From assembly GCA_049438185.1 (NCBI GenBank), contig JBMTJI010000002.1, positions 71,156-135,155 on the forward strand: DNA of 64,000 nt. The letters are read 5' to 3'. Below are positions 1 to 64,000 of this stretch, one piece after another. A program made the translations under genes and the position numbers. The stretch comes from Candidatus Poseidoniaceae archaeon (lineage in GTDB: Archaea; Thermoplasmatota; Poseidoniia; Poseidoniales; Poseidoniaceae). Below the pieces are notes generated by a model. That model did not search any database. It was not told the DNA's origin and worked only from the letters and a program-made list of their open reading frames with translations. The first letter of the stretch is position 1. Every line of letters starts with the position of its first letter.

Positions 1-708
1 ACGACCACCGTCAAAACCCGATTGTTGGGGGCGCGAGAAGGCTTAATCAAAGGTGAACAACTTTTGTTACGGTGGGATATCGAAGATGATAATCCAATTC
101 CACCCTCTGCACTGACGAGTCTTGTCGATCGTACCATCGAGGCGATACCGAATTCATCATGTCTGATTCTTTCAGATTATGGTTTGGGAGTTCTCAACGA
201 TGAGGGTGCTGAGCGACTCATTTCTACAGCAAAGGAACACAATGTTCCAATCATAGCTGATCCGAAATTGACCGGTCTCCATCGAACACAGGGTGTGGAT
301 TGGGTACTGTTTCAATCGAAAGGATTGGAATTGATGAGAAGGCGACTGGGAGCGGCAACCGGAGCAGAAGCCGCATCCATGCTTATCGAATCAAACAACT
401 GGAAACATTTGTTGATTCTTGAAGGACAGGATGGTGTAACAATTCATTCACGAGACGAAGACACCGTTCATGTTCAGTGCATGCTCGAAGAAATTCGTCA
501 AATGATTGGGCTAATCGATGCTGCTGCTGTTGCAGTTGCAACATCAATTACGCTCGGGCTATCCGTTGAAGAAACTGCCCAACTGGCCAACGCTGCGAGT
601 GAATGTATTCTCATTGCAGATCGTACTGATCGATTTGTTCTACGTTTGGATGATATGGTTGACCGTATAGGTGACATCGCTTGGTCGCTTCAAGTATCGA
701 AGCGTTGA
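1..708 (+). CDS. PfkB/RfaE(HldE)-type carbohydrate kinase, 5'-truncated by the window edge
   Basis: The frame is open from base 1 (TTTVKTR, typical of RfaE kinases) and contains ILSDYGLGVL, IIADPK and AQLANAA. The C-terminal GAGD motif is degenerate (IGLIDAA). Confidence 0.65.
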   Translation, partial: TTTVKTRLLGAREGLIKGEQLLLRWDIEDDNPIPPSALTSLVDRTIEAIPNSSCLILSDYGLGVLNDEGAERLISTAKEHNVPIIADPKLTGLHRTQGVDWVLFQSKGLELMRRRLGAATGAEAASMLIESNNWKHLLILEGQDGVTIHSRDEDTVHVQCMLEEIRQMIGLIDAAAVAVATSITLGLSVEETAQLANAASECILIADRTDRFVLRLDDMVDRIGDIAWSLQVSKR

Positions 709-717
709 GGTGTTGAT

Positions 718-1203
718 GTGAGTTCATGGCCAAGGCCAACGACCGCTGATGTTGGTTTGCGTTCTTTTGCAGCAACAAAGGCCAGATTGTACGAGGAGAC
801 CGCTCTGGGAATGCAAGCCTATCTTCTGGAATCGGATATTCCTGCGGAGGCGATTCATCATACTGCTGTTTGGAATGTTCACGTACCCATGCATGATGAT
901 GCAGACGGTTTACTTTTGGTGAAATGGCTTGAAGAAATTCTCTACATGGATGAAGTCGAAGATAAATGGTTGGTCGAGAGTGCCATCAAAATTGAAGAAT
1001 TTGATGATTCTATTTTCCTTGAAGCACATGTTCGTTGGGTTCATTCAGATGAGGTAGAAAAGGAAGTCGAGATTAAAGCCGTGACACGACAAGATCTGAT
1101 TGTTGCTGAGGTTACTGCTGGCCAAACGTTGGAGTCACCCTGGGCGGAAGTACCTACCTTTGAGGGACCTGGTTGGTACAGTGATGTTGTGTTTGACATA
1201 TAG
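718..1203 (+). CDS. Archease (RtcB cofactor)
   Basis: N-terminal TTAD (canonically HTAD), LLVKWLEEILY, EIKAVT and C-terminal FDI. GTG start follows GAGGTG. Confidence 0.85.
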   Translation: MSSWPRPTTADVGLRSFAATKARLYEETALGMQAYLLESDIPAEAIHHTAVWNVHVPMHDDADGLLLVKWLEEILYMDEVEDKWLVESAIKIEEFDDSIFLEAHVRWVHSDEVEKEVEIKAVTRQDLIVAEVTAGQTLESPWAEVPTFEGPGWYSDVVFDI

Positions 1204-1498
1204 GGTGGGAATCCCTGGGTGGACGCTCGTACTCACAAGCCGTATCTACACACTTCCTCCGTCCCGGATCCCCACAGCACCCATGGCCCCAGGTAGGGAT
1301 GCTCCGTTCCCGGCCTGACCTGTTCCCCCGGTTATCTGATTCCCGTTTCCCTCCGGAAACGGTTCACAACACCCGGATCATGTGGGGGCGAGACATCTAC
1401 GTCCGCATGCAGGAACCTATGAGCCGCTTTCGCCGCCCCAAGGCATTCAGCCCACCATAAAGACGATTTGTGGTACAGGGTACGCCTAGCTCCCCACC
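1204..1498 (-). ncRNA. ffs: Archaeal signal recognition particle (SRP/7S) RNA
   Basis: About 295 nt, GC-rich and intergenic. Termini pair (GGUGGGGA/UUCCCACC). Alu UGUA motif (CCCUGUACC), helix 6 CCGUUUCC-GGAG-GGAAACGG, helix 8 CAGGCCG-GGAA-CGGAGCA. Confidence 0.92.
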
Positions 1499-1550
1499 TA
1501 TCCCAGACCATCCTAGAACTGACTCTATTTCAACCAAACGCTGAGTGAGT

Positions 1551-1937
1551 TCAGGCCTCTTCTTCGTATTTTGATGGACAAGATGTTTTGATTGTATCAG
1601 CTTCAACGAGGTAAATTCCATCGTCAAACTTGAACATGCCTTCAGCATATACAGTCCGATTATCTCCTAATCCATTCGAGATGGAACCTGCATTTGAATA
1701 ATCAATCAGCAGGTCAAAATCACTACCTTCCAAAATAAATGTCATCGAGGTTTCATTAATACTTCCATCGCGAATCTCTCCACGTACTGCGACCTCCTCA
1801 TCAATGAGTGTCGACTTGTCTTCCATGAGTTGATCAACAGTAAGAGTAGGAGCTGGAGCCTGTAGGAAAATTGTTCCAAGAACCGCAATGGTAACAACAC
1901 CACCAATGAGCAGTAACCGGTTACGATACGAAAGCAT
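1551..1937 (-). CDS. ccmE: Cytochrome c maturation heme chaperone CcmE (CxxxY variant)
   Basis: N-terminal TM helix, OB-fold-like VAVRG...VYAEG and C-terminal TSCPSKYE. Start moved to ATG 1937 after GGAGGG. Confidence 0.8.
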   Translation of the reverse strand: MLSYRNRLLLIGGVVTIAVLGTIFLQAPAPTLTVDQLMEDKSTLIDEEVAVRGEIRDGSINETSMTFILEGSDFDLLIDYSNAGSISNGLGDNRTVYAEGMFKFDDGIYLVEADTIKTSCPSKYEEEA

Positions 1938-1980
1938 GTTGACAATTCCCTCCAACCGACAGACATATTTCAACATCTGC

Positions 1981-3087
1981 TCATTCAGGCACACGATGCG
2001 ATGCGCCAACTGCTTCTGATATCGATTCAAAATTGGATTGTTTCAGTTTTTTATGCAAACCATTCACGATTGATTTTGTTAAACCAGGACCCTCAAAGAC
2101 AAAACCTGCATAAGCTTGCAGAAGAGACGCGCCTGCAAGTATCTTCTCCCATGCATCTTCTGCAGTCATGATACCTCCAACACCTACAATTGGAAGTTTT
2201 CCTTGCGTGTAGGAGTAAATATGGTGAATCATTTCCGTACTTTGATTTTTGAGAGGAGAACCTGAACAACCACCTTGCTCATTGTAGACCTTGTGCGTAT
2301 GATTTGGTCGTTCAATCGTCGTGTTTGTTGCAACAATCCCATCAATTCCACAAGCTATTGCGGTGTCCACAATCGCCTCAAGTTCTTGTTTGGACAAGTC
2401 TGGAGCGACCTTGATTAAGAGAGGTTTTGGAGGAGTATTGGATTCTTCTGAGTTTGTTTGATTTACATTGATGCAAGCTTCAAGAATTCCTTTCAGATGA
2501 TCGCCATGTTGCAAATCTCGAAGGCCAGGCGTATTTGGAGAAGAGACGTTGATGACGAAGACATCCACATACGGCCAAAGACGATGCATCGTGGTTGAAT
2601 AGTCCATTTTCGCTTCGTCAATCGGCGTAAGTTTCGATTTTCCAAGATTCGCCCATACTGGGATTGGTTGCAAACCAGAACGTTTCAGTTGCTGCACAAC
2701 TTTTTCACTTCCAGGATTGTTGAATCCCATTCGATTCACAAGCGCTCGATCGCTTCCATGCCTGAACATTCTGGGTTTCGGATTCCCTGTTTGTTCAAGC
2801 ATTGTTACTCCGCCAATTTCTGAAAAGGCCAGACCAATTGATGCCCAACCCCGAAGCGCCTCGGCTTTTTTGTCCATGCCAGCTGCGATTCCAAATGGAT
2901 GTCCATATTCCATTCCAAAACATGTTGTCGGCAGTGATTTTTTGGGTTTGTAAAGGAGACGAAGACATCCTCGAAAGAGTGCATTTGAGGAAGCAATACG
3001 CAGCATAAGTAGAGAACGAGCATGTGCTTTCTCTGAATCCTGAAGTGCCAAGAGTGGCCTCGAGAACCAGCGAAAGAGCCTGCCCAT
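1981..3087 (-). CDS. pyrD: Quinone-dependent dihydroorotate dehydrogenase (class 2)
   Basis: GIAAGMDK, GNPKPRMFR, NRMGFNNPG, NVSSPNTPGLR, KVAPDL, GVGGI. Confidence 0.95.
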   Translation of the reverse strand: MGRLFRWFSRPLLALQDSEKAHARSLLMLRIASSNALFRGCLRLLYKPKKSLPTTCFGMEYGHPFGIAAGMDKKAEALRGWASIGLAFSEIGGVTMLEQTGNPKPRMFRHGSDRALVNRMGFNNPGSEKVVQQLKRSGLQPIPVWANLGKSKLTPIDEAKMDYSTTMHRLWPYVDVFVINVSSPNTPGLRDLQHGDHLKGILEACINVNQTNSEESNTPPKPLLIKVAPDLSKQELEAIVDTAIACGIDGIVATNTTIERPNHTHKVYNEQGGCSGSPLKNQSTEMIHHIYSYTQGKLPIVGVGGIMTAEDAWEKILAGASLLQAYAGFVFEGPGLTKSIVNGLHKKLKQSNFESISEAVGASHRVPE

Positions 3088-3138
3088 GGCTCACGGTCGT
3101 ACCGATATCCTTCAATCCTTGCGCCTTGTCGAGGGTAC

Positions 3139-3555
3139 ATGGAGGAGAATTCAACACGATGGCTTGCTGTCCGTGAAGCGAGTCGTCGAATTCTCGTTGA
3201 AGAAAATCTTGTCATACAGGTTCCTAGAGATGACGTGGAGATATGGCATCGAATGATGCTCAACATGGCAGATTCAATGCCTCAGCGATTGGAGTTCCCG
3301 ACAATAGAGGAAGGCGCCTTTTCAGTTTCAAAAAACGAGAAGCCTCTCTTCATCATTCATTCAGAAGAGCCAATGAACCAAGATCAACTGTGGCTGCCAT
3401 TTCAAACACCTACATTGGTATCGGATCTCATTCAGATGTGTTCAGAATTATTGCTCGCAGGTTACCCAGGTTGCAGTGGTTGTGGTTATCGAGACCAAGA
3501 GGAGGAGTGGGATGAAATCGCGCATCGCAACCGACTCAAAAATTTAGACAAATAA
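3139..3555 (+). CDS. Hypothetical protein with C-terminal CxxC (YPGCSGCG)
   Basis: 138-aa ORF filling the gap, divergent from pyrD across a shared TTCAA/TTGAA box. Confidence 0.7.
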   Translation: MEENSTRWLAVREASRRILVEENLVIQVPRDDVEIWHRMMLNMADSMPQRLEFPTIEEGAFSVSKNEKPLFIIHSEEPMNQDQLWLPFQTPTLVSDLIQMCSELLLAGYPGCSGCGYRDQEEEWDEIAHRNRLKNLDK

Positions 3556-3632
3556 TTCCAGATAACATATGTTATCTGTTTAATTTCAAGTCTGGCGAGC
3601 CTTCAAGTACAGTCGACAAACGCACTGAAAAC

Positions 3633-6356
3633 ATGAGCATCGTTGTCCTCGCCGAGAAACCAAGTGTCGCCGAAGATATTGCTAAAATGCTCAACATCAA
3701 CAAAAAAGAGGCTACCCATTGGTTGGGAAATGACATCGTTGTGACTTGGGCCATAGGCCACATGTTGGAACTCAAATACATGGATGATTACAACCCTGAA
3801 TTCAAAAATTGGAGGAAAACTGCCGGCGACCTACCTTTTGTGCCTGAAGAATTTGAGTTCAAACCCAAATCTGGCTCAACACGGAAACAACTCACCGCTG
3901 TCAAGAAACTTATGAGCGACAAAGCGGTTACAGAAATCGTCAATGCTTGTGACGCTGCACGTGAAGGTGAACTTATTTTTCAAACCATATATCGCTATTC
4001 AAAATCCAAATCTCCCGTTTCCCGAATGTGGCTACAGTCCATGACAAGAGAAGCCATACAGCGTTCATGGGACGAACGTAAATCGGCGAAAGAGTATCAG
4101 AATCTCTCCGATGCCGCCTACAGTCGAAGTTATGCAGATTGGCTCATCGGCATGAACGGTTCAAGAATTGCTGAAGTCTTCCTTCCAAAGAAAAGAACTG
4201 AACGAATCTCGCTGGGCAGGGTTCAAACGGCAACACTCGCAATCCTTGTGGATCACGAACTTGAAATCTTGAAACATACATCGACACCATACTGGGTTCT
4301 TACAGCACAGTTCGAAGGAACAGATAGCTCATGGAATGGTCGTTGGGAAGGTGGAGCGTCCACAGAAGATACCAAGCCACATTGGATTTTGACGATGGAG
4401 GAGAAGGAACGCATCCAGGCACTCATTGACTCAGGCGAAAAAGCAATTGTTACTCAAAAAGTGTCAACGAGTAAGGAACGACCTCCATTGAATTTTGATT
4501 TAACTACGCTTCAACGTCAAGCAAACTCGATGTTCTCATGGCCAGCAAAACGGACATTGAATGTTGCACAAGCCCTGTATGAACGTCACAAATTGACAAC
4601 ATACCCACGTACGGATTCTCGATTCTTGCCAACGGATATGAAAGATACGATCAATACAACATTGTCTAACCTAGGAGAACTGGATGAAATGAAAGGATTC
4701 GTGGAGTCCCTCAACAAAAATGGTTTACAAAATGTTTCACGTAATTTCGACGATGCAAAGGTGAGCGATCACTTTGCGATTATTCCAACAGGCAAATTAC
4801 CTACAAGTGGGCTTTCGAAAGACGAACAACGCCTCTACAATATGATCGTGCGAAATTTCATCGCATCCTGGTACGGTGAATCAGTCATCGAAAAGCAAAA
4901 GCGTACTGCAAATCTTGGAGGTGAGATGTTCAACAAAGAAGCTCAACAATATTCGACACTTGGTTGGAGAGAAGTTGTTCCGAAAAATCTCAGTTTACCC
5001 GATGGTTGGGGCTCTATCTCTACGGACGACCCTCTCGCAAGCATTTCTTCACACGAATGGAGTGAAGAAAAATCCAAACCGCCAACGAGGATTAAGGAAG
5101 CTCGTCTACTCTCACTAATGGAAAAAGCTGGAAAAGATATCGAAGATGAGGATTTGGCCGAGGCAATGGCAGGCAAAGGCCTTGGAACCCCTGCAACTCG
5201 GGCGGATACGATTGAAAAATTACTCTCACGAGGCTATATATCCAGACAACAATCGGGGGCACTGAATGCAACTCCACATGGCATTCGCATCATCGAAATC
5301 TTGCGGAGGATTCCAGTCGAATGGATTACTTCTGCTGAACTCACCGGAGAGATGGAAGCGGCATTAACGGCTGTTCAAAAGGGAGAATTAGATGCTTCAG
5401 AATACATGGCCTCTATCATTCAACAAACAACAGATTTGGTTACGAGGGTTCGCGATCATGACCGAAGTCAATTGTTCATCAACGATGATTCCATTGGAAA
5501 ATGTCCAAAATGTGCAGCAACGATTGTTGAAACTGCTTTATCCTACACTTGTGAACAGAACGAAGGAAAAGAAAAGGGATGTTCGTTTGTTTTCTGGAAG
5601 GACACCAGTGGCCGCTGGTTCGATCGAGAGACTGCAACACGATTGTTGCAACACAGAGAACTAACAGACCTGCATGGTTTCTTTAACCGAAATGGTGAAT
5701 CCTACGAAACGTCGGTCGTTCTCTCCGATGAGGGGAAAGTCACCTCATCAAAATCGACAGGGAATCGAGCAACGAGTTCCGATGAAGCTCTCTGCCCCTG
5801 TCCAACGTGCGGCGGTACAATTCGCGAAACGGATACACACTATGCGTGCGATCAACAGGAATGCAAATTTGCGGGTGTTGGGAAAGTCATCTGCAAACGG
5901 GAAATCACACAAACTGAGGCTAAATCAATTCTTATCGATGGCAAATCACCTCTGATTGAAGATTTCATTTCACGTCGAGGTCGACCATTCCCTGCATACC
6001 TTGTGCTTGAAGGGAATAAGGTAGGATTTGAATTCCCGCCAAGGGAAGCGGCTGCTGATGCACGTCGGTTTGATGTTGTTGAAGGGGTCGTTGCCATATG
6101 TCCGAAGCATGGTGCAGAAATCCATGAAACAGAAACGCATTTTAGACCAAAAACCAGTGCGAGTGGTTGCAAAATCAACATCGCTCGAGAAATCTCCAAA
6201 CGAGAAATCACACGAGAAGAAGCAAAGCAAATGATCGAAAAAGGTGAAATCGGTCCGTTTGATGACCTCATTGCTAAGAAAACTGGCAATCCTTACACAG
6301 CTGTACTTTGGCTCAAGAAAAACGAACAAGTTGGTTATCGATTCGCAAAACGCTAG
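3633..6356 (+). CDS. Type IA DNA topoisomerase (TopB/topo III-like) with C-terminal Zn-ribbon repeats
   Basis: Toprim AEKPSVA, ACDAAREGELI, SLGRVQT, catalytic TYPRTDS, GLGTPATRA and three CxxC-type C-terminal modules. Confidence 0.93.
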   Translation: MSIVVLAEKPSVAEDIAKMLNINKKEATHWLGNDIVVTWAIGHMLELKYMDDYNPEFKNWRKTAGDLPFVPEEFEFKPKSGSTRKQLTAVKKLMSDKAVTEIVNACDAAREGELIFQTIYRYSKSKSPVSRMWLQSMTREAIQRSWDERKSAKEYQNLSDAAYSRSYADWLIGMNGSRIAEVFLPKKRTERISLGRVQTATLAILVDHELEILKHTSTPYWVLTAQFEGTDSSWNGRWEGGASTEDTKPHWILTMEEKERIQALIDSGEKAIVTQKVSTSKERPPLNFDLTTLQRQANSMFSWPAKRTLNVAQALYERHKLTTYPRTDSRFLPTDMKDTINTTLSNLGELDEMKGFVESLNKNGLQNVSRNFDDAKVSDHFAIIPTGKLPTSGLSKDEQRLYNMIVRNFIASWYGESVIEKQKRTANLGGEMFNKEAQQYSTLGWREVVPKNLSLPDGWGSISTDDPLASISSHEWSEEKSKPPTRIKEARLLSLMEKAGKDIEDEDLAEAMAGKGLGTPATRADTIEKLLSRGYISRQQSGALNATPHGIRIIEILRRIPVEWITSAELTGEMEAALTAVQKGELDASEYMASIIQQTTDLVTRVRDHDRSQLFINDDSIGKCPKCAATIVETALSYTCEQNEGKEKGCSFVFWKDTSGRWFDRETATRLLQHRELTDLHGFFNRNGESYETSVVLSDEGKVTSSKSTGNRATSSDEALCPCPTCGGTIRETDTHYACDQQECKFAGVGKVICKREITQTEAKSILIDGKSPLIEDFISRRGRPFPAYLVLEGNKVGFEFPPREAAADARRFDVVEGVVAICPKHGAEIHETETHFRPKTSASGCKINIAREISKREITREEAKQMIEKGEIGPFDDLIAKKTGNPYTAVLWLKKNEQVGYRFAKR

Positions 6357-6399
6357 ATAGAGAAGAAACTTCTTGAAGTTCGGTGCATCGTGCTTCTTC

Positions 6400-7617
6400 A
6401 TGGACTATGATTACGATGTCATCATCATCGGCGCTGGTCCTGTTGGAGGATACGCTGCCCGCTTATTGTGCGAGCGTGGTCTCTCCGTTTTGATGGTGGA
6501 GGAACACAATGAAGTGGGAAGGCCTTTCCAATGCGCAGGATTGGTAACTCCAAGTGCAATGGATGCTGTAAAAGCATATGATACGGTTGTTGAGGACGTT
6601 GATGGTGCACTGATTCACGGGCCGTCAGGTACACTCGTTCCTGTTGGCAGGGAAGGCGAACTGCGCACATACGTCGTCTGCAGGAAGCGCTTTGATCAAA
6701 CCGTTGTTCAACAAGGGCTTGAAGCGGGTTCAGATCTTGTTTTGGAATCACAGCCAACATCCGCTGAAGTGACGGAAGATGGTGTAGAACTTGAAATCCT
6801 CAATCAACGTACAGGTGAATCAACGTCCTACCGTTCGAAATTGTTGATTGGGTGTGATGGTGCACATTCATGGGTTCGTCGACGTTTCAGAATGGGGTAT
6901 CCAAAGGAAATGATGATTGGTTTTCAGACAGAAGTCGTAGGTTATGAAGGACAAAATCGATGGCTTGAAATGTATAGTGGCTCCGAAATCGCGCCAGGAT
7001 TTTTTGCTTGGGTCATTCCCTCAGGGAATGGTACTCATCGCATCGGACTATGGTCGAAGGCTGAACTACTCGATGGTCGATCGGTTTTGGATTGCTACAA
7101 CGATCTATTGAATCACCCGCTATGGAAGGATCGTTTTGAGAACATCACAGAAACTGCACGCTATTGTGGACCCGTACCATCTGGCATGATACGACGGCCG
7201 TTCAAAAACCGAGTCCTCGTCCTTGGGGATGCTGCAGGAATGGCTAAACCCACGACTGGTGGAGGGCTTGGCCCGGGATTCAAACAGATCTCGTCCATTG
7301 CCGATAAACTTGTGAAACACGTGAACAATGATCAACTTTCAGAAAAGGATTTGAAATCCATTACAAAATCTTCATGGCCGAAGATGAAGAAGGAACAGGA
7401 TCGAGCACGTGCTTTACGTGATCTTCTCGTATCAACGCGAACCGATGAAGAACTCGACGAGCATTTTGCAAATTTCGCAAAACCAGAGGTCATTGCTCTC
7501 ATCAATCAGATTGGAGACATCGAAAAACCAGTACCACTTGGACTTGCACTTCTGAAAAAAGTTCCTGCATTCCGAAAACTTGCTTTGCAAGCCGGTGTGA
7601 AATTACTGTTCACTTGA
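6400..7617 (+). CDS. Geranylgeranyl reductase family FAD oxidoreductase (archaeal lipid saturation)
   Basis: GAGPVG Rossmann motif, PFQCAG, GCDG, FFAWVIP, GDAAGMAKPTTGGG. Confidence 0.88.
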   Translation: MDYDYDVIIIGAGPVGGYAARLLCERGLSVLMVEEHNEVGRPFQCAGLVTPSAMDAVKAYDTVVEDVDGALIHGPSGTLVPVGREGELRTYVVCRKRFDQTVVQQGLEAGSDLVLESQPTSAEVTEDGVELEILNQRTGESTSYRSKLLIGCDGAHSWVRRRFRMGYPKEMMIGFQTEVVGYEGQNRWLEMYSGSEIAPGFFAWVIPSGNGTHRIGLWSKAELLDGRSVLDCYNDLLNHPLWKDRFENITETARYCGPVPSGMIRRPFKNRVLVLGDAAGMAKPTTGGGLGPGFKQISSIADKLVKHVNNDQLSEKDLKSITKSSWPKMKKEQDRARALRDLLVSTRTDEELDEHFANFAKPEVIALINQIGDIEKPVPLGLALLKKVPAFRKLALQAGVKLLFT

Positions 7618-7626
7618 GGCGAGTAC

Positions 7627-8760
7627 ATGTCGACTTGGTCCGTTATTCATCGTGTGAGGTATCCTCCTTTCGATGACAAAAGAATCAATGCTGACGCTGC
7701 ACCTGTTTTTGAAAAAACATTGGTTTCGAATTTGGATTATGAGGAAGTCCAGCAACAATTGCCTCCTTACAAAATACAAAGTGAGGAAGGATGGCTCATT
7801 GAACGTTTAATCATCAATCAAGATGGTGAAAAATTGGAACAACCGACACAGGTTCGTTGCGATGATGAACCATTTGTTCAACTGGTTAAGCAACAACGTA
7901 GAGGTTGGTACATTCTTCCAAATTCATTGCATGGCCTAGCCCGTAACATGATTAATGCCGCTGTAATCTTACTGCTCACAACATTGGTTTACCTCTTCCT
8001 CGAACCATTGCTCAGCGAAATCGGGATTCCTAGTATTGGGACAAAAAGTATGCAGATTGGGCTTCTCGATTATCCCATTTTGAGTATTATCGTCGTTCCA
8101 ATCTTATTGCTGCCAATTGTACTGCGACTGATTGCGAATTTTATTGATCTAAAACGTCAGCAGGATTTTTTTCGTTCGCCTATTGAGCATCCGATTGTCA
8201 AATTTTCCTCATCAATTGTAAGTGGTGAACCCCTTTCTGGTACCATTCAAATTCCAGAACAATTACCAGATTGGAAATCAATGTCTGTGCATTGGCACGT
8301 TGGCACACTGCCTCCATCTCGTGAGGCTTTGATTGAAATTTCTAATTCAAACGAGGATTCTCAACCGCCTATTGGGCTATCAACGCCGCTGCCGCATCAT
8401 TGGGAGGCCAGTTTGGATGATGGAACCGCTGGTGGAGAGGATTCACCAATTGAACGTCAAGATATTCAAGGCGGCGTTTTCCTTCGTCCAATGAGATTTT
8501 CCATTGAGGGAGGCCAATCCACGCTTGACGAAGACGGCTCATTTACGATAGATCCGCCCTCTGATTTATGGCCTGGAACAGTAAATTCTCCACTGCATAG
8601 GATTCATTGGGAATTCATCCTCAAAATCAAAAGGCATAAGCAAATGCCACTTCTTTGGGTATGCCCAATACGAGTTCAATTTCCAAACGATGTTGTAGAA
8701 CTTGAGAATCTCGTCATCAACGATCCTAGAACTGAACAGTTCTACATCGGTGAACGTTAG
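7627..8760 (+). CDS. Hypothetical two-TM membrane protein with possible arrestin-N/SpoOM-like C-terminal domain
   Basis: Two hydrophobic helices, then FTIDPPSDLWPGTVNSPLHRIHWEFILKI. Starts 9 nt after the GGR gene. Confidence 0.7.
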   Translation: MSTWSVIHRVRYPPFDDKRINADAAPVFEKTLVSNLDYEEVQQQLPPYKIQSEEGWLIERLIINQDGEKLEQPTQVRCDDEPFVQLVKQQRRGWYILPNSLHGLARNMINAAVILLLTTLVYLFLEPLLSEIGIPSIGTKSMQIGLLDYPILSIIVVPILLLPIVLRLIANFIDLKRQQDFFRSPIEHPIVKFSSSIVSGEPLSGTIQIPEQLPDWKSMSVHWHVGTLPPSREALIEISNSNEDSQPPIGLSTPLPHHWEASLDDGTAGGEDSPIERQDIQGGVFLRPMRFSIEGGQSTLDEDGSFTIDPPSDLWPGTVNSPLHRIHWEFILKIKRHKQMPLLWVCPIRVQFPNDVVELENLVINDPRTEQFYIGER

Positions 8761-8789
8761 GTTCATGTTCTCTATGTTCATGTGATGAC

Positions 8790-11700
8790 ATGGTCAAGAA
8801 GCCTTTCGTTGCAGTGTTGTTATCCTTACTGATGTTTTCAGGATGCTTTGGCAGTGGTGAACCGGATACGGATATTGAGGAAGAGGAATCTCTTGTTCTG
8901 CCATACACCATTCGGGCAGAATGGGATGAAACCACTGTCATCGGTGAGATTGGTGAAATTAGTGAGCTGAAGATACTCCTCGAGACGACAGGTGAAGGCA
9001 GTTACACGTTGGTTTCAAGCATCACTCATCCTGAGAAAACCATTAGTTCTGCTGATTTTAGCATCACCGAAAAAGCAACGAGTATCTCAATTGTCCTTTT
9101 ACCAACGTATCCGGGCACATATCAAATTGATGTGACGATTGTCCCTTCCGAAGGCGAGGGTATATCGATGATGAATACCATTGAAGTACCCGTGCCTGAT
9201 GAAGGAACGACTTCGATTGTTGCCCCACAATTTCTCGTCGTTGAGTCATCAATGTTGATACTTCAAGGTCAAGTCTTGCATCAAAATATCGATTCTTGCA
9301 TTGCACAAATTCAGTTCATTGAAGAGGATCTTTCGCTCACGAGCAACACCCTGCCTCTCCAAAATGATGGGGCGTTTTCGTTCATCCTTACTGATCTTGA
9401 TTTGCGAACCGAGAGTTTCGTCGTGATGACGACTGCTGAATGTGGGGAATATACCATGACTGAGGATTCGAAAAACACCAGTATTCTCATTGAAGCGAAC
9501 AATGACGTCGATGGAGATGGTATTCCAGATGATCTCGACTTCTGCCCGGATGGTATCGGCGAGTCGGATGGCTGGGCATCCAATTCGCAGAGTGATGCAG
9601 ACCAGGACGGATGTAGAGATTTTGATGAAGATTCTGATGATGACAACGACGGAATTCTGGATCCAAATGATGGTTGCGTTTCGACGATAGGTTGGACGAG
9701 TACCACGGAAAACGATCGAGATCAGGATGGATGTCATGATGATTCAAACGATGATGACGATGACGGTGATGGAATTCTCGATGTCGATGATTCTTGTTTG
9801 GAAGGTGAAGTCAATTGGCCTGCAAACTTGTACAATGATTGGGATCAAGATGGATGCAATGATCTGCTTGAGGACGATGATGATGACAATGATGGAGAAT
9901 CTGACGCAACAGATGAATGTCCGAAGGGTCGCTCTAATTGGCAAATTGATCGAACCCCAAATACTGATTTTGATATGGATGGTTGTTATGATGCAACCGA
10001 GGATACGGACGATGACAATGATAACGTGAATGACGTTAATGCAACAGGAGCGACACTGGACTTGTGTCCAACTACGCCATTGAACGCGGTTGACGTCGAT
10101 GAGAATGGTTGTGCAGCCATCGAGAGGGATTCAGATGCAGATGGTGTGAATGATTTGATTGATCAATGCGAAGGAACCCCAAGTGGGCTCGATGTGAATT
10201 CGGTTGGATGTGCAGATTTGGATAATGACGGAGTCTATGCAAACGTCGACATTTGTGCAGACAGTCCAGTGCGTTGGACAATCGATACAGATGGTTGTGC
10301 CATTGTTCAAAAGCCGATTCTATGGACCTCAGGATCGACTGTCACTGGTCCAATGGATGTTGTTCCAACCTTTACTGTCCCAACACTCGATGGTACGTTT
10401 ACGTTCCAAAACAAATGGACTGGAGAGGATGTCTACTTGTTCATGTTCAAGTATACGGATAGCAATGGCAATTCAAATTCAGCGACTTGGTCAACGAATC
10501 CTGGTACCTTCATCAGGAATCTCCCCGAGAATACGCATTTGTTCTATGGGTCGTTTGATTCGAGTTATCACAATGATATTCTTTCACGAAAGAGCGATGT
10601 TGAGGCTCGGCTTAATCCTAGTGAAGAAGAGCAGTGGGATGGTCGGATACACTACATCGATATGGATGCAAGCAACATACAAGGTGGACTTGGCCAGATG
10701 ATTTCAAATTTCAACAGCCCATTTTTCATGGGTATTGACCGTTTCCAACGTGCTCGAGATACTGGTTCAATCTACGCTTGGGTTTCACAGACAAACGATC
10801 CATTCCACTATTCCTACGAACCACACCAGTGGAATGCAGAATTTGAACCAGAAATTCGTATGCAAGATTCAGGAATAGAAGTTGTTACACTCTACGACTT
10901 TGAACGTCATGCTGGCGGTTGGGGAGCAAATCATAACTCATACAGAAATGCGACATTCTCGTTGCCAGAGAATCTCTCCTCGTACGATACACTCGAAGTA
11001 TTCCATGAACATGCTTGTGATGAACGCAGCAATCGGTATCAAAAGAGTGATGGAAGTTATGGTGGTTGTCACGAATGGGATTACCTTGCACACCTCTACA
11101 TTTGCGATGAAAACAATTCGTCAGTCTGTGGAACAGAATTTATGCGATGGATTACAACATATGGAAGAGAAGGTCGTTGGTTAACCGATATCAGCCCTTA
11201 TTTGTTCATGCTCGAGGATGATCAGGAGCGAAGATTCCGATACAAGGGAGCAAACAAAGGAGATTTGACCATCAAATTCCTGTTCTCAAATTGGGGCAGT
11301 GGAGAACGTGCTTTCGATGCTGAATTTGGATTTACTGGTGGCCAATTTGATGGTACCTACAACAACGAAAGCCGCTATGTGCGGAGCCTTAATTTCACAG
11401 TTCCAAGTGAAACAACTCGAGTCGAAATTGTCGCAACGATTACTGGACATGGCTTCCAAAAAGATGATGCAAATTGCGCTGAATTCTGCGATCATCAGCA
11501 TCATTACTACATCGGATCGCATCATACCTACGAATGGCATCCAATCGTTTACTCAAGCACAGGCTGCGAAAACGAAGTGAGCAATGGAGTCGTTGCCAAC
11601 CAATTCGGATCTTGGCCATTTGGTCGAGCAGGTTGGTGTGCTGGTCAAGATGTGAAGCAATGGAGTTTTGATATTACGTCCTGGGTTGACATGAACGGTC

Positions 11701-11831
11701 AAGTCAATGAGCTGACGTATCGTGGCCTGTTTAACGGACAGGAATACAATCCATCCGGTGAATCGAGCAAAGGTGGCAGAAACATCGTTGCTGAAATTTG
11801 GGTAGTTTTCTATACCAATTCAACGAATTGA
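8790..11831 (+). CDS. Lipoprotein with thrombospondin type-3-like repeats and C-terminal peptide-N-glycosidase F-like domain
   Basis: Lipobox-like MFSGC, many DxDxDG/DxCP repeats, and PNGase F-like motifs CHEWDY, RWITTYGR, TITGHG, CAEFC, RAGWCAG. Confidence 0.85.
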   Translation: MVKKPFVAVLLSLLMFSGCFGSGEPDTDIEEEESLVLPYTIRAEWDETTVIGEIGEISELKILLETTGEGSYTLVSSITHPEKTISSADFSITEKATSISIVLLPTYPGTYQIDVTIVPSEGEGISMMNTIEVPVPDEGTTSIVAPQFLVVESSMLILQGQVLHQNIDSCIAQIQFIEEDLSLTSNTLPLQNDGAFSFILTDLDLRTESFVVMTTAECGEYTMTEDSKNTSILIEANNDVDGDGIPDDLDFCPDGIGESDGWASNSQSDADQDGCRDFDEDSDDDNDGILDPNDGCVSTIGWTSTTENDRDQDGCHDDSNDDDDDGDGILDVDDSCLEGEVNWPANLYNDWDQDGCNDLLEDDDDDNDGESDATDECPKGRSNWQIDRTPNTDFDMDGCYDATEDTDDDNDNVNDVNATGATLDLCPTTPLNAVDVDENGCAAIERDSDADGVNDLIDQCEGTPSGLDVNSVGCADLDNDGVYANVDICADSPVRWTIDTDGCAIVQKPILWTSGSTVTGPMDVVPTFTVPTLDGTFTFQNKWTGEDVYLFMFKYTDSNGNSNSATWSTNPGTFIRNLPENTHLFYGSFDSSYHNDILSRKSDVEARLNPSEEEQWDGRIHYIDMDASNIQGGLGQMISNFNSPFFMGIDRFQRARDTGSIYAWVSQTNDPFHYSYEPHQWNAEFEPEIRMQDSGIEVVTLYDFERHAGGWGANHNSYRNATFSLPENLSSYDTLEVFHEHACDERSNRYQKSDGSYGGCHEWDYLAHLYICDENNSSVCGTEFMRWITTYGREGRWLTDISPYLFMLEDDQERRFRYKGANKGDLTIKFLFSNWGSGERAFDAEFGFTGGQFDGTYNNESRYVRSLNFTVPSETTRVEIVATITGHGFQKDDANCAEFCDHQHHYYIGSHHTYEWHPIVYSSTGCENEVSNGVVANQFGSWPFGRAGWCAGQDVKQWSFDITSWVDMNGQVNELTYRGLFNGQEYNPSGESSKGGRNIVAEIWVVFYTNSTN

Positions 11832-12994
11832 ATTGGTGGTTGACTCGATACCTCAGGAGCGTTTACAAGGGCGTCAGGAGTCTCAAGTCGGACATAATCG
11901 CTGTTTCTACGTACTGGAACGAAACCAGCTCGTCGAATAGACAATTGAAGTTCATATTCAGTTGCACTTAATTTAGTAGTACCTGAAGCGGAAACAACAT
12001 TCTCTTCCATCATCGTCGAGCCTGCATCGTCAGCACCTGCAAGAAGCGCCATCTGAGCTATACCCATACCCATCGTAGGCCATGAGGCCTGAATATGATC
12101 GACATTATCGAGAAACAAGCGTGAAATTGCTACATGTCGAAGGTACTCGGTTGAACCCGCACCACGCTCAAATTTATTCTGGCCACGATTCCGTTTACCG
12201 AAGGTGTTCGTTTCCAACTGAACCGGCCATGCAATGAATGAAGTAAAGCCTGGCAATCCTAGAGAACGTATTTCTTCTTGCTGTTCGCGAATACGATGGA
12301 GATGCTGAACACGATCAGTGTTGCTCTCTCCAAAACCGATGACGTTGGTTGCACTTGTTGTCAAACCAAGGAGTTGGGCTTCTTTCATCACCCGGAGCCA
12401 ATTGTCCGGATGACCTTTCTTTGGAGATACATCATTACGGACCGATTCGACGAGCATTTCAGCCCCTCCTCCAGGCAGACCATGCATTCCTGCGTCCTTG
12501 AGTTTGGAGAGAATGTCTTTTGTTGACAGATGAGTAACCTCTGCGATTCCTTCGATTTCGATTGGTGAAAAACAGTCCAAATCGATGGTGGGATGGCGGT
12601 CTCTTAACTCCTTGATGAGTTCAATGTACCAATCGAAATCGAGGGAGGGATTGACACCTCCTTGCATGAGAATTCTTGAGCCTCCTATTGCTTCAAGTTC
12701 ATCGATACGGGCATGTATCTCATCATACGATTGTGTGTAGGTTTCATCATGACCTGGCGGACGGTAAAATGAGCAGAATTGACAATTGATGGTACAAACG
12801 TTGGTGTAATTGATGTTCCGATCGACGAGGTAGGTGACTTCATTGGAAGGATTGTGAAGACGCCTTCGGTGATGTGCTGCTGCCATCAACTGATGGAGAG
12901 GTGCTTCATTGTAAAGTTCAATACATTCTTCAGCAGTCAAACGGAAAACCTCTTCCGAAGACAGAATACGACCTAGAATTTCTCGCCAAGCCAT
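11810..12994 (-). CDS. mqnC: Radical SAM enzyme of the CofH/MqnC family, probably cyclic dehypoxanthinyl futalosine synthase
   Basis: RNINYTNVCTINCQFCSF, LMQGGVNP, PGGGAEML, HIQASW, GSTMMEENVV. Confidence 0.82.
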   Translation of the reverse strand: MAWREILGRILSSEEVFRLTAEECIELYNEAPLHQLMAAAHHRRRLHNPSNEVTYLVDRNINYTNVCTINCQFCSFYRPPGHDETYTQSYDEIHARIDELEAIGGSRILMQGGVNPSLDFDWYIELIKELRDRHPTIDLDCFSPIEIEGIAEVTHLSTKDILSKLKDAGMHGLPGGGAEMLVESVRNDVSPKKGHPDNWLRVMKEAQLLGLTTSATNVIGFGESNTDRVQHLHRIREQQEEIRSLGLPGFTSFIAWPVQLETNTFGKRNRGQNKFERGAGSTEYLRHVAISRLFLDNVDHIQASWPTMGMGIAQMALLAGADDAGSTMMEENVVSASGTTKLSATEYELQLSIRRAGFVPVRRNSDYVRLETPDALVNAPEVSSQPPIQFVELV

Positions 12995-13003
12995 GAGGCC
13001 ACC

Positions 13004-14380
13004 TCAAAGGCTTCCAACGATTCGTTCAATATCAGCGATTGTTTTTGGACAAGAGTCCGTCAAGACATCTGGATCACCACGGGTGACCAAAACGTCGTCC
13101 TCGATTCGAATACCAATGTTCGCATATCGCTCAGGACAATCGACATCTGGTCGCCATGCTCCGAAATAAAGACCTGGTTCGACGGTAAGTACCATTCCTT
13201 CTTCAAGCAGACGAGGCGTTCCATCAGGTTTGTATGTGCCAACATCATGTACGTCAAGTCCTAGCCAGTGCCCAGTATTGTGCATGTACCACTTACGCAG
13301 TTCTCCTGATTCCATATCAAGAGCTTCATCAACAGATTGGGATATGATTCCAAGCCGGATAAGCCCTTCTGCCAATGCTCGACAAGCCACTTCATGTGGC
13401 ATGTTGTATGGATTGCCAACACGACATGCATCAATGGCTTTTTCTTGGGCATCAAGGACGATTTCATAGATCTCTTTTTGAGCATCAGAAAACACACCTC
13501 CAATCGGCCATGAGCGTGTAATATCTGCCGCATATCCGTGGTATTCTGCACCTGCATCGATCAGGATGATTTCATCCGTTTGACAGGGGGAATTATTGAC
13601 GGTATAATGAAGAATTGTTGCGTTTTCACCACATCCTACAATGGATGGATATGCCCAGCCACTGGTGCCTCCATAAACAAAAAATCCTTCAATTATCGAT
13701 TGAATCTGGAATTCATGAATTCCTTCTTTGCTCGCAGCCATCGCCAATTCATGCGCTTTGGACGATACTTCGGCAGCGTAACGCATTTGCTCAATTTCTT
13801 CTTTCGATTTGCGCAAACGCATCTCTGCAATTCGTCGACTTGGGTCTTCAAGACTGATTGGACCTGTACCGAAGTGTTGCCTTTTCCGGTCACGTTTTTC
13901 GACTGCAGCCATAACAAGTTCATCAATACGTGAATCGATTCCGGTACGCACATGTACTCGAACTGATGATTCAAGCAGGCGCTCGAGGTGGTGGTATACT
14001 TCCACGGAAGAATCTGCACGATCAATTGCCCAGTGTTCAAGAGCTCCCTCAACACCGGGTCGCCTACCTTCCCAGATTTCCATCAGGGTATCTTTAGGTT
14101 GTACGAACAGATGAGATATCCACTGATTATCTTCATTGTAAAACATCAATGTGGCTTCTGGATCAGTCCAGCCACACATGTAAATCATATCACTCGAAGA
14201 ACGATACGGATAGTGAACATCGTTGCTGCGCGTTGCCTCGGGGAGGGATGAAATAATGACAAGATCGCTTTCATCAAATTGAGAGAGCAGACGTTGCTGA
14301 CGCTGACGATACAACTCCTTGGAAATAGGTAGAGGCTTCTTTGGTAAAGCCTTGAATGCGGTATCAAACATCGTGCTCAT
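13004..14380 (-). CDS. pepP: Xaa-Pro aminopeptidase (M24B)
   Basis: AMP_N domain RSNDVHYPYR, ILHY, DAGAE, ADITR, HNTGHWLGLDVHD, TVEPGLY, GIRIEDD. Confidence 0.93.
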   Translation of the reverse strand: MSTMFDTAFKALPKKPLPISKELYRQRQQRLLSQFDESDLVIISSLPEATRSNDVHYPYRSSSDMIYMCGWTDPEATLMFYNEDNQWISHLFVQPKDTLMEIWEGRRPGVEGALEHWAIDRADSSVEVYHHLERLLESSVRVHVRTGIDSRIDELVMAAVEKRDRKRQHFGTGPISLEDPSRRIAEMRLRKSKEEIEQMRYAAEVSSKAHELAMAASKEGIHEFQIQSIIEGFFVYGGTSGWAYPSIVGCGENATILHYTVNNSPCQTDEIILIDAGAEYHGYAADITRSWPIGGVFSDAQKEIYEIVLDAQEKAIDACRVGNPYNMPHEVACRALAEGLIRLGIISQSVDEALDMESGELRKWYMHNTGHWLGLDVHDVGTYKPDGTPRLLEEGMVLTVEPGLYFGAWRPDVDCPERYANIGIRIEDDVLVTRGDPDVLTDSCPKTIADIERIVGSL

Positions 14381-14410
14381 TGTATCATTCCAACCATCAC
14401 AGTTCTTTAA

Positions 14411-15934
14411 TCAATTCTTTGGCTCTTCGCCTCGTTCAGTCCATTTAACAAATCCAGTTGTGGAATCAGATTGCTTTCGTTGACGTAAGTAAACCACAAT
14501 ACCAACAGCGAGAATGAATAAAAGTGAAACGGTTGATGCGAGAATAGAGTTGGACGAATTGTCTTGAGTTTCCTCACCTTGTTGAACAACATCAAATGCG
14601 AGTTCATCAACTTCACCATCATTATCCACAACTTGTACGCGAATTTGTTTATAATTTGAGCTTTGTATATCAGATGAAGAGAGATACGATTTACCACTCA
14701 GGAGTGTTTTTCCATCGACAAACCAGTAGAAATCAAGTGTGTTTTGATCGTTGCTTGTATCGGATGACGTATTTGCGCTGAAAATCCAATCTCCCGAGGA
14801 TGGTACCGTAATGGTAGATCCATCCTGAACAAGGAACCCATCAAACCGAACCTGGGCAGTAGGAGGCAGATTGTCGACGGTAACATTGTGATAAACAATA
14901 ATCAAGTGTCCACCCAAATCACGCACGAGAGCATTGACTCTGTAATCTCCTGCCTTCGTAGGTTCAAATTCCAATCGACTGTCATTGAGAATTTCAGAAT
15001 TCAAGACCGCTCGAGGATTACCATCGGGCTCAGTGATGCTCCAAGTAATGGAATAACTCGAACCAACATATCCATCGTCAACATTGATATCAACAACAAT
15101 CGATTGTGCCTCATTAACTTGGTTGACAGCGGAAAGATGGACATTTGGTTTGGTTTGGTCAAGGACGATATATTGTGTAATGTTGTTGGACAATGCGAGG
15201 TAGACATCTTGAATTTGCACTTGTAAGATGTAAAATCCGTCTAATAGTGATTCCATATTGGCATCGATTTCCAACTCAAATGTACTTGAGAACGATGTAT
15301 TTGAGGCAAGAATTGATTCGTAATTATCCACACAAATACCATACGGTGCAGGACAAATTCGAACATTTGTCAGAATGGTTCCTGCGATAGAGGTTGATTC
15401 GCTTTGGGACGGAGGTAAGAGGTAATCATAACTCAGGTCAATGATTCGGTCATTGAAAATTTGTGCCGAGTGAAAATTCTCACTTTCTGGAGCATGCTGT
15501 AAGACTGGACGATGCCTCTCATCACCTACATAGATCACTATGCCAAATGATACGAGGTCTGTTTGATCCAACAATGAAATCTCAACGTAGCATGTACAAT
15601 CAAATGCGATTGTATCGAATGAATGTTCCCAAGCCCACATCGTTGAATCCGTTTCGATATCAGTGTATGGAACAACCGTATCAAGGAAGGGATTTGATGT
15701 GATAAGATCCCATTGGTCGGGGTTTGAGATGTTCCATAGTACAATTTCAATGGATGTGAGTGGAACAGACGAATTACCAGAAAGATTCAGAACTGAATCC
15801 GTGTGAATACCATCAACTTGATCGAAGGAAATCATAGGTGTAGTTTCAATTTCGTTCGCACGTGTCGGAGTTGCGAATATATTCATCATCAAACACAATA
15901 CGAGCAAAAATGCTGTATTGGTTTTACACAACAT
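14411..15934 (-). CDS. Secreted, membrane-anchored surface protein with PKD/Ig-like domains
   Basis: Signal peptide, NLPPTA...SANTSSD...YWFVDG...VVDNDGE PKD-like pattern and a C-terminal TM helix. Confidence 0.75.
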   Translation of the reverse strand: MLCKTNTAFLLVLCLMMNIFATPTRANEIETTPMISFDQVDGIHTDSVLNLSGNSSVPLTSIEIVLWNISNPDQWDLITSNPFLDTVVPYTDIETDSTMWAWEHSFDTIAFDCTCYVEISLLDQTDLVSFGIVIYVGDERHRPVLQHAPESENFHSAQIFNDRIIDLSYDYLLPPSQSESTSIAGTILTNVRICPAPYGICVDNYESILASNTSFSSTFELEIDANMESLLDGFYILQVQIQDVYLALSNNITQYIVLDQTKPNVHLSAVNQVNEAQSIVVDINVDDGYVGSSYSITWSITEPDGNPRAVLNSEILNDSRLEFEPTKAGDYRVNALVRDLGGHLIIVYHNVTVDNLPPTAQVRFDGFLVQDGSTITVPSSGDWIFSANTSSDTSNDQNTLDFYWFVDGKTLLSGKSYLSSSDIQSSNYKQIRVQVVDNDGEVDELAFDVVQQGEETQDNSSNSILASTVSLLFILAVGIVVYLRQRKQSDSTTGFVKWTERGEEPKN

Positions 15935-15936
15935 AC

Positions 15937-18900
15937 TTACTGACCTTCAAACGGATCGCACAACTCACCTTGTCCAGGGAAACTAACAGGGTTTCTTGGG
16001 TTCGTATCCCATTTGAACTCACAATAATTTGTGTGACCATCACCATCGCTATCCACCAGACGGTCAGCCCCGTCAAACGGATCGAATTCGAAGTGGTATT
16101 CCCATCCAGTTGCCATACCGTCATCATCGTGATCCATGTAGTAGACCTCTGGGCCATCCTCCCATGCATCCCCGTCAGTATCATTGCTTACTGGATTGGT
16201 TCCGTTTTGCAATTCCTCATAATTGGTGTAATTCTCAAGATTGTTGTAGAACTTCATTCCGTCCGGTGTATCTGGATCGATGTTGCATTCGGCATTGGTC
16301 GAATCATTGTAACCAGGACAATATTTCTTGATAAGGCCGGTTCGATTGAGTCCATCCATATCAGGGTCTTCCTCACCATCATTGATACCATCGAGGTCAC
16401 TGTCAGCCATTGACGGATCCATGACACCACGTGCTCCATATGCGTTGATAGTCGCATTATCGACAAGGTTGTTGTTGATGGCTTCGTAAGAATACTGGAC
16501 TTCCCAACCGTCAGGCAATTTGTCGCCATCGGTGTCATCATCTACAGGGTTGGTGTTCCAATTCGATGGAGATTCTGCACCGTTTGGTAGTGTATCGTTG
16601 TCAATATCGTAAGTGTCATCTTTGAGGGAGTTGAGTGATGGGTCGAGTGCCCAACGTCCCTTACACCCATCGCAGAGTGGGTTACCAGGCATGTCGAATC
16701 CGGATAGATTCATCTCATGCACTGCGTACTTCTTTTGCAATTCAAAACCACCAAGCCAATTGATCCAAACGTAACCACCAGGTTCCATCAGGCAACTGTT
16801 ACTGGTACTCTCTGTGCATCCAGGTCGATCCCAAGTCGAAATGGCTACCCAAAGCGAATGCGAATTGGTGTTGTCTTCAGTTGACTTCACTTGCATTTCC
16901 CAACCATCGAGCATTCCATCTGCATCAGTATCGTTGATCAACGGATTGGTTTCATGCTGGAAAGGACGAGGAATGAACAAAATTTCGTTACCATCAATGA
17001 GTCCGTCGTTGTCCGTATCTGAGTTGTTTGCGTGCGTGACAAAGTTGTCAGCACCTGCGATGACTTCCTCTCCATCTTCGAGACCATCGTTATCGGTGTC
17101 AAACATACAGGCTGATGTGAAATATTGTTCGCCATTGAAGATGTATCCAAGCATAACTTCTTGTTGATCGCTTTCTCCATCGCCGTCAGTATCGACGTTG
17201 GATGCGTTTGAGCCTTGACCATCACAAGTCGAAGAGAATTCCATGAAGTCGGAAAGACCATCCGAATCTGTATCGGCAAGACCTGGATCTGATACAACCC
17301 ATGTCAGTTGAACGCCTCGATTGACGACGAGAATTTCCCAACCACCGACTTCAATACCATCAAGAAGGCCATCAAGATCAGTATCTCCGTGTGTTGGGTC
17401 AGTTGATCGTCCTACCGCATTTCCATTTTCATCCAATCGAGCTTGATACTCCATGAGATTCGTGAAACGTTCTGATTCCTCAACAATGTTCATCCAAACA
17501 TACAACCTTGATTCGACTAGGTCTCCTGGTGCAACGTTGATGTGGTAAACGTACCCATCGACTGGAGCCACAAGATAGACCGTTTGCTTGTTTCCTCCTC
17601 CGAGTGTGTATTGTCCTCGAGCAACGGTGGAATTTGCTGTGACATAATCGCCCTTCGTAACGTACACATCAACGACAGTTGTCGCGAGTTCAAGTTCATC
17701 GAAGAGAACATCTCCGTCACCATCAGAATCCCATCCATCGAAATCAATGTCCTCATTCGCATTGCTTGCGTTACGTGGGTTGAGAGGATATTCGAGAGTC
17801 GTTCTGTTGTATTGGGTTGCTTCCCAGCCATCTGGCATTCCATCTTGGTCTGTATCTTCAGTCCACGGAGATGTAAATGAAGGGAGGCCATTTGTTAAGC
17901 CAAATTTGAGAGCAACTTGATACTCCTCAAGGTTGTTCAATCCATCTTCATCCCAGTCGTTGTATCCATCGGATGCATTGGATGGATTCAAGAGTTCAGT
18001 AAGCGCCTTCTGTGGATTACCAACACCGAGTGGGTGGTTTTCTTTGAAAGAGAAACAGTACTCAAATCCGTCCGGCATCCCATCGCCATCGGTATCCCAA
18101 TCACTTGGACCATTGAGGTATCCATCGCCGTCCATGTCCGAAAGGAACCACGAGGCGCTAACTTCATCTGCAAATGGAGCAGTCGTAGGAAGACGTTGCG
18201 ATGGTGGAGTGATGACTGGTTCGCCGCAATTGGAACCCAACTGGAAATCAAGGAGCATGTTCGCATTGTTGACCTCAAGAATGTCCGGTAGCATGTCGTT
18301 GTCAGAGTCCTTTGCTGCCGGATTGGTTCCGTAAGCCTCCTCCTGGAAATTGAGGAGCCCATCATCGTCGAAGTCCAAGACTTGATCGCATGAGTGTTTT
18401 CCGAGTGGGTTTTCTAATTCTTCCCAAGTTGGTGCCCCTTCAAATCCTTCGAGAAGATCGGCGAGTGTTTGTTCGAGAGGACCATTGAGAAGCGTACAAT
18501 CCCAGTTGCCCGAGAGTGGATTGAAGAGCGTCACCGTACCATCCGGTGAGGAGACGTTCATTGTGTAAATCGATTCCCAGCGGTCGTTGAGTCCATCGTT
18601 ATCCGTGTCTGCACGTTGTGGATCGGTTCCCAATTCAGCCTCTTGTTCGTTCGTGAGACCGTCGTTATCAGGGTCGCCGTACTTCCCTTGGGTTGGGTCT
18701 GGCCACGAATCGCTCTCATTGCTGACTTCAGCGTCGTCTGCTGTGTTTGTTGAACCTGATTCTTCTTCGGCTTCTTCAGCTTCACCACTGTCGAGTGGAT
18801 TGAGACCGTGAGCGACTTCCCAACCATCGCTCATCCCATCGTTATCGGTATCAGGATCGTCCTTGAGTGTACCATATTGCGATTCCTCGAGAACATCTGG

Positions 18901-19098
18901 CAACCCATCTCCATCCGTATCAATCGCTTCACCGGATGTGATTTCGATGTCAGGATTGATGTTTTCTTCAGCAGCACTATCGAAATCACCAACACCAGAA
19001 GAGGTTTGATAGAACCCGCTAATACCTACGAAAAGAGATCCGAAAATCAGTGTTGAAATGATTGCAGCATACGCCATTTGGTTGTGATTGAGTGACAT
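15937..19098 (-). CDS. Large acidic Ca-binding repeat surface protein (DTDxDG/PDGWE repeats) with an inserted biotinyl/lipoyl-like domain
   Basis: N-terminal TM anchor and numerous DTDNDGL/DGMPDGWE repeats. Start could also be GTG 19131. Confidence 0.85.
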   Translation of the reverse strand: MSLNHNQMAYAAIISTLIFGSLFVGISGFYQTSSGVGDFDSAAEENINPDIEITSGEAIDTDGDGLPDVLEESQYGTLKDDPDTDNDGMSDGWEVAHGLNPLDSGEAEEAEEESGSTNTADDAEVSNESDSWPDPTQGKYGDPDNDGLTNEQEAELGTDPQRADTDNDGLNDRWESIYTMNVSSPDGTVTLFNPLSGNWDCTLLNGPLEQTLADLLEGFEGAPTWEELENPLGKHSCDQVLDFDDDGLLNFQEEAYGTNPAAKDSDNDMLPDILEVNNANMLLDFQLGSNCGEPVITPPSQRLPTTAPFADEVSASWFLSDMDGDGYLNGPSDWDTDGDGMPDGFEYCFSFKENHPLGVGNPQKALTELLNPSNASDGYNDWDEDGLNNLEEYQVALKFGLTNGLPSFTSPWTEDTDQDGMPDGWEATQYNRTTLEYPLNPRNASNANEDIDFDGWDSDGDGDVLFDELELATTVVDVYVTKGDYVTANSTVARGQYTLGGGNKQTVYLVAPVDGYVYHINVAPGDLVESRLYVWMNIVEESERFTNLMEYQARLDENGNAVGRSTDPTHGDTDLDGLLDGIEVGGWEILVVNRGVQLTWVVSDPGLADTDSDGLSDFMEFSSTCDGQGSNASNVDTDGDGESDQQEVMLGYIFNGEQYFTSACMFDTDNDGLEDGEEVIAGADNFVTHANNSDTDNDGLIDGNEILFIPRPFQHETNPLINDTDADGMLDGWEMQVKSTEDNTNSHSLWVAISTWDRPGCTESTSNSCLMEPGGYVWINWLGGFELQKKYAVHEMNLSGFDMPGNPLCDGCKGRWALDPSLNSLKDDTYDIDNDTLPNGAESPSNWNTNPVDDDTDGDKLPDGWEVQYSYEAINNNLVDNATINAYGARGVMDPSMADSDLDGINDGEEDPDMDGLNRTGLIKKYCPGYNDSTNAECNIDPDTPDGMKFYNNLENYTNYEELQNGTNPVSNDTDGDAWEDGPEVYYMDHDDDGMATGWEYHFEFDPFDGADRLVDSDGDGHTNYCEFKWDTNPRNPVSFPGQGELCDPFEGQ

Positions 19099-19199
19099 AG
19101 GATGTAGCCTCCGCGTCTTGACTATCCTCACGACGACATGGTTCGGTTATGAACCTTGACCTTACTTGCGCAAATCAGTGGTATGAATTTCAGAGCCAA

Positions 19200-20222
19200 T
19201 CACTGATTTTGATAATCAAGTAACGATTGGATTTTGACGAGGAAAATATCATTCTCTCCTCGAAGTGTAATTTGGCTTGAACGGCCATGCGCACGTTCCC
19301 ACATCCCCACAACTACTCCTAATGTCAACGGAAAATGGCTCATCATCGGCATCGAGAATTCAAATTCGAATGTTGAAGGATTGTACTTCCTCGTTTCAAT
19401 CGAACCCCAACCCCGTTCTCGGAGACAGTGCTCGATGTAAGCATCCCAACTCGACTGTTCGATAATGTAAACCGGTTGTTCGCTAGAAAGGAACATTTCT
19501 GCAGTAGTGCGAACGATAATCATCAAAAGATTCTCATGTGCATCCAAACCTGATGATTCATTGCTAAACCAGTCGATATGTATGTCCGGAGCATATGGCA
19601 AGCATCCGTAGAAAAAACGTTCCATGAAAGCAAGTGGAATCAATACCACGCGCTCACCTTCAAGTCGAAGTTCGTTCTTATCTTGAATGGTCAATTCGAT
19701 TGACGATTGATTGGACGATGATGCGATCTTCTCACCTGTCCATGGCATCTTTGCATGCGGTTGCGGCGATGATATCTGAGGACTTAATTCTGTATCGATT
19801 TGAACGACTTGTGGACGAGGTTCCGTCCATCGTATTCTGTACCGTTGTTGATGATACAATTCGAGAGAATAGTGACCGAGTGCGACGGATAGCAGTGGAT
19901 GAGCACTGTGAAGAATCGTCTTTTGTTCGATTTCGACGTGTCCCCAGCCAAGATAGGAAGAGATTCGTTCAAATTCTTTTCGAAGCTTTTTCTTGCGAAA
20001 GAGACCGCGAACATCTTTGATGGTGCTCTTCAATTCGAATCCATCAACAAATGCATTGATGAGTGTGCGGCTCAGCGGATGTTCCATTCTGGATTCAAAC
20101 AAATTCCACCACGTGTGAAATTCATGTTGTTTCCAAATAATAATTTCTCCAAACGTATCTAGACGAATGATGCCTTTTTCCTGAACTGATTCCAAAAGGA
20201 AATCCGGTATGATGGACTTCAC
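19200..20222 (-). CDS. Hypothetical protein with possible tandem V4R-like domains
   Basis: Two GWG motifs (LGWGHVEI, RGWGSIET), LEGERVVLIP and GVVVGMWE. Confidence 0.7.
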   Translation of the reverse strand: MKSIIPDFLLESVQEKGIIRLDTFGEIIIWKQHEFHTWWNLFESRMEHPLSRTLINAFVDGFELKSTIKDVRGLFRKKKLRKEFERISSYLGWGHVEIEQKTILHSAHPLLSVALGHYSLELYHQQRYRIRWTEPRPQVVQIDTELSPQISSPQPHAKMPWTGEKIASSSNQSSIELTIQDKNELRLEGERVVLIPLAFMERFFYGCLPYAPDIHIDWFSNESSGLDAHENLLMIIVRTTAEMFLSSEQPVYIIEQSSWDAYIEHCLRERGWGSIETRKYNPSTFEFEFSMPMMSHFPLTLGVVVGMWERAHGRSSQITLRGENDIFLVKIQSLLDYQNQ

Positions 20223-21511
20223 ATCCCTTCGTACGCAGGTATCGTTTCGGAGTCAAAGCAGTATTGTACGTGTTGGAAATCAGATTTCAATTGATGAACA
20301 TCTTCCCGAACACGTCGTGGATCTTCGTCATGCAGAAGGACACGTGCATAGAGGGATGCGACCTCGGCCATTTCATTGATGCCCATCCCAACTCGAGTTA
20401 ATTCTTGTACGCCCAGGCGTAGACCTGATGGATTCATGGCCTTGGTATCTCCAGGAAGCATGTTCATGTTGGTGATAATTCCAGCATGTTCGAGTTTTTG
20501 TGCAGCGACAGCTCCTGCTCCTGAATCAATACCTCCATGACGAGTCAAAACCTGATGCGAGGCCGTGTATCCTCGTGATTCAGCGAGCACATCAAAACCT
20601 TCCGCTGCAAGTGATTCAGCAAAGATCTTTGCATTCTTGACAATATCCGTAACATAGGCCTTGCCGAACGCCTCGAATTCTGCAAGTGCAACAACTTTTC
20701 CAGCGACGTGGTGGAGGTGATAGGAAGAGCAGACACCGGGGAACATAGCGTTGTTAAGACGTCGATGGAATGTTTCATCGTTGCTTGAAGATAACAAAAA
20801 ACCACCTTGTGGGCCAGGGAATGTTTTGTGTGATGAACCGGTCATCACATCCGCACCTTCTCGGAGCGGATCTTGGAAAACACCACCTGCGATGAGCCCG
20901 AGTACATGCGCCCCATCGTACATCACTGTTGAATCAACTTCGTGGGCGGCATCAGCCATTTCTTTGAGAGGCGTTGGAAACAAGAAAACGGATTGACCAA
21001 CGAGGGTGATTTTTGGTTTCAACTCACGGATGAGAGCGCACGATGCATCGACATCTGGTTCCATGCGATCTTCGTCCCATGGATACGTTGAGACATTCAA
21101 ATCTCGGAGCCCAACAGCGCCCATACGAGCGTGGGAGATGTGTCCTCCATCTGCTGTCGAGACGGCTGTGATGGAATCACCCGGTGTTGCAAGCGCTTTC
21201 AATGCTCCAATGTTTGAGACCGTTCCAGATGTCGATTGTATGTTTGCAAAATTAGCTTGAAAAACCTTCTTCGCAAGGTCGATACCTATACTTTCAATGG
21301 TATCAAAATCATCACAACCTTGGTAATATCGTTTTCCTGGTAAGCCTTCTGCATACCTTCCGTGAAGATCTGAATTGATGGCTCGTTTGACGTTTGGTGA
21401 AATAATATTTTCAGAGGCGATCATGCCTAGACCATGCCCGTAAAGTCGTGTGCTTTCTGCAGATGCTGCAAGTACAGCATCGACGGATTCTCGAGGAGAG
21501 AGATTTGTCAT
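20219..21511 (-). CDS. glyA: Serine hydroxymethyltransferase
   Basis: IASEN, RYAEGLPGKRYYQGC, GGHISH, YDGAH, GSSHKTFPGPQGG, SGLRLG. Confidence 0.95.
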   Translation of the reverse strand: MTNLSPRESVDAVLAASAESTRLYGHGLGMIASENIISPNVKRAINSDLHGRYAEGLPGKRYYQGCDDFDTIESIGIDLAKKVFQANFANIQSTSGTVSNIGALKALATPGDSITAVSTADGGHISHARMGAVGLRDLNVSTYPWDEDRMEPDVDASCALIRELKPKITLVGQSVFLFPTPLKEMADAAHEVDSTVMYDGAHVLGLIAGGVFQDPLREGADVMTGSSHKTFPGPQGGFLLSSSNDETFHRRLNNAMFPGVCSSYHLHHVAGKVVALAEFEAFGKAYVTDIVKNAKIFAESLAAEGFDVLAESRGYTASHQVLTRHGGIDSGAGAVAAQKLEHAGIITNMNMLPGDTKAMNPSGLRLGVQELTRVGMGINEMAEVASLYARVLLHDEDPRRVREDVHQLKSDFQHVQYCFDSETIPAYEGM

Positions 21512-21564
21512 GCTTTGACCAAGTCCAAGAGGTTCATGAATTCTGTGAATGCACCTTCTCACAT

Positions 21565-24500
21565 TCATCGCTTGCCTGGTCGGCGAGGCCCTGAGTATGT
21601 AGAACGCTCACTTGCAATAGTGTGCGTCGGGACATTCCTGTTTGAGAGATTCATGTCCGAGACACGTGTTCGACTTGGACCGATGCTGGTTGAGCGATTC
21701 AAACTTGTAGTCTTTCTTTGAACCATCGATTGACGGCCTCGATACGCAACTGGACCAACAAGACGCTCCAAGGCTGGCGTATCAGAATCTTCCTCTTTTG
21801 GTCGTTTTAACCACCATCCTGAGGAGAGGATCGAGAGTTTTCCGGGACGGTTCTTCGAAATCGACATCGCATTCCGTTTCAACCTTGAACGAATGGTTTT
21901 GTCTGAATCCTTTGGCAAGCGCTCTGTAAGCCATCCAGGCAAGCCAATATCCAAAACGACACCGTTCACTGTAACGAGTATTCCAGACAACAGAAGATGG
22001 GTCCCCACAGGAATGTTATCTCGGCTCGGTTTGACCTTTGATCGCTTCATCATTTTTGCATATTCAACCAGTGAGCGTTGATCTCTATGCTTGATTTGTT
22101 TTCGTTGCTGCCGATTAAATCGGTATAAACCAATTTGCAACACAAATAGTGTACCAGCTGCGACAGCTCCTTCAACAGGGCCATAAACAGAATCCAAACC
22201 TATTCCAGTAACGATGTAAATCATTGGAAGGAGGAAGAACTGAACAATTTTTTGAACCATGGATATCGAATATCTAGGCGTCATTCCTCTTCGAACTGCT
22301 TCGTGACTGACGATCATGACATTCGCATTGATAGCTTCATCAATGCCGCCCTTTGTAGCCAATCCAGCGACGGGATTGACCGGTGCGTCATCCAACCACC
22401 GGCGCAAAGACTTACCCTTTTCCAACACGAGAGAGACTTCGATCTCTTCAGCGTCGGCTTCATGCCCAAGGATAACTGAAAGTGCCTTGACACGAGGATC
22501 ATTGACATCGCTTTCTCGTAGTTCCTTGTAGATGGAAAGCGCCTGATGCCAGTCGCCTCGATCGAGCAGGCACAGTGCTGCTGCAATACGAGGACGTACA
22601 CCGAGTGGATCCTGTTTGACAGTATCCAGTGCTAATTCCAAAGCCTCTTCGTGCTTCCTCTGCATCCTAAGTGTTGCCACGTTGGAGATAGCCGAAATGA
22701 GAGAAATACGGTCTTCATGTTGTATTGCCTCTTTCGAGAAAGATGGAGCCCAATATCGAAGCATTCGCATCTTTTCATTCAAATGATCGATGGTTGAATT
22801 GTTCTCCCAATCCCACAAGTCGTCTTCGTCAACCGTACCATGCCAAGGGTCGAGCCATTCGCATACAAATGCAAGTAGTTCGGGCTCATCGTATCCTTCA
22901 GGCTGTTGAAGACCACGGAGTGCGCCACGGGCTGCATCCAAACGTCGGGTTGCGATGTAACCTGTAGCAATCAACATTCTCGCTTCGTCATCATCACCGC
23001 CTGATTGAGCTAGTACCTTTTTGGCTTCTTCAATGGCTTTTGGCCACAGACCACGTATTGCACAAACCCACATTTTTGCCCGAGCCTTTTCGTGACGGAC
23101 AAGTGATTGATCACCTTCGATGGATTGCTTTTGAAATCGAATCAATCCATCGAGATCCTCCTGAAGTGCGGCATTATCGATGTATTCACGCATCCAATCG
23201 CCACCTGCGAGCATGACCGCTCCTTCTCGACGCTCTTCAGGATCCAAATCAAATCGAATCTGACGCAATGGTGAGAGTTTGGCAATGGATAGAAGCCACG
23301 TAAAGAGGAAGACAGCGTTACCAACAGCGATAAACATCCAAGTAGCAAGCAACCGCATTTCTTCATTGAATCCCTGATTTTCGAGATTCGAGGTAAATGG
23401 CATCAAGTCACCGAATTCCTTGTAGCAAACTAAGACCAAGAGGAGAACGGTATAACCGGAAAATCCAGCGAAGGCGAAGGCAATCTGACGACCTTGAGCA
23501 GCTTCTTCGGTTCGAATTTCTCGAGGTGTATCGAGGGTAACACCAAACATCCCACCAAAGGTTTGTCCTCCAAGAATCAGGTTTCGTGTGAGTTCAAAAA
23601 TGAACGCAAGACCGACAATGGCGATGTTCAGCGAGAGATAAAAGGACAAAAATTGTGGCATTGATTTGATGAATTCCCAATGAAATAAAATTTCGGAAAT
23701 TAAATCAATTCGTTCGTAAATCGAATGCCCGATGATACCTCCAAAATTCAGAATTTCTTCGCCATTATCCGGTCGATTGTAAAGAACGTGAAAGACCGTG
23801 ACAATACCATTGAGTGCGGTCACTGGCATTGTGATAAGGAACAATACAAGGAGTAACGAAAAGAGACGATTGATGAAGGAAGGCTTGTCTGGATCGATTG
23901 GATTTCTCCTACCATTCGCAGTTCTCCACTTGTTGACCAACAGCATGTTCCAAGAAGCACCCATAATTCGTCCATATGCGAGAATGGTTGGTGCCATAAA
24001 CACCAACATGGTTACAGCAAGCCAAACAGGTGTGATTTTACCACCGTTTTGATTCATTGCATAAACAAGCGTGACAACTGTTGCACCAACAAGGATGGAG
24101 AGGGTGAGAATTCGACGAATTCCTGTACCAATTGTCGTTGCTCCAATGCGTGTATCACCTTTCCCAGCGAGTTGAGCATTCATGGTCTCCCAAGGCGAAA
24201 TCATAATCGGAATCAATACGAAGAGACCAATAATCCACAAATTGGGTTCGAAGTACGTTTCGGGTTGGAAAAGAAGCTCTGAGATGAGAAGAAGAACACC
24301 AAGCATTCCCATCATGTAAAGTCCGACACCAAAGGCGACACGACCTTGCCGCAAAATCTCACGAGCATCCTCTACTGTACGAGTTAATCGGTGAACTTCG
24401 TACAAGTTATCGTCAATCTCAAAGGCAACTTGGAGTGCAGACAATTGTCGCGGAACGAAAAATTTCCACAGCATTGTTGCTACAAATAACGCAAGCAAAA

Positions 24501-24612
24501 GTGGGTAGAGGTAGATCACGTCCAACTCAGTTGGTTGGGCAATCGAGGCTGCGGAGACGTTGGGAAGGAGGATGATTGCGGCAAGGACGCCGCACATGAA
24601 CAACTTCCGCAT
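21565..24612 (-). CDS. Polytopic membrane protein with TPR-like cytoplasmic region
   Basis: About 9-11 hydrophobic helices plus TPR-like helical repeats (EALELALDTVKQDP, AAALCLLDRGDWHQALSIY). Confidence 0.8.
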   Translation of the reverse strand: MRKLFMCGVLAAIILLPNVSAASIAQPTELDVIYLYPLLLALFVATMLWKFFVPRQLSALQVAFEIDDNLYEVHRLTRTVEDAREILRQGRVAFGVGLYMMGMLGVLLLISELLFQPETYFEPNLWIIGLFVLIPIMISPWETMNAQLAGKGDTRIGATTIGTGIRRILTLSILVGATVVTLVYAMNQNGGKITPVWLAVTMLVFMAPTILAYGRIMGASWNMLLVNKWRTANGRRNPIDPDKPSFINRLFSLLLVLFLITMPVTALNGIVTVFHVLYNRPDNGEEILNFGGIIGHSIYERIDLISEILFHWEFIKSMPQFLSFYLSLNIAIVGLAFIFELTRNLILGGQTFGGMFGVTLDTPREIRTEEAAQGRQIAFAFAGFSGYTVLLLVLVCYKEFGDLMPFTSNLENQGFNEEMRLLATWMFIAVGNAVFLFTWLLSIAKLSPLRQIRFDLDPEERREGAVMLAGGDWMREYIDNAALQEDLDGLIRFQKQSIEGDQSLVRHEKARAKMWVCAIRGLWPKAIEEAKKVLAQSGGDDDEARMLIATGYIATRRLDAARGALRGLQQPEGYDEPELLAFVCEWLDPWHGTVDEDDLWDWENNSTIDHLNEKMRMLRYWAPSFSKEAIQHEDRISLISAISNVATLRMQRKHEEALELALDTVKQDPLGVRPRIAAALCLLDRGDWHQALSIYKELRESDVNDPRVKALSVILGHEADAEEIEVSLVLEKGKSLRRWLDDAPVNPVAGLATKGGIDEAINANVMIVSHEAVRRGMTPRYSISMVQKIVQFFLLPMIYIVTGIGLDSVYGPVEGAVAAGTLFVLQIGLYRFNRQQRKQIKHRDQRSLVEYAKMMKRSKVKPSRDNIPVGTHLLLSGILVTVNGVVLDIGLPGWLTERLPKDSDKTIRSRLKRNAMSISKNRPGKLSILSSGWWLKRPKEEDSDTPALERLVGPVAYRGRQSMVQRKTTSLNRSTSIGPSRTRVSDMNLSNRNVPTHTIASERSTYSGPRRPGKR

Positions 24613-24659
24613 GTATCAAAGGCCGGTATTATGCATCATGAAATCTTCGCCAACATACA

Positions 24660-25871
24660 TCATGCGTTTCTATGCCTATGGAGGAAAGCATCGATGCGAT
24701 CAAATGCAGTATGAAGCGTCGCAACGTCTGGTAAGAAAACAAGCCTTACGTGTCCCTTGCCTTTCTCTTTGCTAAAGCCAGAACCATGAACCAGTAAGAC
24801 GTGTTCTTCGTGCAGAAGTTGCAAAACAAATTGTTTGTCATCGTTCTTCCAACGCTCGTCCGTAAGTCGAACAAACATGTAGAATGCTCCTTCGGGTGCT
24901 TCGACCTCGAGGCCTTCAATTTCTTCGATACGACTGAGGCATACATCTCTGCGTTCCTTGACCGTATCCGAGTATTGTTTCATCCACGAACGATCTTGTT
25001 GCAAGCCTGCCAAAAAACCGAGTTGTGCCGGGGTTGAAGCGCATAGACGAGAACGTAGAATTCGTTCAATCCCATCTCGAACTGAGCCAAGAACGGAGGT
25101 TGGATCATGGATGGCCATGTAACCAATTCTCCAACCTGGAGCGTAGTAGACTTTGGAAACGCCGTTCAAGACTACGACCGGTGTAGAATTAGTTCGGCTT
25201 GCAGCGCTGACCTGATTGTCGGAGAAATCAAGACCATCATAAATTTCGTCAGCAACAAGAATGCATTTCGGCCATCGCTGAAGAATCTCCAGCAACTTGT
25301 CAATATCGTGCTGACCAACAACAGCACCTGTTGGATTGTTTGGGTTGATCAAAACAAAGAGACGAACCTCTTCATTCATCTTTGCTTCGATATCATCGAA
25401 ATCGAGAGACCATCCATCGCCAGAGTCGAGTCTGTATTCGATCGTTTGAGCCCCGTACATTTGGGGATAAGCCATGTATGGGGGGTAATGCGGACCAGGT
25501 GCAAGGACTTGATTGCCTTCTTCCAACGTTGCTTGAAAAAGGACTTGAAGCGCCTCGGTTACACCATGACAGACGTAAACATCATCGGTCGATGCAGACC
25601 AACCCTTTGCTCGCTCATCGTTGGCAATTGCTTCTCGAAGCTCAGGTAAGCCATAGGATGGTGAGTAACCGTTTCGACCATCTGCTAACGCCTGTGAAAA
25701 CGCTTCAACCATGTGAGAGGGCGTAGGTAATCCAGGGTATGCAATGGGATCGCCAATGTTGAGTTTGATGATGGTATGACCTTGCGCTTCCAACTCGGTT
25801 GCAGGAACAACAACATCCCGAATCGCATACTCAATGTTGAGTGCTCGTTTTGTTGCAGATATATGTTGCAT
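24660..25871 (-). CDS. PLP-dependent aminotransferase class I/II (alanine aminotransferase-like)
   Basis: YAIRD, KLNIGDP, INPNNPTG, ADEIY, NGVSKVY..PGWRIG. Confidence 0.9.
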   Translation of the reverse strand: MQHISATKRALNIEYAIRDVVVPATELEAQGHTIIKLNIGDPIAYPGLPTPSHMVEAFSQALADGRNGYSPSYGLPELREAIANDERAKGWSASTDDVYVCHGVTEALQVLFQATLEEGNQVLAPGPHYPPYMAYPQMYGAQTIEYRLDSGDGWSLDFDDIEAKMNEEVRLFVLINPNNPTGAVVGQHDIDKLLEILQRWPKCILVADEIYDGLDFSDNQVSAASRTNSTPVVVLNGVSKVYYAPGWRIGYMAIHDPTSVLGSVRDGIERILRSRLCASTPAQLGFLAGLQQDRSWMKQYSDTVKERRDVCLSRIEEIEGLEVEAPEGAFYMFVRLTDERWKNDDKQFVLQLLHEEHVLLVHGSGFSKEKGKGHVRLVFLPDVATLHTAFDRIDAFLHRHRNA

Positions 25872-25880
25872 GAAATCACA

Positions 25881-26360
25881 TCAATTGAGGTCGGAAAAAT
25901 CAATGCCACCCATTGTGCATATGTGTTGAAATTCATTTTCTTGTACAGGTTGAATCGATAGCCGCTGACCTCTTCGAATTAACAACATATCGGCAAGTGC
26001 TTCCTCTTCGCGTACTGCATCCAATCCAACAATTGACTTGAGTTCACGTACTGGCTCGATATCGACCATGAACCAACGCGGATTGTCCGGTGTTGATTTT
26101 TCATCGAAGTACTTTGAAGCCGAATCCCACGAAGTAAAATCTCCGTACCCTTCCTTGCACACTCTTGCGATACCTGCAACATGCGGTGGTTTGCAGTTTG
26201 AGTGATAGTAGAGAATCAAGTCACCCACGTTCATTTCATCGCGCATCATATTTCGGGCTTGATAGTTACGTACACCGTCCCAGTGGGTCTTTCCATCTGC
26301 GACAAGTTGTGAATAAGGGTAGACATCGAGTTCCGATTTCATCAACCAATACTTGACCAT
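25881..26360 (-). CDS. EVE domain protein
   Basis: YWLMKSE, WDGVRNYQARN, YHSNC, PRWFMVD, RLSIQPV. Confidence 0.92.
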   Translation of the reverse strand: MVKYWLMKSELDVYPYSQLVADGKTHWDGVRNYQARNMMRDEMNVGDLILYYHSNCKPPHVAGIARVCKEGYGDFTSWDSASKYFDEKSTPDNPRWFMVDIEPVRELKSIVGLDAVREEEALADMLLIRRGQRLSIQPVQENEFQHICTMGGIDFSDLN

Positions 26361-26401
26361 GTTCTTTGATAGAGATACAGGTCTTATCCCTTTGCTTGGC
26401 T

Positions 26402-29400
26402 TCACCACGCCTCTTTGTTCTTCGAATCAACCACAAGAACGGCTTCAAGCACGTCGGGGTGATCGGCTTTCATTTTTCCAAGACCTAACCGCCTAGACAT
26501 GCCTGAAGGACCTCCGACAACGCCTATGCCTAATTTTTCCAACGTTATGAAAATGGCTGGTAGCAGAAGCAGTGCACTCGCCGCTGCAACCCATAACAAA
26601 ATGAGAATAACGGTCACGAACGGTTTGATTTCGGGAATCGGAATTTGATAGGCGGTGAACATTCCTAACGAGGTTACAACGGCTGCCTCAAAGAGCGACA
26701 TTCCAGTTCCAACGGCAGCTGAACGAATCGCCTCAATCCCCCCGCCCAACTCACGAATACGATTGGCAATGTGAATTGAGAAGTCAACACCAACACCAAC
26801 AAGAATCGAACCAATCATGACCGTAACCAGCGATAACGGTACGTCCATTTGCCACATGACAAGCCATTGAAGTGCAACCGTAGCAATAACAGGTGAGGTG
26901 GTGAGAAGCGAATATCGAATATCTCTAAACACTACTGCGAGAACTATCAGTGTGAGTACGATTGCGAAACCAAGCGATGTCCACTGGGAATCAACAATCA
27001 GTTTGTTGACTTCGATTGCAGTTGCTGCCACCCCTGTCAATTTTTCTGCACGTTCTTGGTGTGTTCCTTGGAATCCTTCAGAATATTCGTTGATTTGGTC
27101 AACAGCCACGGCAGTGTCTGCAACTGGAATAAATGGCATATCGATGTAAATCAATGTTCGATCGTAATCGGAGTTGATGAAAATCTCACGCATCTCCTTG
27201 GTGAGGGATGAGTAAAACACGTCCAGCAGGAAAATTTGACTCTGCGTTGATCCGGGCAACCCAAACTCTTCCGGCGTGGTCAATAAATCCCAGAACGTAG
27301 CACCCTGCGTAACTTCAGTATCGAGCAAGACTTCGAACGTGTTTCGAACGTCCTCTGGCAACAATTCGTATCCAGGTAGTTCCTGAATCTGTGCAAGAAT
27401 CGGTTGGCCTGAAAGGGTAGGAGCAAGTCCTGTGGCTTTCATCAAGAACACAACCGATACGGCTGATGCATTTTCAACTGTATTCAGATTGCGTTCCAGA
27501 CCATCGATAATCTTGAGATTTTGAGCAGGATCATCGTTGGTCGGATCGTTGTCCGTTACATCGCCTGAAACGTTTGCATGAACGAGAACCATTCCGATTT
27601 GACCTGCATTGAACTCCTCGCTGTATTGTTTCATCTTGATGACCGGTTGCTCACCTTCTGGAGCCATACCCAACAGGTCAATGTTCTCTTCAACATTGGA
27701 TTGTCCTATGGTTGCCGAGACAAGTACAAGGATGAGGAAGAATGCAATGACGCTCGTGTTCCGTTTAACCGGAACATCAACTGCAGCATCGAAGACTTTG
27801 AGCGGAGGGTGCTTTGGTTTCCGTAAATCGAGAATCAACGTCAGGTTGGGAACCATAAACATCGTCAAAATGTAAACGATGACGATTCCACCTGAGAGTG
27901 CAATTCCAACGGTCTTGATCGGCGCCATGGGCGTGAAAATCAATGAGATGAATCCAATTACAGTGGTTACAGCAGAAAGGAAGACCGCCCGGCCTGTTGA
28001 TTTCATCGATGCTTGCATCTTTTCGCTTCGACTACCTTCTTCTTCTGCGTAACGGTTGGTGATATGCAAACCGTACGATACACCGAGTGCGAGAAGAATC
28101 GGGCCGACGATAATGACCGTCATGGTTACTTCATAGTTCGTGGCACCAATGATACCAAGTGTCCAAAAGACCGCACAGAGGGTCGGAAGTCCGGCAATGA
28201 TAACAACTTTGATTCCCTGGATAGGACGAATACCTGAAATTCCTGCCTGCAGCAAATCTGAGTGGAAAACGAACAAACCAATGGCAACGAGAACAACCGC
28301 CATCGGGAAGATTTCCCAAAACAGGCGGAAGGAAAACTCTGTTACAGAATTCGTAATTGGAACCGGTCCGGTCAGTGTCATTTTCAGCCCAAGGTCATCC
28401 CATGTACAACGATCGGCGCTGGCAGGGTTACCGTTCTGGTCGAATTCACAAGGGCGCTGTTCAACAGATATGTTGTCCAAACGTTCTTGTGTTGCTTTGA
28501 TGATGTCCTTTGCCTCGATTGTATCGACAACAGCAACAGCCATAATTGCACGATCGAGTTTGAAATCTTCACCATCGAAACAACCGTTATCATCAGCGCC
28601 TTCTTCATTGGGTTGGCCGCTGCACGCATTCGTGTTTCTCGCTAACTTGTCCAGTCCAGGTGTTGGTGATCCATCGTTTTCGTACATTTCACCAATGATC
28701 AGATCGATGGTTGTCTGAGAGGGTATTTCGTACCCGCCAGCGAACTGTTCATCACCAGCAGACAGCGCTGAGTTTACGTTAGCAGCAAAATTCTCGCAGA
28801 CTTCTTGGAACGATGGGCATTGACGTCCAAGTTCAGTGATGAACGCATCTCGTACACGTGGAAGGCTAGAATTGATTTCTTTCAAGACCGTCGAAATTGA
28901 TAGAATGTAAATGACATCATCGCTTTCATTGTCCGAAACGTATGGGTTGATGTTTTTCTCGACATAGCTTATTTCTTGAAGAATGCGCTGGTCAGTAATG
29001 TTGTTCTTATCGGATTCAATATAGATAACCATAACATTGGTCGTCCAATCCTCCTCAACCATTCCAATTAATTCCTTGACCTCGCTGCCATCTGGCAGGT
29101 AAACTTCCATGTCTCCGTTGACGTTCAATGCAGGTTCGTTTGGATCATCATCAAATTGGGTATCATCGAGAAAACCCGAAGTGGTGACGAAATACAATGT
29201 AATCATCAAGAAGAGAGCAACAGTTGCGATAGGGAAGCGAGTGATGGCTCCTGTTGCACCGGTTTTTTGCCATTCTCGCTTCAACCGTTTTGGAGCATCA
29301 AGGACTGCATCAACAGCCTTGCGAGCATCGAAGTCTCGAACCCGAGCGGAAATATCGACAGATGCAACGCGAACGCGTTCTTTGCTGTATTCAGCGATGG

Positions 29401-29464
29401 CCTGAATGCGTCCAACATCACCCTCGTCCGAAGAGGATGGCATTTCTTCGACGTCATCGGACAT
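26402..29464 (-). CDS. MMPL/RND family transporter
   Basis: Two repeats of a large external loop plus TM bundle, with LGVSYGLH, GVGVDFSIH and TTVIGFISL. Start could be 29479. Confidence 0.88.
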   Translation of the reverse strand: MSDDVEEMPSSSDEGDVGRIQAIAEYSKERVRVASVDISARVRDFDARKAVDAVLDAPKRLKREWQKTGATGAITRFPIATVALFLMITLYFVTTSGFLDDTQFDDDPNEPALNVNGDMEVYLPDGSEVKELIGMVEEDWTTNVMVIYIESDKNNITDQRILQEISYVEKNINPYVSDNESDDVIYILSISTVLKEINSSLPRVRDAFITELGRQCPSFQEVCENFAANVNSALSAGDEQFAGGYEIPSQTTIDLIIGEMYENDGSPTPGLDKLARNTNACSGQPNEEGADDNGCFDGEDFKLDRAIMAVAVVDTIEAKDIIKATQERLDNISVEQRPCEFDQNGNPASADRCTWDDLGLKMTLTGPVPITNSVTEFSFRLFWEIFPMAVVLVAIGLFVFHSDLLQAGISGIRPIQGIKVVIIAGLPTLCAVFWTLGIIGATNYEVTMTVIIVGPILLALGVSYGLHITNRYAEEEGSRSEKMQASMKSTGRAVFLSAVTTVIGFISLIFTPMAPIKTVGIALSGGIVIVYILTMFMVPNLTLILDLRKPKHPPLKVFDAAVDVPVKRNTSVIAFFLILVLVSATIGQSNVEENIDLLGMAPEGEQPVIKMKQYSEEFNAGQIGMVLVHANVSGDVTDNDPTNDDPAQNLKIIDGLERNLNTVENASAVSVVFLMKATGLAPTLSGQPILAQIQELPGYELLPEDVRNTFEVLLDTEVTQGATFWDLLTTPEEFGLPGSTQSQIFLLDVFYSSLTKEMREIFINSDYDRTLIYIDMPFIPVADTAVAVDQINEYSEGFQGTHQERAEKLTGVAATAIEVNKLIVDSQWTSLGFAIVLTLIVLAVVFRDIRYSLLTTSPVIATVALQWLVMWQMDVPLSLVTVMIGSILVGVGVDFSIHIANRIRELGGGIEAIRSAAVGTGMSLFEAAVVTSLGMFTAYQIPIPEIKPFVTVILILLWVAAASALLLLPAIFITLEKLGIGVVGGPSGMSRRLGLGKMKADHPDVLEAVLVVDSKNKEAW

Positions 29465-29597
29465 ACGTGAACCCAACACGCCCTTGTGTCTTTCATTGAA
29501 AGGATTGCTGTCTCGTTGTGAGGGAACCGTTCAAAAAGACAAGAACGTAGGGCGAGGCGGACCCCCCCGTTCACAGGGGGCAGGGCCGGTGTTTAGC

Positions 29598-32060
29598 ATG
29601 GCAACGCCACGACTTCCAGAAAAACGATGGTCAATCGACCTTGAAAAAAAAATCCAAGAAGATCACTACGCTGATGAAGCCTCATATCAACAACGATATG
29701 GTTTCAAACCCGACAGCGGCAAACCAATTTTTGTCATCGATACCCCACCCCCATACCCATCGGGAACATGGCATATTGGTGCAGTAGCACAATATTCGAT
29801 GATTGATGTACTAGCACGTTCCCAGCGTTTGTTGGGCAAGGAAGTTTACTTCCCTTGGGGTGTCGATCGAAATGGTATCAACATCGAATTTACTGTTGAG
29901 AAGAATACGAAAAGGAAGATGAAAACGTATGAGCGAGAAGAATTTCTCAACCTCTGCCGTGATACGATTGAAACCTTCACGCAAGCAATGCGAAAGACGG
30001 CTGCTCGTGTAGGTTTATCCTGTGATTTTGCAGCGGAATACCTCACCGATGCGCCTGATTATCGTTCTGTTACACAATCCATTTTCATCGAGTTGTTCAA
30101 AAAAGGCGACATTGTTGAAGATCTGCGACCAAACATCTACGATCCTGTCGAAGGGACAACCATTGCCGATGCGGAGGTTGAACGAATAGGGCGAATGACC
30201 AAACTTGTTGATGTCCGTTGGAACACCGAAGATGGGGAAGAACTTGTTATTTCGACAACTCGTCCAGAATTAATCTGCGCTTGCGGCGTGGTTGTCGTTC
30301 ATCCAGACGATGAACGATACCAACATCTTGTAGGCAAGAAGGCCGTTCTTCCCATGCCGGTTCATGGACGTGAACAAGCGGTCGAAATTCAAACCCATCC
30401 TTCCGTCAAATCAGAATTTGGTAGCGGTATTTTGATGGTATGTTCTTTTGGGGATCAAAACGACGTTGCAGTCTTCAGAGAACTCGGCCTTGCCCCATTC
30501 CAAGCCATTGATTTGAACGGGTGTATGACCTCGATTGCAGGCCCACTTGAGGGCATGGCCGTTCTCGATGCCCGAGCCAAAGCGATTGAGATGTTGGAAA
30601 GCGACGGCAACATCGTCTCAATCGAAGAGCGTCAACAAGAAGTTCCTGTATCTGAACGAGGGAAGAACCCTGTTGAAATCATTCTCCTCAAAGAGTGGTA
30701 TGTACGTCAAACCCATATCCAAGACAAGATGCTTGAGCTGATTAAGGACATTGAATTTCATCCTCCAAGAAACCGTCAATTCTTATTGGATTGGATGGAG
30801 AACATCAGTATTGATTGGCCGATCTCTCGACGCAGATGGTATCACACAGAGATTCCAATTTGGTATTCTGAGGATGAGGAATTCATCATCGTCCCACCAC
30901 CCGGCCAGTATGTTCAACCATGGAAAGATGCTCCTCCTGAAGGCTCACGAGTTCTTCGACGGGACACTCGTGAAGATGTCGGTTCCTTTGCAGATCGTTC
31001 AAGCAGCCTTGGAGAAATTCGTGGTGAAGAAAAGGTGTTCGATACATGGATGGACTCCTCAAACTCCAACCTCTTCGTCAGTGGCTATCTCAATCAACCA
31101 GATGTGTTCGAGAAAGCCTTCCCAACTGCACTGCGTCCTCAAGGAAAGGAAATTGTGCGAACATGGCTTTACTACACGCTCCTCAAGTCTGCACTTTTGT
31201 TGGAACAGCCTGGTTTCAAACACGTTTGGATCGATGGATTAGGAATGGATCCATGGGGTCGAAAAATGTCAAAATCACTCGGCAATGGTATCGATGCTGA
31301 CAGCGTTTTGGAATGCGGTGCTGGTGGCCGAACCGGTTCATGGAAGGTGCGAGGTCCTGATGGTTCTGTTAGTCTCAAAGCGAACAAGATTGGAAGTGAA
31401 TGTTTCCGCCTATGGAAAGCATGTGAGGCACAAGTTGGTGACGATTTCCACATTAACCCTGAAGAAATTGAATCGAAGTATTTTGGAGTCCTAACGAAAA
31501 TTTTCAACGTTGCTCGCTTTGCAAGTCAATTTGATGCTCCCGAACAAGAACCAACAACTCCATATCCAATTGAGGATCAATGGATTCAATCAGAATTTGC
31601 ATCCATGATGAAAACGGTCGAAGATGCATGGACGAACCTTGACATCTACACTGCAACACAAGCGCTCAAAACGTTTGGAACTGGTGTTCTGCCATCGCAT
31701 TGGCTTGAAATGGCAAAATCAAGGCTGTACGATGGAGATCAACATGCTGCGTGGACAATCCACAGCATCTTGCGTCACTTCCTCGCAGCATTCAGTCCTG
31801 TCTGCCCATTTTTCTGTCACCACATCTCGATGACGCTCTACGATGAAAGCGCTGTCGATGTCGATGCCTTCCCAGAACTTCCACCTGTTCAAGTAGATTT
31901 GAATTCCAAGACATCTGAGATTGAAGCGTTCAACAGCGAAGTTTGGAAAACAAAGAAAGAGAATGGGCTATCACTCAACGCAGAAATTGAAGGTATTGAA
32001 ATCCCAGACGTTTTGGAAGCCTTCCGTGGAACGTTAACCCGAATGCACAAGTTACTCTGA
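29598..32060 (+). CDS. valS: Valine--tRNA ligase
   Basis: IDTPPPYPSGTWHIG, STTRPE, DWPISR, FDTWMDSS, KMSKS. The true start is ATG 29598, since the longer ORF overlaps the RND gene. Confidence 0.93.
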   Translation: MATPRLPEKRWSIDLEKKIQEDHYADEASYQQRYGFKPDSGKPIFVIDTPPPYPSGTWHIGAVAQYSMIDVLARSQRLLGKEVYFPWGVDRNGINIEFTVEKNTKRKMKTYEREEFLNLCRDTIETFTQAMRKTAARVGLSCDFAAEYLTDAPDYRSVTQSIFIELFKKGDIVEDLRPNIYDPVEGTTIADAEVERIGRMTKLVDVRWNTEDGEELVISTTRPELICACGVVVVHPDDERYQHLVGKKAVLPMPVHGREQAVEIQTHPSVKSEFGSGILMVCSFGDQNDVAVFRELGLAPFQAIDLNGCMTSIAGPLEGMAVLDARAKAIEMLESDGNIVSIEERQQEVPVSERGKNPVEIILLKEWYVRQTHIQDKMLELIKDIEFHPPRNRQFLLDWMENISIDWPISRRRWYHTEIPIWYSEDEEFIIVPPPGQYVQPWKDAPPEGSRVLRRDTREDVGSFADRSSSLGEIRGEEKVFDTWMDSSNSNLFVSGYLNQPDVFEKAFPTALRPQGKEIVRTWLYYTLLKSALLLEQPGFKHVWIDGLGMDPWGRKMSKSLGNGIDADSVLECGAGGRTGSWKVRGPDGSVSLKANKIGSECFRLWKACEAQVGDDFHINPEEIESKYFGVLTKIFNVARFASQFDAPEQEPTTPYPIEDQWIQSEFASMMKTVEDAWTNLDIYTATQALKTFGTGVLPSHWLEMAKSRLYDGDQHAAWTIHSILRHFLAAFSPVCPFFCHHISMTLYDESAVDVDAFPELPPVQVDLNSKTSEIEAFNSEVWKTKKENGLSLNAEIEGIEIPDVLEAFRGTLTRMHKLL

Positions 32061-33164
32061 TTCCTCATCAAACTTCAACGTAGTCTGACGTGAATCCAAC
32101 TCTTCGAGTTGGCCAAGTCGAAAACCAATAAGACGTATCTTCTCGTCTTGATGTACGTTTTCAGCAAACAATCGGCGTACTTGTCGCAAGAAAACATCCG
32201 TGTCGTCCATAGCGACAGGTATTGATCGACCATGTGTATGCGTTTCAAATCCAGTGTAGCGGATTTTTACTTCTGCAAGTCGACCAGCAATACCTTCCAC
32301 TCGAGCTTTTTCCAAGACACCCTCTGTCAATTGCTCCAATAGGCCGAGTACATGTTCGTGGTCACTTTGATCCGTGGAAAACGTTCGTTCTTTCCCAATC
32401 GAACGACGAGATCTCAATGGACTCACCTCGCTTGATGTTGAACCTTCAACCACCCGAATCAACCAGGAAGAAAACCTACGAGATGTCATTCGAGAAAGTG
32501 CAAGTTCACCCAAATTGACCGCCTCATCCATGGTACTAATTCCCCATTCTGCGAGTACATTGGCTGTCTTTGGACCAATTCCTGGTACTTCACGGACGGA
32601 ACGCTGATCAAAAAATTCAGATATCTCATCTGGTAGAACTCGGTGAATACCATTCGGTTTGTTGACTTCTGAAGACATCTTGGCGATGATTCGTGTAGGC
32701 CCAATTCCAAAGGATGCGGTCAAACCGACTTTTTCGTAAATCGTTCGTTGGAGCCTGCGTGCAAGAGCCATCGCTTCATCCCAATCATGCTCGACAAACT
32801 CTGTTACATCGAGATACGCTTCATCGATACTCGCCTGTTCAAATTTATCTGAATCGTTGCGTAGTATCTTCATGACTCGACGAGATGCCATGGAATACAA
32901 TGAGCGTGTGCCTCGAATGAATCGAGCAGGGCCAAATGGATGCCCCGGACAACGTCGCCATGCTTCAGAAATTGGCATAGCAGAGCGAACACCATACTTT
33001 CGCGCCGCATAATTGCAGGTTGATACAATGCCACGTCCTCGTCCTTGCATGGGATCTGAACCAATGATTAGTGGTTCATCCTCAGGAAACCCATGGTGAA
33101 GAATCTCGACCGATGCAAAAAAGGCATCAAGGTCGCAATGGATGAGAATCCGTTCTTCACGCAC
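32052..33164 (-). CDS. dinB: DNA polymerase IV (Y-family, DinB/Dpo4)
   Basis: HCDLDAFFASVE, STCNYAARKYGVRSAMP, SIDEAYLD, KPNG, PGIGPKT, little-finger RLIG. GTG start assumed; ATG 33200 is the alternative. Confidence 0.93.
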   Translation of the reverse strand: MREERILIHCDLDAFFASVEILHHGFPEDEPLIIGSDPMQGRGRGIVSTCNYAARKYGVRSAMPISEAWRRCPGHPFGPARFIRGTRSLYSMASRRVMKILRNDSDKFEQASIDEAYLDVTEFVEHDWDEAMALARRLQRTIYEKVGLTASFGIGPTRIIAKMSSEVNKPNGIHRVLPDEISEFFDQRSVREVPGIGPKTANVLAEWGISTMDEAVNLGELALSRMTSRRFSSWLIRVVEGSTSSEVSPLRSRRSIGKERTFSTDQSDHEHVLGLLEQLTEGVLEKARVEGIAGRLAEVKIRYTGFETHTHGRSIPVAMDDTDVFLRQVRRLFAENVHQDEKIRLIGFRLGQLEELDSRQTTLKFDEESE

Positions 33165-33202
33165 ACATCGATACACTTGGCGACAGTGTTTGAAATTCAT
33201 CC

Positions 33203-33212
33203 TTCACTTTTC
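33203..33212 (+). promoter_or_regulatory. Candidate DNA-damage box TTCACTTTTC between divergent dinB and the RecA-like gene
   Basis: An identical 10-mer lies upstream of the polB2 operon. It resembles the haloarchaeal UV-inducible motif TTTCACTTTCA. Confidence 0.45.
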
Positions 33213-33273
33213 CATTACCCTCTGCAAAAACACTGAGGTTTGATTTCAGTGATTGGCAATACTTGGTGAGACA

Positions 33274-34110
33274 ATGCTTCCAGCACAACGACAACGTGAT
33301 GAATTACGAATCCCATCGACTGGAATCACGCTACTTGAAGGCCCAGGATATTTTGGAAAGGATGTACGCCATGTGGTGCAACATTGGACAGCCATTCTTC
33401 TTTCGCAAGGACATGCTGTCCATTGGATTGATGGGGGGCACCGATTTGATCCAAGCGGTTTCTTTCCTGAGATGCGTTCGCTGAATTGTCATATCGAAGA
33501 TGGTTTACGGCGATTGTACATTGGAAGGGGTTTCACGTTGCATCAACTGCACGCACTCATTTCGAGAGTGCAACATGAAGCGGCATTAACACATGCATCG
33601 ATGATTGTCATCGATGGTATGTTGACAATGTTTCTTGACGACCAAATCAAACGATTTGAATCACGTTCCATTCTACGTCACTGCATGGCTTCGCTTGAAA
33701 AATTGGGGCATCGTTGTCCTATTGTCCTTCTGGATGGGAAGACCAAATCGCCTCTGCATCAACAACTGAAGCACACGATGCGACCCTACCTAAATCAGCG
33801 ATTGAAGGGTCATTGGGACGGGCAAAGAAAGACTGCACTTCGTTTCACGAACATGACAAATGCTGACCAAATACTGATTGAGCGCCCAAAAACCACAACT
33901 GAACAACATCAATTGACAGACTTTACATCCATTGATTCAAACGAACAAACGACGGTTGGAGGAGTTCATCTTCAGACCAACCGAACGGAGCCAAAATCGA
34001 CCATATTGCACGTACGGCCAGGCGGCGATAATGCTCAACATCAATGCGTCGAATTGGATGTTCCATGTGTTCACATTCCCGAGCAAGAACGACTCGGTGC
34101 AAGGGATTAG
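33274..34110 (+). CDS. Degenerate RecA/RadA-like ATPase (ImuA-like, PolB2-associated)
   Basis: Degenerate Walker A EGPGYFGKD, VHWIDGGHRFDP, RGFTLHQL and Walker B MIVIDG. GGTGA SD lies 4 nt before ATG 33274. Confidence 0.75.
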   Translation: MLPAQRQRDELRIPSTGITLLEGPGYFGKDVRHVVQHWTAILLSQGHAVHWIDGGHRFDPSGFFPEMRSLNCHIEDGLRRLYIGRGFTLHQLHALISRVQHEAALTHASMIVIDGMLTMFLDDQIKRFESRSILRHCMASLEKLGHRCPIVLLDGKTKSPLHQQLKHTMRPYLNQRLKGHWDGQRKTALRFTNMTNADQILIERPKTTTEQHQLTDFTSIDSNEQTTVGGVHLQTNRTEPKSTILHVRPGGDNAQHQCVELDVPCVHIPEQERLGARD

Positions 34111-36319
34111 CAGGATCTTTTTCACAAACAACAAAACGAACTTTTGAGGCCAATTCAAGCGGATACCCAAGAGATTCAGAACGCTGGTAAGCCAACATTG
34201 CAACGGTTTGCGTGCCATTCTGTGATGGCTTTCTTGAGATTCGTTGTGCGATGAGCAACTCCTTTGGAAGCAGTTGGTGCTGTTCAAGACGTTTCACTTC
34301 ATCGATCAGCAGACGTTGAACTTGACTTTGAACACGATGATGCGGGATTCCATCGACCAAATCATCCGAATCAGCAAGAATTCGAAGAGCCCGAGATTGC
34401 AATTGAGCAATCCATGGACATGTCGAATGTTGGCGCAATTCAAGACCTCGAATCTTCATCCCCTTCTCCCCGTAAGCCCAATACTTGGTAAGAGAACCAC
34501 CGCTGTGTACTCGACTTGGAAGGAATGCAATGCAACGGTACGTCGCTTCATATTCAAGAGGAATTCCAGTCATCTCGTGGACATGTCTTGACAAGTTCAT
34601 GGCGGATTGATGTTGTTCTTCGTGTGTACGCCCTTTAATGTCTCGAATCCAAATCGAATCGACAATGGCGTGCAACACTTCCCACCCATGCTCTTGCGCA
34701 GAATCGATGGTTTGCAAAAGGAGCTCACGTGCCCAAGCACAGATGGCTTCATGCGCTTCAATACGGCCAAAACGAGCATTGCGATAACCGGTGTAACCAA
34801 AGCAGGTGACGAGGAGCCATTTGAGGGCGTTTTGCTGGCGATCGGCTGCGTCTCCTTTGATGACAATCTGTTGCTTTAGACGTCGACGACGTTCAATGAG
34901 AGGTGCAACGACACGGCCGAGAAATCCATGACGACGGCCACACGTATGGGTCATCAATTCAGGAACCTGAAACGCCGTTGAGCATCGTTGAGGAAACGCA
35001 AGACTCGCTGATTTCCATTGCTGATTTTGAAATTGAAACCGTTTCTTGGCTTCATCGGGATGAAGTGGAAGCGGTACAGTGTTTTCAGTTGGTTGGCAAC
35101 AACTGCAGTTCAATGTTTCTGGAGAGATGTTGCGCGTTGCAATAATGCTTGGAAAAAGACTCGCGAAATCAAGTTCAATCACATTCGCATAGACGCCAGG
35201 GCGACTATCGAGATAGAGTCCGCCTCGGTCGGATTGCAACAAATCCCATGCAGATTTTGTGTCCTCAGGACGCGTCTTTTTCCACGGAACAAGTACACCA
35301 TCCTCCATCGCAACTCTGTATTGTATCGCACTGATGACCGAGCCCGGCGACTTTCGCGCTGCATCACTGATTCGCGTAGCAGAAACCTGAGCGAGTTCAT
35401 ACAAACCATCGAGACCGCCCTCTCGAAACATGAAACTGGAAGAGAGATCGATATGGATGCGACCTTCAAGCGGAAATTGAGGGTCGCTTCGCAAGACTTG
35501 GCCATAGGATGACAGAATTCGTCTTCGGCCAACTTGTCGTAACGGTGTTTGATTACGTCCAAGACAGATGGTTGCATGTTTGGCCTCAAGATACGAGAGC
35601 AAGTGTGGAAACCCTTCGGTATTACCACGCACAGACAACACAAGATCGGGGTCGTATTCACGAAACCATCGTTCCAATTGCTGAATCTGTTCGGGTACAT
35701 TCAACCCAAATGTCACCTGAGAACCGGTCATGTTGCCCGATGTATCGCATGGAGTGACACGAACATGCGTTGGCTGCCGACATAATGTTCGACCTTGACC
35801 AACATCGTTGAGATGGATCTCGATTTGACAACAGCGCCAATCACGTCGGTGAACATCATTGCCCAGGAGGCTCAACTTGTTTTGATGGAGGGATACAGCG
35901 GAACCAATGGTCAATCGCTTGGAAGTGAGATACTGTTGTTCGGCTCGAACATCCACAGAATAAAGCGTGAACCGGACATGCTCTCCTCGTGCATCGATAT
36001 GTTCTGCGAGAGAGCGTAATGTTGCACATGATTCAAGGGTAAGAGCAAGCATACGTTCCATATCTTGAGAACCTAATTCAGGGCGTTTCATTTCAAAAGC
36101 ATAACTCTGCAAACCATAGCGAATCCGAAGTTCCGGTTGCCACAGCCAGTCAGCCAAGTTTCGAAGATCTGAAGGATTACCAGCCACATGAACAACCGGG
36201 TGCCAAGGTTCGCGAAATGAGGTCACGGTACCTTCTTGGGTTACAATCCATACGATCAATTCACGTTGATCAGAGCAAAGATGAGCATCGAGAATCCATC
36301 CTTCAATCGCTTCCATCAT
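33923..36319 (-). CDS. Family B DNA polymerase, PolB2 group (altered active site, eroded exonuclease)
   Basis: GWILD N-terminus, DRGGL, ELDFASLFPSII, NISPET, ALKWLLVTCFGYTG. Motif C YGDTDS is replaced by HAIVDS. Confidence 0.9.
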   Translation of the reverse strand: MMEAIEGWILDAHLCSDQRELIVWIVTQEGTVTSFREPWHPVVHVAGNPSDLRNLADWLWQPELRIRYGLQSYAFEMKRPELGSQDMERMLALTLESCATLRSLAEHIDARGEHVRFTLYSVDVRAEQQYLTSKRLTIGSAVSLHQNKLSLLGNDVHRRDWRCCQIEIHLNDVGQGRTLCRQPTHVRVTPCDTSGNMTGSQVTFGLNVPEQIQQLERWFREYDPDLVLSVRGNTEGFPHLLSYLEAKHATICLGRNQTPLRQVGRRRILSSYGQVLRSDPQFPLEGRIHIDLSSSFMFREGGLDGLYELAQVSATRISDAARKSPGSVISAIQYRVAMEDGVLVPWKKTRPEDTKSAWDLLQSDRGGLYLDSRPGVYANVIELDFASLFPSIIATRNISPETLNCSCCQPTENTVPLPLHPDEAKKRFQFQNQQWKSASLAFPQRCSTAFQVPELMTHTCGRRHGFLGRVVAPLIERRRRLKQQIVIKGDAADRQQNALKWLLVTCFGYTGYRNARFGRIEAHEAICAWARELLLQTIDSAQEHGWEVLHAIVDSIWIRDIKGRTHEEQHQSAMNLSRHVHEMTGIPLEYEATYRCIAFLPSRVHSGGSLTKYWAYGEKGMKIRGLELRQHSTCPWIAQLQSRALRILADSDDLVDGIPHHRVQSQVQRLLIDEVKRLEQHQLLPKELLIAQRISRKPSQNGTQTVAMLAYQRSESLGYPLELASKVRFVVCEKDPANPLHRVVLARECEHMEHPIRRIDVEHYRRLAVRAIWSILAPFGWSEDELLQPSFVRLNQWM

Positions 36320-36596
36320 CAGCTTCACCCAACGCAAGAATCTGTTCCTCAAGAGATGCAATGTGCTGTTCAAGAAGTTGAATCCTCTCGTGAGCACCAA
36401 GAAGCATTGACAAGAGCATGGGCTTCCATGCTTCGTGGGCGGGAAGCATACCTCCTGCTGCTCGACGCATGCGCACGTCATGGAGCATGGCATCAAATCG
36501 ACAACGATCTCCTTCTGAGAGGGCTCGTCGGTACGGAACGAGCACCTCGATTTCTTGCTCTACACGCCCTCGCCAAGTCGGTACAGTACGCCCCAT
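36303..36596 (-). CDS. Small PolB2-associated helical protein (arCOG07300-like)
   Basis: MGRTVPTWR...YRRAL..DR..FD..LLSMLL plus a coiled coil. Overlaps the polB2 start, the usual arrangement for this family. Confidence 0.8.
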   Translation of the reverse strand: MGRTVPTWRGRVEQEIEVLVPYRRALSEGDRCRFDAMLHDVRMRRAAGGMLPAHEAWKPMLLSMLLGAHERIQLLEQHIASLEEQILALGEADDGSD

Positions 36597-36642
36597 AGAC
36601 ATTGAACTACGAACCATACGGAAGCGTTGTGAGAACCCCTCC

Positions 36643-36655
36643 TGAAAAGTGAAAA
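36643..36655 (-). promoter_or_regulatory. Candidate DNA-damage box TTTTCACTTTTCA upstream of the polB2 operon
   Basis: Direct repeat TTTTCA-C-TTTTCA about 47 nt upstream of the ATG. It could also act as an oligo-T terminator of the upstream dehydrogenase. Confidence 0.45.
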
Positions 36656-36658
36656 TGG

Positions 36659-37645
36659 TCAAGAGAGATCGTTTCGATTAACGGTTGTTTCAGCCATTCC
36701 TCCATCGAGAACGGTTAGGACTGCATCGACGATGTCAAGACCAACACGACGTTGTGCTTCAATTGTTGCAGCACCAATGTGAGGTGTGCCATGGAAATTT
36801 TGGTGTTGCAAAAGAGGTGAAGAAGGGTCAACTGGTTCATGTTCAAACACATCGAGAGCAAGCGAGGATAGTTGCCCAGATTCTAAGGCTTCAAGAGCAG
36901 CATCTTCGTCAACAATACCTCCACGAGCACAGTTGACAATGTGGTTTCCACACGTGAGATTGAACGGATCAACGCCAGGCATCATCTTGATTCTCTTTTG
37001 ATTGATGAGGTGATGCGTTTCTTCTGTGAGATTGCAGTGAACGGAAATGTGCGTGCATAGTTTGAACAAATTGTCGATGTTCTTGTGCATCGTTACGCCC
37101 GCTTTCTTTGCAATTGAAAGAGGCAGGTAAGGGTCATAGGAATGTACCTCCATGCCAAATGCACGAGCAACCGCTGCCACACCTTGGGCAATGCGACCGA
37201 ATCCGATGAGACCGAGTCGCTTTCCATAGAGTTCTGTTCCTTTGAGTTCTTTTTTTGCCCAATCTCCGGACCGTAGAGAACGATCTGCACGAGGGAGAAA
37301 TCGAAGTGAAGCAAGTAAATGACCGACTGTGAGTTCCACGACACTTTGCGTACTTGCTCTTGGTGCGTTGACCACCGGAACACCGATTTTGGAAGCAGCG
37401 TCAATGTCAATGTTGTCGACACCGACACCTGCTCTGGCAACGACTTTGAGTCGTGGTTGGCTAACGGCCAACATCTCTTCAGTGATCTTCGTCGCACTTC
37501 GGACGATGATTGCATCAAACTCAGCAAGTGCCCCTTGAACCAGTTGTTGGTGTTCGATGAACTCCTGAATCACTTCGCACCCAGCATTCTCGAGTCTCTT
37601 CACAGCTTCTTCAGCCATCCCGTCGGTGACAGCAACTCTGCGCAT
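36659..37645 (-). CDS. serA: D-3-phosphoglycerate dehydrogenase-like 2-hydroxyacid dehydrogenase (no ACT domain)
   Basis: VRSATK, RAGVGVDNID, GFGRI, NCARGG, ALDVFEHEP, TPHIGAAT. Confidence 0.8.
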   Translation of the reverse strand: MRRVAVTDGMAEEAVKRLENAGCEVIQEFIEHQQLVQGALAEFDAIIVRSATKITEEMLAVSQPRLKVVARAGVGVDNIDIDAASKIGVPVVNAPRASTQSVVELTVGHLLASLRFLPRADRSLRSGDWAKKELKGTELYGKRLGLIGFGRIAQGVAAVARAFGMEVHSYDPYLPLSIAKKAGVTMHKNIDNLFKLCTHISVHCNLTEETHHLINQKRIKMMPGVDPFNLTCGNHIVNCARGGIVDEDAALEALESGQLSSLALDVFEHEPVDPSSPLLQHQNFHGTPHIGAATIEAQRRVGLDIVDAVLTVLDGGMAETTVNRNDLS

Positions 37646-37745
37646 GCTTCAAGCACGTCAATGAGGCGTTAGAACATTGGGTTTGGATTGGTTTCTTCAC
37701 AATGGATTGATAGGAAGGGTAAATCTGGACTGATACGGTGAGCCT

Positions 37746-38891
37746 ATAGCAGCAGAGATTGATGTCCAGTCACTGATATGGGCACTCGGCATCCTTGCAG
37801 TCCCTGTCTTGACGGCCATACCGCTCAGATTTATTTGGCAATATTGGATTGGTGGTAGCCACGAAGAATCAGAATACAGAACCACAGTACGGCAAATTAT
37901 TGATTCCGGTCGCCAACTCGAAAGTTACAGAAATTCACTCAACGATGTAGCGAGAAGTCTGAGAATTACCCCTTCTCGACAACGATTGATTGAAGCGGAT
38001 ATTTTGAACCCTCTTTCCATCTCGCACTTTCTTATTTTACCCGCGTTGATCATCTTCCCACTTGCCTTTATCGTAGCACTTCCGGTGATGCTCGTCGGCC
38101 TACCTGTTATTCTTCTTGTTGAATTTGTACTCATACGACAACGCATTCTCATTCGAATCATGAGTCTCATTGAACGAAGCATGCATTGGCAAATCATTCA
38201 CATTCCACAAGCGCACCGTGGAAGTCCTGCACAAGAACGGAACTATACCGAATTTTCACAACACATTGAACATTTCCACAAAGTACCTCGAGGTGTTTTT
38301 CTTGGTCTGTTTGCTTATCTCATCGTTCATTGGATTTTCAAACTGGATAACTTTGGAACCGAAATCATTCTTTCCTCACTCTTATACATCGCATTGCTTG
38401 CATTGGTCGGAGTATTATCCACTGCCTTTGAAACAGACCTGGTCTTTGTGGATCCTTCCAAGGGACGATTAATCCCAATCGATCAATGGGTTGAATCGCT
38501 TCTCAAGCCCTTGGTCGGTGTCGGTTTGGTTTTCCTCCTTGGGCGTGATCTCCTTGAAGAAGCACGTGGAGGCAACGCCGCTTTGTTTGCAACTACCTTC
38601 CTTGCGATTCTCTATGGTGCTGCAATCGTTGGAATTGCTTACCAATGGGGATATTCATCATGGCGGGGTCGCAAGGTTCAGCGTTCGTTTGAACAACAGG
38701 TCATCGAAACGCTCGATCCTCTCTCCTACGATTTGACCCGTAGTAAGGGACGTATCGAATTCATTGTCAGAAAGCCAATGGCCGAGCGTCTACAAGAAAT
38801 TGAGGAAATCCATACCGGACAACTAACCTTTGAAGACCTTGAATCGATGCCGAGTAGTGCACCAAAGGAAGCACCGCAGAACCCACTCTAA
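37746..38891 (+). CDS. Hypothetical polytopic membrane protein, probable ATA start (otherwise TTG 37809)
   Basis: Several TM helices. The frame is open back to TGA 37731, with GGTGA 4 nt before ATA 37746. Confidence 0.75.
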   Translation: MAAEIDVQSLIWALGILAVPVLTAIPLRFIWQYWIGGSHEESEYRTTVRQIIDSGRQLESYRNSLNDVARSLRITPSRQRLIEADILNPLSISHFLILPALIIFPLAFIVALPVMLVGLPVILLVEFVLIRQRILIRIMSLIERSMHWQIIHIPQAHRGSPAQERNYTEFSQHIEHFHKVPRGVFLGLFAYLIVHWIFKLDNFGTEIILSSLLYIALLALVGVLSTAFETDLVFVDPSKGRLIPIDQWVESLLKPLVGVGLVFLLGRDLLEEARGGNAALFATTFLAILYGAAIVGIAYQWGYSSWRGRKVQRSFEQQVIETLDPLSYDLTRSKGRIEFIVRKPMAERLQEIEEIHTGQLTFEDLESMPSSAPKEAPQNPL

Positions 38892-41422
38892 TCTTCGATG
38901 AGTTCCGCATCAATCGAGGTTGATACCAAGAGTTTCGGTTCCTCGGTTCGCGAAGAGCGAACGAGATACCCAATTCCGATAGCACTCAAAAGAACGAACA
39001 AAAAGAAGAAACTTGCAGCTCCAAAATAATCTGAAAACAAATCACCGAGTGCGGAAAAGAATCCTTCATCACCAGTATCCGTATCGAGAACTTTAGGTTG
39101 GATGAGGTCAACAACGGCTTGTTGGTCGTAAACAGGACGAGTGAACGTCAACATTCCATCGTAATCTGAATCGTAGGCATCCGAAGGTGCGGCTGGATCA
39201 AGGTCGGAATAGAAGTCCGGTCGTTGTTCAATCGAAATGTCCACAGGTTCACTCAAATCCAGGGTCAGCGTTACATCGACCGTATACGGAATTCGTGATT
39301 CAAAGAATTCAGGATCGTTGAGAATACCGAGGAATGTGAACGCCTGCCCCGTCACGTCAAAATGCGCCCATGAATTCCAATGCGAAGATTCGACATCCAA
39401 ATCACAAATCCATGCATCCGATACACGACTGCACGAACCTTGAGCGTCATTGCTTCCATCTTCTCCGAGATCAATTTCGAGCTGCAAAGCTCCACCTTGA
39501 GCCGTATCCAAATCAAACTCAGTGGGTACGAATCGAGCCTCCATTTGTGTTGTTCCGTTCGGAATCCAAACATAGTGTGAATCTTCGGTATAGTAAACAG
39601 CACCTGTTGCTCCGTTGTTGAAATGGTTCCAATCGCCCTTCCAACTGTGACTGACACGGTCGGTATTGACTGGAATTGATGCTTCAACCATCATGGATTC
39701 ATAGATGTCCCATGCATCCCAAACCGTATACTCAGGGTGGTCAACGAAGCCATCGCCATCTTGGTCACGCATCAATTGAAGCGTTCGAGCCAACGCCATG
39801 GCTGCATCAACATCAGTTAGTCCATGTCCGATTCGCCAGTCGTGACATTCACCTGTTGCTGAACGATAACATTCAGCAGGGATATCGTTGCATGAATCTT
39901 CACTGTTTCCATCCTCACATGAATTCGCCATTCCTTCATATCGTGCCGTGAGTTCAAGAATCAGTTCAAGTTCATGAACTCGGGAATAATTTGCAGTGTC
40001 CCAATCTTCAAACTGACCGTATGCTGCAGTCCCCTCGCCTCCCACGAGGCTGTCTCCTTCATCGTGATCTTCGCGGTGATAATCTGCAACGCCCAGTGAA
40101 GGAGCGATATCAAGGATAACACCTGCCATACCACCGACGTGTGGAGTGGCCATTGAAGTACCCGAGATGGCCATATAGTACAGATCTCCTTGCGTTCGTG
40201 TGCTAGCGTCAATCGCAGTGCCACGAGGGGCAGTAGCCCAAATGTCTCGACCAGGGGCACCCACATCTGGCCACGTATGTTGCTGATTCATGCAGCCGCG
40301 GGATGAGAACGAGGTCACCTGTGTTCCGTCGTGTGTGAGTGCTGCCACTGATATTGCCGAAGGTGTGTTGGCATACACGTTGGTTCTCAAATCGCCCCCG
40401 CATTCGCCGCCACCACCGGAACCGCCGGAATTTGAGGCTGCAAATATCACTGCAACACCATTGTCGAAGGTTAATTTGTCTGTGATGGTAGCGATGGCGC
40501 CGTTAGGATCGTAGTCCCCATCGGTTCCCCAAGAATTGGAAACAACGCGGATGTGATACGGATTTTGAGAAGGTACGGAATGTTCGTATGTCCATTCCAA
40601 GCCTTGCTCTGCTGCGAAAATTGACGCACCATCTCCGGTTCCGAGCGCAACCATTTGTCCACCTTTCGCAACCCCCGCCCTTCGACCAGCAGAGGCATCA
40701 CCATTTCCTGCGATAGTGCCTCCAACGTGCGTACCGTGGCCGGACGATGTGTCAGAATTTCGAGTCTCAGTCCAAACACCGTTCCATTTTGCTGAATAGA
40801 TGACTTTCTCTCCAGTCCATGGCTCGAGATAATCGAAGTCGGGATGACCCGCATCAACACCGGTATCAAGGTCAACAATTGCTGTTCCATCGCCGTCCCA
40901 TTCCGTGAAGGCATTGTCCGTTTCGAAGAGAACATTTCCATCAACATCGATGATGGCTCTGTGCCAAGCATCTGTAGCACGAACGATGTGTGTTGTTTCA
41001 TGCATCATGATGGAAGGATCGGTTGGATCACCACCCCAGTCGGGAGGGAGATAGAAGAAATCCAACTCGCGATTGAGTTCAAGATACTCAACTCGATCCC
41101 AGTTCGAGAGTTTACGTAGTACATCTGTGGGTGCTTCAATCAAACCACCGTCGATCAAGTTCGCTTCATTCAGATGGGTTGCGCCAATCTTTGAAAGATA
41201 CGCCAAGTCTCCATCTGTTACTGGAGAATTCAGTTGAAAGATGACCTCAAAGGATTCATCAACTCGCTCGGCAGATTGAAGCGCTGACTCAAGAGCGCTG
41301 TCCATTTTGCTAACATCACCATACGGATTGGTTCCTTGCACAAGTGGCGAAGTTAACGAAAGTAAGAATACCAGTTGAAGGAAAAAAACCAGATGGATTT
41401 TTTTACGTTGACTTTTGGACAT
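38888..41422 (-). CDS. Membrane-anchored S8 subtilisin-like serine protease
   Basis: Signal peptide, triad DLDTG / HGTHVGG / SGTSMATP and a C-terminal TM helix. Confidence 0.92.
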   Translation of the reverse strand: MSKSQRKKIHLVFFLQLVFLLSLTSPLVQGTNPYGDVSKMDSALESALQSAERVDESFEVIFQLNSPVTDGDLAYLSKIGATHLNEANLIDGGLIEAPTDVLRKLSNWDRVEYLELNRELDFFYLPPDWGGDPTDPSIMMHETTHIVRATDAWHRAIIDVDGNVLFETDNAFTEWDGDGTAIVDLDTGVDAGHPDFDYLEPWTGEKVIYSAKWNGVWTETRNSDTSSGHGTHVGGTIAGNGDASAGRRAGVAKGGQMVALGTGDGASIFAAEQGLEWTYEHSVPSQNPYHIRVVSNSWGTDGDYDPNGAIATITDKLTFDNGVAVIFAASNSGGSGGGGECGGDLRTNVYANTPSAISVAALTHDGTQVTSFSSRGCMNQQHTWPDVGAPGRDIWATAPRGTAIDASTRTQGDLYYMAISGTSMATPHVGGMAGVILDIAPSLGVADYHREDHDEGDSLVGGEGTAAYGQFEDWDTANYSRVHELELILELTARYEGMANSCEDGNSEDSCNDIPAECYRSATGECHDWRIGHGLTDVDAAMALARTLQLMRDQDGDGFVDHPEYTVWDAWDIYESMMVEASIPVNTDRVSHSWKGDWNHFNNGATGAVYYTEDSHYVWIPNGTTQMEARFVPTEFDLDTAQGGALQLEIDLGEDGSNDAQGSCSRVSDAWICDLDVESSHWNSWAHFDVTGQAFTFLGILNDPEFFESRIPYTVDVTLTLDLSEPVDISIEQRPDFYSDLDPAAPSDAYDSDYDGMLTFTRPVYDQQAVVDLIQPKVLDTDTGDEGFFSALGDLFSDYFGAASFFFLFVLLSAIGIGYLVRSSRTEEPKLLVSTSIDAELIED

Positions 41423-41460
41423 AAACCGACCACACGAAGCCACTTCAAATGTGTTTGCAC

Positions 41461-42168
41461 TTACTGTGAAAGCCAGGGAATCTCGTCAGGAATTTCAGCG
41501 AACAAATTTGCTGGTAGCGCTGTTTTAATTTTCGAAACAGATCCGAGTTGTTCCGCTGTTTTGGTTTGCCATTCGACAAATTCGTCAAAGTTCTTCATCA
41601 TCAGGATGGGATTATTGAGTCGATTCCATCCCAACGTTTGCAATTCTGTACCAGGCGGTTCATGACCACTGCAAACGAGGACATCATCTGGTAAATTCGA
41701 AAGTGATTGAATGGAATTCCAGTGCTCCATTAAGCGTCCACTCGGTAGGTCATCTCTTCCAACACCTGCGTTTCCATTGAACAAAAAGTCACCTGTAAAG
41801 ATGTGCCCCTCAACACGGATAATCATCGAGTCACTCGTATGACCTGGTACGTACTGGAAGGAGTATTCAACACCAGCAATCGTAACCTCTGAGGTTTCAT
41901 CGACGTAATCCGTGACCCCAAGTGAGGCAGTATCCTTCCACATGTAAAACGGTATTTCTCTCTCTTGTGAGAGTGTGAAGCATGCTGTAATATGATCAGC
42001 ATGGGTGTGCGTAGCCATACATGCTACAAGGTTAAGCCCACGTTGTGCCAAGATGGATTCGTAATGCTGTATGTAATCCCAAACTGGATCGATAAGTACT
42101 GCTTGGCCGTCGTTTGCAACAAGATATGTGCAGGCCCAACCCTCTGGCCGAATGTCCTCAACTTGCAT
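41461..42168 (-). CDS. MBL-fold metallo-hydrolase (persulfide dioxygenase/ETHE1-like)
   Basis: CTYL, IDPV, THTHADHIT, PGHT, FTGD, GRDD, GHE. Confidence 0.85.
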   Translation of the reverse strand: MQVEDIRPEGWACTYLVANDGQAVLIDPVWDYIQHYESILAQRGLNLVACMATHTHADHITACFTLSQEREIPFYMWKDTASLGVTDYVDETSEVTIAGVEYSFQYVPGHTSDSMIIRVEGHIFTGDFLFNGNAGVGRDDLPSGRLMEHWNSIQSLSNLPDDVLVCSGHEPPGTELQTLGWNRLNNPILMMKNFDEFVEWQTKTAEQLGSVSKIKTALPANLFAEIPDEIPWLSQ

Positions 42169-42248
42169 GGTTAGGCGAACACAGCGTTCTACTTCAAATC
42201 ATTCTTTCAAAGACGAGGCTTGATGAGGGACGACAACGAGCGCCATAC

Positions 42249-42971
42249 ATGCACCCACGGAACGTTGTCTACCTTGAGCACGACGGAAAACTTCTGTTGG
42301 TCGACCAGAACGGCACTGGACCTCAAGATTGCATCATGGGGCGACAGGAATCTGATGTTTTGCTACGCTTTCCTACACCAGACGAAGTTGAACAATATGG
42401 AATTGAATGGGTTGAAGAACGGCACACAGACATGCGATTTGATGGCGAGTTCTATACAGTGATTCATGGTTCACCGCTCATTGATTGGCCAGAACACTGG
42501 ACTTGGAAGGACAAGGTCATCTCTGATAATGCAGTTCACCCCGTTGCACGGGAAGCAGTTTATCGCTCCATTCATCGCCTCGTTTCAAAGGTCATTGTTC
42601 GCAATCAATCAAATCAAATTCTCATGGTCAAAGTGGAACGTGGATTCTTCAAAGGGTATTGGGGTCTACCTGGGGGATACATGAACCACAGCGAGGAACC
42701 CGCTGAAGGATGTGTCCGAGAAACACAAGAAGAACTTGGCATTACCATTGCGTTGGAAGAACGAAAACCTGTCATCACACAACGTTCATTTTTCCGGGAT
42801 GGTGTGTCCTTTGTAAGTTTCACATATTGTGGACGATGGGATGGTTCCATTGAAGAATTGAAACTTAAAGAAGGAGAAATTGAGGATGCATCATGGTTTT
42901 CTCTTGAAGATGCGATTACAAACGCAGCCTCTGAATTCGATCGGATCGCTCTTGAGTCCCTTCAAGATTGA
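42249..42971 (+). CDS. NUDIX hydrolase
   Basis: Nudix box WGLPGGYMNHSEEPAEGCVRETQEELG. Confidence 0.88.
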   Translation: MHPRNVVYLEHDGKLLLVDQNGTGPQDCIMGRQESDVLLRFPTPDEVEQYGIEWVEERHTDMRFDGEFYTVIHGSPLIDWPEHWTWKDKVISDNAVHPVAREAVYRSIHRLVSKVIVRNQSNQILMVKVERGFFKGYWGLPGGYMNHSEEPAEGCVRETQEELGITIALEERKPVITQRSFFRDGVSFVSFTYCGRWDGSIEELKLKEGEIEDASWFSLEDAITNAASEFDRIALESLQD

Positions 42972-45811
42972 ATGAGCTCTTTCGCAGCATTCAATGCTTC
43001 ATCAAGGCCACTTGCATCCGAACCGCCGCCTTGTGCCATCGTTGGCCGGCCACCGCCTCCACCTTTGATATGAGGGATGATTGCACGCAGAATTTCGACT
43101 GCATTGTATCGCTCAGCAGCGATGGTGTTTTCGGTGCATGCGACCATGATCTTTCCACCACCTTCTTTGGATCCCAAAATGGCTAATGTTGGATTCTGAG
43201 CATCGCGAGTGAGTTCTTGCAACATTGAGGTGAGTTGTTTCAAATTCCCTTCAACCTCCATAATCACAACACGCACACCATCTATTGATGTGGAATCATC
43301 ACCGCCACCAGACGTGCGTAATCGCACAATTTCTGCCTCAAGTTGTTCAATTCGCTTTCGTTGCTCCTTCCATTCTGAGAAAAATCGCTCAGCGGTTTTT
43401 GGAAGATCTTCTGAGGAAACTGCAAATGTTTGAGATGTTGCACGAAGGAGTTCGTCTTGTTCTCGAGCAAACTTCAATGCGGATTCCCCTGCTACGATGT
43501 GAAGGCGTTCAACGCCATCTTGGACTGCAGTTGAACGAACGACACGAATCGATCCAATCTGTCCAGGTTCATCGTGGTGCGTTCCTCCACATGCTTGAAC
43601 ATCGTGATCTGAAATCCTTAGGACGCGAATTTCGTTTCCTTTTGGCGCTCCACCTTGATACAAATCGAACCCATGTTTTTTGTCCGCTTCATGACGAGCA
43701 AGAATGGTCTTCTCAGTTCGAGACACCTGTCCAAGGACTTCATTCGCCAAGATTTCAATGGCGTCCAAATCATCTCTTGTTAAGCGGCGATAATGTGTGA
43801 TATCAAGGCGAGCGAGTTCAGTGGATTTGTTTGCTCCCGCTTGGTAGATGTGAGGGCCAAGAATACGACGAGCAGCCCCCCCAACAATATGTACAGCAGT
43901 GTGATGATCCATCAATTGTTTTCGTCGGCGCCAATCGATTGCTCCGTGAACAAGATCTCCGATTTCGAAAGATCCATCGCACAGATGCAAAATGAGATCG
44001 CCCTCTTTTTGCGTATCCAAAACTTGGCGAGAAGTCCCGTCCGTGGTAAGCGAACCATAGTCACCTTCTTGTCCACCTCCCTCAGGATAAAAGCAAGATT
44101 CAGACAGGACAATGGCATGGGTTGCACCCTCTGGGCCAGCACCTTCAGAAAGTGGTATTGATGCAAGGACGCTTGCATCAAACGTTCGTTGCTGAACATC
44201 GTTGTAATACAAAGGGATGGTTTCTGGCAATGAAGGCAATTCCTTCACCAATGATGATTGTTGGGTTGTTGCAGCAGCAGCCTTGGCCATCTTGGCATGA
44301 CGTTCAGCCATTTCTGCTGAAAATCCTGTACGGAGACGGAGATGTGTCCATCCACTCTTCTGTGCCATGTTGATGACCATGTCTGGTGGTAGTCCATGCG
44401 AATCGTTGAGTTGGAAAAGCAGTTCATCAGGCAACTGTTCCTCGTTTTTATCGATGGATTTCAGAGATTGATTAATGAGATTTGTTCCTTTTCTCAACAC
44501 TTCACTGTACCGCTCTTCTTCCAGATTCATGATGGTCAATAAACCATCTCGAGTCTGTTTCATATCATGTCCTATCATGTTGACATCGAGATGGTGATGA
44601 ATTAACTCTGATAGCGACACGTCGAGGCCAAGATCATCCCGCATTCGTAAAATTCGCCGCGCAAGCATTCTTGCGAGATATCCAGCTTTTGCGTTAGAAG
44701 GAACGAGCCCATCGCCGAGCATGTGTGTGAGCGCATGCAAATGATCAGGAATTGCATAAATTCTTGATAACGGTTCGGTGATGGCTAAGAATTGCTCTTG
44801 GGTCAAATTGACACCACGCTCAGCGAGTCGTGCAATGAACAATTGGGACAATTCGTCTGCATCGACACCCGGTTCGATGTTCATGATACCGTTGAGTCGA
44901 CTCATCTCACCAAGCAGACGATCGAGATCGAGATCCGGCCATTGCGATGCAACTTTCGCAAAACCAGAGATGTCTTTCAGCCACTCAACGGTTTCTGGGT
45001 AAATGGCTTCATAGATCGTTGGCGTTCCTGCTGCTGCCCAACAAAACCGCTCTAAACCATAGCCTGTATCGATGATTTGCAACGGCATTTCCTTGTACCG
45101 ATCGCCCTTGAGTTCAATATCCCCATCTTCGGACTCCTCAAGATTCATGAAAACCAGTGTCGCCAATTCGAGACCACCAACAATGACTTCAACGGCTGGC
45201 CCAGCATTTCCTCCACCACACCAAGGGTTTTCGACATAGGTAATTTCTTTGTCTGAAATGCCAAAGGTATCAGTGAGCATCGAGTGGCAGAATGAAACAC
45301 ACTCTTCCATCCAATAATACATTTCACCCTTGTCAGGGCGATTGAACACATGGTGAGCCATCATCTCAAATGTGGTTAGGTGACGGCCGGAACGCCCAAC
45401 TGCATCAACGTCCGTCAATCGAATACAGGGTTGGGATATCGTAAGTGGATTTGCAGGTGGCGCAACTTCTCCAGAAGTGACATGGGGTTGAAAATCAGCA
45501 ATTGACGCGATGGTGAGATGGATGTCATCCCGCCAGCGGGCAAGAACCGGATAGGGTTCAACACGATGATGATCGTGTGATTCAAAGAACGAGAGGAAGG
45601 CTTCACGCATCGCATCCTTCAGCTCGCGACCGCGCTGCTCAAATCCTTCAATGAGGGGCTGTCCAATGAACGTGTATTCGTCTTCATGTGTATCTCCACA
45701 CGTTGTACGTTCGGTATCGCAGGTCCAAAACCACAGGTCTGTGATACTGCATTGTCGACGAACGTAACCATTGTCATGGAATACTGCCAAGTCAATTGGG
45801 GGTAGACTCAA
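42962..45811 (-). CDS. alaS: Alanine--tRNA ligase (archaeal type)
   Basis: ARWRDD, TIASIADFQP, HLTTFEMMAHH, DTGYGLER, editing HHTAVH and ACGGTH, C-terminal GGGGGR. TTG start follows GGAGG. Confidence 0.95.
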   Translation of the reverse strand: MSLPPIDLAVFHDNGYVRRQCSITDLWFWTCDTERTTCGDTHEDEYTFIGQPLIEGFEQRGRELKDAMREAFLSFFESHDHHRVEPYPVLARWRDDIHLTIASIADFQPHVTSGEVAPPANPLTISQPCIRLTDVDAVGRSGRHLTTFEMMAHHVFNRPDKGEMYYWMEECVSFCHSMLTDTFGISDKEITYVENPWCGGGNAGPAVEVIVGGLELATLVFMNLEESEDGDIELKGDRYKEMPLQIIDTGYGLERFCWAAAGTPTIYEAIYPETVEWLKDISGFAKVASQWPDLDLDRLLGEMSRLNGIMNIEPGVDADELSQLFIARLAERGVNLTQEQFLAITEPLSRIYAIPDHLHALTHMLGDGLVPSNAKAGYLARMLARRILRMRDDLGLDVSLSELIHHHLDVNMIGHDMKQTRDGLLTIMNLEEERYSEVLRKGTNLINQSLKSIDKNEEQLPDELLFQLNDSHGLPPDMVINMAQKSGWTHLRLRTGFSAEMAERHAKMAKAAAATTQQSSLVKELPSLPETIPLYYNDVQQRTFDASVLASIPLSEGAGPEGATHAIVLSESCFYPEGGGQEGDYGSLTTDGTSRQVLDTQKEGDLILHLCDGSFEIGDLVHGAIDWRRRKQLMDHHTAVHIVGGAARRILGPHIYQAGANKSTELARLDITHYRRLTRDDLDAIEILANEVLGQVSRTEKTILARHEADKKHGFDLYQGGAPKGNEIRVLRISDHDVQACGGTHHDEPGQIGSIRVVRSTAVQDGVERLHIVAGESALKFAREQDELLRATSQTFAVSSEDLPKTAERFFSEWKEQRKRIEQLEAEIVRLRTSGGGDDSTSIDGVRVVIMEVEGNLKQLTSMLQELTRDAQNPTLAILGSKEGGGKIMVACTENTIAAERYNAVEILRAIIPHIKGGGGGRPTMAQGGGSDASGLDEALNAAKELIQS

Positions 45812-45914
45812 ACCAACGCCTCCAGTTCTCGGGTGGTTGTCCGTCCTTTCAACCCTCGCTTTCAATATCGAAGAAAAGTGGAAATCATCAAATGAAAGAT
45901 GTTGAACGACAAGC

Positions 45915-47390
45915 ATGGGTGCTGGATGGGCCAAACACGTCGACTTGTCGTCGCCGGGGGTAGTTCGAATCAAAGCCCATAATCGTATGAAAGTCGATGC
46001 TGCGATCATATCGACCATGGAAGAGATTGAGCAGTATCAGGATGGTCGAGGGCCAATCCAACTCATGAACGCAACCGAACTCCCTGGTGTTGTCGGCACC
46101 GCCTGGGGGATGGCAGATTGGCACTATGGCTACGGACTTCCTATTGGTGGCGTTGTTGCAACCGATGTAGAACATGGTGAGCAGGGGGGTGCAATTTCCC
46201 CGGGTGCAGTCGGATTCGACATCAATTGTGGCGTACGCGCAGTTGCACTTAATTTGGAAGCGAGCGACATACCAAATCTGGAGAAATTGGCACGTCGCCT
46301 CAATGGCCGGATACCCGCTGGAGGTTCTGGAAAAGGTGGGATTCATCTAACAGAATCAAAATTAGATTTGATCTTGCAAGGAGGCCTTAACGAATTGGAT
46401 TCAATCGACGTCATACAGCATCACGCTCGTGGCACCGTTGAGTCTGATGGTTCCTTTGAGGTAGAAGATCTAACGATTAGCCATCGAGCAAAGCAACGTG
46501 GCCTGAGAGCCCTTGGCACCTTAGGAAGCGGAAACCACTTCCTTGAACTTCAACGCGTATCAGAAATCGTCGATGGGGATACAGCACAGAAGTGGAATTT
46601 GTCTGAGAATCAAGTCGTAGCAATGATTCACTCAGGCTCTCGCGGATTAGGTCATCAAGTGTGCAGTGACCACATTCATCAATTGGAATTACGTTTGAAA
46701 CAACGAGGGAATGATTGGGTTGATGAGGAATGGGGATACGTTCTTCCTGACAGACAACTTGCCTCGGCTCCAATCCACTCCAAGCAGGGACAATCCTATC
46801 TGAACGACATGAAAACTGCAGCAAACTATGCATTTACGAACCGAGCCGTTTTGACAGACCGATTGTTCAATGGACTAAAAGCCGAACTTGGCGAAGAAAT
46901 TGAACTGTCAACACTCTACGATGTGTCCCATAACATTGCCAAAATCGAAGAACACGTCATTCACGGAAAACGATGCACTTGTGCCGTTCACCGTAAAGGG
47001 GCAACAAGAGCATTCAGTGGCGACCATCATGACGTGCATGAAACCTTTCGAACAACTGGTCAACCCGTCGTGGTACCAGGTGATATGGGTCGCGGTTCAT
47101 GGTTGATGGCTGGACCACAGGTTCAGCAAAATCAAGCCTTTGGAAGCGCATGTCATGGGGCTGGACGAGCACTTTCACGATCAGCCGCTCGACAACGAAT
47201 CGATGCTGATGGAAAGGAAAATGAATTGCGCCGAAAGGGGATTATCGTTCAAGCTGCGACGAAGAATATTCTTTCTGAAGAAGCTCCTGAAGCGTACAAG
47301 GACGTCGATCGAGTCATTGAGAACACCAGCAAAGCCAATCTAGCAAGACCTGTTTTACGTCTTGAACCAATGGCTGTTATCAAAGGATGA
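45915..47390 (+). CDS. rtcB: RNA-splicing ligase RtcB
   Basis: MADWHYGYGLPIGG, FDINCGVR, GSGNHF, HSGSRG, HNIAK, HRKGAT, CHGAGR, EEAPEAYK. Confidence 0.95.
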   Translation: MGAGWAKHVDLSSPGVVRIKAHNRMKVDAAIISTMEEIEQYQDGRGPIQLMNATELPGVVGTAWGMADWHYGYGLPIGGVVATDVEHGEQGGAISPGAVGFDINCGVRAVALNLEASDIPNLEKLARRLNGRIPAGGSGKGGIHLTESKLDLILQGGLNELDSIDVIQHHARGTVESDGSFEVEDLTISHRAKQRGLRALGTLGSGNHFLELQRVSEIVDGDTAQKWNLSENQVVAMIHSGSRGLGHQVCSDHIHQLELRLKQRGNDWVDEEWGYVLPDRQLASAPIHSKQGQSYLNDMKTAANYAFTNRAVLTDRLFNGLKAELGEEIELSTLYDVSHNIAKIEEHVIHGKRCTCAVHRKGATRAFSGDHHDVHETFRTTGQPVVVPGDMGRGSWLMAGPQVQQNQAFGSACHGAGRALSRSAARQRIDADGKENELRRKGIIVQAATKNILSEEAPEAYKDVDRVIENTSKANLARPVLRLEPMAVIKG

Positions 47391-47573
47391 TCACATGCAA
47401 GTGTTTGCTAGTGGATGTCCACCAGTTGGAGCTGAACCGGTATGTACTCCATCCGGTTCTTCGACGATGACCGAAAGAAGCGTGTTAACAAGTTCTTTCA
47501 AATCATCGACCTGAATTTGTAATTCTTTAATTCGTGCCTTTGTATCGGTCTTCTTTTCAGTAGCAGTGCTCAT
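47391..47573 (-). CDS. Small coiled-coil hypothetical protein
   Basis: 60-aa ORF with heptad pattern (IKELQIQVDDLKELVNTLL) abutting rtcB. Confidence 0.6.
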   Translation of the reverse strand: MSTATEKKTDTKARIKELQIQVDDLKELVNTLLSVIVEEPDGVHTGSAPTGGHPLANTCM

Positions 47574-47673
47574 GCAAATCCCATCCGAAGAAGTTGCCTT
47601 CTTCAGATGAAAGTTCACCTCGACATCTCTTAATGTTTGTTGAACAAAATGAACTCTTGATACGATTTCTAGA

Positions 47674-47748
47674 TGGAGCCACCGGCGAGGATCGAACTCG
47701 CGACCTCCTCATTACCAATGAGGTGCTATACCACTAAGCCACGGTGGC
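47674..47748 (-). tRNA. tRNA-Thr(GGT)
   Basis: Cloverleaf GCCACCG...CGGTGGC-T-CCA, anticodon arm CCTCA-TTGGTAA-TGAGG, GTTCGA T-loop, CCA encoded. Confidence 0.96.
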
Positions 47749-47820
47749 GGCGTCCATGCCACCAAGCATTTCGATATAACCGCTTCGCGTCCCCCAAAAA
47801 CACGATAATTGAGGGTAGGT

Positions 47821-47906
47821 TGGCGCCGAGAGAGAGATTTGAACTCCCGAGGGACAGGCCCACGCGATTTCCAGTCGCGCGCACTACCAGGCTATGCGAT
47901 CTCGGC
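47821..47906 (-). tRNA. tRNA-Ser(GGA)
   Basis: GCCGAGA...TCTCGGC-G-CCA, anticodon arm CGCGA-CTGGAAA-TCGCG, long variable arm, GTTCAAAT. Confidence 0.96.
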
Positions 47907-47999
47907 TCGCAAATCAATCCAACCATCATCAGGGTTTAACGCTCTCGCTTGTCACTGTTGCAACGCAAGAACCTCAAAGGGGGACGTTTACGGACGGGT

Positions 48000-48920
48000 A
48001 TGGACGGTGGGGAATCGACGACCCATGACGCAACCCATGATGCCTTGCCATTTCGCTTAACGGAGGTTCATGTTCAACCAAAATTCTTTGATTTTCACCC
48101 GAGCATACCCCTGATTCGAAAAGAACTGATGTTCCAGTGGAGGTTGATACGAACGGATTGGAATCAACACTTCACGATCGCCATGCTTTCTGCAATTGTT
48201 GCGGTATTGCTTGGTGCACTCAATGCTGACGTCTTTGATGGAGGAAATGCCAAGATTGCTGGACTGGAAGGCCTTCAAGTTGCAGGAAGCACAGCCTATT
48301 TCCAAATGGTGGTTTCCTTGCTCTGCTGGGGTTGGTTCTTGTTTTTATTGATACAATTATTCCCAATCATGCGCACACACACGATCACACTTCTCCTGAT
48401 TTGGGGAGGTTTTGGAATAGCACAAGTCTTCTTCCATTCAACCAACAAGGATTTCCCAGTTGGGCTTTCCCTCTCGGATATGATGGGAGGTTTCCTCATC
48501 ACCCTTGTGTGTGTGTTCTTTTTGTACTTCTTTGTTAAAGCCGTCCGTGAGACGAGAGACTTGCATGTTGAAACACACCACTTGCACGAGGATGTTCGAG
48601 TGATGGAAGAGGCGATGTTGGAACACTCACTTCGAGGATGGGTTTTGCTTTGTGTCTCTTGGGCGAGCTTGGCTATGCTGAGCGCTTGGAGTGGATCACA
48701 ATACATTGCTGAGCGAACTGGTTCACGAACATGGGCTCTTACATTGCACATATTGTTTTCAATTCTCACCATCCCGCTTCTGATGTGGACACTTTGGTTT
48801 CCACAGAAAATGCTTGGGAACGAAGCACGTGTACGGACGAAGGCCGCAGTCTCAGCAGATGAAGATTTGATGAGTAAAGCAGAATTGATTGAAGTTTCAC
48901 CTGACAAAGAGGCATGGTAA
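48000..48920 (+). CDS. Hypothetical membrane protein (about 6 TM)
   Basis: Hydrophobic helices with a His-rich loop ETRDLHVETHHLHED. Overlaps the next start codon. Confidence 0.75.
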   Translation: MDGGESTTHDATHDALPFRLTEVHVQPKFFDFHPSIPLIRKELMFQWRLIRTDWNQHFTIAMLSAIVAVLLGALNADVFDGGNAKIAGLEGLQVAGSTAYFQMVVSLLCWGWFLFLLIQLFPIMRTHTITLLLIWGGFGIAQVFFHSTNKDFPVGLSLSDMMGGFLITLVCVFFLYFFVKAVRETRDLHVETHHLHEDVRVMEEAMLEHSLRGWVLLCVSWASLAMLSAWSGSQYIAERTGSRTWALTLHILFSILTIPLLMWTLWFPQKMLGNEARVRTKAAVSADEDLMSKAELIEVSPDKEAW

Positions 48921-50137
48921 TGGATTTGAAGAAACGACGTCAAGATTTTCCAGCCTTGTGTGAAGAGAATCCAGTGGCCTATCTCGACAATGCCTGCGTT
49001 ACGTTGCGACCGCATTCAGTGATCAATGCAATCTCTGATTACTACACCAAAACACCAGGATGTGGTGGGCGCTCTGTACACCGATTCGGAACAACAGTAT
49101 CGAAAACCATTGCCCAATCAAGATCCACACTTCGCAAATTTTTCAATGCCCCATCCGTGAATGAAATCGTCTTCACAAGAAACGCTACGCACAGCTTAAA
49201 TCAAGTTGCGAAAGGCTTGTCATGGTCAACGGGAGACGTCATTCTAACAACGGATCGTGAACACAATTCCAACCTTGTTCCTTGGCTACAACTCGAACAA
49301 GAGCAGGGAGTTGATCACCGAGTTGTGCCATCGAATGCAGACAATACATTTGACTTGGAGGCATTTGAGAACATGTGTGCTGATGCAGGAGGTCAACTAC
49401 GTATGGTCTCCGTCAGCCAAGTTGGCAATCTTGATGGAATCGAAACGCCAATCAAAGAAATCACTAAGATTGCTAAAGATTTCGATGCGCTTGTATGTGT
49501 TGATGGTGCGCAATCAGCACCGCATATGCCTGTTGATGTACAAGAAATGGGCATCGACTTTTTTGCCTTCTCAATCCATAAAATGCTTGGACCCTCAGGA
49601 ATGGGTGGCCTTTGGGGGCGAGAGGATCTACTCAATTCAATGCGTACAATTCAATCGGGTGGTCAAACAGTGAAAACATCGACTTATGATGGGGTCGAGT
49701 GGGCTTCATCACCTTCAAAGTTTGAAGGGGGTTTGGGTCATTTTGCTGGAATGATGGCGACTGGTGCTGCTATTGATTACTTGTCGACGTTGGATATGAA
49801 CCAAGTTCATGAACACGAAATCCATCTCAACCGAATCATGTCTGATGGCGTCAAAGATTTGGATGGCGTTTCAATTATTGGGCCAGAAGATGCAACAAAA
49901 CGTGGTGGCATCTGTTCACTACTCCTTGATGAAAAGTTGCCTGCACACGATATCGCCCTTCTCCTTGACGAAGTTTCAGGCGTAATGGTTCGTTCTGGAC
50001 AACACTGCGTCCATTCATGGTTTAATGACAGAGGATACAATGGCTCATTAAGGGCATCTGCTTACTTTTACAACACTGAAGAGGACGTTCGACGATTTGT
50101 TGATACATTTTCTGAGGCTGTTGAAGCATTCCAATGA
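48914..50137 (+). CDS. Cysteine desulfurase, SufS/CsdA group (class V PLP enzyme)
   Basis: YLDNA, EHNSNLVPW, VDGAQS, SIHKMLGP, RSGQHC, RAS.YFYNT. Confidence 0.9.
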   Translation: MVMDLKKRRQDFPALCEENPVAYLDNACVTLRPHSVINAISDYYTKTPGCGGRSVHRFGTTVSKTIAQSRSTLRKFFNAPSVNEIVFTRNATHSLNQVAKGLSWSTGDVILTTDREHNSNLVPWLQLEQEQGVDHRVVPSNADNTFDLEAFENMCADAGGQLRMVSVSQVGNLDGIETPIKEITKIAKDFDALVCVDGAQSAPHMPVDVQEMGIDFFAFSIHKMLGPSGMGGLWGREDLLNSMRTIQSGGQTVKTSTYDGVEWASSPSKFEGGLGHFAGMMATGAAIDYLSTLDMNQVHEHEIHLNRIMSDGVKDLDGVSIIGPEDATKRGGICSLLLDEKLPAHDIALLLDEVSGVMVRSGQHCVHSWFNDRGYNGSLRASAYFYNTEEDVRRFVDTFSEAVEAFQ

Positions 50138-50146
50138 GGGTCAAGA

Positions 50147-51283
50147 ATGACAGACGATTATGGTGATGCTGAGCCAACTCAAACGCTCTCATCGCAATTG
50201 GAAAAAGATCTCGAAGTTGTTCGCCGTATCGTCAGTATAACGATGGGAGCTCTCCTTATACTCGTTGCAGGATTTGCATACAACATCATTGTTGGAGATG
50301 GACTCACCTTCGTAAAACCGAGTGAATCGCTGATTGAGTCCGAAAAATCATACAAAGAACTCATCAATCTACCAAGTGATTATTCCGGTGCAGGCGTCAA
50401 TGTCTGCATTGTCGACACTGGATTTGAATTGAATCATCCAGACCTCGAAGATTTTGCAGTCTCTGGGTGGATCGATGTTGTTCAAGGAAAATCAAATCCT
50501 TACGACGACAACGGTCACGGGACAAACATGGCTGGTATCCTAGTTGCAGATGGTTGGATCAATGGTGTTGCTAAGAATGTCAATCTCTACGTAGCAAAAT
50601 CCTTGTTGGCCAACGGTTCTGGATACGAAGAGGATGTTGTCGCAGGAATCGATTGGTGTATCGATCAAAACGTCAACATCATATCGCTCTCTCTCGGAGG
50701 TGGACAAGATTTGTTCCCATTCTTAGGCTCTTCAGGACGAACGATTGAGGACTCCGTTAATGATGCAACAGCTCGCGGTATTTTTGTCATCGCCGCTGCC
50801 GGCAATGATGGAGATGACGACGATGGGGATGTCGCTTCACCAGGTAGTGAGCGCAGAGTGATTTGTGTTGGTGGCGTGACTCCAAATGGCAGCCCATGGG
50901 TGAAATCATCGATAGGGGATAATGGATTTCGCGACACTTGGCCATTTGTTCCACGAAACGATCCCGACAAAAAACCAGAACTTGTGGCACCAGCCGTTGA
51001 GGTTCCAGTTCTCAATACGCAAGGAACGTGGTCTTCTGCAAGTGGAACGAGCGCAGCAACGGTCTACGTAACTGGAGCTTTAGCACTCCTTCTTGAAGCA
51101 CATCCAGAACTGGCAAGTAATGGCACAGATGGGGATGTATCAACGATTGATCAGGTCAAAGATTGGATTATGCAAACCGTTCAACCCAACTACGGACAAA
51201 CCGGGCACGACGATAAGTATGGGTACGGTCTGCTCGATATTGAAGCATTAATCCAATTGGCTGATGATGAGTCTAGCGCTTGA
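50147..51283 (+). CDS. S8 serine peptidase with N-terminal membrane anchor
   Basis: VDTG, HGTNMAG, AAAGN, SGTSAAT, YGYG. Confidence 0.88.
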   Translation: MTDDYGDAEPTQTLSSQLEKDLEVVRRIVSITMGALLILVAGFAYNIIVGDGLTFVKPSESLIESEKSYKELINLPSDYSGAGVNVCIVDTGFELNHPDLEDFAVSGWIDVVQGKSNPYDDNGHGTNMAGILVADGWINGVAKNVNLYVAKSLLANGSGYEEDVVAGIDWCIDQNVNIISLSLGGGQDLFPFLGSSGRTIEDSVNDATARGIFVIAAAGNDGDDDDGDVASPGSERRVICVGGVTPNGSPWVKSSIGDNGFRDTWPFVPRNDPDKKPELVAPAVEVPVLNTQGTWSSASGTSAATVYVTGALALLLEAHPELASNGTDGDVSTIDQVKDWIMQTVQPNYGQTGHDDKYGYGLLDIEALIQLADDESSA

Positions 51284-51989
51284 AAAAAGCAACAATTGTT
51301 CCTCCAAACAGTGGGACAAAAGCCACATGGTGCGTCACTTGAATCGTTTGAATCAATTCAATCCATGCATTGAAACCGTCAACCTTTGCCTTTCCATCCT
51401 CATCGAGTTCATCATACTCTCCAACTGGGGTTTCAGGCTCTGTGGTGTAGAGGACTCCATTATTGGAAAGCAGTTCCATAGCGTATTGTAAATCGTTTGC
51501 AAGACGTGCAAGCGGTGCATCAACAATGATGGCATCGTACTGTTCTGCAAGCCTTCGCTCATCTGCACCAACACCTGATGCTGTTGTCAATTTCCATGCT
51601 TTTTCTTCGGCGCAAAGCGTTGCAAAGTCATTGACGATGATGTTCGACCATGAGGAGGCATCGTATCTCGTCAACAGGCGATGTAGAATGACCCCAAACT
51701 TCGCACCTTGCTCGACAATATCATACCGCTGAATTGGATGTTGATTGAATAAATCGTACAACCATGCTGAACGATGTCCAATACTTCCACCAACCTCAAG
51801 CACAGTCTTCGGCTCTTGACGACCAATTGCATCACGAAGTCGGCGAAGAACCGAAATTGACCATGTTGACAAGCCCATGTGTTCGAGTTGTGTAGCAATA
51901 TTTGCTGCAATTTCTGGCTCATCACGGGAACGTTCATGATCAGCATTCAGTAAACTTGGTAGGATTTGGTCTCGGCCTACCTCGCTCAT
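51273..51989 (-). CDS. Class I SAM-dependent methyltransferase-like protein
   Basis: Motif I-like VLEVGGSIG, YDAIIVDA and LSNNGVL. Confidence 0.65.
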   Translation of the reverse strand: MSEVGRDQILPSLLNADHERSRDEPEIAANIATQLEHMGLSTWSISVLRRLRDAIGRQEPKTVLEVGGSIGHRSAWLYDLFNQHPIQRYDIVEQGAKFGVILHRLLTRYDASSWSNIIVNDFATLCAEEKAWKLTTASGVGADERRLAEQYDAIIVDAPLARLANDLQYAMELLSNNGVLYTTEPETPVGEYDELDEDGKAKVDGFNAWIELIQTIQVTHHVAFVPLFGGTIVAFFKR

Positions 51990-52074
51990 GGTAAGGTCTC
52001 GAAGACCGTTTGTTTTGAACACTGTGCCGAAACCACATGCGGTGGATTGAAAGGGGGAGCCCATCGAGCGCACC

Positions 52075-52854
52075 ATGAGAAACATGGATGATGACTTCTA
52101 TGACGATGACTTCGGTGATGACGAAGTCATCGAGAATGCGGTTCTATGTCCGACTTGCGAGGATGTAACTGGACATGAAATTCTCAGAGAAAAGGAGATT
52201 GGGCGAGGGAAAGATTACCTCCTACGCTGTGAATCTTGTTCCACTGTTCATGAAATACAATTCAGGGCACCTCCACTCAAGCGCGTCCCTTTCATGCTCA
52301 CCGATGGCCCCAAATCCTACATGGCTACAATCGATCTTGATTCGGATGAATGGCTTGAGCTTGATGATGTCTTCGAACACGATGAAATGGCTTGGAGAAT
52401 TACTCGATTAGAATCAGAAAATGGCTCTGTAGATGAGTTAGAAGCGGTGAATCTCGTACGGGCTGTTGCTCTTCGTCAGGATATGCTTCGGGTAAAGATA
52501 ACGAAAACTCGTGGAGAATTCTCTACACCTGATGTACTCATTGTTGAGGAAGGTACAGCATTCAAAGCCGGTACAATCATTGATATCGGCGTTCAAACTT
52601 GGCGTATACGAGCAATACACACAGGAGAAGGTCGCACACTTCGAGGGACCGTTGATGCATCCAAGATCAAACGAATGTACTTGCACGAACCACCACGTCC
52701 AGAACGATTCGAACCGAAAACGCCTCGAGAGCGACGTCAAGCATGGAAGGAAGGTCGTCTTGGATTCAATCCAAATCCAATCCTTCCAAAGGAACAGATC
52801 AAAAAGCGCGTCAAGCCTACAAACAAGCGGAAGAAAAAGAAAGCCCGCAAGTGA
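52075..52854 (+). CDS. Archaeal zinc-finger protein (HVO_0476-like)
   Basis: CPTC...HEIL...RCESC..H, ITRLE and a basic C-terminal tail. Confidence 0.7.
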   Translation: MRNMDDDFYDDDFGDDEVIENAVLCPTCEDVTGHEILREKEIGRGKDYLLRCESCSTVHEIQFRAPPLKRVPFMLTDGPKSYMATIDLDSDEWLELDDVFEHDEMAWRITRLESENGSVDELEAVNLVRAVALRQDMLRVKITKTRGEFSTPDVLIVEEGTAFKAGTIIDIGVQTWRIRAIHTGEGRTLRGTVDASKIKRMYLHEPPRPERFEPKTPRERRQAWKEGRLGFNPNPILPKEQIKKRVKPTNKRKKKKARK

Positions 52855-53823
52855 TCAAGGTCGGTTGGTCCAAGGCATTAGAAACGCCTTGGCAATTTGG
52901 AGACCAATCGTAGGATTTTCTTGCAGTCGACGGATGCTGTATTCGTACCATTTTTCTCCGTATGGAATGTAGACGCGAGTACGATGACCTTGTTTGGTTA
53001 ATTTTCTTCGCATCGGACCTCGAACCCCGAGCAACATTTGGAATTCATATCCTGGACCTTTTCCATTCCTAGGCCCACCTGCATTGTCCCGAGGGTCATC
53101 GATTGAAGGACCCATCTTGAATTCCTTTAGAACCTCAAGGGAGTAATCAACGACAGGAATATCATGGGATGCAATTCCGACATATGCACCATGCTCCAAC
53201 GCCTTGCGAATCGCTTCATTGGTTTTCTCACGGATGTCTGAACGAGACGTGTATGCAATCTCTTCTGGTTCCAAATAGATACCTTTGCAGATTCGATAGT
53301 CAGCATTTGGGCCAATTGCAAGACCAACACTTTCGATATCATCTGGGGTTCGATGAAGACGTCCTTGGAGCACAGTTCCAACATTCATCAATCCCTTCTC
53401 ATGCAAATCAAGGACGACTTGGATTGTTTCTGTCGTAACACGATGATCCTCCATATCGAGGCGTACGAACATATCATGTGTTGCCGCTTGTCGAACAAGG
53501 GACTCAATGTTCTCCATTCCCTTGTCCTTATCGATGAGCAGACCAAAAGCTGTTGGTTTGATGGACAGGTTTGCGTCAAATTTGTTCTCAACAATTGCAT
53601 TCATGACACGAACGTATTCGTCGAGAAAGAATTGAGCCTCATCCAAGGAGGATATCTCTTCACCAAGAACATCGATGGTAAAGCAAGCTCCTTCTGATTC
53701 AAGACGTTTCATAACCGCAACTGCGTCATTAAGTGTCGAGCCGGCGACGTATCGTCTCGACACCCAGCGAACAAACCAACGAGGCATCCGTAATGTCATT
53801 GCCACGATGAGTTTCGACAACAT
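52855..53823 (-). CDS. Monofunctional proline dehydrogenase
   Basis: RYVAG, DVLGE, SIKPT, RLDMED, RICKGIY, ASHD, EFQMLLG, YIPYG..WYEYSIRRLQE. Confidence 0.93.
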   Translation of the reverse strand: MLSKLIVAMTLRMPRWFVRWVSRRYVAGSTLNDAVAVMKRLESEGACFTIDVLGEEISSLDEAQFFLDEYVRVMNAIVENKFDANLSIKPTAFGLLIDKDKGMENIESLVRQAATHDMFVRLDMEDHRVTTETIQVVLDLHEKGLMNVGTVLQGRLHRTPDDIESVGLAIGPNADYRICKGIYLEPEEIAYTSRSDIREKTNEAIRKALEHGAYVGIASHDIPVVDYSLEVLKEFKMGPSIDDPRDNAGGPRNGKGPGYEFQMLLGVRGPMRRKLTKQGHRTRVYIPYGEKWYEYSIRRLQENPTIGLQIAKAFLMPWTNRP

Positions 53824-53840
53824 AACCGAGCCACCTCATG

Positions 53841-54797
53841 TTATTGGCCTGCTTGGCATCCTTTGACCATTTCCAAAAACGCATTAGTTCGGACGACTTC
53901 AATCCCAATGGATTCCAAATGCTCGTAAATCAACTGACGTTGCCAACCTTTGAATGATTTTTTTTCAACATTGCAAACAACATTTCCTCCCGGAAAAGCC
54001 TTTTTTGTAGAAGAGACCGCAGCATCGATGGATTGCTTCCAAAGAATACCTGGGTCTTCTTGAGAACCAAATGGGAGGGAATGATTGGCCAACATATGGC
54101 CGAGCCACACGTTCTCTTCGAGTGCTAGTTTGTTGGCTTTTGGAGCATAATGGCCTCCTCCTAAAGTGATGAGAACAGGTTCACCTATGTTCTTTGAAGT
54201 CCACGCTGAATTGGAAAAGTTGTTTTCAAAATCGAGCCCTTCACCGATGATCTCGGCAAGAAGTTTCGCCGCCTCCTTATTCGGCCAATAAGGTTCAGTT
54301 GAACCAACTTCAATGAACAGTGCAGGAACATCAAGAATTGGCCCATGGTGCGTCACCTCAAGTGAGAGAGAAAACTCCGGAATGGCTCTCTCTTCCCATT
54401 TCTGGTGAAGGAGTCTCCACCATGAAGCAATTCGAGGATTTGGCGGAGGTGCAAATCCAGAACGTCCCCCGAAAGGAGGTTCTTCTCCAATCGGGTGATG
54501 TGGAACACCAATGGGATGCAATGTGAGACAAGGTTGACCGCTGACTGCAGCATGTCTTGATGGAAAAATCACCTCTGTAACATCCTCTCCTGTCGCATTG
54601 CGCCAACGCTGGTCAAGATAATCTTCCCAGAGAATCCGATTCGGTAAAAACCACATGCGAACGTTGCCGATGGCATACGATGGATATGTTTCAACATCAT
54701 CTTGCTGCTCCCAAGGATTGTTCTCAAGTAGGAATTTGGCCTGATTGGTGGAGGCGATGTCATCACCGTTCACTGCGATGAGAATTACTTCCGCCAT
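53841..54797 (-). CDS. dtdA: D-aminoacyl-tRNA deacylase (archaeal DTD2)
   Basis: D.AS.N, FPSRH, LTLHPIG, EVTHHGP, FIEVGS, LGGGHYA. Confidence 0.9.
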   Translation of the reverse strand: MAEVILIAVNGDDIASTNQAKFLLENNPWEQQDDVETYPSYAIGNVRMWFLPNRILWEDYLDQRWRNATGEDVTEVIFPSRHAAVSGQPCLTLHPIGVPHHPIGEEPPFGGRSGFAPPPNPRIASWWRLLHQKWEERAIPEFSLSLEVTHHGPILDVPALFIEVGSTEPYWPNKEAAKLLAEIIGEGLDFENNFSNSAWTSKNIGEPVLITLGGGHYAPKANKLALEENVWLGHMLANHSLPFGSQEDPGILWKQSIDAAVSSTKKAFPGGNVVCNVEKKSFKGWQRQLIYEHLESIGIEVVRTNAFLEMVKGCQAGQ

Positions 54798-54864
54798 AAT
54801 TGAATCCAAGGGGAGCCACTTCTTCAAAGCGAGTATTGACAAAGAACCTCTTCATCCTCTTTGC

Positions 54865-55809
54865 ATGGGCGAGGAGCCAAAGTCAATTCAACTTCCATTT
54901 CGCACTCTAAAAATCATCGAGACGCCGGAGGTTCAAGGTGTTCATGCGATTGCAATTGGCGTGGATGGTGAACTATGTCGACTTGACGGAGATTGGAACC
55001 CGGTTGAAACATATGCAAGGCCGTTTCCTATGTCGATTCAACATGCTATCGTTGTAGGAGATGTTCTCATTGCTACATGGATCGATCGAGAACTCTTGTT
55101 GGCGAGGATGGGTTGCATGCCTCTTGACAAACCCTTCAGAAACGGAGTTGAGCGAGGCGATTTACGAATCGCACGAGAACTCGAACATGCCATCCTTCCG
55201 GAGGGGGCTGTATGGGCTCATGTACTCGATGCGGAACCTCTTGCTTTGGCAGGAATGAATGATGGGTTTGCCTTTGTCTTGTGGAATCGAGGTATTTACG
55301 CCTTCGATGTCACAGGAGTTGAACAGTGGAGAGCTTCTCCGCCCGAATGGCCAGAACTATCGCATCTACCCATGAGTCAGGAAACTGTGGCTCTCCTTGA
55401 AACAATGTCGACCATCGAGGTCTGGTCAAGGGCGGGTGGATGCTTACGACTCTCAAAATCAAATGGTTCCAAAATCGGCAGTGCCCATTTTGAACTCGAA
55501 GGAGGACTTTCAGGCGTGTATGGAACCGAAACGGAACGGCTCCTTCTACTCAGTGATGGCCGCTGTTACCAGTACAGAGATGGTGCGAGAGTTGCCGATC
55601 TTTCAACAAAGGGTCCTATTCAACATGCTTTGCGAATGAATCAAGAATTCTGGGTTCTATCTGGATGGCGAGAAGAGATTGCTCTTCGCCAAACGGGCGT
55701 TCAAGTTCTCAAACAGGACGAAGTTGTCGTTCAGCATTTGGTAAAAGATGAACAACTTTGGCTGCTCACAAATGATGGATACTTGCATCATTCATTCTTG
55801 ACGGAGTAG
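54865..55809 (+). CDS. Hypothetical protein, beta-rich
   Basis: 314-aa ORF divergent from dtdA, with repeated beta-strand/DG turns. Confidence 0.7.
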
Positions 55810-55958
55810 CCACAGCGACCACACGTTTTGCGGTCAGAGTGTGCTCCGAGGAAGACACCTGGACCACAATTCGGACAGTGCTCGGCTTTACGCTCGAGTG
55901 TACCGTCATCAGAAATCGAATACTTCGACCACTTTGCTTTTGGATTTGGTTCTCCCAT
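55788..55958 (-). CDS. rps27ae: 30S ribosomal protein S27ae (eS31), missing from the ORF track
   Basis: Hand translation gives [61 protein letters not shown] overlap with rps24e. Confidence 0.95.
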
Positions 55959-56311
55959 CATTCACCACCGTCCTCTGTTTCTTCAGCAACATCTTCTGTT
56001 GCTTCTTCAGCAGTCTCCTCTGCTGCATTGCCACTTCGGAATCCTTTGTGGCGCTCGTGAATGTATTCTGGCTCAACTTTCATGGCTTCAGCATTCTCGT
56101 AAATCAATGCCTGACCGGTTGTGAGCGCTTGTCCGTACCGAGTCTTGCAGTTCTTGACAACAATGTAATCTGGGTTTGATCCTGGTTCAAGCGTTTTCAC
56201 GAGGTCCATAATGTCCTTCTTTGAAGGTGTTTTCGAACCTTTGTGGTTCCACTTAAAATCGATTTCAACTCGGTTGAGAAGTTTGTTTTCTGTTCGGTTT
56301 ACAATGTCCAT
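55958..56311 (-). CDS. rps24e: 30S ribosomal protein S24e
   Basis: [22 protein letters not shown] and the canonical operon position. Confidence 0.93.
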
Positions 56312-56324
56312 GTGTTCGTCCTCC

Positions 56325-56528
56325 TTATCGGATGTTTACTTTCAATGCGTAGTGCCCTGGTTGGTCGATATTTAATCGCTCAGCTATCTCTGAGCGTGAT
56401 GGGTTCATGATGATGACATAACCTTGCCAATCCGAGGTCGTTTGAGCGGAAGGATGGCGAGGGCATTGGTCAACTCCATCCTGAAGGATAAGTCCACAAT
56501 CACCGCAAGCGAATGGATTTTTTGCCAT
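56325..56528 (-). CDS. spt4: Transcription elongation factor Spt4 (RpoE2)
   Basis: ACGDC...CPRH...DWQGYVIIMNP..SEIA.RL.I..PG.YALKV. Confidence 0.93.
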   Translation of the reverse strand: MAKNPFACGDCGLILQDGVDQCPRHPSAQTTSDWQGYVIIMNPSRSEIAERLNIDQPGHYALKVNIR

Positions 56529-56530
56529 GT

Positions 56531-57082
56531 TCACTCACCTTCTTGTCCAAGCCACTCGAGAGATCCGAGTCCTGGTTGTTTGCAGGTTAAACCAATCTTT
56601 GAGCGACGAGGGTCGCTCGTGTCAGGAGATAAGGAGACAATTCGGGCTCGCACCGCAGTACCGATTCCGAGTCGCTTGTCGTCGTTTCGACCAGAAATGG
56701 TTCCCGCACCGACGTTGACCTCCACCTGGTCATCCAAAATTTGGGATTTGTGGAGGAGGGCTTCCATAGGACCAATGCGTACGAAGGCTCCGAATTCGTT
56801 GACTTCAGAGATTGCACCTTCAACGACTTCGTAGTCGTCCATACAGAAAAGGAGGGCATCAAAACGAACCCTCTGGTAGATTGCACCGTCTCCGTGAATG
56901 ATTCGGCCACGTCCGAGTGGTGTGTGGTTGCTTGTCACCAAAATGAATCGGTTTTGCTCATCGAATCGGCCTTCGAATGCTGTCATAGCCAATCGATCGA
57001 TGTGCTGATCGAGCGATTGTCCCTTTTTCATGTACTCTGCAGGGATACGAATGGTGTCCTCTCTTGTGACGATTTTGTACAT
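56531..57082 (-). CDS. rpoE1: RNA polymerase subunit Rpo7 (E')
   Basis: DTIRIP, GRIIHGDGA, S1 domain FGAFVRIGPMEALLHKSQI, KIGLTCKQPGLG. Confidence 0.95.
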   Translation of the reverse strand: MYKIVTREDTIRIPAEYMKKGQSLDQHIDRLAMTAFEGRFDEQNRFILVTSNHTPLGRGRIIHGDGAIYQRVRFDALLFCMDDYEVVEGAISEVNEFGAFVRIGPMEALLHKSQILDDQVEVNVGAGTISGRNDDKRLGIGTAVRARIVSLSPDTSDPRRSKIGLTCKQPGLGSLEWLGQEGE

Positions 57083-57096
57083 CTTTTTCCTCTCCC

Positions 57097-57195
57097 GGGC
57101 TTCTCTAACCGAGTGATGAAGGGGAAGAGGCAGAACCTTTCCGTCCTTCACCGGCTTTCGCCTCGGGAGAGAAGTTGACCGAAGTCATTTCGCCC
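57097..57195 (-). ncRNA. Candidate structured cis-regulatory leader of the rpoE1-spt4-rps24e-rps27ae operon
   Basis: Nested helices with cUUCGg and GAAA tetraloops and a G-U pair, all consistent only on the minus strand. Confidence 0.6.
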
Positions 57196-57347
57196 ACTGT
57201 CGACCCCTATATGAAGCCCACGCATTCATTCAAGCAACTGCGAATAAGAAAAATCAACCCTGAGCGCCATCAAAGAGGTTGAAATACGAGCCTGCATGAT
57301 GCTTCAAGAGCAAAACAATAACAACCCCTCACGGCCGAATATATACA

Positions 57348-60300
57348 ATGAGTAGCGCAAGCCATTCCAATGCAGGGCAACGACTCCCTGCGATTGGCAT
57401 CATAATGTTGATGCTGATGGTTTCGATTACTCATATCCAGTTTACGAATTTGTCCTCGATTGAAACGTTAGCTCAATCATCAACTCAACCATGGGATGAC
57501 CTTGAACAACCATGGGGTCAATACGGAGGAAGTGCAACGCGAAATGGTTCAATGCCTGTGCATGATTCTCAGTCAGGCGTCATGCTCAGCATTGATGATC
57601 CAGTCATCAATTGGGTTGCACTCGACGATGATATCGGTGCTGATGCATATGGATCCATTATTGGAAATTTCTCAGGAAGCCTCACTGTCAGCCCCGGCGC
57701 TGTTGAACGATGCACTCCATCTGGTCTGTTTGCCGTCGTTTTGCATGATAGCACATCAACAACATCGACGAAATTATCACTGTTTTCAGGTGATGATGCT
57801 GATCTTGCTTGGCAAGTCGACCTTGGAGATACGAGAGCGGCACGTTCTACTCCGGTTCTTGTCGATGTCGACCTCGACGGACGAATTGAAATTGTTGTAA
57901 CCTACGATACCGATTCTTCACTACAAGTTGATGTATGGTCGCCGGAAATTTCCTGTGACGAGTCCGGTTGGCAAAGCAGCGGCCACTCAAACGAATTAAT
58001 GTGGTCATGGACAAGTACTGATTACAGAATTGGCATCACAAGCCCGCATTTTCAAACGCGGCAAAGCAATCATCTTTCCGTAACACAGCCACTCCTTGCG
58101 GATTTGGAACTTGATGGACAACCAGAACTTGTACTAACAGTCGTCGATACGACAACGGATGATCCACACATCCTCAGCCTCCCTCTCGGAGCAAATACGC
58201 CAACTGAGAATTGGGACGTTACACTCGACCGTGGAACACATCCGAGTGATCCTGCTTGGGCTCAACTGGATGATCAGAACTCAGTCGTCGTCGCTACAAC
58301 CATCGATGAGAACTCAGGGAACATGTGGATTTGGCGAATTGATGGGAGCACCGGCTCAAACGATTGGGGACGTGTGGCTCTCGCAGGAACTGATACGGAT
58401 TCAGATGCTCCAAGGCTTCGCCTACCAAGCCCGGTTGTCGTTCAACTCGATGCAGATGCAGCCCCTGAAATGATTCTCACAGTGCCAACAGATGCAAATG
58501 GTAGAACGATTGGATTAGGAGCACGCTTCATCGGCATGGAGCTTACGTCTACCGAAGAAATCTTCTCGTTTCGTGCCCGCAATGGTTACGCAGATGCACC
58601 TCCACTTCCGATTGACCTTGACCAAGATGGCATTCACGATCGTCTCTGTTGGGCAACCTGGTACTCGGCATCCTCAGTTACATTCGACCGGGAAGGAATG
58701 GTTGGATGTCATGATTTGACCGATGATCCTCCTTCTGAAGAATGGAACAAAATCATGAATCGAGGTGGATCTGGTAACGATAATGACGAAATTGCCGTAT
58801 CGCCGCCTGCTTGGATGAATATTGATGGCGAAGGTGATCCTGAAATCATCGTAGCATTCGGCCGCCGTATTTTTGCTTTTGAAGGCGATACAGGATTTGA
58901 AAATGAAGTGTCGGACGGCTGGGATGAACCCCTTTCAATGCCACACCGCGTGTGGTCTGCACCTGCTTTCGCTGATCTCGATGGCGATGGATATCTCGAC
59001 ATGCTTTACGGTGACACTTTGGTTTCACAACGATTACTCGACCTTGCTCCATTACCTGATGGGAATGGTATTTCGTTCAACCCAGTGGCACCAGATCCGG
59101 GTCAAACACTCACGGTTACCGGGCAATTTGCTAATATAGGAACGTGGGAAAATGAAGACAGCATCGATTGTGCTTTGTACATGGATGGTCAAGAATTGAC
59201 TCGTGTACGCTTTGATGATTTGGATCCTCTTTCACCCACTGGAGAAGGTGGTCCTGCAACGTTCAGCGTTGACGTCACAGCCACTCTCGGAACCCACGTG
59301 TTCGAATTAATTCTCGATGTTAATCAAAACCTGACAGAGGCACGCGAGGACAACAATGTCGAGCAAGTCTCGCTGACGGTGGTTGAGCCATATGCTGTCC
59401 TCATTCAAGGCCCAGAGACCGTGACGAGAGTTGATCCTGGTACGTCTGAAATCGTTGATGTGAGCATAACGGCAACGGGTTCACGAACTGCAGATTGGAA
59501 CATTACATACGACACATCCAACCTACCTCCTGATTGGAATGTTGTGCCTCAAACAGGAACGAATTTGCAGGAGGTTGAACTCGTTCCAGCATCGCCTGTT
59601 TCAGTTCCTTTCGTTGCCACGCTACCAACCGATGCCCTTGGTGATGAAGATGGATATATCGAAGTTACCGCAACATTGGTTTCGGATCCTAGTGTCCAAT
59701 CTTCCATGTGGATTCCTATTGAAGCGCTTCGAACTCGTGGCTTATCTCTGGTTGGACCAACCGGCCTTGCCTCTTCTGATGGTTACGGTATTCCCGGATA
59801 CGCCGCAGAAGCTTATGTTTTGATTGAAAATTTGGGGAACGCTGTTGAAACCACAACATCAATTGATTGGACGAGCCCATCATGGGGAGGAACCCCTGTT
59901 CTTTACGATGGTTCAAACAACGTTTACTCAATTACACTCCAACCAGGAGAAAAGAAGGAAATGAAAATTCTTCTCGATGTACCCAGTTCAACGAACGTAG
60001 GTTCTACGACAAGCACAACCTTGACCACTTGCATAGGAAGCGGAGAGGCTACGCTTTGTCGTTCGCTTGATGCCAATTTTACGGCGGTAGGTTCGCATAC
60101 GTCACCAACACACATTCGGACGGTTCCAGACCTTACGCATCAATTTGAATTCCGAATGATGTTGCCCCAATCAGGAACATTGAGTTGGGATCTTAACCAA
60201 GCAAATATCGCTCTTCCAAACTGGCAATGGAACATTACGAGTGGAGGAACCCTCCAGAATGGTGTTCTTACTGCAACTGGTTCTGCCAATTCGCATCACA

Positions 60301-62984
60301 TCGTCGATCTCGAGGTCTACATTCCACCGAATGCTCAGCCCCAACGACTTACTTTTTCAACCGAAGAACAAAGCTCAGTCGCAAATCAAGCATTCGATTT
60401 GAGCATTCACGTACTCCAAATTCATCGTGCTGCTCTCAATGTTATTGACCCTGTACCTTCGAGTGAAGCAACTGGATTCAATGTCAGTACAACGCATCAA
60501 CTTCTCATACAACTCGAGAACCCTGGAAACGGTGACGACACGTACCAATTTGAGGCGAGAGTTGTACCAACAGAGACAATATCTGAACAAGATGTCGAAT
60601 TTACGTATTATAACCCTGTGAGAACGTTAGGACCTTTGGCGACAACCATCATGCCATTGGATATCGAATTGAGTGAAACACTCCCTGCTGCTCAACCATT
60701 CTACCTTGAGTTTGAATGGGAATCGATGGTAAACAAATCGGTAAAGGCAACAACAACCTTGTTGGTCGAAGCAGAACAACGTCATGAGTGGGCCCTCGTC
60801 GTTGTTGGTGGTCAACAACAAAACGTTCAACCGAGCAGTGACCATCTGCTTGAATTCAACATTACAAATACAGGAAATTTCCTTGATAATGTTCAACTCA
60901 TACCGACACTGTCGGTCACAACAGATTCCAACGATACCGCAGTTTGGCAACCCCATGAAACGCTTACTTCAACGATGCTCGAAGTCAATTCATCGACGAC
61001 GTTGAGTGTTTCACAACCAATACCTTATGCTTGGAAAGATGCGAATGCAAGATTATCGTACCAAGTTGTCGCTTCGGGATATGTTCTCGACCAATTTGAC
61101 ATTGATCTAACGGTGTTGGAATATTCCGAATGGGAGCTCAATCTTGCCAACAGCCATCTCGAAATACTACCGGGTGGGGATTTTATTCAAGTCACACTTG
61201 AGCAAAGAGGAAACACACCCTCGATTCCATTCCTGACGAAATTTGGCAAGGGCTGGAACATTTCATTGCCTGATGGCGAACTGATGGAACCCGGTCAAAC
61301 CTCGGAATTAAGCATCTATGTCGAAGCACCAGTTGATGCTCGTGAAGGTGATGTCAACATTTTGCAAATCCGTGTGTCTGACGCTGTTGGCCAGGGCATG
61401 GAAGTGTTCGACGTCCCAGTGCGTGTTGTTGGTTCGTCGAGTTATGAACTGCAAACTGTGCCGCAATGGTTTGTTTCTTCCGATGGCGGATACCCTCTGG
61501 CTTGGGTTGAAAACACTGGGAATGATTTACCAGAGATTTATCTCCAAGTTCTCAATTTGCCACAAGGTTGGTCCACAGAAATGACCGCAACTTTCCAACT
61601 CGTTCCTGGAGAAATTCGGGGATTACCAATCAAACTCATACCACCGGCTGACTGGAACCAGGAAAGTTTCGATCTCAGCATCGAACTGACCCATACTTCA
61701 CTTGGAACGAATCAAATCGAATTTACAATTCACTCATCGAACATATCGTTCGCATCAAGTCCAGTATTATGGGCACGTAGTGGCACACAACTCTCCGTTG
61801 ACGTATTTAATGGTGGTCAAAATCCAATCGAGGGCAATATTGAATCCGTGTCGGGTACGAGTTACACATTCGATCTTCCTGTGGGCACGGAACACCTCAA
61901 TCTTTCGAGTGGTAATGATCGAATTCAACTTGTTCTTCTTGGAAGAGATTCCCCCCAAATTGAAGCAGATTGCTCCTTCATCAATGAAGCATTGACAAGT
62001 CTTGGCAGAATATCTCTTCATGGTGATTTTGTGAGTTGTGAAGTTACTGGTGACCCATCTTCAAACACAAGAATCTCCTTTGTTGTTTCAACAAGTAGAG
62101 GTGATTCAATTCCACTTGGGTCAACGAATTTTATTGTTCTTGAAAACGAGTCCACCTTTACCAACTTAAGTTTGAATGATTGGGATCCGTCTCCTGGAAC
62201 GTTTACAATTTTCATTAGTGCATACGATGAATACGGAAATGTGCTCGATACCTTGAGCAAAGAAGTAACAGCCAAGGAGTCGGGATGGAATGTAGGAATC
62301 AGTAGTATTTCAGCGAAGGGAAGCATTAATGTTGCTGTTTCCCGAACAAATTACGTCGTTTTGGAGGATGCTGTTTGTGTTCTTACAGTATCAAGCCGGA
62401 CAAGCAATTTCGAATCAAAGATTCTCGTAGACTTTGCGGGAAGCCAGTTCTCTCCGAATGTCCGAATCGATTCGACAGGCCTCAATGACAAAGAACAATT
62501 GGATGCAATTATCGCCTGTAACAGTCCTTTCGACGTTGATGATGATTCAAGTGATGATCGTGCTTCAGTGATTTTCGAAATGAAGGACGAATCCGTTCTT
62601 CAATCTTCAAGTCTGCTTTGGGGTATTTCAGTCGCCGTTATTCTCGTAGGGATATACCTCTTTGTCATCCAGCGCCAGGATAGTGCTATGGTTCGTGCGG
62701 CAAATAAAGAGCAGAACACAATCAAACCGAAGGAAACAAAGACGCCTTCAACAGAGTTGGATAAAGGCAGTTCTGTCACGGAAGAGGCAGGTGATGATGA
62801 AATCACAACCTTTGTCGAACCAGAGACTGAACAACCACCTCTCTCCATGGTCGAGGAAATTCCAGCCGTCGATGATTTGACGCCGTCAGGTCGTTTGGAT
62901 TCAATTCGAAGAGAAATGAATCCAGATGAAGATAATGAACCAGAATCAAGCATCGAGGATCGTATGTCGAAATTTTTCCAATGA
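57348..62984 (+). CDS. Giant cell-surface protein: FG-GAP/VCBS-like propeller, CARDB and tandem Ig-like (NEW3-like) domains, C-terminal TM
   Basis: Signal peptide, DVDLDGRIEIV/ADLDGDGYLD repeats, CARDB-like EAREDNN, repeated ENxGN motifs, then a TM helix and acidic tail. Confidence 0.88.
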   Translation: MSSASHSNAGQRLPAIGIIMLMLMVSITHIQFTNLSSIETLAQSSTQPWDDLEQPWGQYGGSATRNGSMPVHDSQSGVMLSIDDPVINWVALDDDIGADAYGSIIGNFSGSLTVSPGAVERCTPSGLFAVVLHDSTSTTSTKLSLFSGDDADLAWQVDLGDTRAARSTPVLVDVDLDGRIEIVVTYDTDSSLQVDVWSPEISCDESGWQSSGHSNELMWSWTSTDYRIGITSPHFQTRQSNHLSVTQPLLADLELDGQPELVLTVVDTTTDDPHILSLPLGANTPTENWDVTLDRGTHPSDPAWAQLDDQNSVVVATTIDENSGNMWIWRIDGSTGSNDWGRVALAGTDTDSDAPRLRLPSPVVVQLDADAAPEMILTVPTDANGRTIGLGARFIGMELTSTEEIFSFRARNGYADAPPLPIDLDQDGIHDRLCWATWYSASSVTFDREGMVGCHDLTDDPPSEEWNKIMNRGGSGNDNDEIAVSPPAWMNIDGEGDPEIIVAFGRRIFAFEGDTGFENEVSDGWDEPLSMPHRVWSAPAFADLDGDGYLDMLYGDTLVSQRLLDLAPLPDGNGISFNPVAPDPGQTLTVTGQFANIGTWENEDSIDCALYMDGQELTRVRFDDLDPLSPTGEGGPATFSVDVTATLGTHVFELILDVNQNLTEAREDNNVEQVSLTVVEPYAVLIQGPETVTRVDPGTSEIVDVSITATGSRTADWNITYDTSNLPPDWNVVPQTGTNLQEVELVPASPVSVPFVATLPTDALGDEDGYIEVTATLVSDPSVQSSMWIPIEALRTRGLSLVGPTGLASSDGYGIPGYAAEAYVLIENLGNAVETTTSIDWTSPSWGGTPVLYDGSNNVYSITLQPGEKKEMKILLDVPSSTNVGSTTSTTLTTCIGSGEATLCRSLDANFTAVGSHTSPTHIRTVPDLTHQFEFRMMLPQSGTLSWDLNQANIALPNWQWNITSGGTLQNGVLTATGSANSHHIVDLEVYIPPNAQPQRLTFSTEEQSSVANQAFDLSIHVLQIHRAALNVIDPVPSSEATGFNVSTTHQLLIQLENPGNGDDTYQFEARVVPTETISEQDVEFTYYNPVRTLGPLATTIMPLDIELSETLPAAQPFYLEFEWESMVNKSVKATTTLLVEAEQRHEWALVVVGGQQQNVQPSSDHLLEFNITNTGNFLDNVQLIPTLSVTTDSNDTAVWQPHETLTSTMLEVNSSTTLSVSQPIPYAWKDANARLSYQVVASGYVLDQFDIDLTVLEYSEWELNLANSHLEILPGGDFIQVTLEQRGNTPSIPFLTKFGKGWNISLPDGELMEPGQTSELSIYVEAPVDAREGDVNILQIRVSDAVGQGMEVFDVPVRVVGSSSYELQTVPQWFVSSDGGYPLAWVENTGNDLPEIYLQVLNLPQGWSTEMTATFQLVPGEIRGLPIKLIPPADWNQESFDLSIELTHTSLGTNQIEFTIHSSNISFASSPVLWARSGTQLSVDVFNGGQNPIEGNIESVSGTSYTFDLPVGTEHLNLSSGNDRIQLVLLGRDSPQIEADCSFINEALTSLGRISLHGDFVSCEVTGDPSSNTRISFVVSTSRGDSIPLGSTNFIVLENESTFTNLSLNDWDPSPGTFTIFISAYDEYGNVLDTLSKEVTAKESGWNVGISSISAKGSINVAVSRTNYVVLEDAVCVLTVSSRTSNFESKILVDFAGSQFSPNVRIDSTGLNDKEQLDAIIACNSPFDVDDDSSDDRASVIFEMKDESVLQSSSLLWGISVAVILVGIYLFVIQRQDSAMVRAANKEQNTIKPKETKTPSTELDKGSSVTEEAGDDEITTFVEPETEQPPLSMVEEIPAVDDLTPSGRLDSIRREMNPDEDNEPESSIEDRMSKFFQ

Positions 62985-63013
62985 ACATCACATACCTCAA
63001 TAGAGGTGAATGT

Positions 63014-63694
63014 TTGGGACGGATGATGAAGCCAAGTCAGCAGAGTACAACCGCTTTTTACACACTCGATGGATGCCATTCTGGCCTTGTTTCAGTGGTA
63101 TTTGATGCACTGGTTTCAATAGAAAAAGGTTCAAACAAAGAATGGGGTCTTGTTTGTGAACATCCAAGAATACAAGAGAGGTTTCGAACTCAAGGCATAG
63201 ACGAATTCGAACCAAGATCAATAATTTCATGGGACGATCCAACACTCTTGTTTACACTCACAAGGATGTTGGATGGGGATAATCTCCCAATCATGCTTGG
63301 AGAAGATAAGAACAGGGAGCGATTTGGTCGATTCCCACATCCAAATGGTTCAACCATTCAATATGTTCGAGAAAATGTCAGAACTGTTGGTGGACAAACC
63401 AATGATCTCTATGACGACCTTGTGACACATCTCGATTATCTCCTGACACGTTGCAATTCAGAAAATGTAGGAGATGAGCGTTACATGGACGGTAAGGCTG
63501 GCTTGAACATCATGGGCTTCCTTACATGCGAGGAAGTCAAAACACTGCGTTCAAGCTTGCTCGGAGGGGGATGGACTGTCGCTAAAGACGAACCTATTGA
63601 TGGTGGAGTACGAGATGCTATGCGTCACTTGAACGCTCTCCTCTTGGCAGCAGAACGCCACAATGCGGGACTCATTCATCGAATGCACGCTTAG
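63014..63694 (+). CDS. Hypothetical protein
   Basis: About 226-aa ORF. TTG 63014 follows GAGGTGA; ATG 63023 is the alternative start. Confidence 0.7.
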   Translation: MGRMMKPSQQSTTAFYTLDGCHSGLVSVVFDALVSIEKGSNKEWGLVCEHPRIQERFRTQGIDEFEPRSIISWDDPTLLFTLTRMLDGDNLPIMLGEDKNRERFGRFPHPNGSTIQYVRENVRTVGGQTNDLYDDLVTHLDYLLTRCNSENVGDERYMDGKAGLNIMGFLTCEEVKTLRSSLLGGGWTVAKDEPIDGGVRDAMRHLNALLLAAERHNAGLIHRMHA

Positions 63695-64000
63695 AACGTT
63701 TCAGAGGTAAGTCGCTCATACATCGAAGCATAAAGAGCGGCTGTTTCGTCGATAACGGATTGTGGAAGGGCAGGGATCGGTGGGTCTGTGGTTCCAGCAT
63801 CACGCGCAGCTTTCAATTCTGCCTGATGACCCGTATTGATGTAATGCGTTCGAACAAATTCCTTTGAGAGTTCAATGCACTCTCCGTTTGCGTATGCTTC
63901 AGCATCCCACCAACGATCTTCGTCAAGTGTACCAAATGTATCAACAAGAACGACTTTTCGACCTGGTCCGAGAGCGAATTCCTTCTTGCCATCAACGTGA
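63691..64000 (-). CDS. purC: SAICAR synthase, C-terminal part (5' end outside the window)
   Basis: Hand translation gives HVDGKKEFALG...LVDTFGTLDEDRWWD...ELSKEFVR..Y...PPIPALP...YERLT. Confidence 0.88.
   Translation of the reverse strand, partial: HVDGKKEFALGPGRKVVLVDTFGTLDEDRWWDAEAYANGECIELSKEFVRTHYINTGHQAELKAARDAGTTDPPIPALPQSVIDETAALYASMYERLTSETF

Follow-up and report, generated by a model that had tools for sequence, protein, structure and literature searches.

A PolB2 mutasome cassette beside a resident dinB gene in marine Poseidoniales archaea

Four neighbouring genes in the window (the whole 64,000-nt stretch of Poseidoniaceae DNA analysed) comprise the three genes of the published PolB2 mutasome, PPB2, PolB2 and iRadA, and a dinB gene; the locus is a further copy of a module already known. 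Our explanation, to which we assign a probability of roughly 85%, is that the mutasome, organized as two transcription units, landed between a resident dinB and a dehydrogenase gene, and that DinB is no fixed partner of it. Because a published three-gene module would thus have been inserted beside an ordinary resident dinB, the four-gene 'island' of the preliminary description appears to be mostly an accident of the landing site. All four genes of that description (dinB, RecA-like, PolB and small protein) were found where it placed them, with motifs as described (Table 1), and it rightly saw PolB2, an arCOG07300-like protein (now PPB2) and an inactivated RadA as a known recurrent archaeal module. 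The genes are contiguous but do not all run the same way: iRadA, encoded on the other strand, converges on PolB2, the 3′ ends overlapping by 188 nt, and diverges from dinB, with 73 nt from ATG to ATG. Three observations go beyond the literature searched: a tandem ACTTTC promoter element, the co-distribution of SRAP with the module, and a PolB2 C-terminal motif in the position of a PCNA box.

Table 1 Features of the dinB–PolB2 locus, in window coordinates.
Feature	Position	Strand	Basis
Valyl-tRNA synthetase (ValRS)-like gene, backbone marker on the dinB side	29406..32060	+	tblastn synteny map; ValRS name is a reading of the translation
dinB	32052..33200	-	382 aa; Pfam IMS and IMS_C, NCBIfam Pol IV, invariant catalytic residues
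Weaker promoter element, iRadA-oriented (TTCACTTTTCCATTAC)	33203..33218	+	PWM scan, 12.9 bits
iRadA	33274 (or TTG 33253)..34110	+	Profile against PDB, AlphaFold, Foldseek
PolB2 (Dpo2-type family-B polymerase)	33923..36319	-	Pfam, NCBIfam, alignments
PPB2 (arCOG07300)	36303..36596	-	97 aa; N-terminal arm, position next to PolB2
Promoter element of the PPB2–PolB2 operon (ACCATTTTCACTTTTC, letters of the - strand)	36644..36659	-	PWM, 19.6 bits
D-isomer 2-hydroxyacid/phosphoglycerate dehydrogenase-like gene, PPB2-side backbone marker	36659..37645	-	Pfam 2-Hacid_dh_C, E = 1.6e-51

PolB2 matched Pfam DNA_pol_B (E = 6e-26) and an NCBIfam type-B subfamily (E = 7e-108). We aligned it with Pyrococcus abyssi PolB and with the genome's own canonical PolB. 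Motif C reads HAIVDS in place of the YSDTDS of the genome's own enzyme, so that the first Asp of DxD is replaced, and PolB2 has lost its exonuclease motifs, with gaps across the ExoI and ExoIII regions and EGF in place of the ExoII NFD; the alignment thereby bears out what the preliminary description had said of both features. The start it gave, 36496, is corrected to the ATG at 36319, which overlaps the PPB2 stop by 17 nt. At the C terminus, VRLNQWM aligns with the PIP box of canonical PolB and forms a conserved L..(F/W/Y) motif. Loss of the first motif C Asp (IVD) and of the exonuclease motifs would suit a catalytically dead regulatory or scaffold complex that acts on replication and is not itself a polymerase, and inactivation of PolB2 was indeed proposed in 2014 (Makarova 2014, PMC4104785). 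We regard this reading as very unlikely: Sulfolobus islandicus Dpo2, with IID at the same place, is described as a robust polymerase (Feng et al. 2021, 2022; PMC11791011), and all seven aligned sequences (six PolB2 and the genome's own PolB) retain the motif A Asp, motif B Lys and second motif C Asp.

PPB2, which most likely starts at 36596, carries the N-terminal arm MGRTVPTWR, in which M1, G2, R3, V5, W8 and R9 are invariant among 20 sequences (pattern MGR(T/S)V..WR). Its AlphaFold model (pLDDT 87.8) has three helices, at residues 8–24, 28–43 and 57–92. Wherever present (68/151 genomes), the gene lies directly upstream of PolB2. At one alternative site of the module (L012), the gene immediately upstream of PPB2 encodes a photolyase domain.

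iRadA had no Pfam match, and a 23-sequence profile searched against the PDB retrieved RadA and RAD51 paralogs (E = 1.2e-6). Its AlphaFold model has a core with pLDDT >90 and a tail with pLDDT <50, and the top Foldseek matches were only Rad51, RadA and DMC1 (TM 0.70 on target length and r.m.s.d. 2.7 against the RadA ATPase domain); the protein is a RadA core without the N-terminal domain. Residues ~222–278 form a disordered, genus-specific tail that overlaps the 3′ end of PolB2, and the iRadA of the nearest relative has TAA at codon 225. A PIP-like motif, QHQLTDF, lies at residues ~208–214. The P-loop reads GPGYFGKD, so the broken Walker A of the preliminary description is only partly right: Ser/Thr has become Asp, but the Lys is kept. 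Across 23 relatives the P-loop ranges from GKS/T to unrecognizable; since GxxxxGKS/T is intact by sequence in 6 of them, the label 'inactive' is uncertain for some iRadA proteins.

The operon association was first noted by Makarova, Krupovic and Koonin in 2014 (PMC4104785). The module, the MGRT arm and heteropentamer models (PolB2, iRadA and three PPB2, with no Y polymerase) are described by Timinskas, Timinskas and Venclovas in 2025; operons from Poseidoniales are included in their dataset, as group 3b, and their AlphaFold models include one Poseidoniales set in supplementary file 2 (PMC11791011). The window's module shares with that system the same three families, the gene order PPB2–PolB2–iRadA, the PPB2 arm with R3 and R9, a PolB2 with IVD and a decayed exonuclease domain, and an iRadA without N-terminal domain and with degenerate ATPase motifs; one Poseidoniales operon of the 2025 dataset is 42% identical to the window's PolB2. 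Our survey of 151 genomes of the order, with a tblastn synteny map of the loci, found the three genes adjacent and co-inherited: PolB2 and iRadA each occur in 71, the same genomes with identical per-genus tallies, and PPB2 in 68, the three misses coinciding with a truncated PolB2 or the end of a contig. There are two differences. The published operons mostly have one orientation (PMC11791011), whereas the window and all 27 other module loci share one arrangement in which iRadA is encoded on the opposite strand, giving the module two promoters. One Poseidoniales row of the published table lists no clamp motif (PMC11791011), whereas we see the conserved PolB2 L..(F/W/Y) motif.

DinB is a predicted intact Y-family Pol IV, encoded by a backbone gene outside the cassette. 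It matched Pfam IMS (E = 2e-39) and IMS_C (E = 6.7e-22) and NCBIfam Pol IV (NF002677, 273.5 bits; cut-off 256). The catalytic motifs CDLDAFF and SIDEAYLD are intact, D23, D25, D126 and E127 are invariant among 16 relatives, and the C-terminal RQTTLKF is similar to the PIP box in the genome's canonical PolB. Within the window's family, 73 of the 74 other genomes encode DinB, whether or not they carry the module, and an identity comparison among family relatives revealed no module-dependent change: the window's protein is 92% identical to that of a module-less genome of the same genus and 89–98% identical to those of module-bearing relatives.

The neighbourhood does recur, as the preliminary description supposed, with dinB adjoining the module in many relatives (40/53 module-bearing genomes of the family, 40/71 in the order). 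The comparison of sites lends no support to its view of the Y polymerase as joined to the module. The backbone RND–ValRS–DinB–dehydrogenase–membrane protein–subtilase occurs with the module at 12 loci, without it at 6 loci, and in 5 genomes with the module elsewhere. At the six module-less loci, one of them in the same-genus genome, dinB still lies between ValRS and the 2-hydroxyacid dehydrogenase, which directly adjoins it. The gene is on a different contig from the module in 12 of the 53 family genomes, and the five checked at both loci have the module elsewhere and the dinB site empty. DinB was undetected in all 18 module-bearing genomes of the sister family. In group 3b of Table S1 of Timinskas 2025, IMS occurs in 46 of 95 operons, 2-Hacid_dh_C in 45 and tRNA-synt_1 in 42 (PMC11791011); being no commoner than housekeeping neighbours, IMS counts against a Y polymerase joined to the module. 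Close relatives thus provide a natural experiment, with the cassette beside dinB, elsewhere or absent, which places the Y-family polymerase outside the unit.

The same data bear on whether all four proteins form one physical mutasome, like ImuA–ImuB–DnaE2 or Pol V (UmuD′2C–RecA), with DinB docking on iRadA as UmuC does on RecA. Those bacterial systems likewise pair an error-tolerant polymerase with a RecA-family member and a small accessory protein. ImuB is a Y-family polymerase that lacks catalytic residues, and DnaE2 belongs to family C. Here, by contrast, the Y-family member keeps all its catalytic residues and is not co-inherited with the cassette, PolB2 is of family B, and LexA control is absent; the proposed mirroring of ImuABC therefore holds as an analogy only. 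Gene adjacency would fit a physical complex, as would the PIP-like QxxLxxF/W motifs in or ending DinB, iRadA and PolB2 and the RecA-binding motif said to be carried by many Y-family polymerases (PMC11791011). However, DinB is distributed independently of the module, its sequence does not change with it, and the published models close as PolB2, iRadA and three PPB2 with no Y polymerase. A four-protein ImuABC-like complex finds no support, and we hold such an assembly to be highly improbable, the least credible of the readings considered.

SRAP, not DinB, follows the module's distribution, being present in 55/71 module-bearing vs 1/80 module-less genomes. In the sister family it takes the divergent position next to iRadA in 9 of 18 genomes, which are all nine of the SRAP-bearing ones; the presence of this lesion-tolerance gene there is a hint that the iRadA-adjacent position is non-neutral.

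We built a position weight matrix (PWM) from 28 PPB2 upstream regions and scanned the genome with it. The matrix describes a 16-bp tandem ACTTTC element whose best site lies at about −63 to −79 from the PPB2 ATG at 28/28 loci, scoring at least 14.3 bits in 27. In the window, 63 nt separate its upstream edge from the PPB2 ATG, and it directly borders the dehydrogenase stop. The iRadA-side copy occupies positions −56 to −71 relative to the iRadA ATG, 2 nt away from the dinB start codon; copies in this orientation reach at least 10.5 bits upstream of iRadA in 19 of the 28 module loci and at least 14 bits in 14. The element also precedes radA in 42/50 genomes (26/30 and 16/20) and a conserved gene for a 197-aa WD40-like protein in 29/30, vs 1/30 for the small subunit of ribonucleotide reductase (RNR), a negative control. 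No copy was found upstream of the gene for either of the genome's two Orc1/Cdc6 paralogs. Nor did the PWM scan find it upstream of dinB at empty sites (0/12 loci), a second negative control and a further point against a Y polymerase joined to the module.

Lying 2 nt from the dinB ATG, the iRadA-side element may confer some co-regulation on dinB. This raises the possibility that dinB is a regulatory member of a four-gene island, the 73-bp bidirectional region co-inducing inserter and extender with no single complex formed. Adjacency in 40/53 family genomes would agree with this, and the iRadA–dinB pair survives in one genome (G030, locus L011) in which two genes inserted between PolB2 and iRadA split PolB2 away. 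SRAP at the equivalent divergent position in 9/9 SRAP-bearing sister-family genomes, the photolyase-domain neighbour at L012 and the published Dpo4–Dpo2 cooperation (Feng et al. 2021, 2022) point the same way. Yet dinB occupies this site also where the module is absent, with no element preceding it there, lies away from the module in the genomes noted above, and went undetected in all 18 module-bearing sister-family genomes; moreover, the orientation and spacing of the element suit iRadA rather than dinB, and Sulfolobus dpo4 is reported not to be damage-induced (PMC6061795). We consider regulatory membership unlikely and retain the reading of a mutasome landed beside a resident dinB.

The mutasome would then consist of a translationally coupled PPB2–PolB2 operon and a convergent iRadA gene. 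Going by Sulfolobus work and the published models, PolB2 would be a proofreading-less polymerase that extends primers past lesions, complexed with iRadA and a trimer of PPB2, the MGRT arm of which would slot in between PolB2 and iRadA. Because both units and radA carry the same tandem element, the cassette is probably switched on together with recombinational repair, by analogy with Sulfolobus most likely after DNA damage. DinB, an active Pol IV already at the site, may act as the inserter at lesions and then give way to PolB2 on PCNA, in the manner of Dpo4 and Dpo2. This inserter–extender idea, put forward in the preliminary description, is plausible by analogy and is already published for Sulfolobus, where Dpo2 is the extender in a Dpo4–Dpo2 hand-over (Feng et al. 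2021, 2022). In both cases a single genome encodes PolB2 together with an active polymerase of the DinB type, and the same division of labour is proposed; the cases differ in that Sulfolobus dpo4 and dpo2 are unlinked and only dpo2 is damage-induced, through ANTTTC and dependent on Orc1-2 (Sun 2018, PMC6061795).

Two ACTTTC (sometimes AGTTTC) hexamers upstream of the PolB2 operon fit the Sulfolobales consensus, a fit possible by chance for so short a motif; the Poseidoniales element is a 16-bp tandem at −63 to −79, whereas that of Sulfolobales is a single hexamer at −23 to −55. The Sulfolobales DNA-damage-response element, 5′-ANTTTC-3′, was reportedly described by Le in 2017 as bound by Orc1-2, and this is, to our knowledge, the only characterized archaeal damage switch. 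Tentatively, and at somewhat less than even odds, the Poseidoniales element may mark an order-wide damage regulon (radA, both cassette promoters and the 197-aa WD40-like protein), a counterpart of the ANTTTC/Orc1-2 circuit. On that reading the cassette would bring a damage switch of its own to each landing site and put its neighbour, dinB in one family and SRAP in the other, beside that switch; SRAP, not DinB, would be the real co-inherited partner, which would suggest abasic-site tolerance as the shared task. Throughout an order of uncultured marine archaea, the element links the cassette to radA and, if it is a true damage-response site, would offer a first handle on damage regulation in the Poseidoniales, which are abundant in the surface ocean.

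All four genes listed in the preliminary description, which had read a DinB polymerase, a RecA-like protein (iRadA), PolB2 and a small protein (PPB2) as an ImuABC-like translesion island, are present at the locus, confirming that observation (see the table). iRadA lies on the strand opposite to dinB, PolB2 and PPB2; it diverges from dinB, the two ATGs lying 73 nt apart, and converges on PolB2, the two 3′ ends overlapping by 188 nt; the start of PolB2 overlaps the PPB2 stop by 17 nt. The PolB2 reading frame is open further 5′, to 36496, an extension that would overlap the PPB2 gene; its ATG (MMEAIEGW) is the point at which the alignment of relatives begins. Base composition is flat over the four-gene region. 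RNA-derived contigs at 95-99% identity, drawn from three contig sets of salt-marsh metatranscriptomes and an unlabelled run, span the four genes and their flanks at low, flat depth, and such contigs are uninformative on transcription, strand, starts and level. In one relative (G030), a ceramidase-like gene and a CDP-alcohol phosphatidyltransferase gene lie between PolB2 and iRadA, and iRadA still adjoins dinB despite this insertion of two unrelated genes.

Positions of the genes, element copies and motifs discussed (unprefixed numbers, window; L, fetched loci; C, contigs of the window's own genome, G000)
Feature	Position	Strand	Remark
dinB	32052-33200	-	
iRadA (RecA-fold gene)	33274-34110	+	alternative TTG start 33253
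PolB2 (family-B polymerase gene)	33923-36319	-	ATG at 36319
PPB2 (small gene)	36303-36596	-	97 codons
PPB2-side element copy	36644-36659	-	19.6 bits
iRadA-side element copy	33203-33218	+	12.9 bits
iRadA tail	33940-34110		
PolB2 C-terminus	33923-33950		VRLNQWM
DinB C-terminus	32052-32090		
Canonical PolB C-terminus	L001:1162-1190		
Empty dinB site with element look-alikes	L023:5488-5551		
Two-gene insertion, G030	L011:7048-8993		
Photolyase-domain protein	L012:7878-9836		
197-aa gene	C12:3819-4412; L044:3753-4412 with upstream		no Pfam family; between TFB and metallo-beta-lactamase genes
radA promoters with inverted pair	L050:860-1080; L051-L079; L142-L161		
Element beside RFC small-subunit gene	L045:3619-3634 (G000 C12:51618)		21.3 bits
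SRAP gene, sister family	L024:8397-9101		divergent from iRadA
SRAP gene, sister family	L025:4303-5028		divergent from iRadA
SRAP gene, sister family	L026:8656-9297		divergent from iRadA
SRAP gene, sister family	L030:7915-8580		divergent from iRadA
SRAP gene, sister family	L031:4459-5103		divergent from iRadA

Each protein served as a query against 151 genomes of the order. PolB2 and iRadA occurred in an identical set of 71 genomes, with identical per-genus tallies, and PPB2 in 68, the three misses being cases in which PolB2 itself is truncated or begins where a contig ends. DinB was found in 82 genomes: 73 of the 74 others in the window's family, 2/2 in a further family and 6/74 in the sister family. 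Its distribution is independent of the module, DinB being undetected in all 18 module-bearing genomes of the sister family. The proposed four-protein complex, like an ImuABC-type architecture, is unsupported. Coordinates in the 53 module-bearing genomes of the window's family placed dinB next to iRadA in 40; in 12 the two are on separate contigs, although two cases are undecided, the module lying at a contig end; in one dinB was not found.

A tblastn map of 40 fetched loci revealed a conserved backbone order of RND transporter, valyl-tRNA synthetase (ValRS), DinB, 2-hydroxyacid dehydrogenase, membrane protein and subtilase. In 12 loci the cassette separates DinB from the dehydrogenase. DinB adjoins the dehydrogenase directly in six module-less genomes (G062, of the same genus, and G054, G060, G064, G102 and G068), as it does in G049 of the sister family (locus L043), which we take to be module-less because its genus tallies 0/7. 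Five genomes that carry the module elsewhere (G080, G088, G108, G114 and G100) have an empty DinB site. The window's DinB and that of G062, which lacks the module, share 92% identity, a level like that seen with module-bearing relatives of the genus. In agreement with this picture, the 95 group-3b operons in Table S1 of Timinskas 2025 (PMC11791011) have IMS (46), 2-Hacid_dh_C (45) and tRNA-synt_1 (42) as neighbours; that article's main text leaves IMS undiscussed and mentions 'DinB' in its introduction only. Because the backbone is kept with or without the cassette, and given the Table S1 counts, dinB is a resident gene, with the cassette lying alongside it in one family. The earlier interpretation is partly supported: the module is a known recurrent one and dinB frequently adjoins it in this family, but the dinB site is the same without the module.

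Alignment of the 110 nt 5′ of the PPB2 start from 28 loci revealed a 16-bp tandem ACTTTC element with the consensus (A/T)TCACTTTCACTTTCA, scored in bits with a position weight matrix. The best site lies 63-79 nt 5′ of the ATG in 28/28 loci and reaches at least 14.3 bits in 27, irrespective of genomic context. A copy oriented towards iRadA is found 5′ of that gene at ≥10.5 bits in 19/28 loci and at ≥14 bits in 14/28. With two element copies of the same type, the cassette is flanked by two inward-facing promoters. The dehydrogenase-dinB spacer of 12 empty sites lacks the element at ≥10.5 bits. At the empty site of a module-less genome of the same genus (L023), two sequences weakly resembling the cassette-edge elements, CCATTACTTCAAC and GAAGAAGTGATC, score below 10.5 bits; their presence would be consistent with the cassette having been lost secondarily, as opposed to never having occupied the site. 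Target-site duplications were sought at the cassette borders and none was clear. PPB2, PolB2 and iRadA are inherited together as one unit that has two promoters of similar type, and this cassette has been inserted next to an intact dinB resident at the site.

That DinB is recognised by Pfam IMS (E=2e-39) and IMS_C (E=6.7e-22) and scores 273.5 bits against the NCBIfam Pol IV equivalog (cut-off 256); the catalytic D23, D25, D126 and E127 do not vary among 16 relatives. PolB2 matches DNA_pol_B and an NCBIfam type-B subfamily. Aligned with the canonical PolB of the same genome (contig C11), it retains Asp in motif A and Lys in motif B and has HAIVDS as the counterpart of YSDTDS; the ExoI (DLE) and ExoIII (Y...D) positions are gaps, and ExoII NFD is replaced by EGF.

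This system has been published before. One operon of PolB2, arCOG07300 and inactivated RadA paralogs was predicted by Makarova, Krupovic and Koonin (2014; PMC4104785). Timinskas, Timinskas and Venclovas (2025; PMC11791011) introduced the names PPB2 and iRadA for the partners, described an MGRT arm whose positions 3 and 9 are Arg, modelled a complex of one PolB2, one iRadA and three PPB2, and placed Poseidoniales operons in group '3b (PPB2-PolB2-iRadA)'. One entry of the latter study begins with the same N-terminal sequence as PolB2 at the sister-family locus L030, and that PolB2 shares 42% identity with the window's along its full length. Every sequence-level family feature of the PolB2 mutasome is present in the window's module. 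PPB2 begins MGRTVPTWR, in which M1, G2, R3, V5, W8 and R9 are invariant among 20 relatives, and its model (pLDDT 87.8) comprises a 7-residue arm followed by three helices. Foldseek of this model against the PDB gave no match at E ≤ 0.001 and did not recover the sigma-factor likeness published by Timinskas 2025. Pfam and NCBIfam scans yielded nothing usable for iRadA or PPB2; matches to ArlH and IS110 were discarded (E > 0.01).

A 23-sequence iRadA profile retrieved RadA, RAD51 and RAD51 paralogs from the PDB (best E=1.2e-6). In the AlphaFold model, residues 10-205 are mostly above pLDDT 90, the top Foldseek matches are Rad51/RadA/DMC1 chains only, and the TM-score to the P. furiosus RadA ATPase domain is 0.65-0.70 on target length; the RadA N-terminal domain is missing. 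The Walker A had been called broken, which is borne out for the Ser/Thr, replaced by Asp in the P-loop GPGYFGKD, but not for the Lys, which is kept. In some members of the order this loop is the canonical GxxxxGKS/T, in others the K has become R, S or Q, and in others again it is unrecognisable, a range that reads as relaxed constraint. The last ~54 codons of iRadA overlap the PolB2 3′ end and encode a tail that is predicted to be disordered and has no conservation beyond the genus. In the closest relative a TAA follows 10 codons past QHQLTDF; the same codon is CAA in the window, and this adds the 54-residue tail. Complex prediction for DinB with iRadA(1-225), with alignments, scored 0.00 in both runs, a result that speaks neither for nor against binding.

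Several motifs resemble the canonical PCNA-binding pattern QxxLxxFF (cited in Timinskas 2025, PMC11791011) and so may bind PCNA. The canonical PolB ends in RQTTLFSF, with which the PolB2 C-termini align (VRLNQWM in the window, QTTLEAWV-like in the sister family), the Leu being invariant. DinB ends in RQTTLKFDEESE, with an RQTTLKF.. motif, and near residues 208-214 iRadA has a conserved motif of QxxLxxF type, QHQLTDF. The motif search of Timinskas 2025 gives none in one Poseidoniales PolB2 row, whereas the PolB2 here ends in a candidate box.

Genome-wide, the element gave 35 matches at ≥14 bits (17-26 in five Markov shuffles) and 4 at ≥19 bits (1-2 in shuffles). Enrichment being modest, the case for the element is its conservation at orthologous promoters, not its count. 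The PPB2 site is among the genome's best intergenic matches. The very best, TTCACTTTCACTTTCA and then a second copy, is a perfect consensus 66 nt 5′ of a gene for a 197-aa protein, and an element is found at -60 to -73 in 29/30 relatives. The neighbouring TFB gene is at C12:2451-3440. For this protein, a language-model search hints at a partial WD40-like beta-propeller, found in Thermoplasmatota. The genome's own radA has an element 107 nt 5′. Within the window's family the radA promoter carries the element in 26/30 genomes, frequently as an inverted pair, and within the further and sister families in 16/20; these promoter sets include module-less genomes, the element being present with and without the module. 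The pair takes the form TTCACTTTCA-N12-14-AAAGTGAA, ~100-160 nt 5′ of the ATG, and a conserved TATA-like (T/C)TT(C/G)ATATA box lies closer to the gene. An element between the genes for the ribonucleotide reductase (RNR) small subunit and dUTPase (16.7 bits), conserved in 1/30 relatives, is attributed to chance and serves as a control. Another strong copy, 4 nt past the RFC small-subunit stop codon, points towards the 3′ end of a convergently transcribed gene and has no evident downstream target.

In Sulfolobales, 5′-ANTTTC-3′ is a damage-response element bound by Orc1-2; upon damage this element activates dpo2, whereas dpo4 is not under its control (Sun 2018, PMC6061795). Both hexamers of the Poseidoniales element fit ANTTTC, but its spacing to the ATG differs, and the genome's two orc1/cdc6 genes, at C1:10367-11692 and C4:46356-47612, have no upstream element at ≥9 bits; the hexamer being short, the fit is suggestive only. 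Literature searches on archaeal PolB2, the Sulfolobus damage response and Poseidoniales translesion synthesis brought up no account of the element or of a Poseidoniales damage regulon. Because the element is common to both, the cassette may be induced together with radA, probably by DNA damage. PolB2, held with iRadA and a PPB2 trimer, would extend primers once a nucleotide has been placed opposite a lesion; insertion would fall to DinB or the replicase, with hand-over to PolB2 on PCNA. This division of labour draws on Sulfolobus biochemistry and published models.

We annotated the neighbours at other module sites with Pfam. In five of eight sister-family loci, the gene divergent from iRadA, at the position held by dinB in the window's family, encodes an SRAP protein. 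Searched for in the same 151 genomes, SRAP was found in 56: 55 of the 71 with the module and 1 of the 80 without (G130). By their coordinates, all nine SRAP genes of the sister family are adjacent and divergent to iRadA, and SRAP was found in 0/56 module-less genomes there. In the window's family it lies ~46-50 kb from the module in eight genomes with both on one contig, and is absent from module-less G062 and from 11/11 module-less genomes of genus g2. The 520 nt around the SRAP start hold no element at ≥8 bits, and at this site SRAP has a start/stop overlap with the preceding gene. At an alternative site in one subclade of the window's family (L012), where the cassette is away from dinB, the gene immediately 5′ of PPB2, on the same strand, has a 652-aa product containing a DNA photolyase domain (E=6.9e-9). 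Dpo4 and Dpo2 are reported to cooperate on abasic sites. SRAP proteins shield such sites and are enriched near polB2, mainly in other operon groups, with 3/95 in group 3b (Timinskas 2025, PMC11791011). SRAP follows the cassette's distribution and dinB does not, a pattern that recurs in several genera and that, because related genomes are non-independent, is a lead rather than a statistic. The interest of this locus lies in its regulatory element and in the co-distribution of SRAP.
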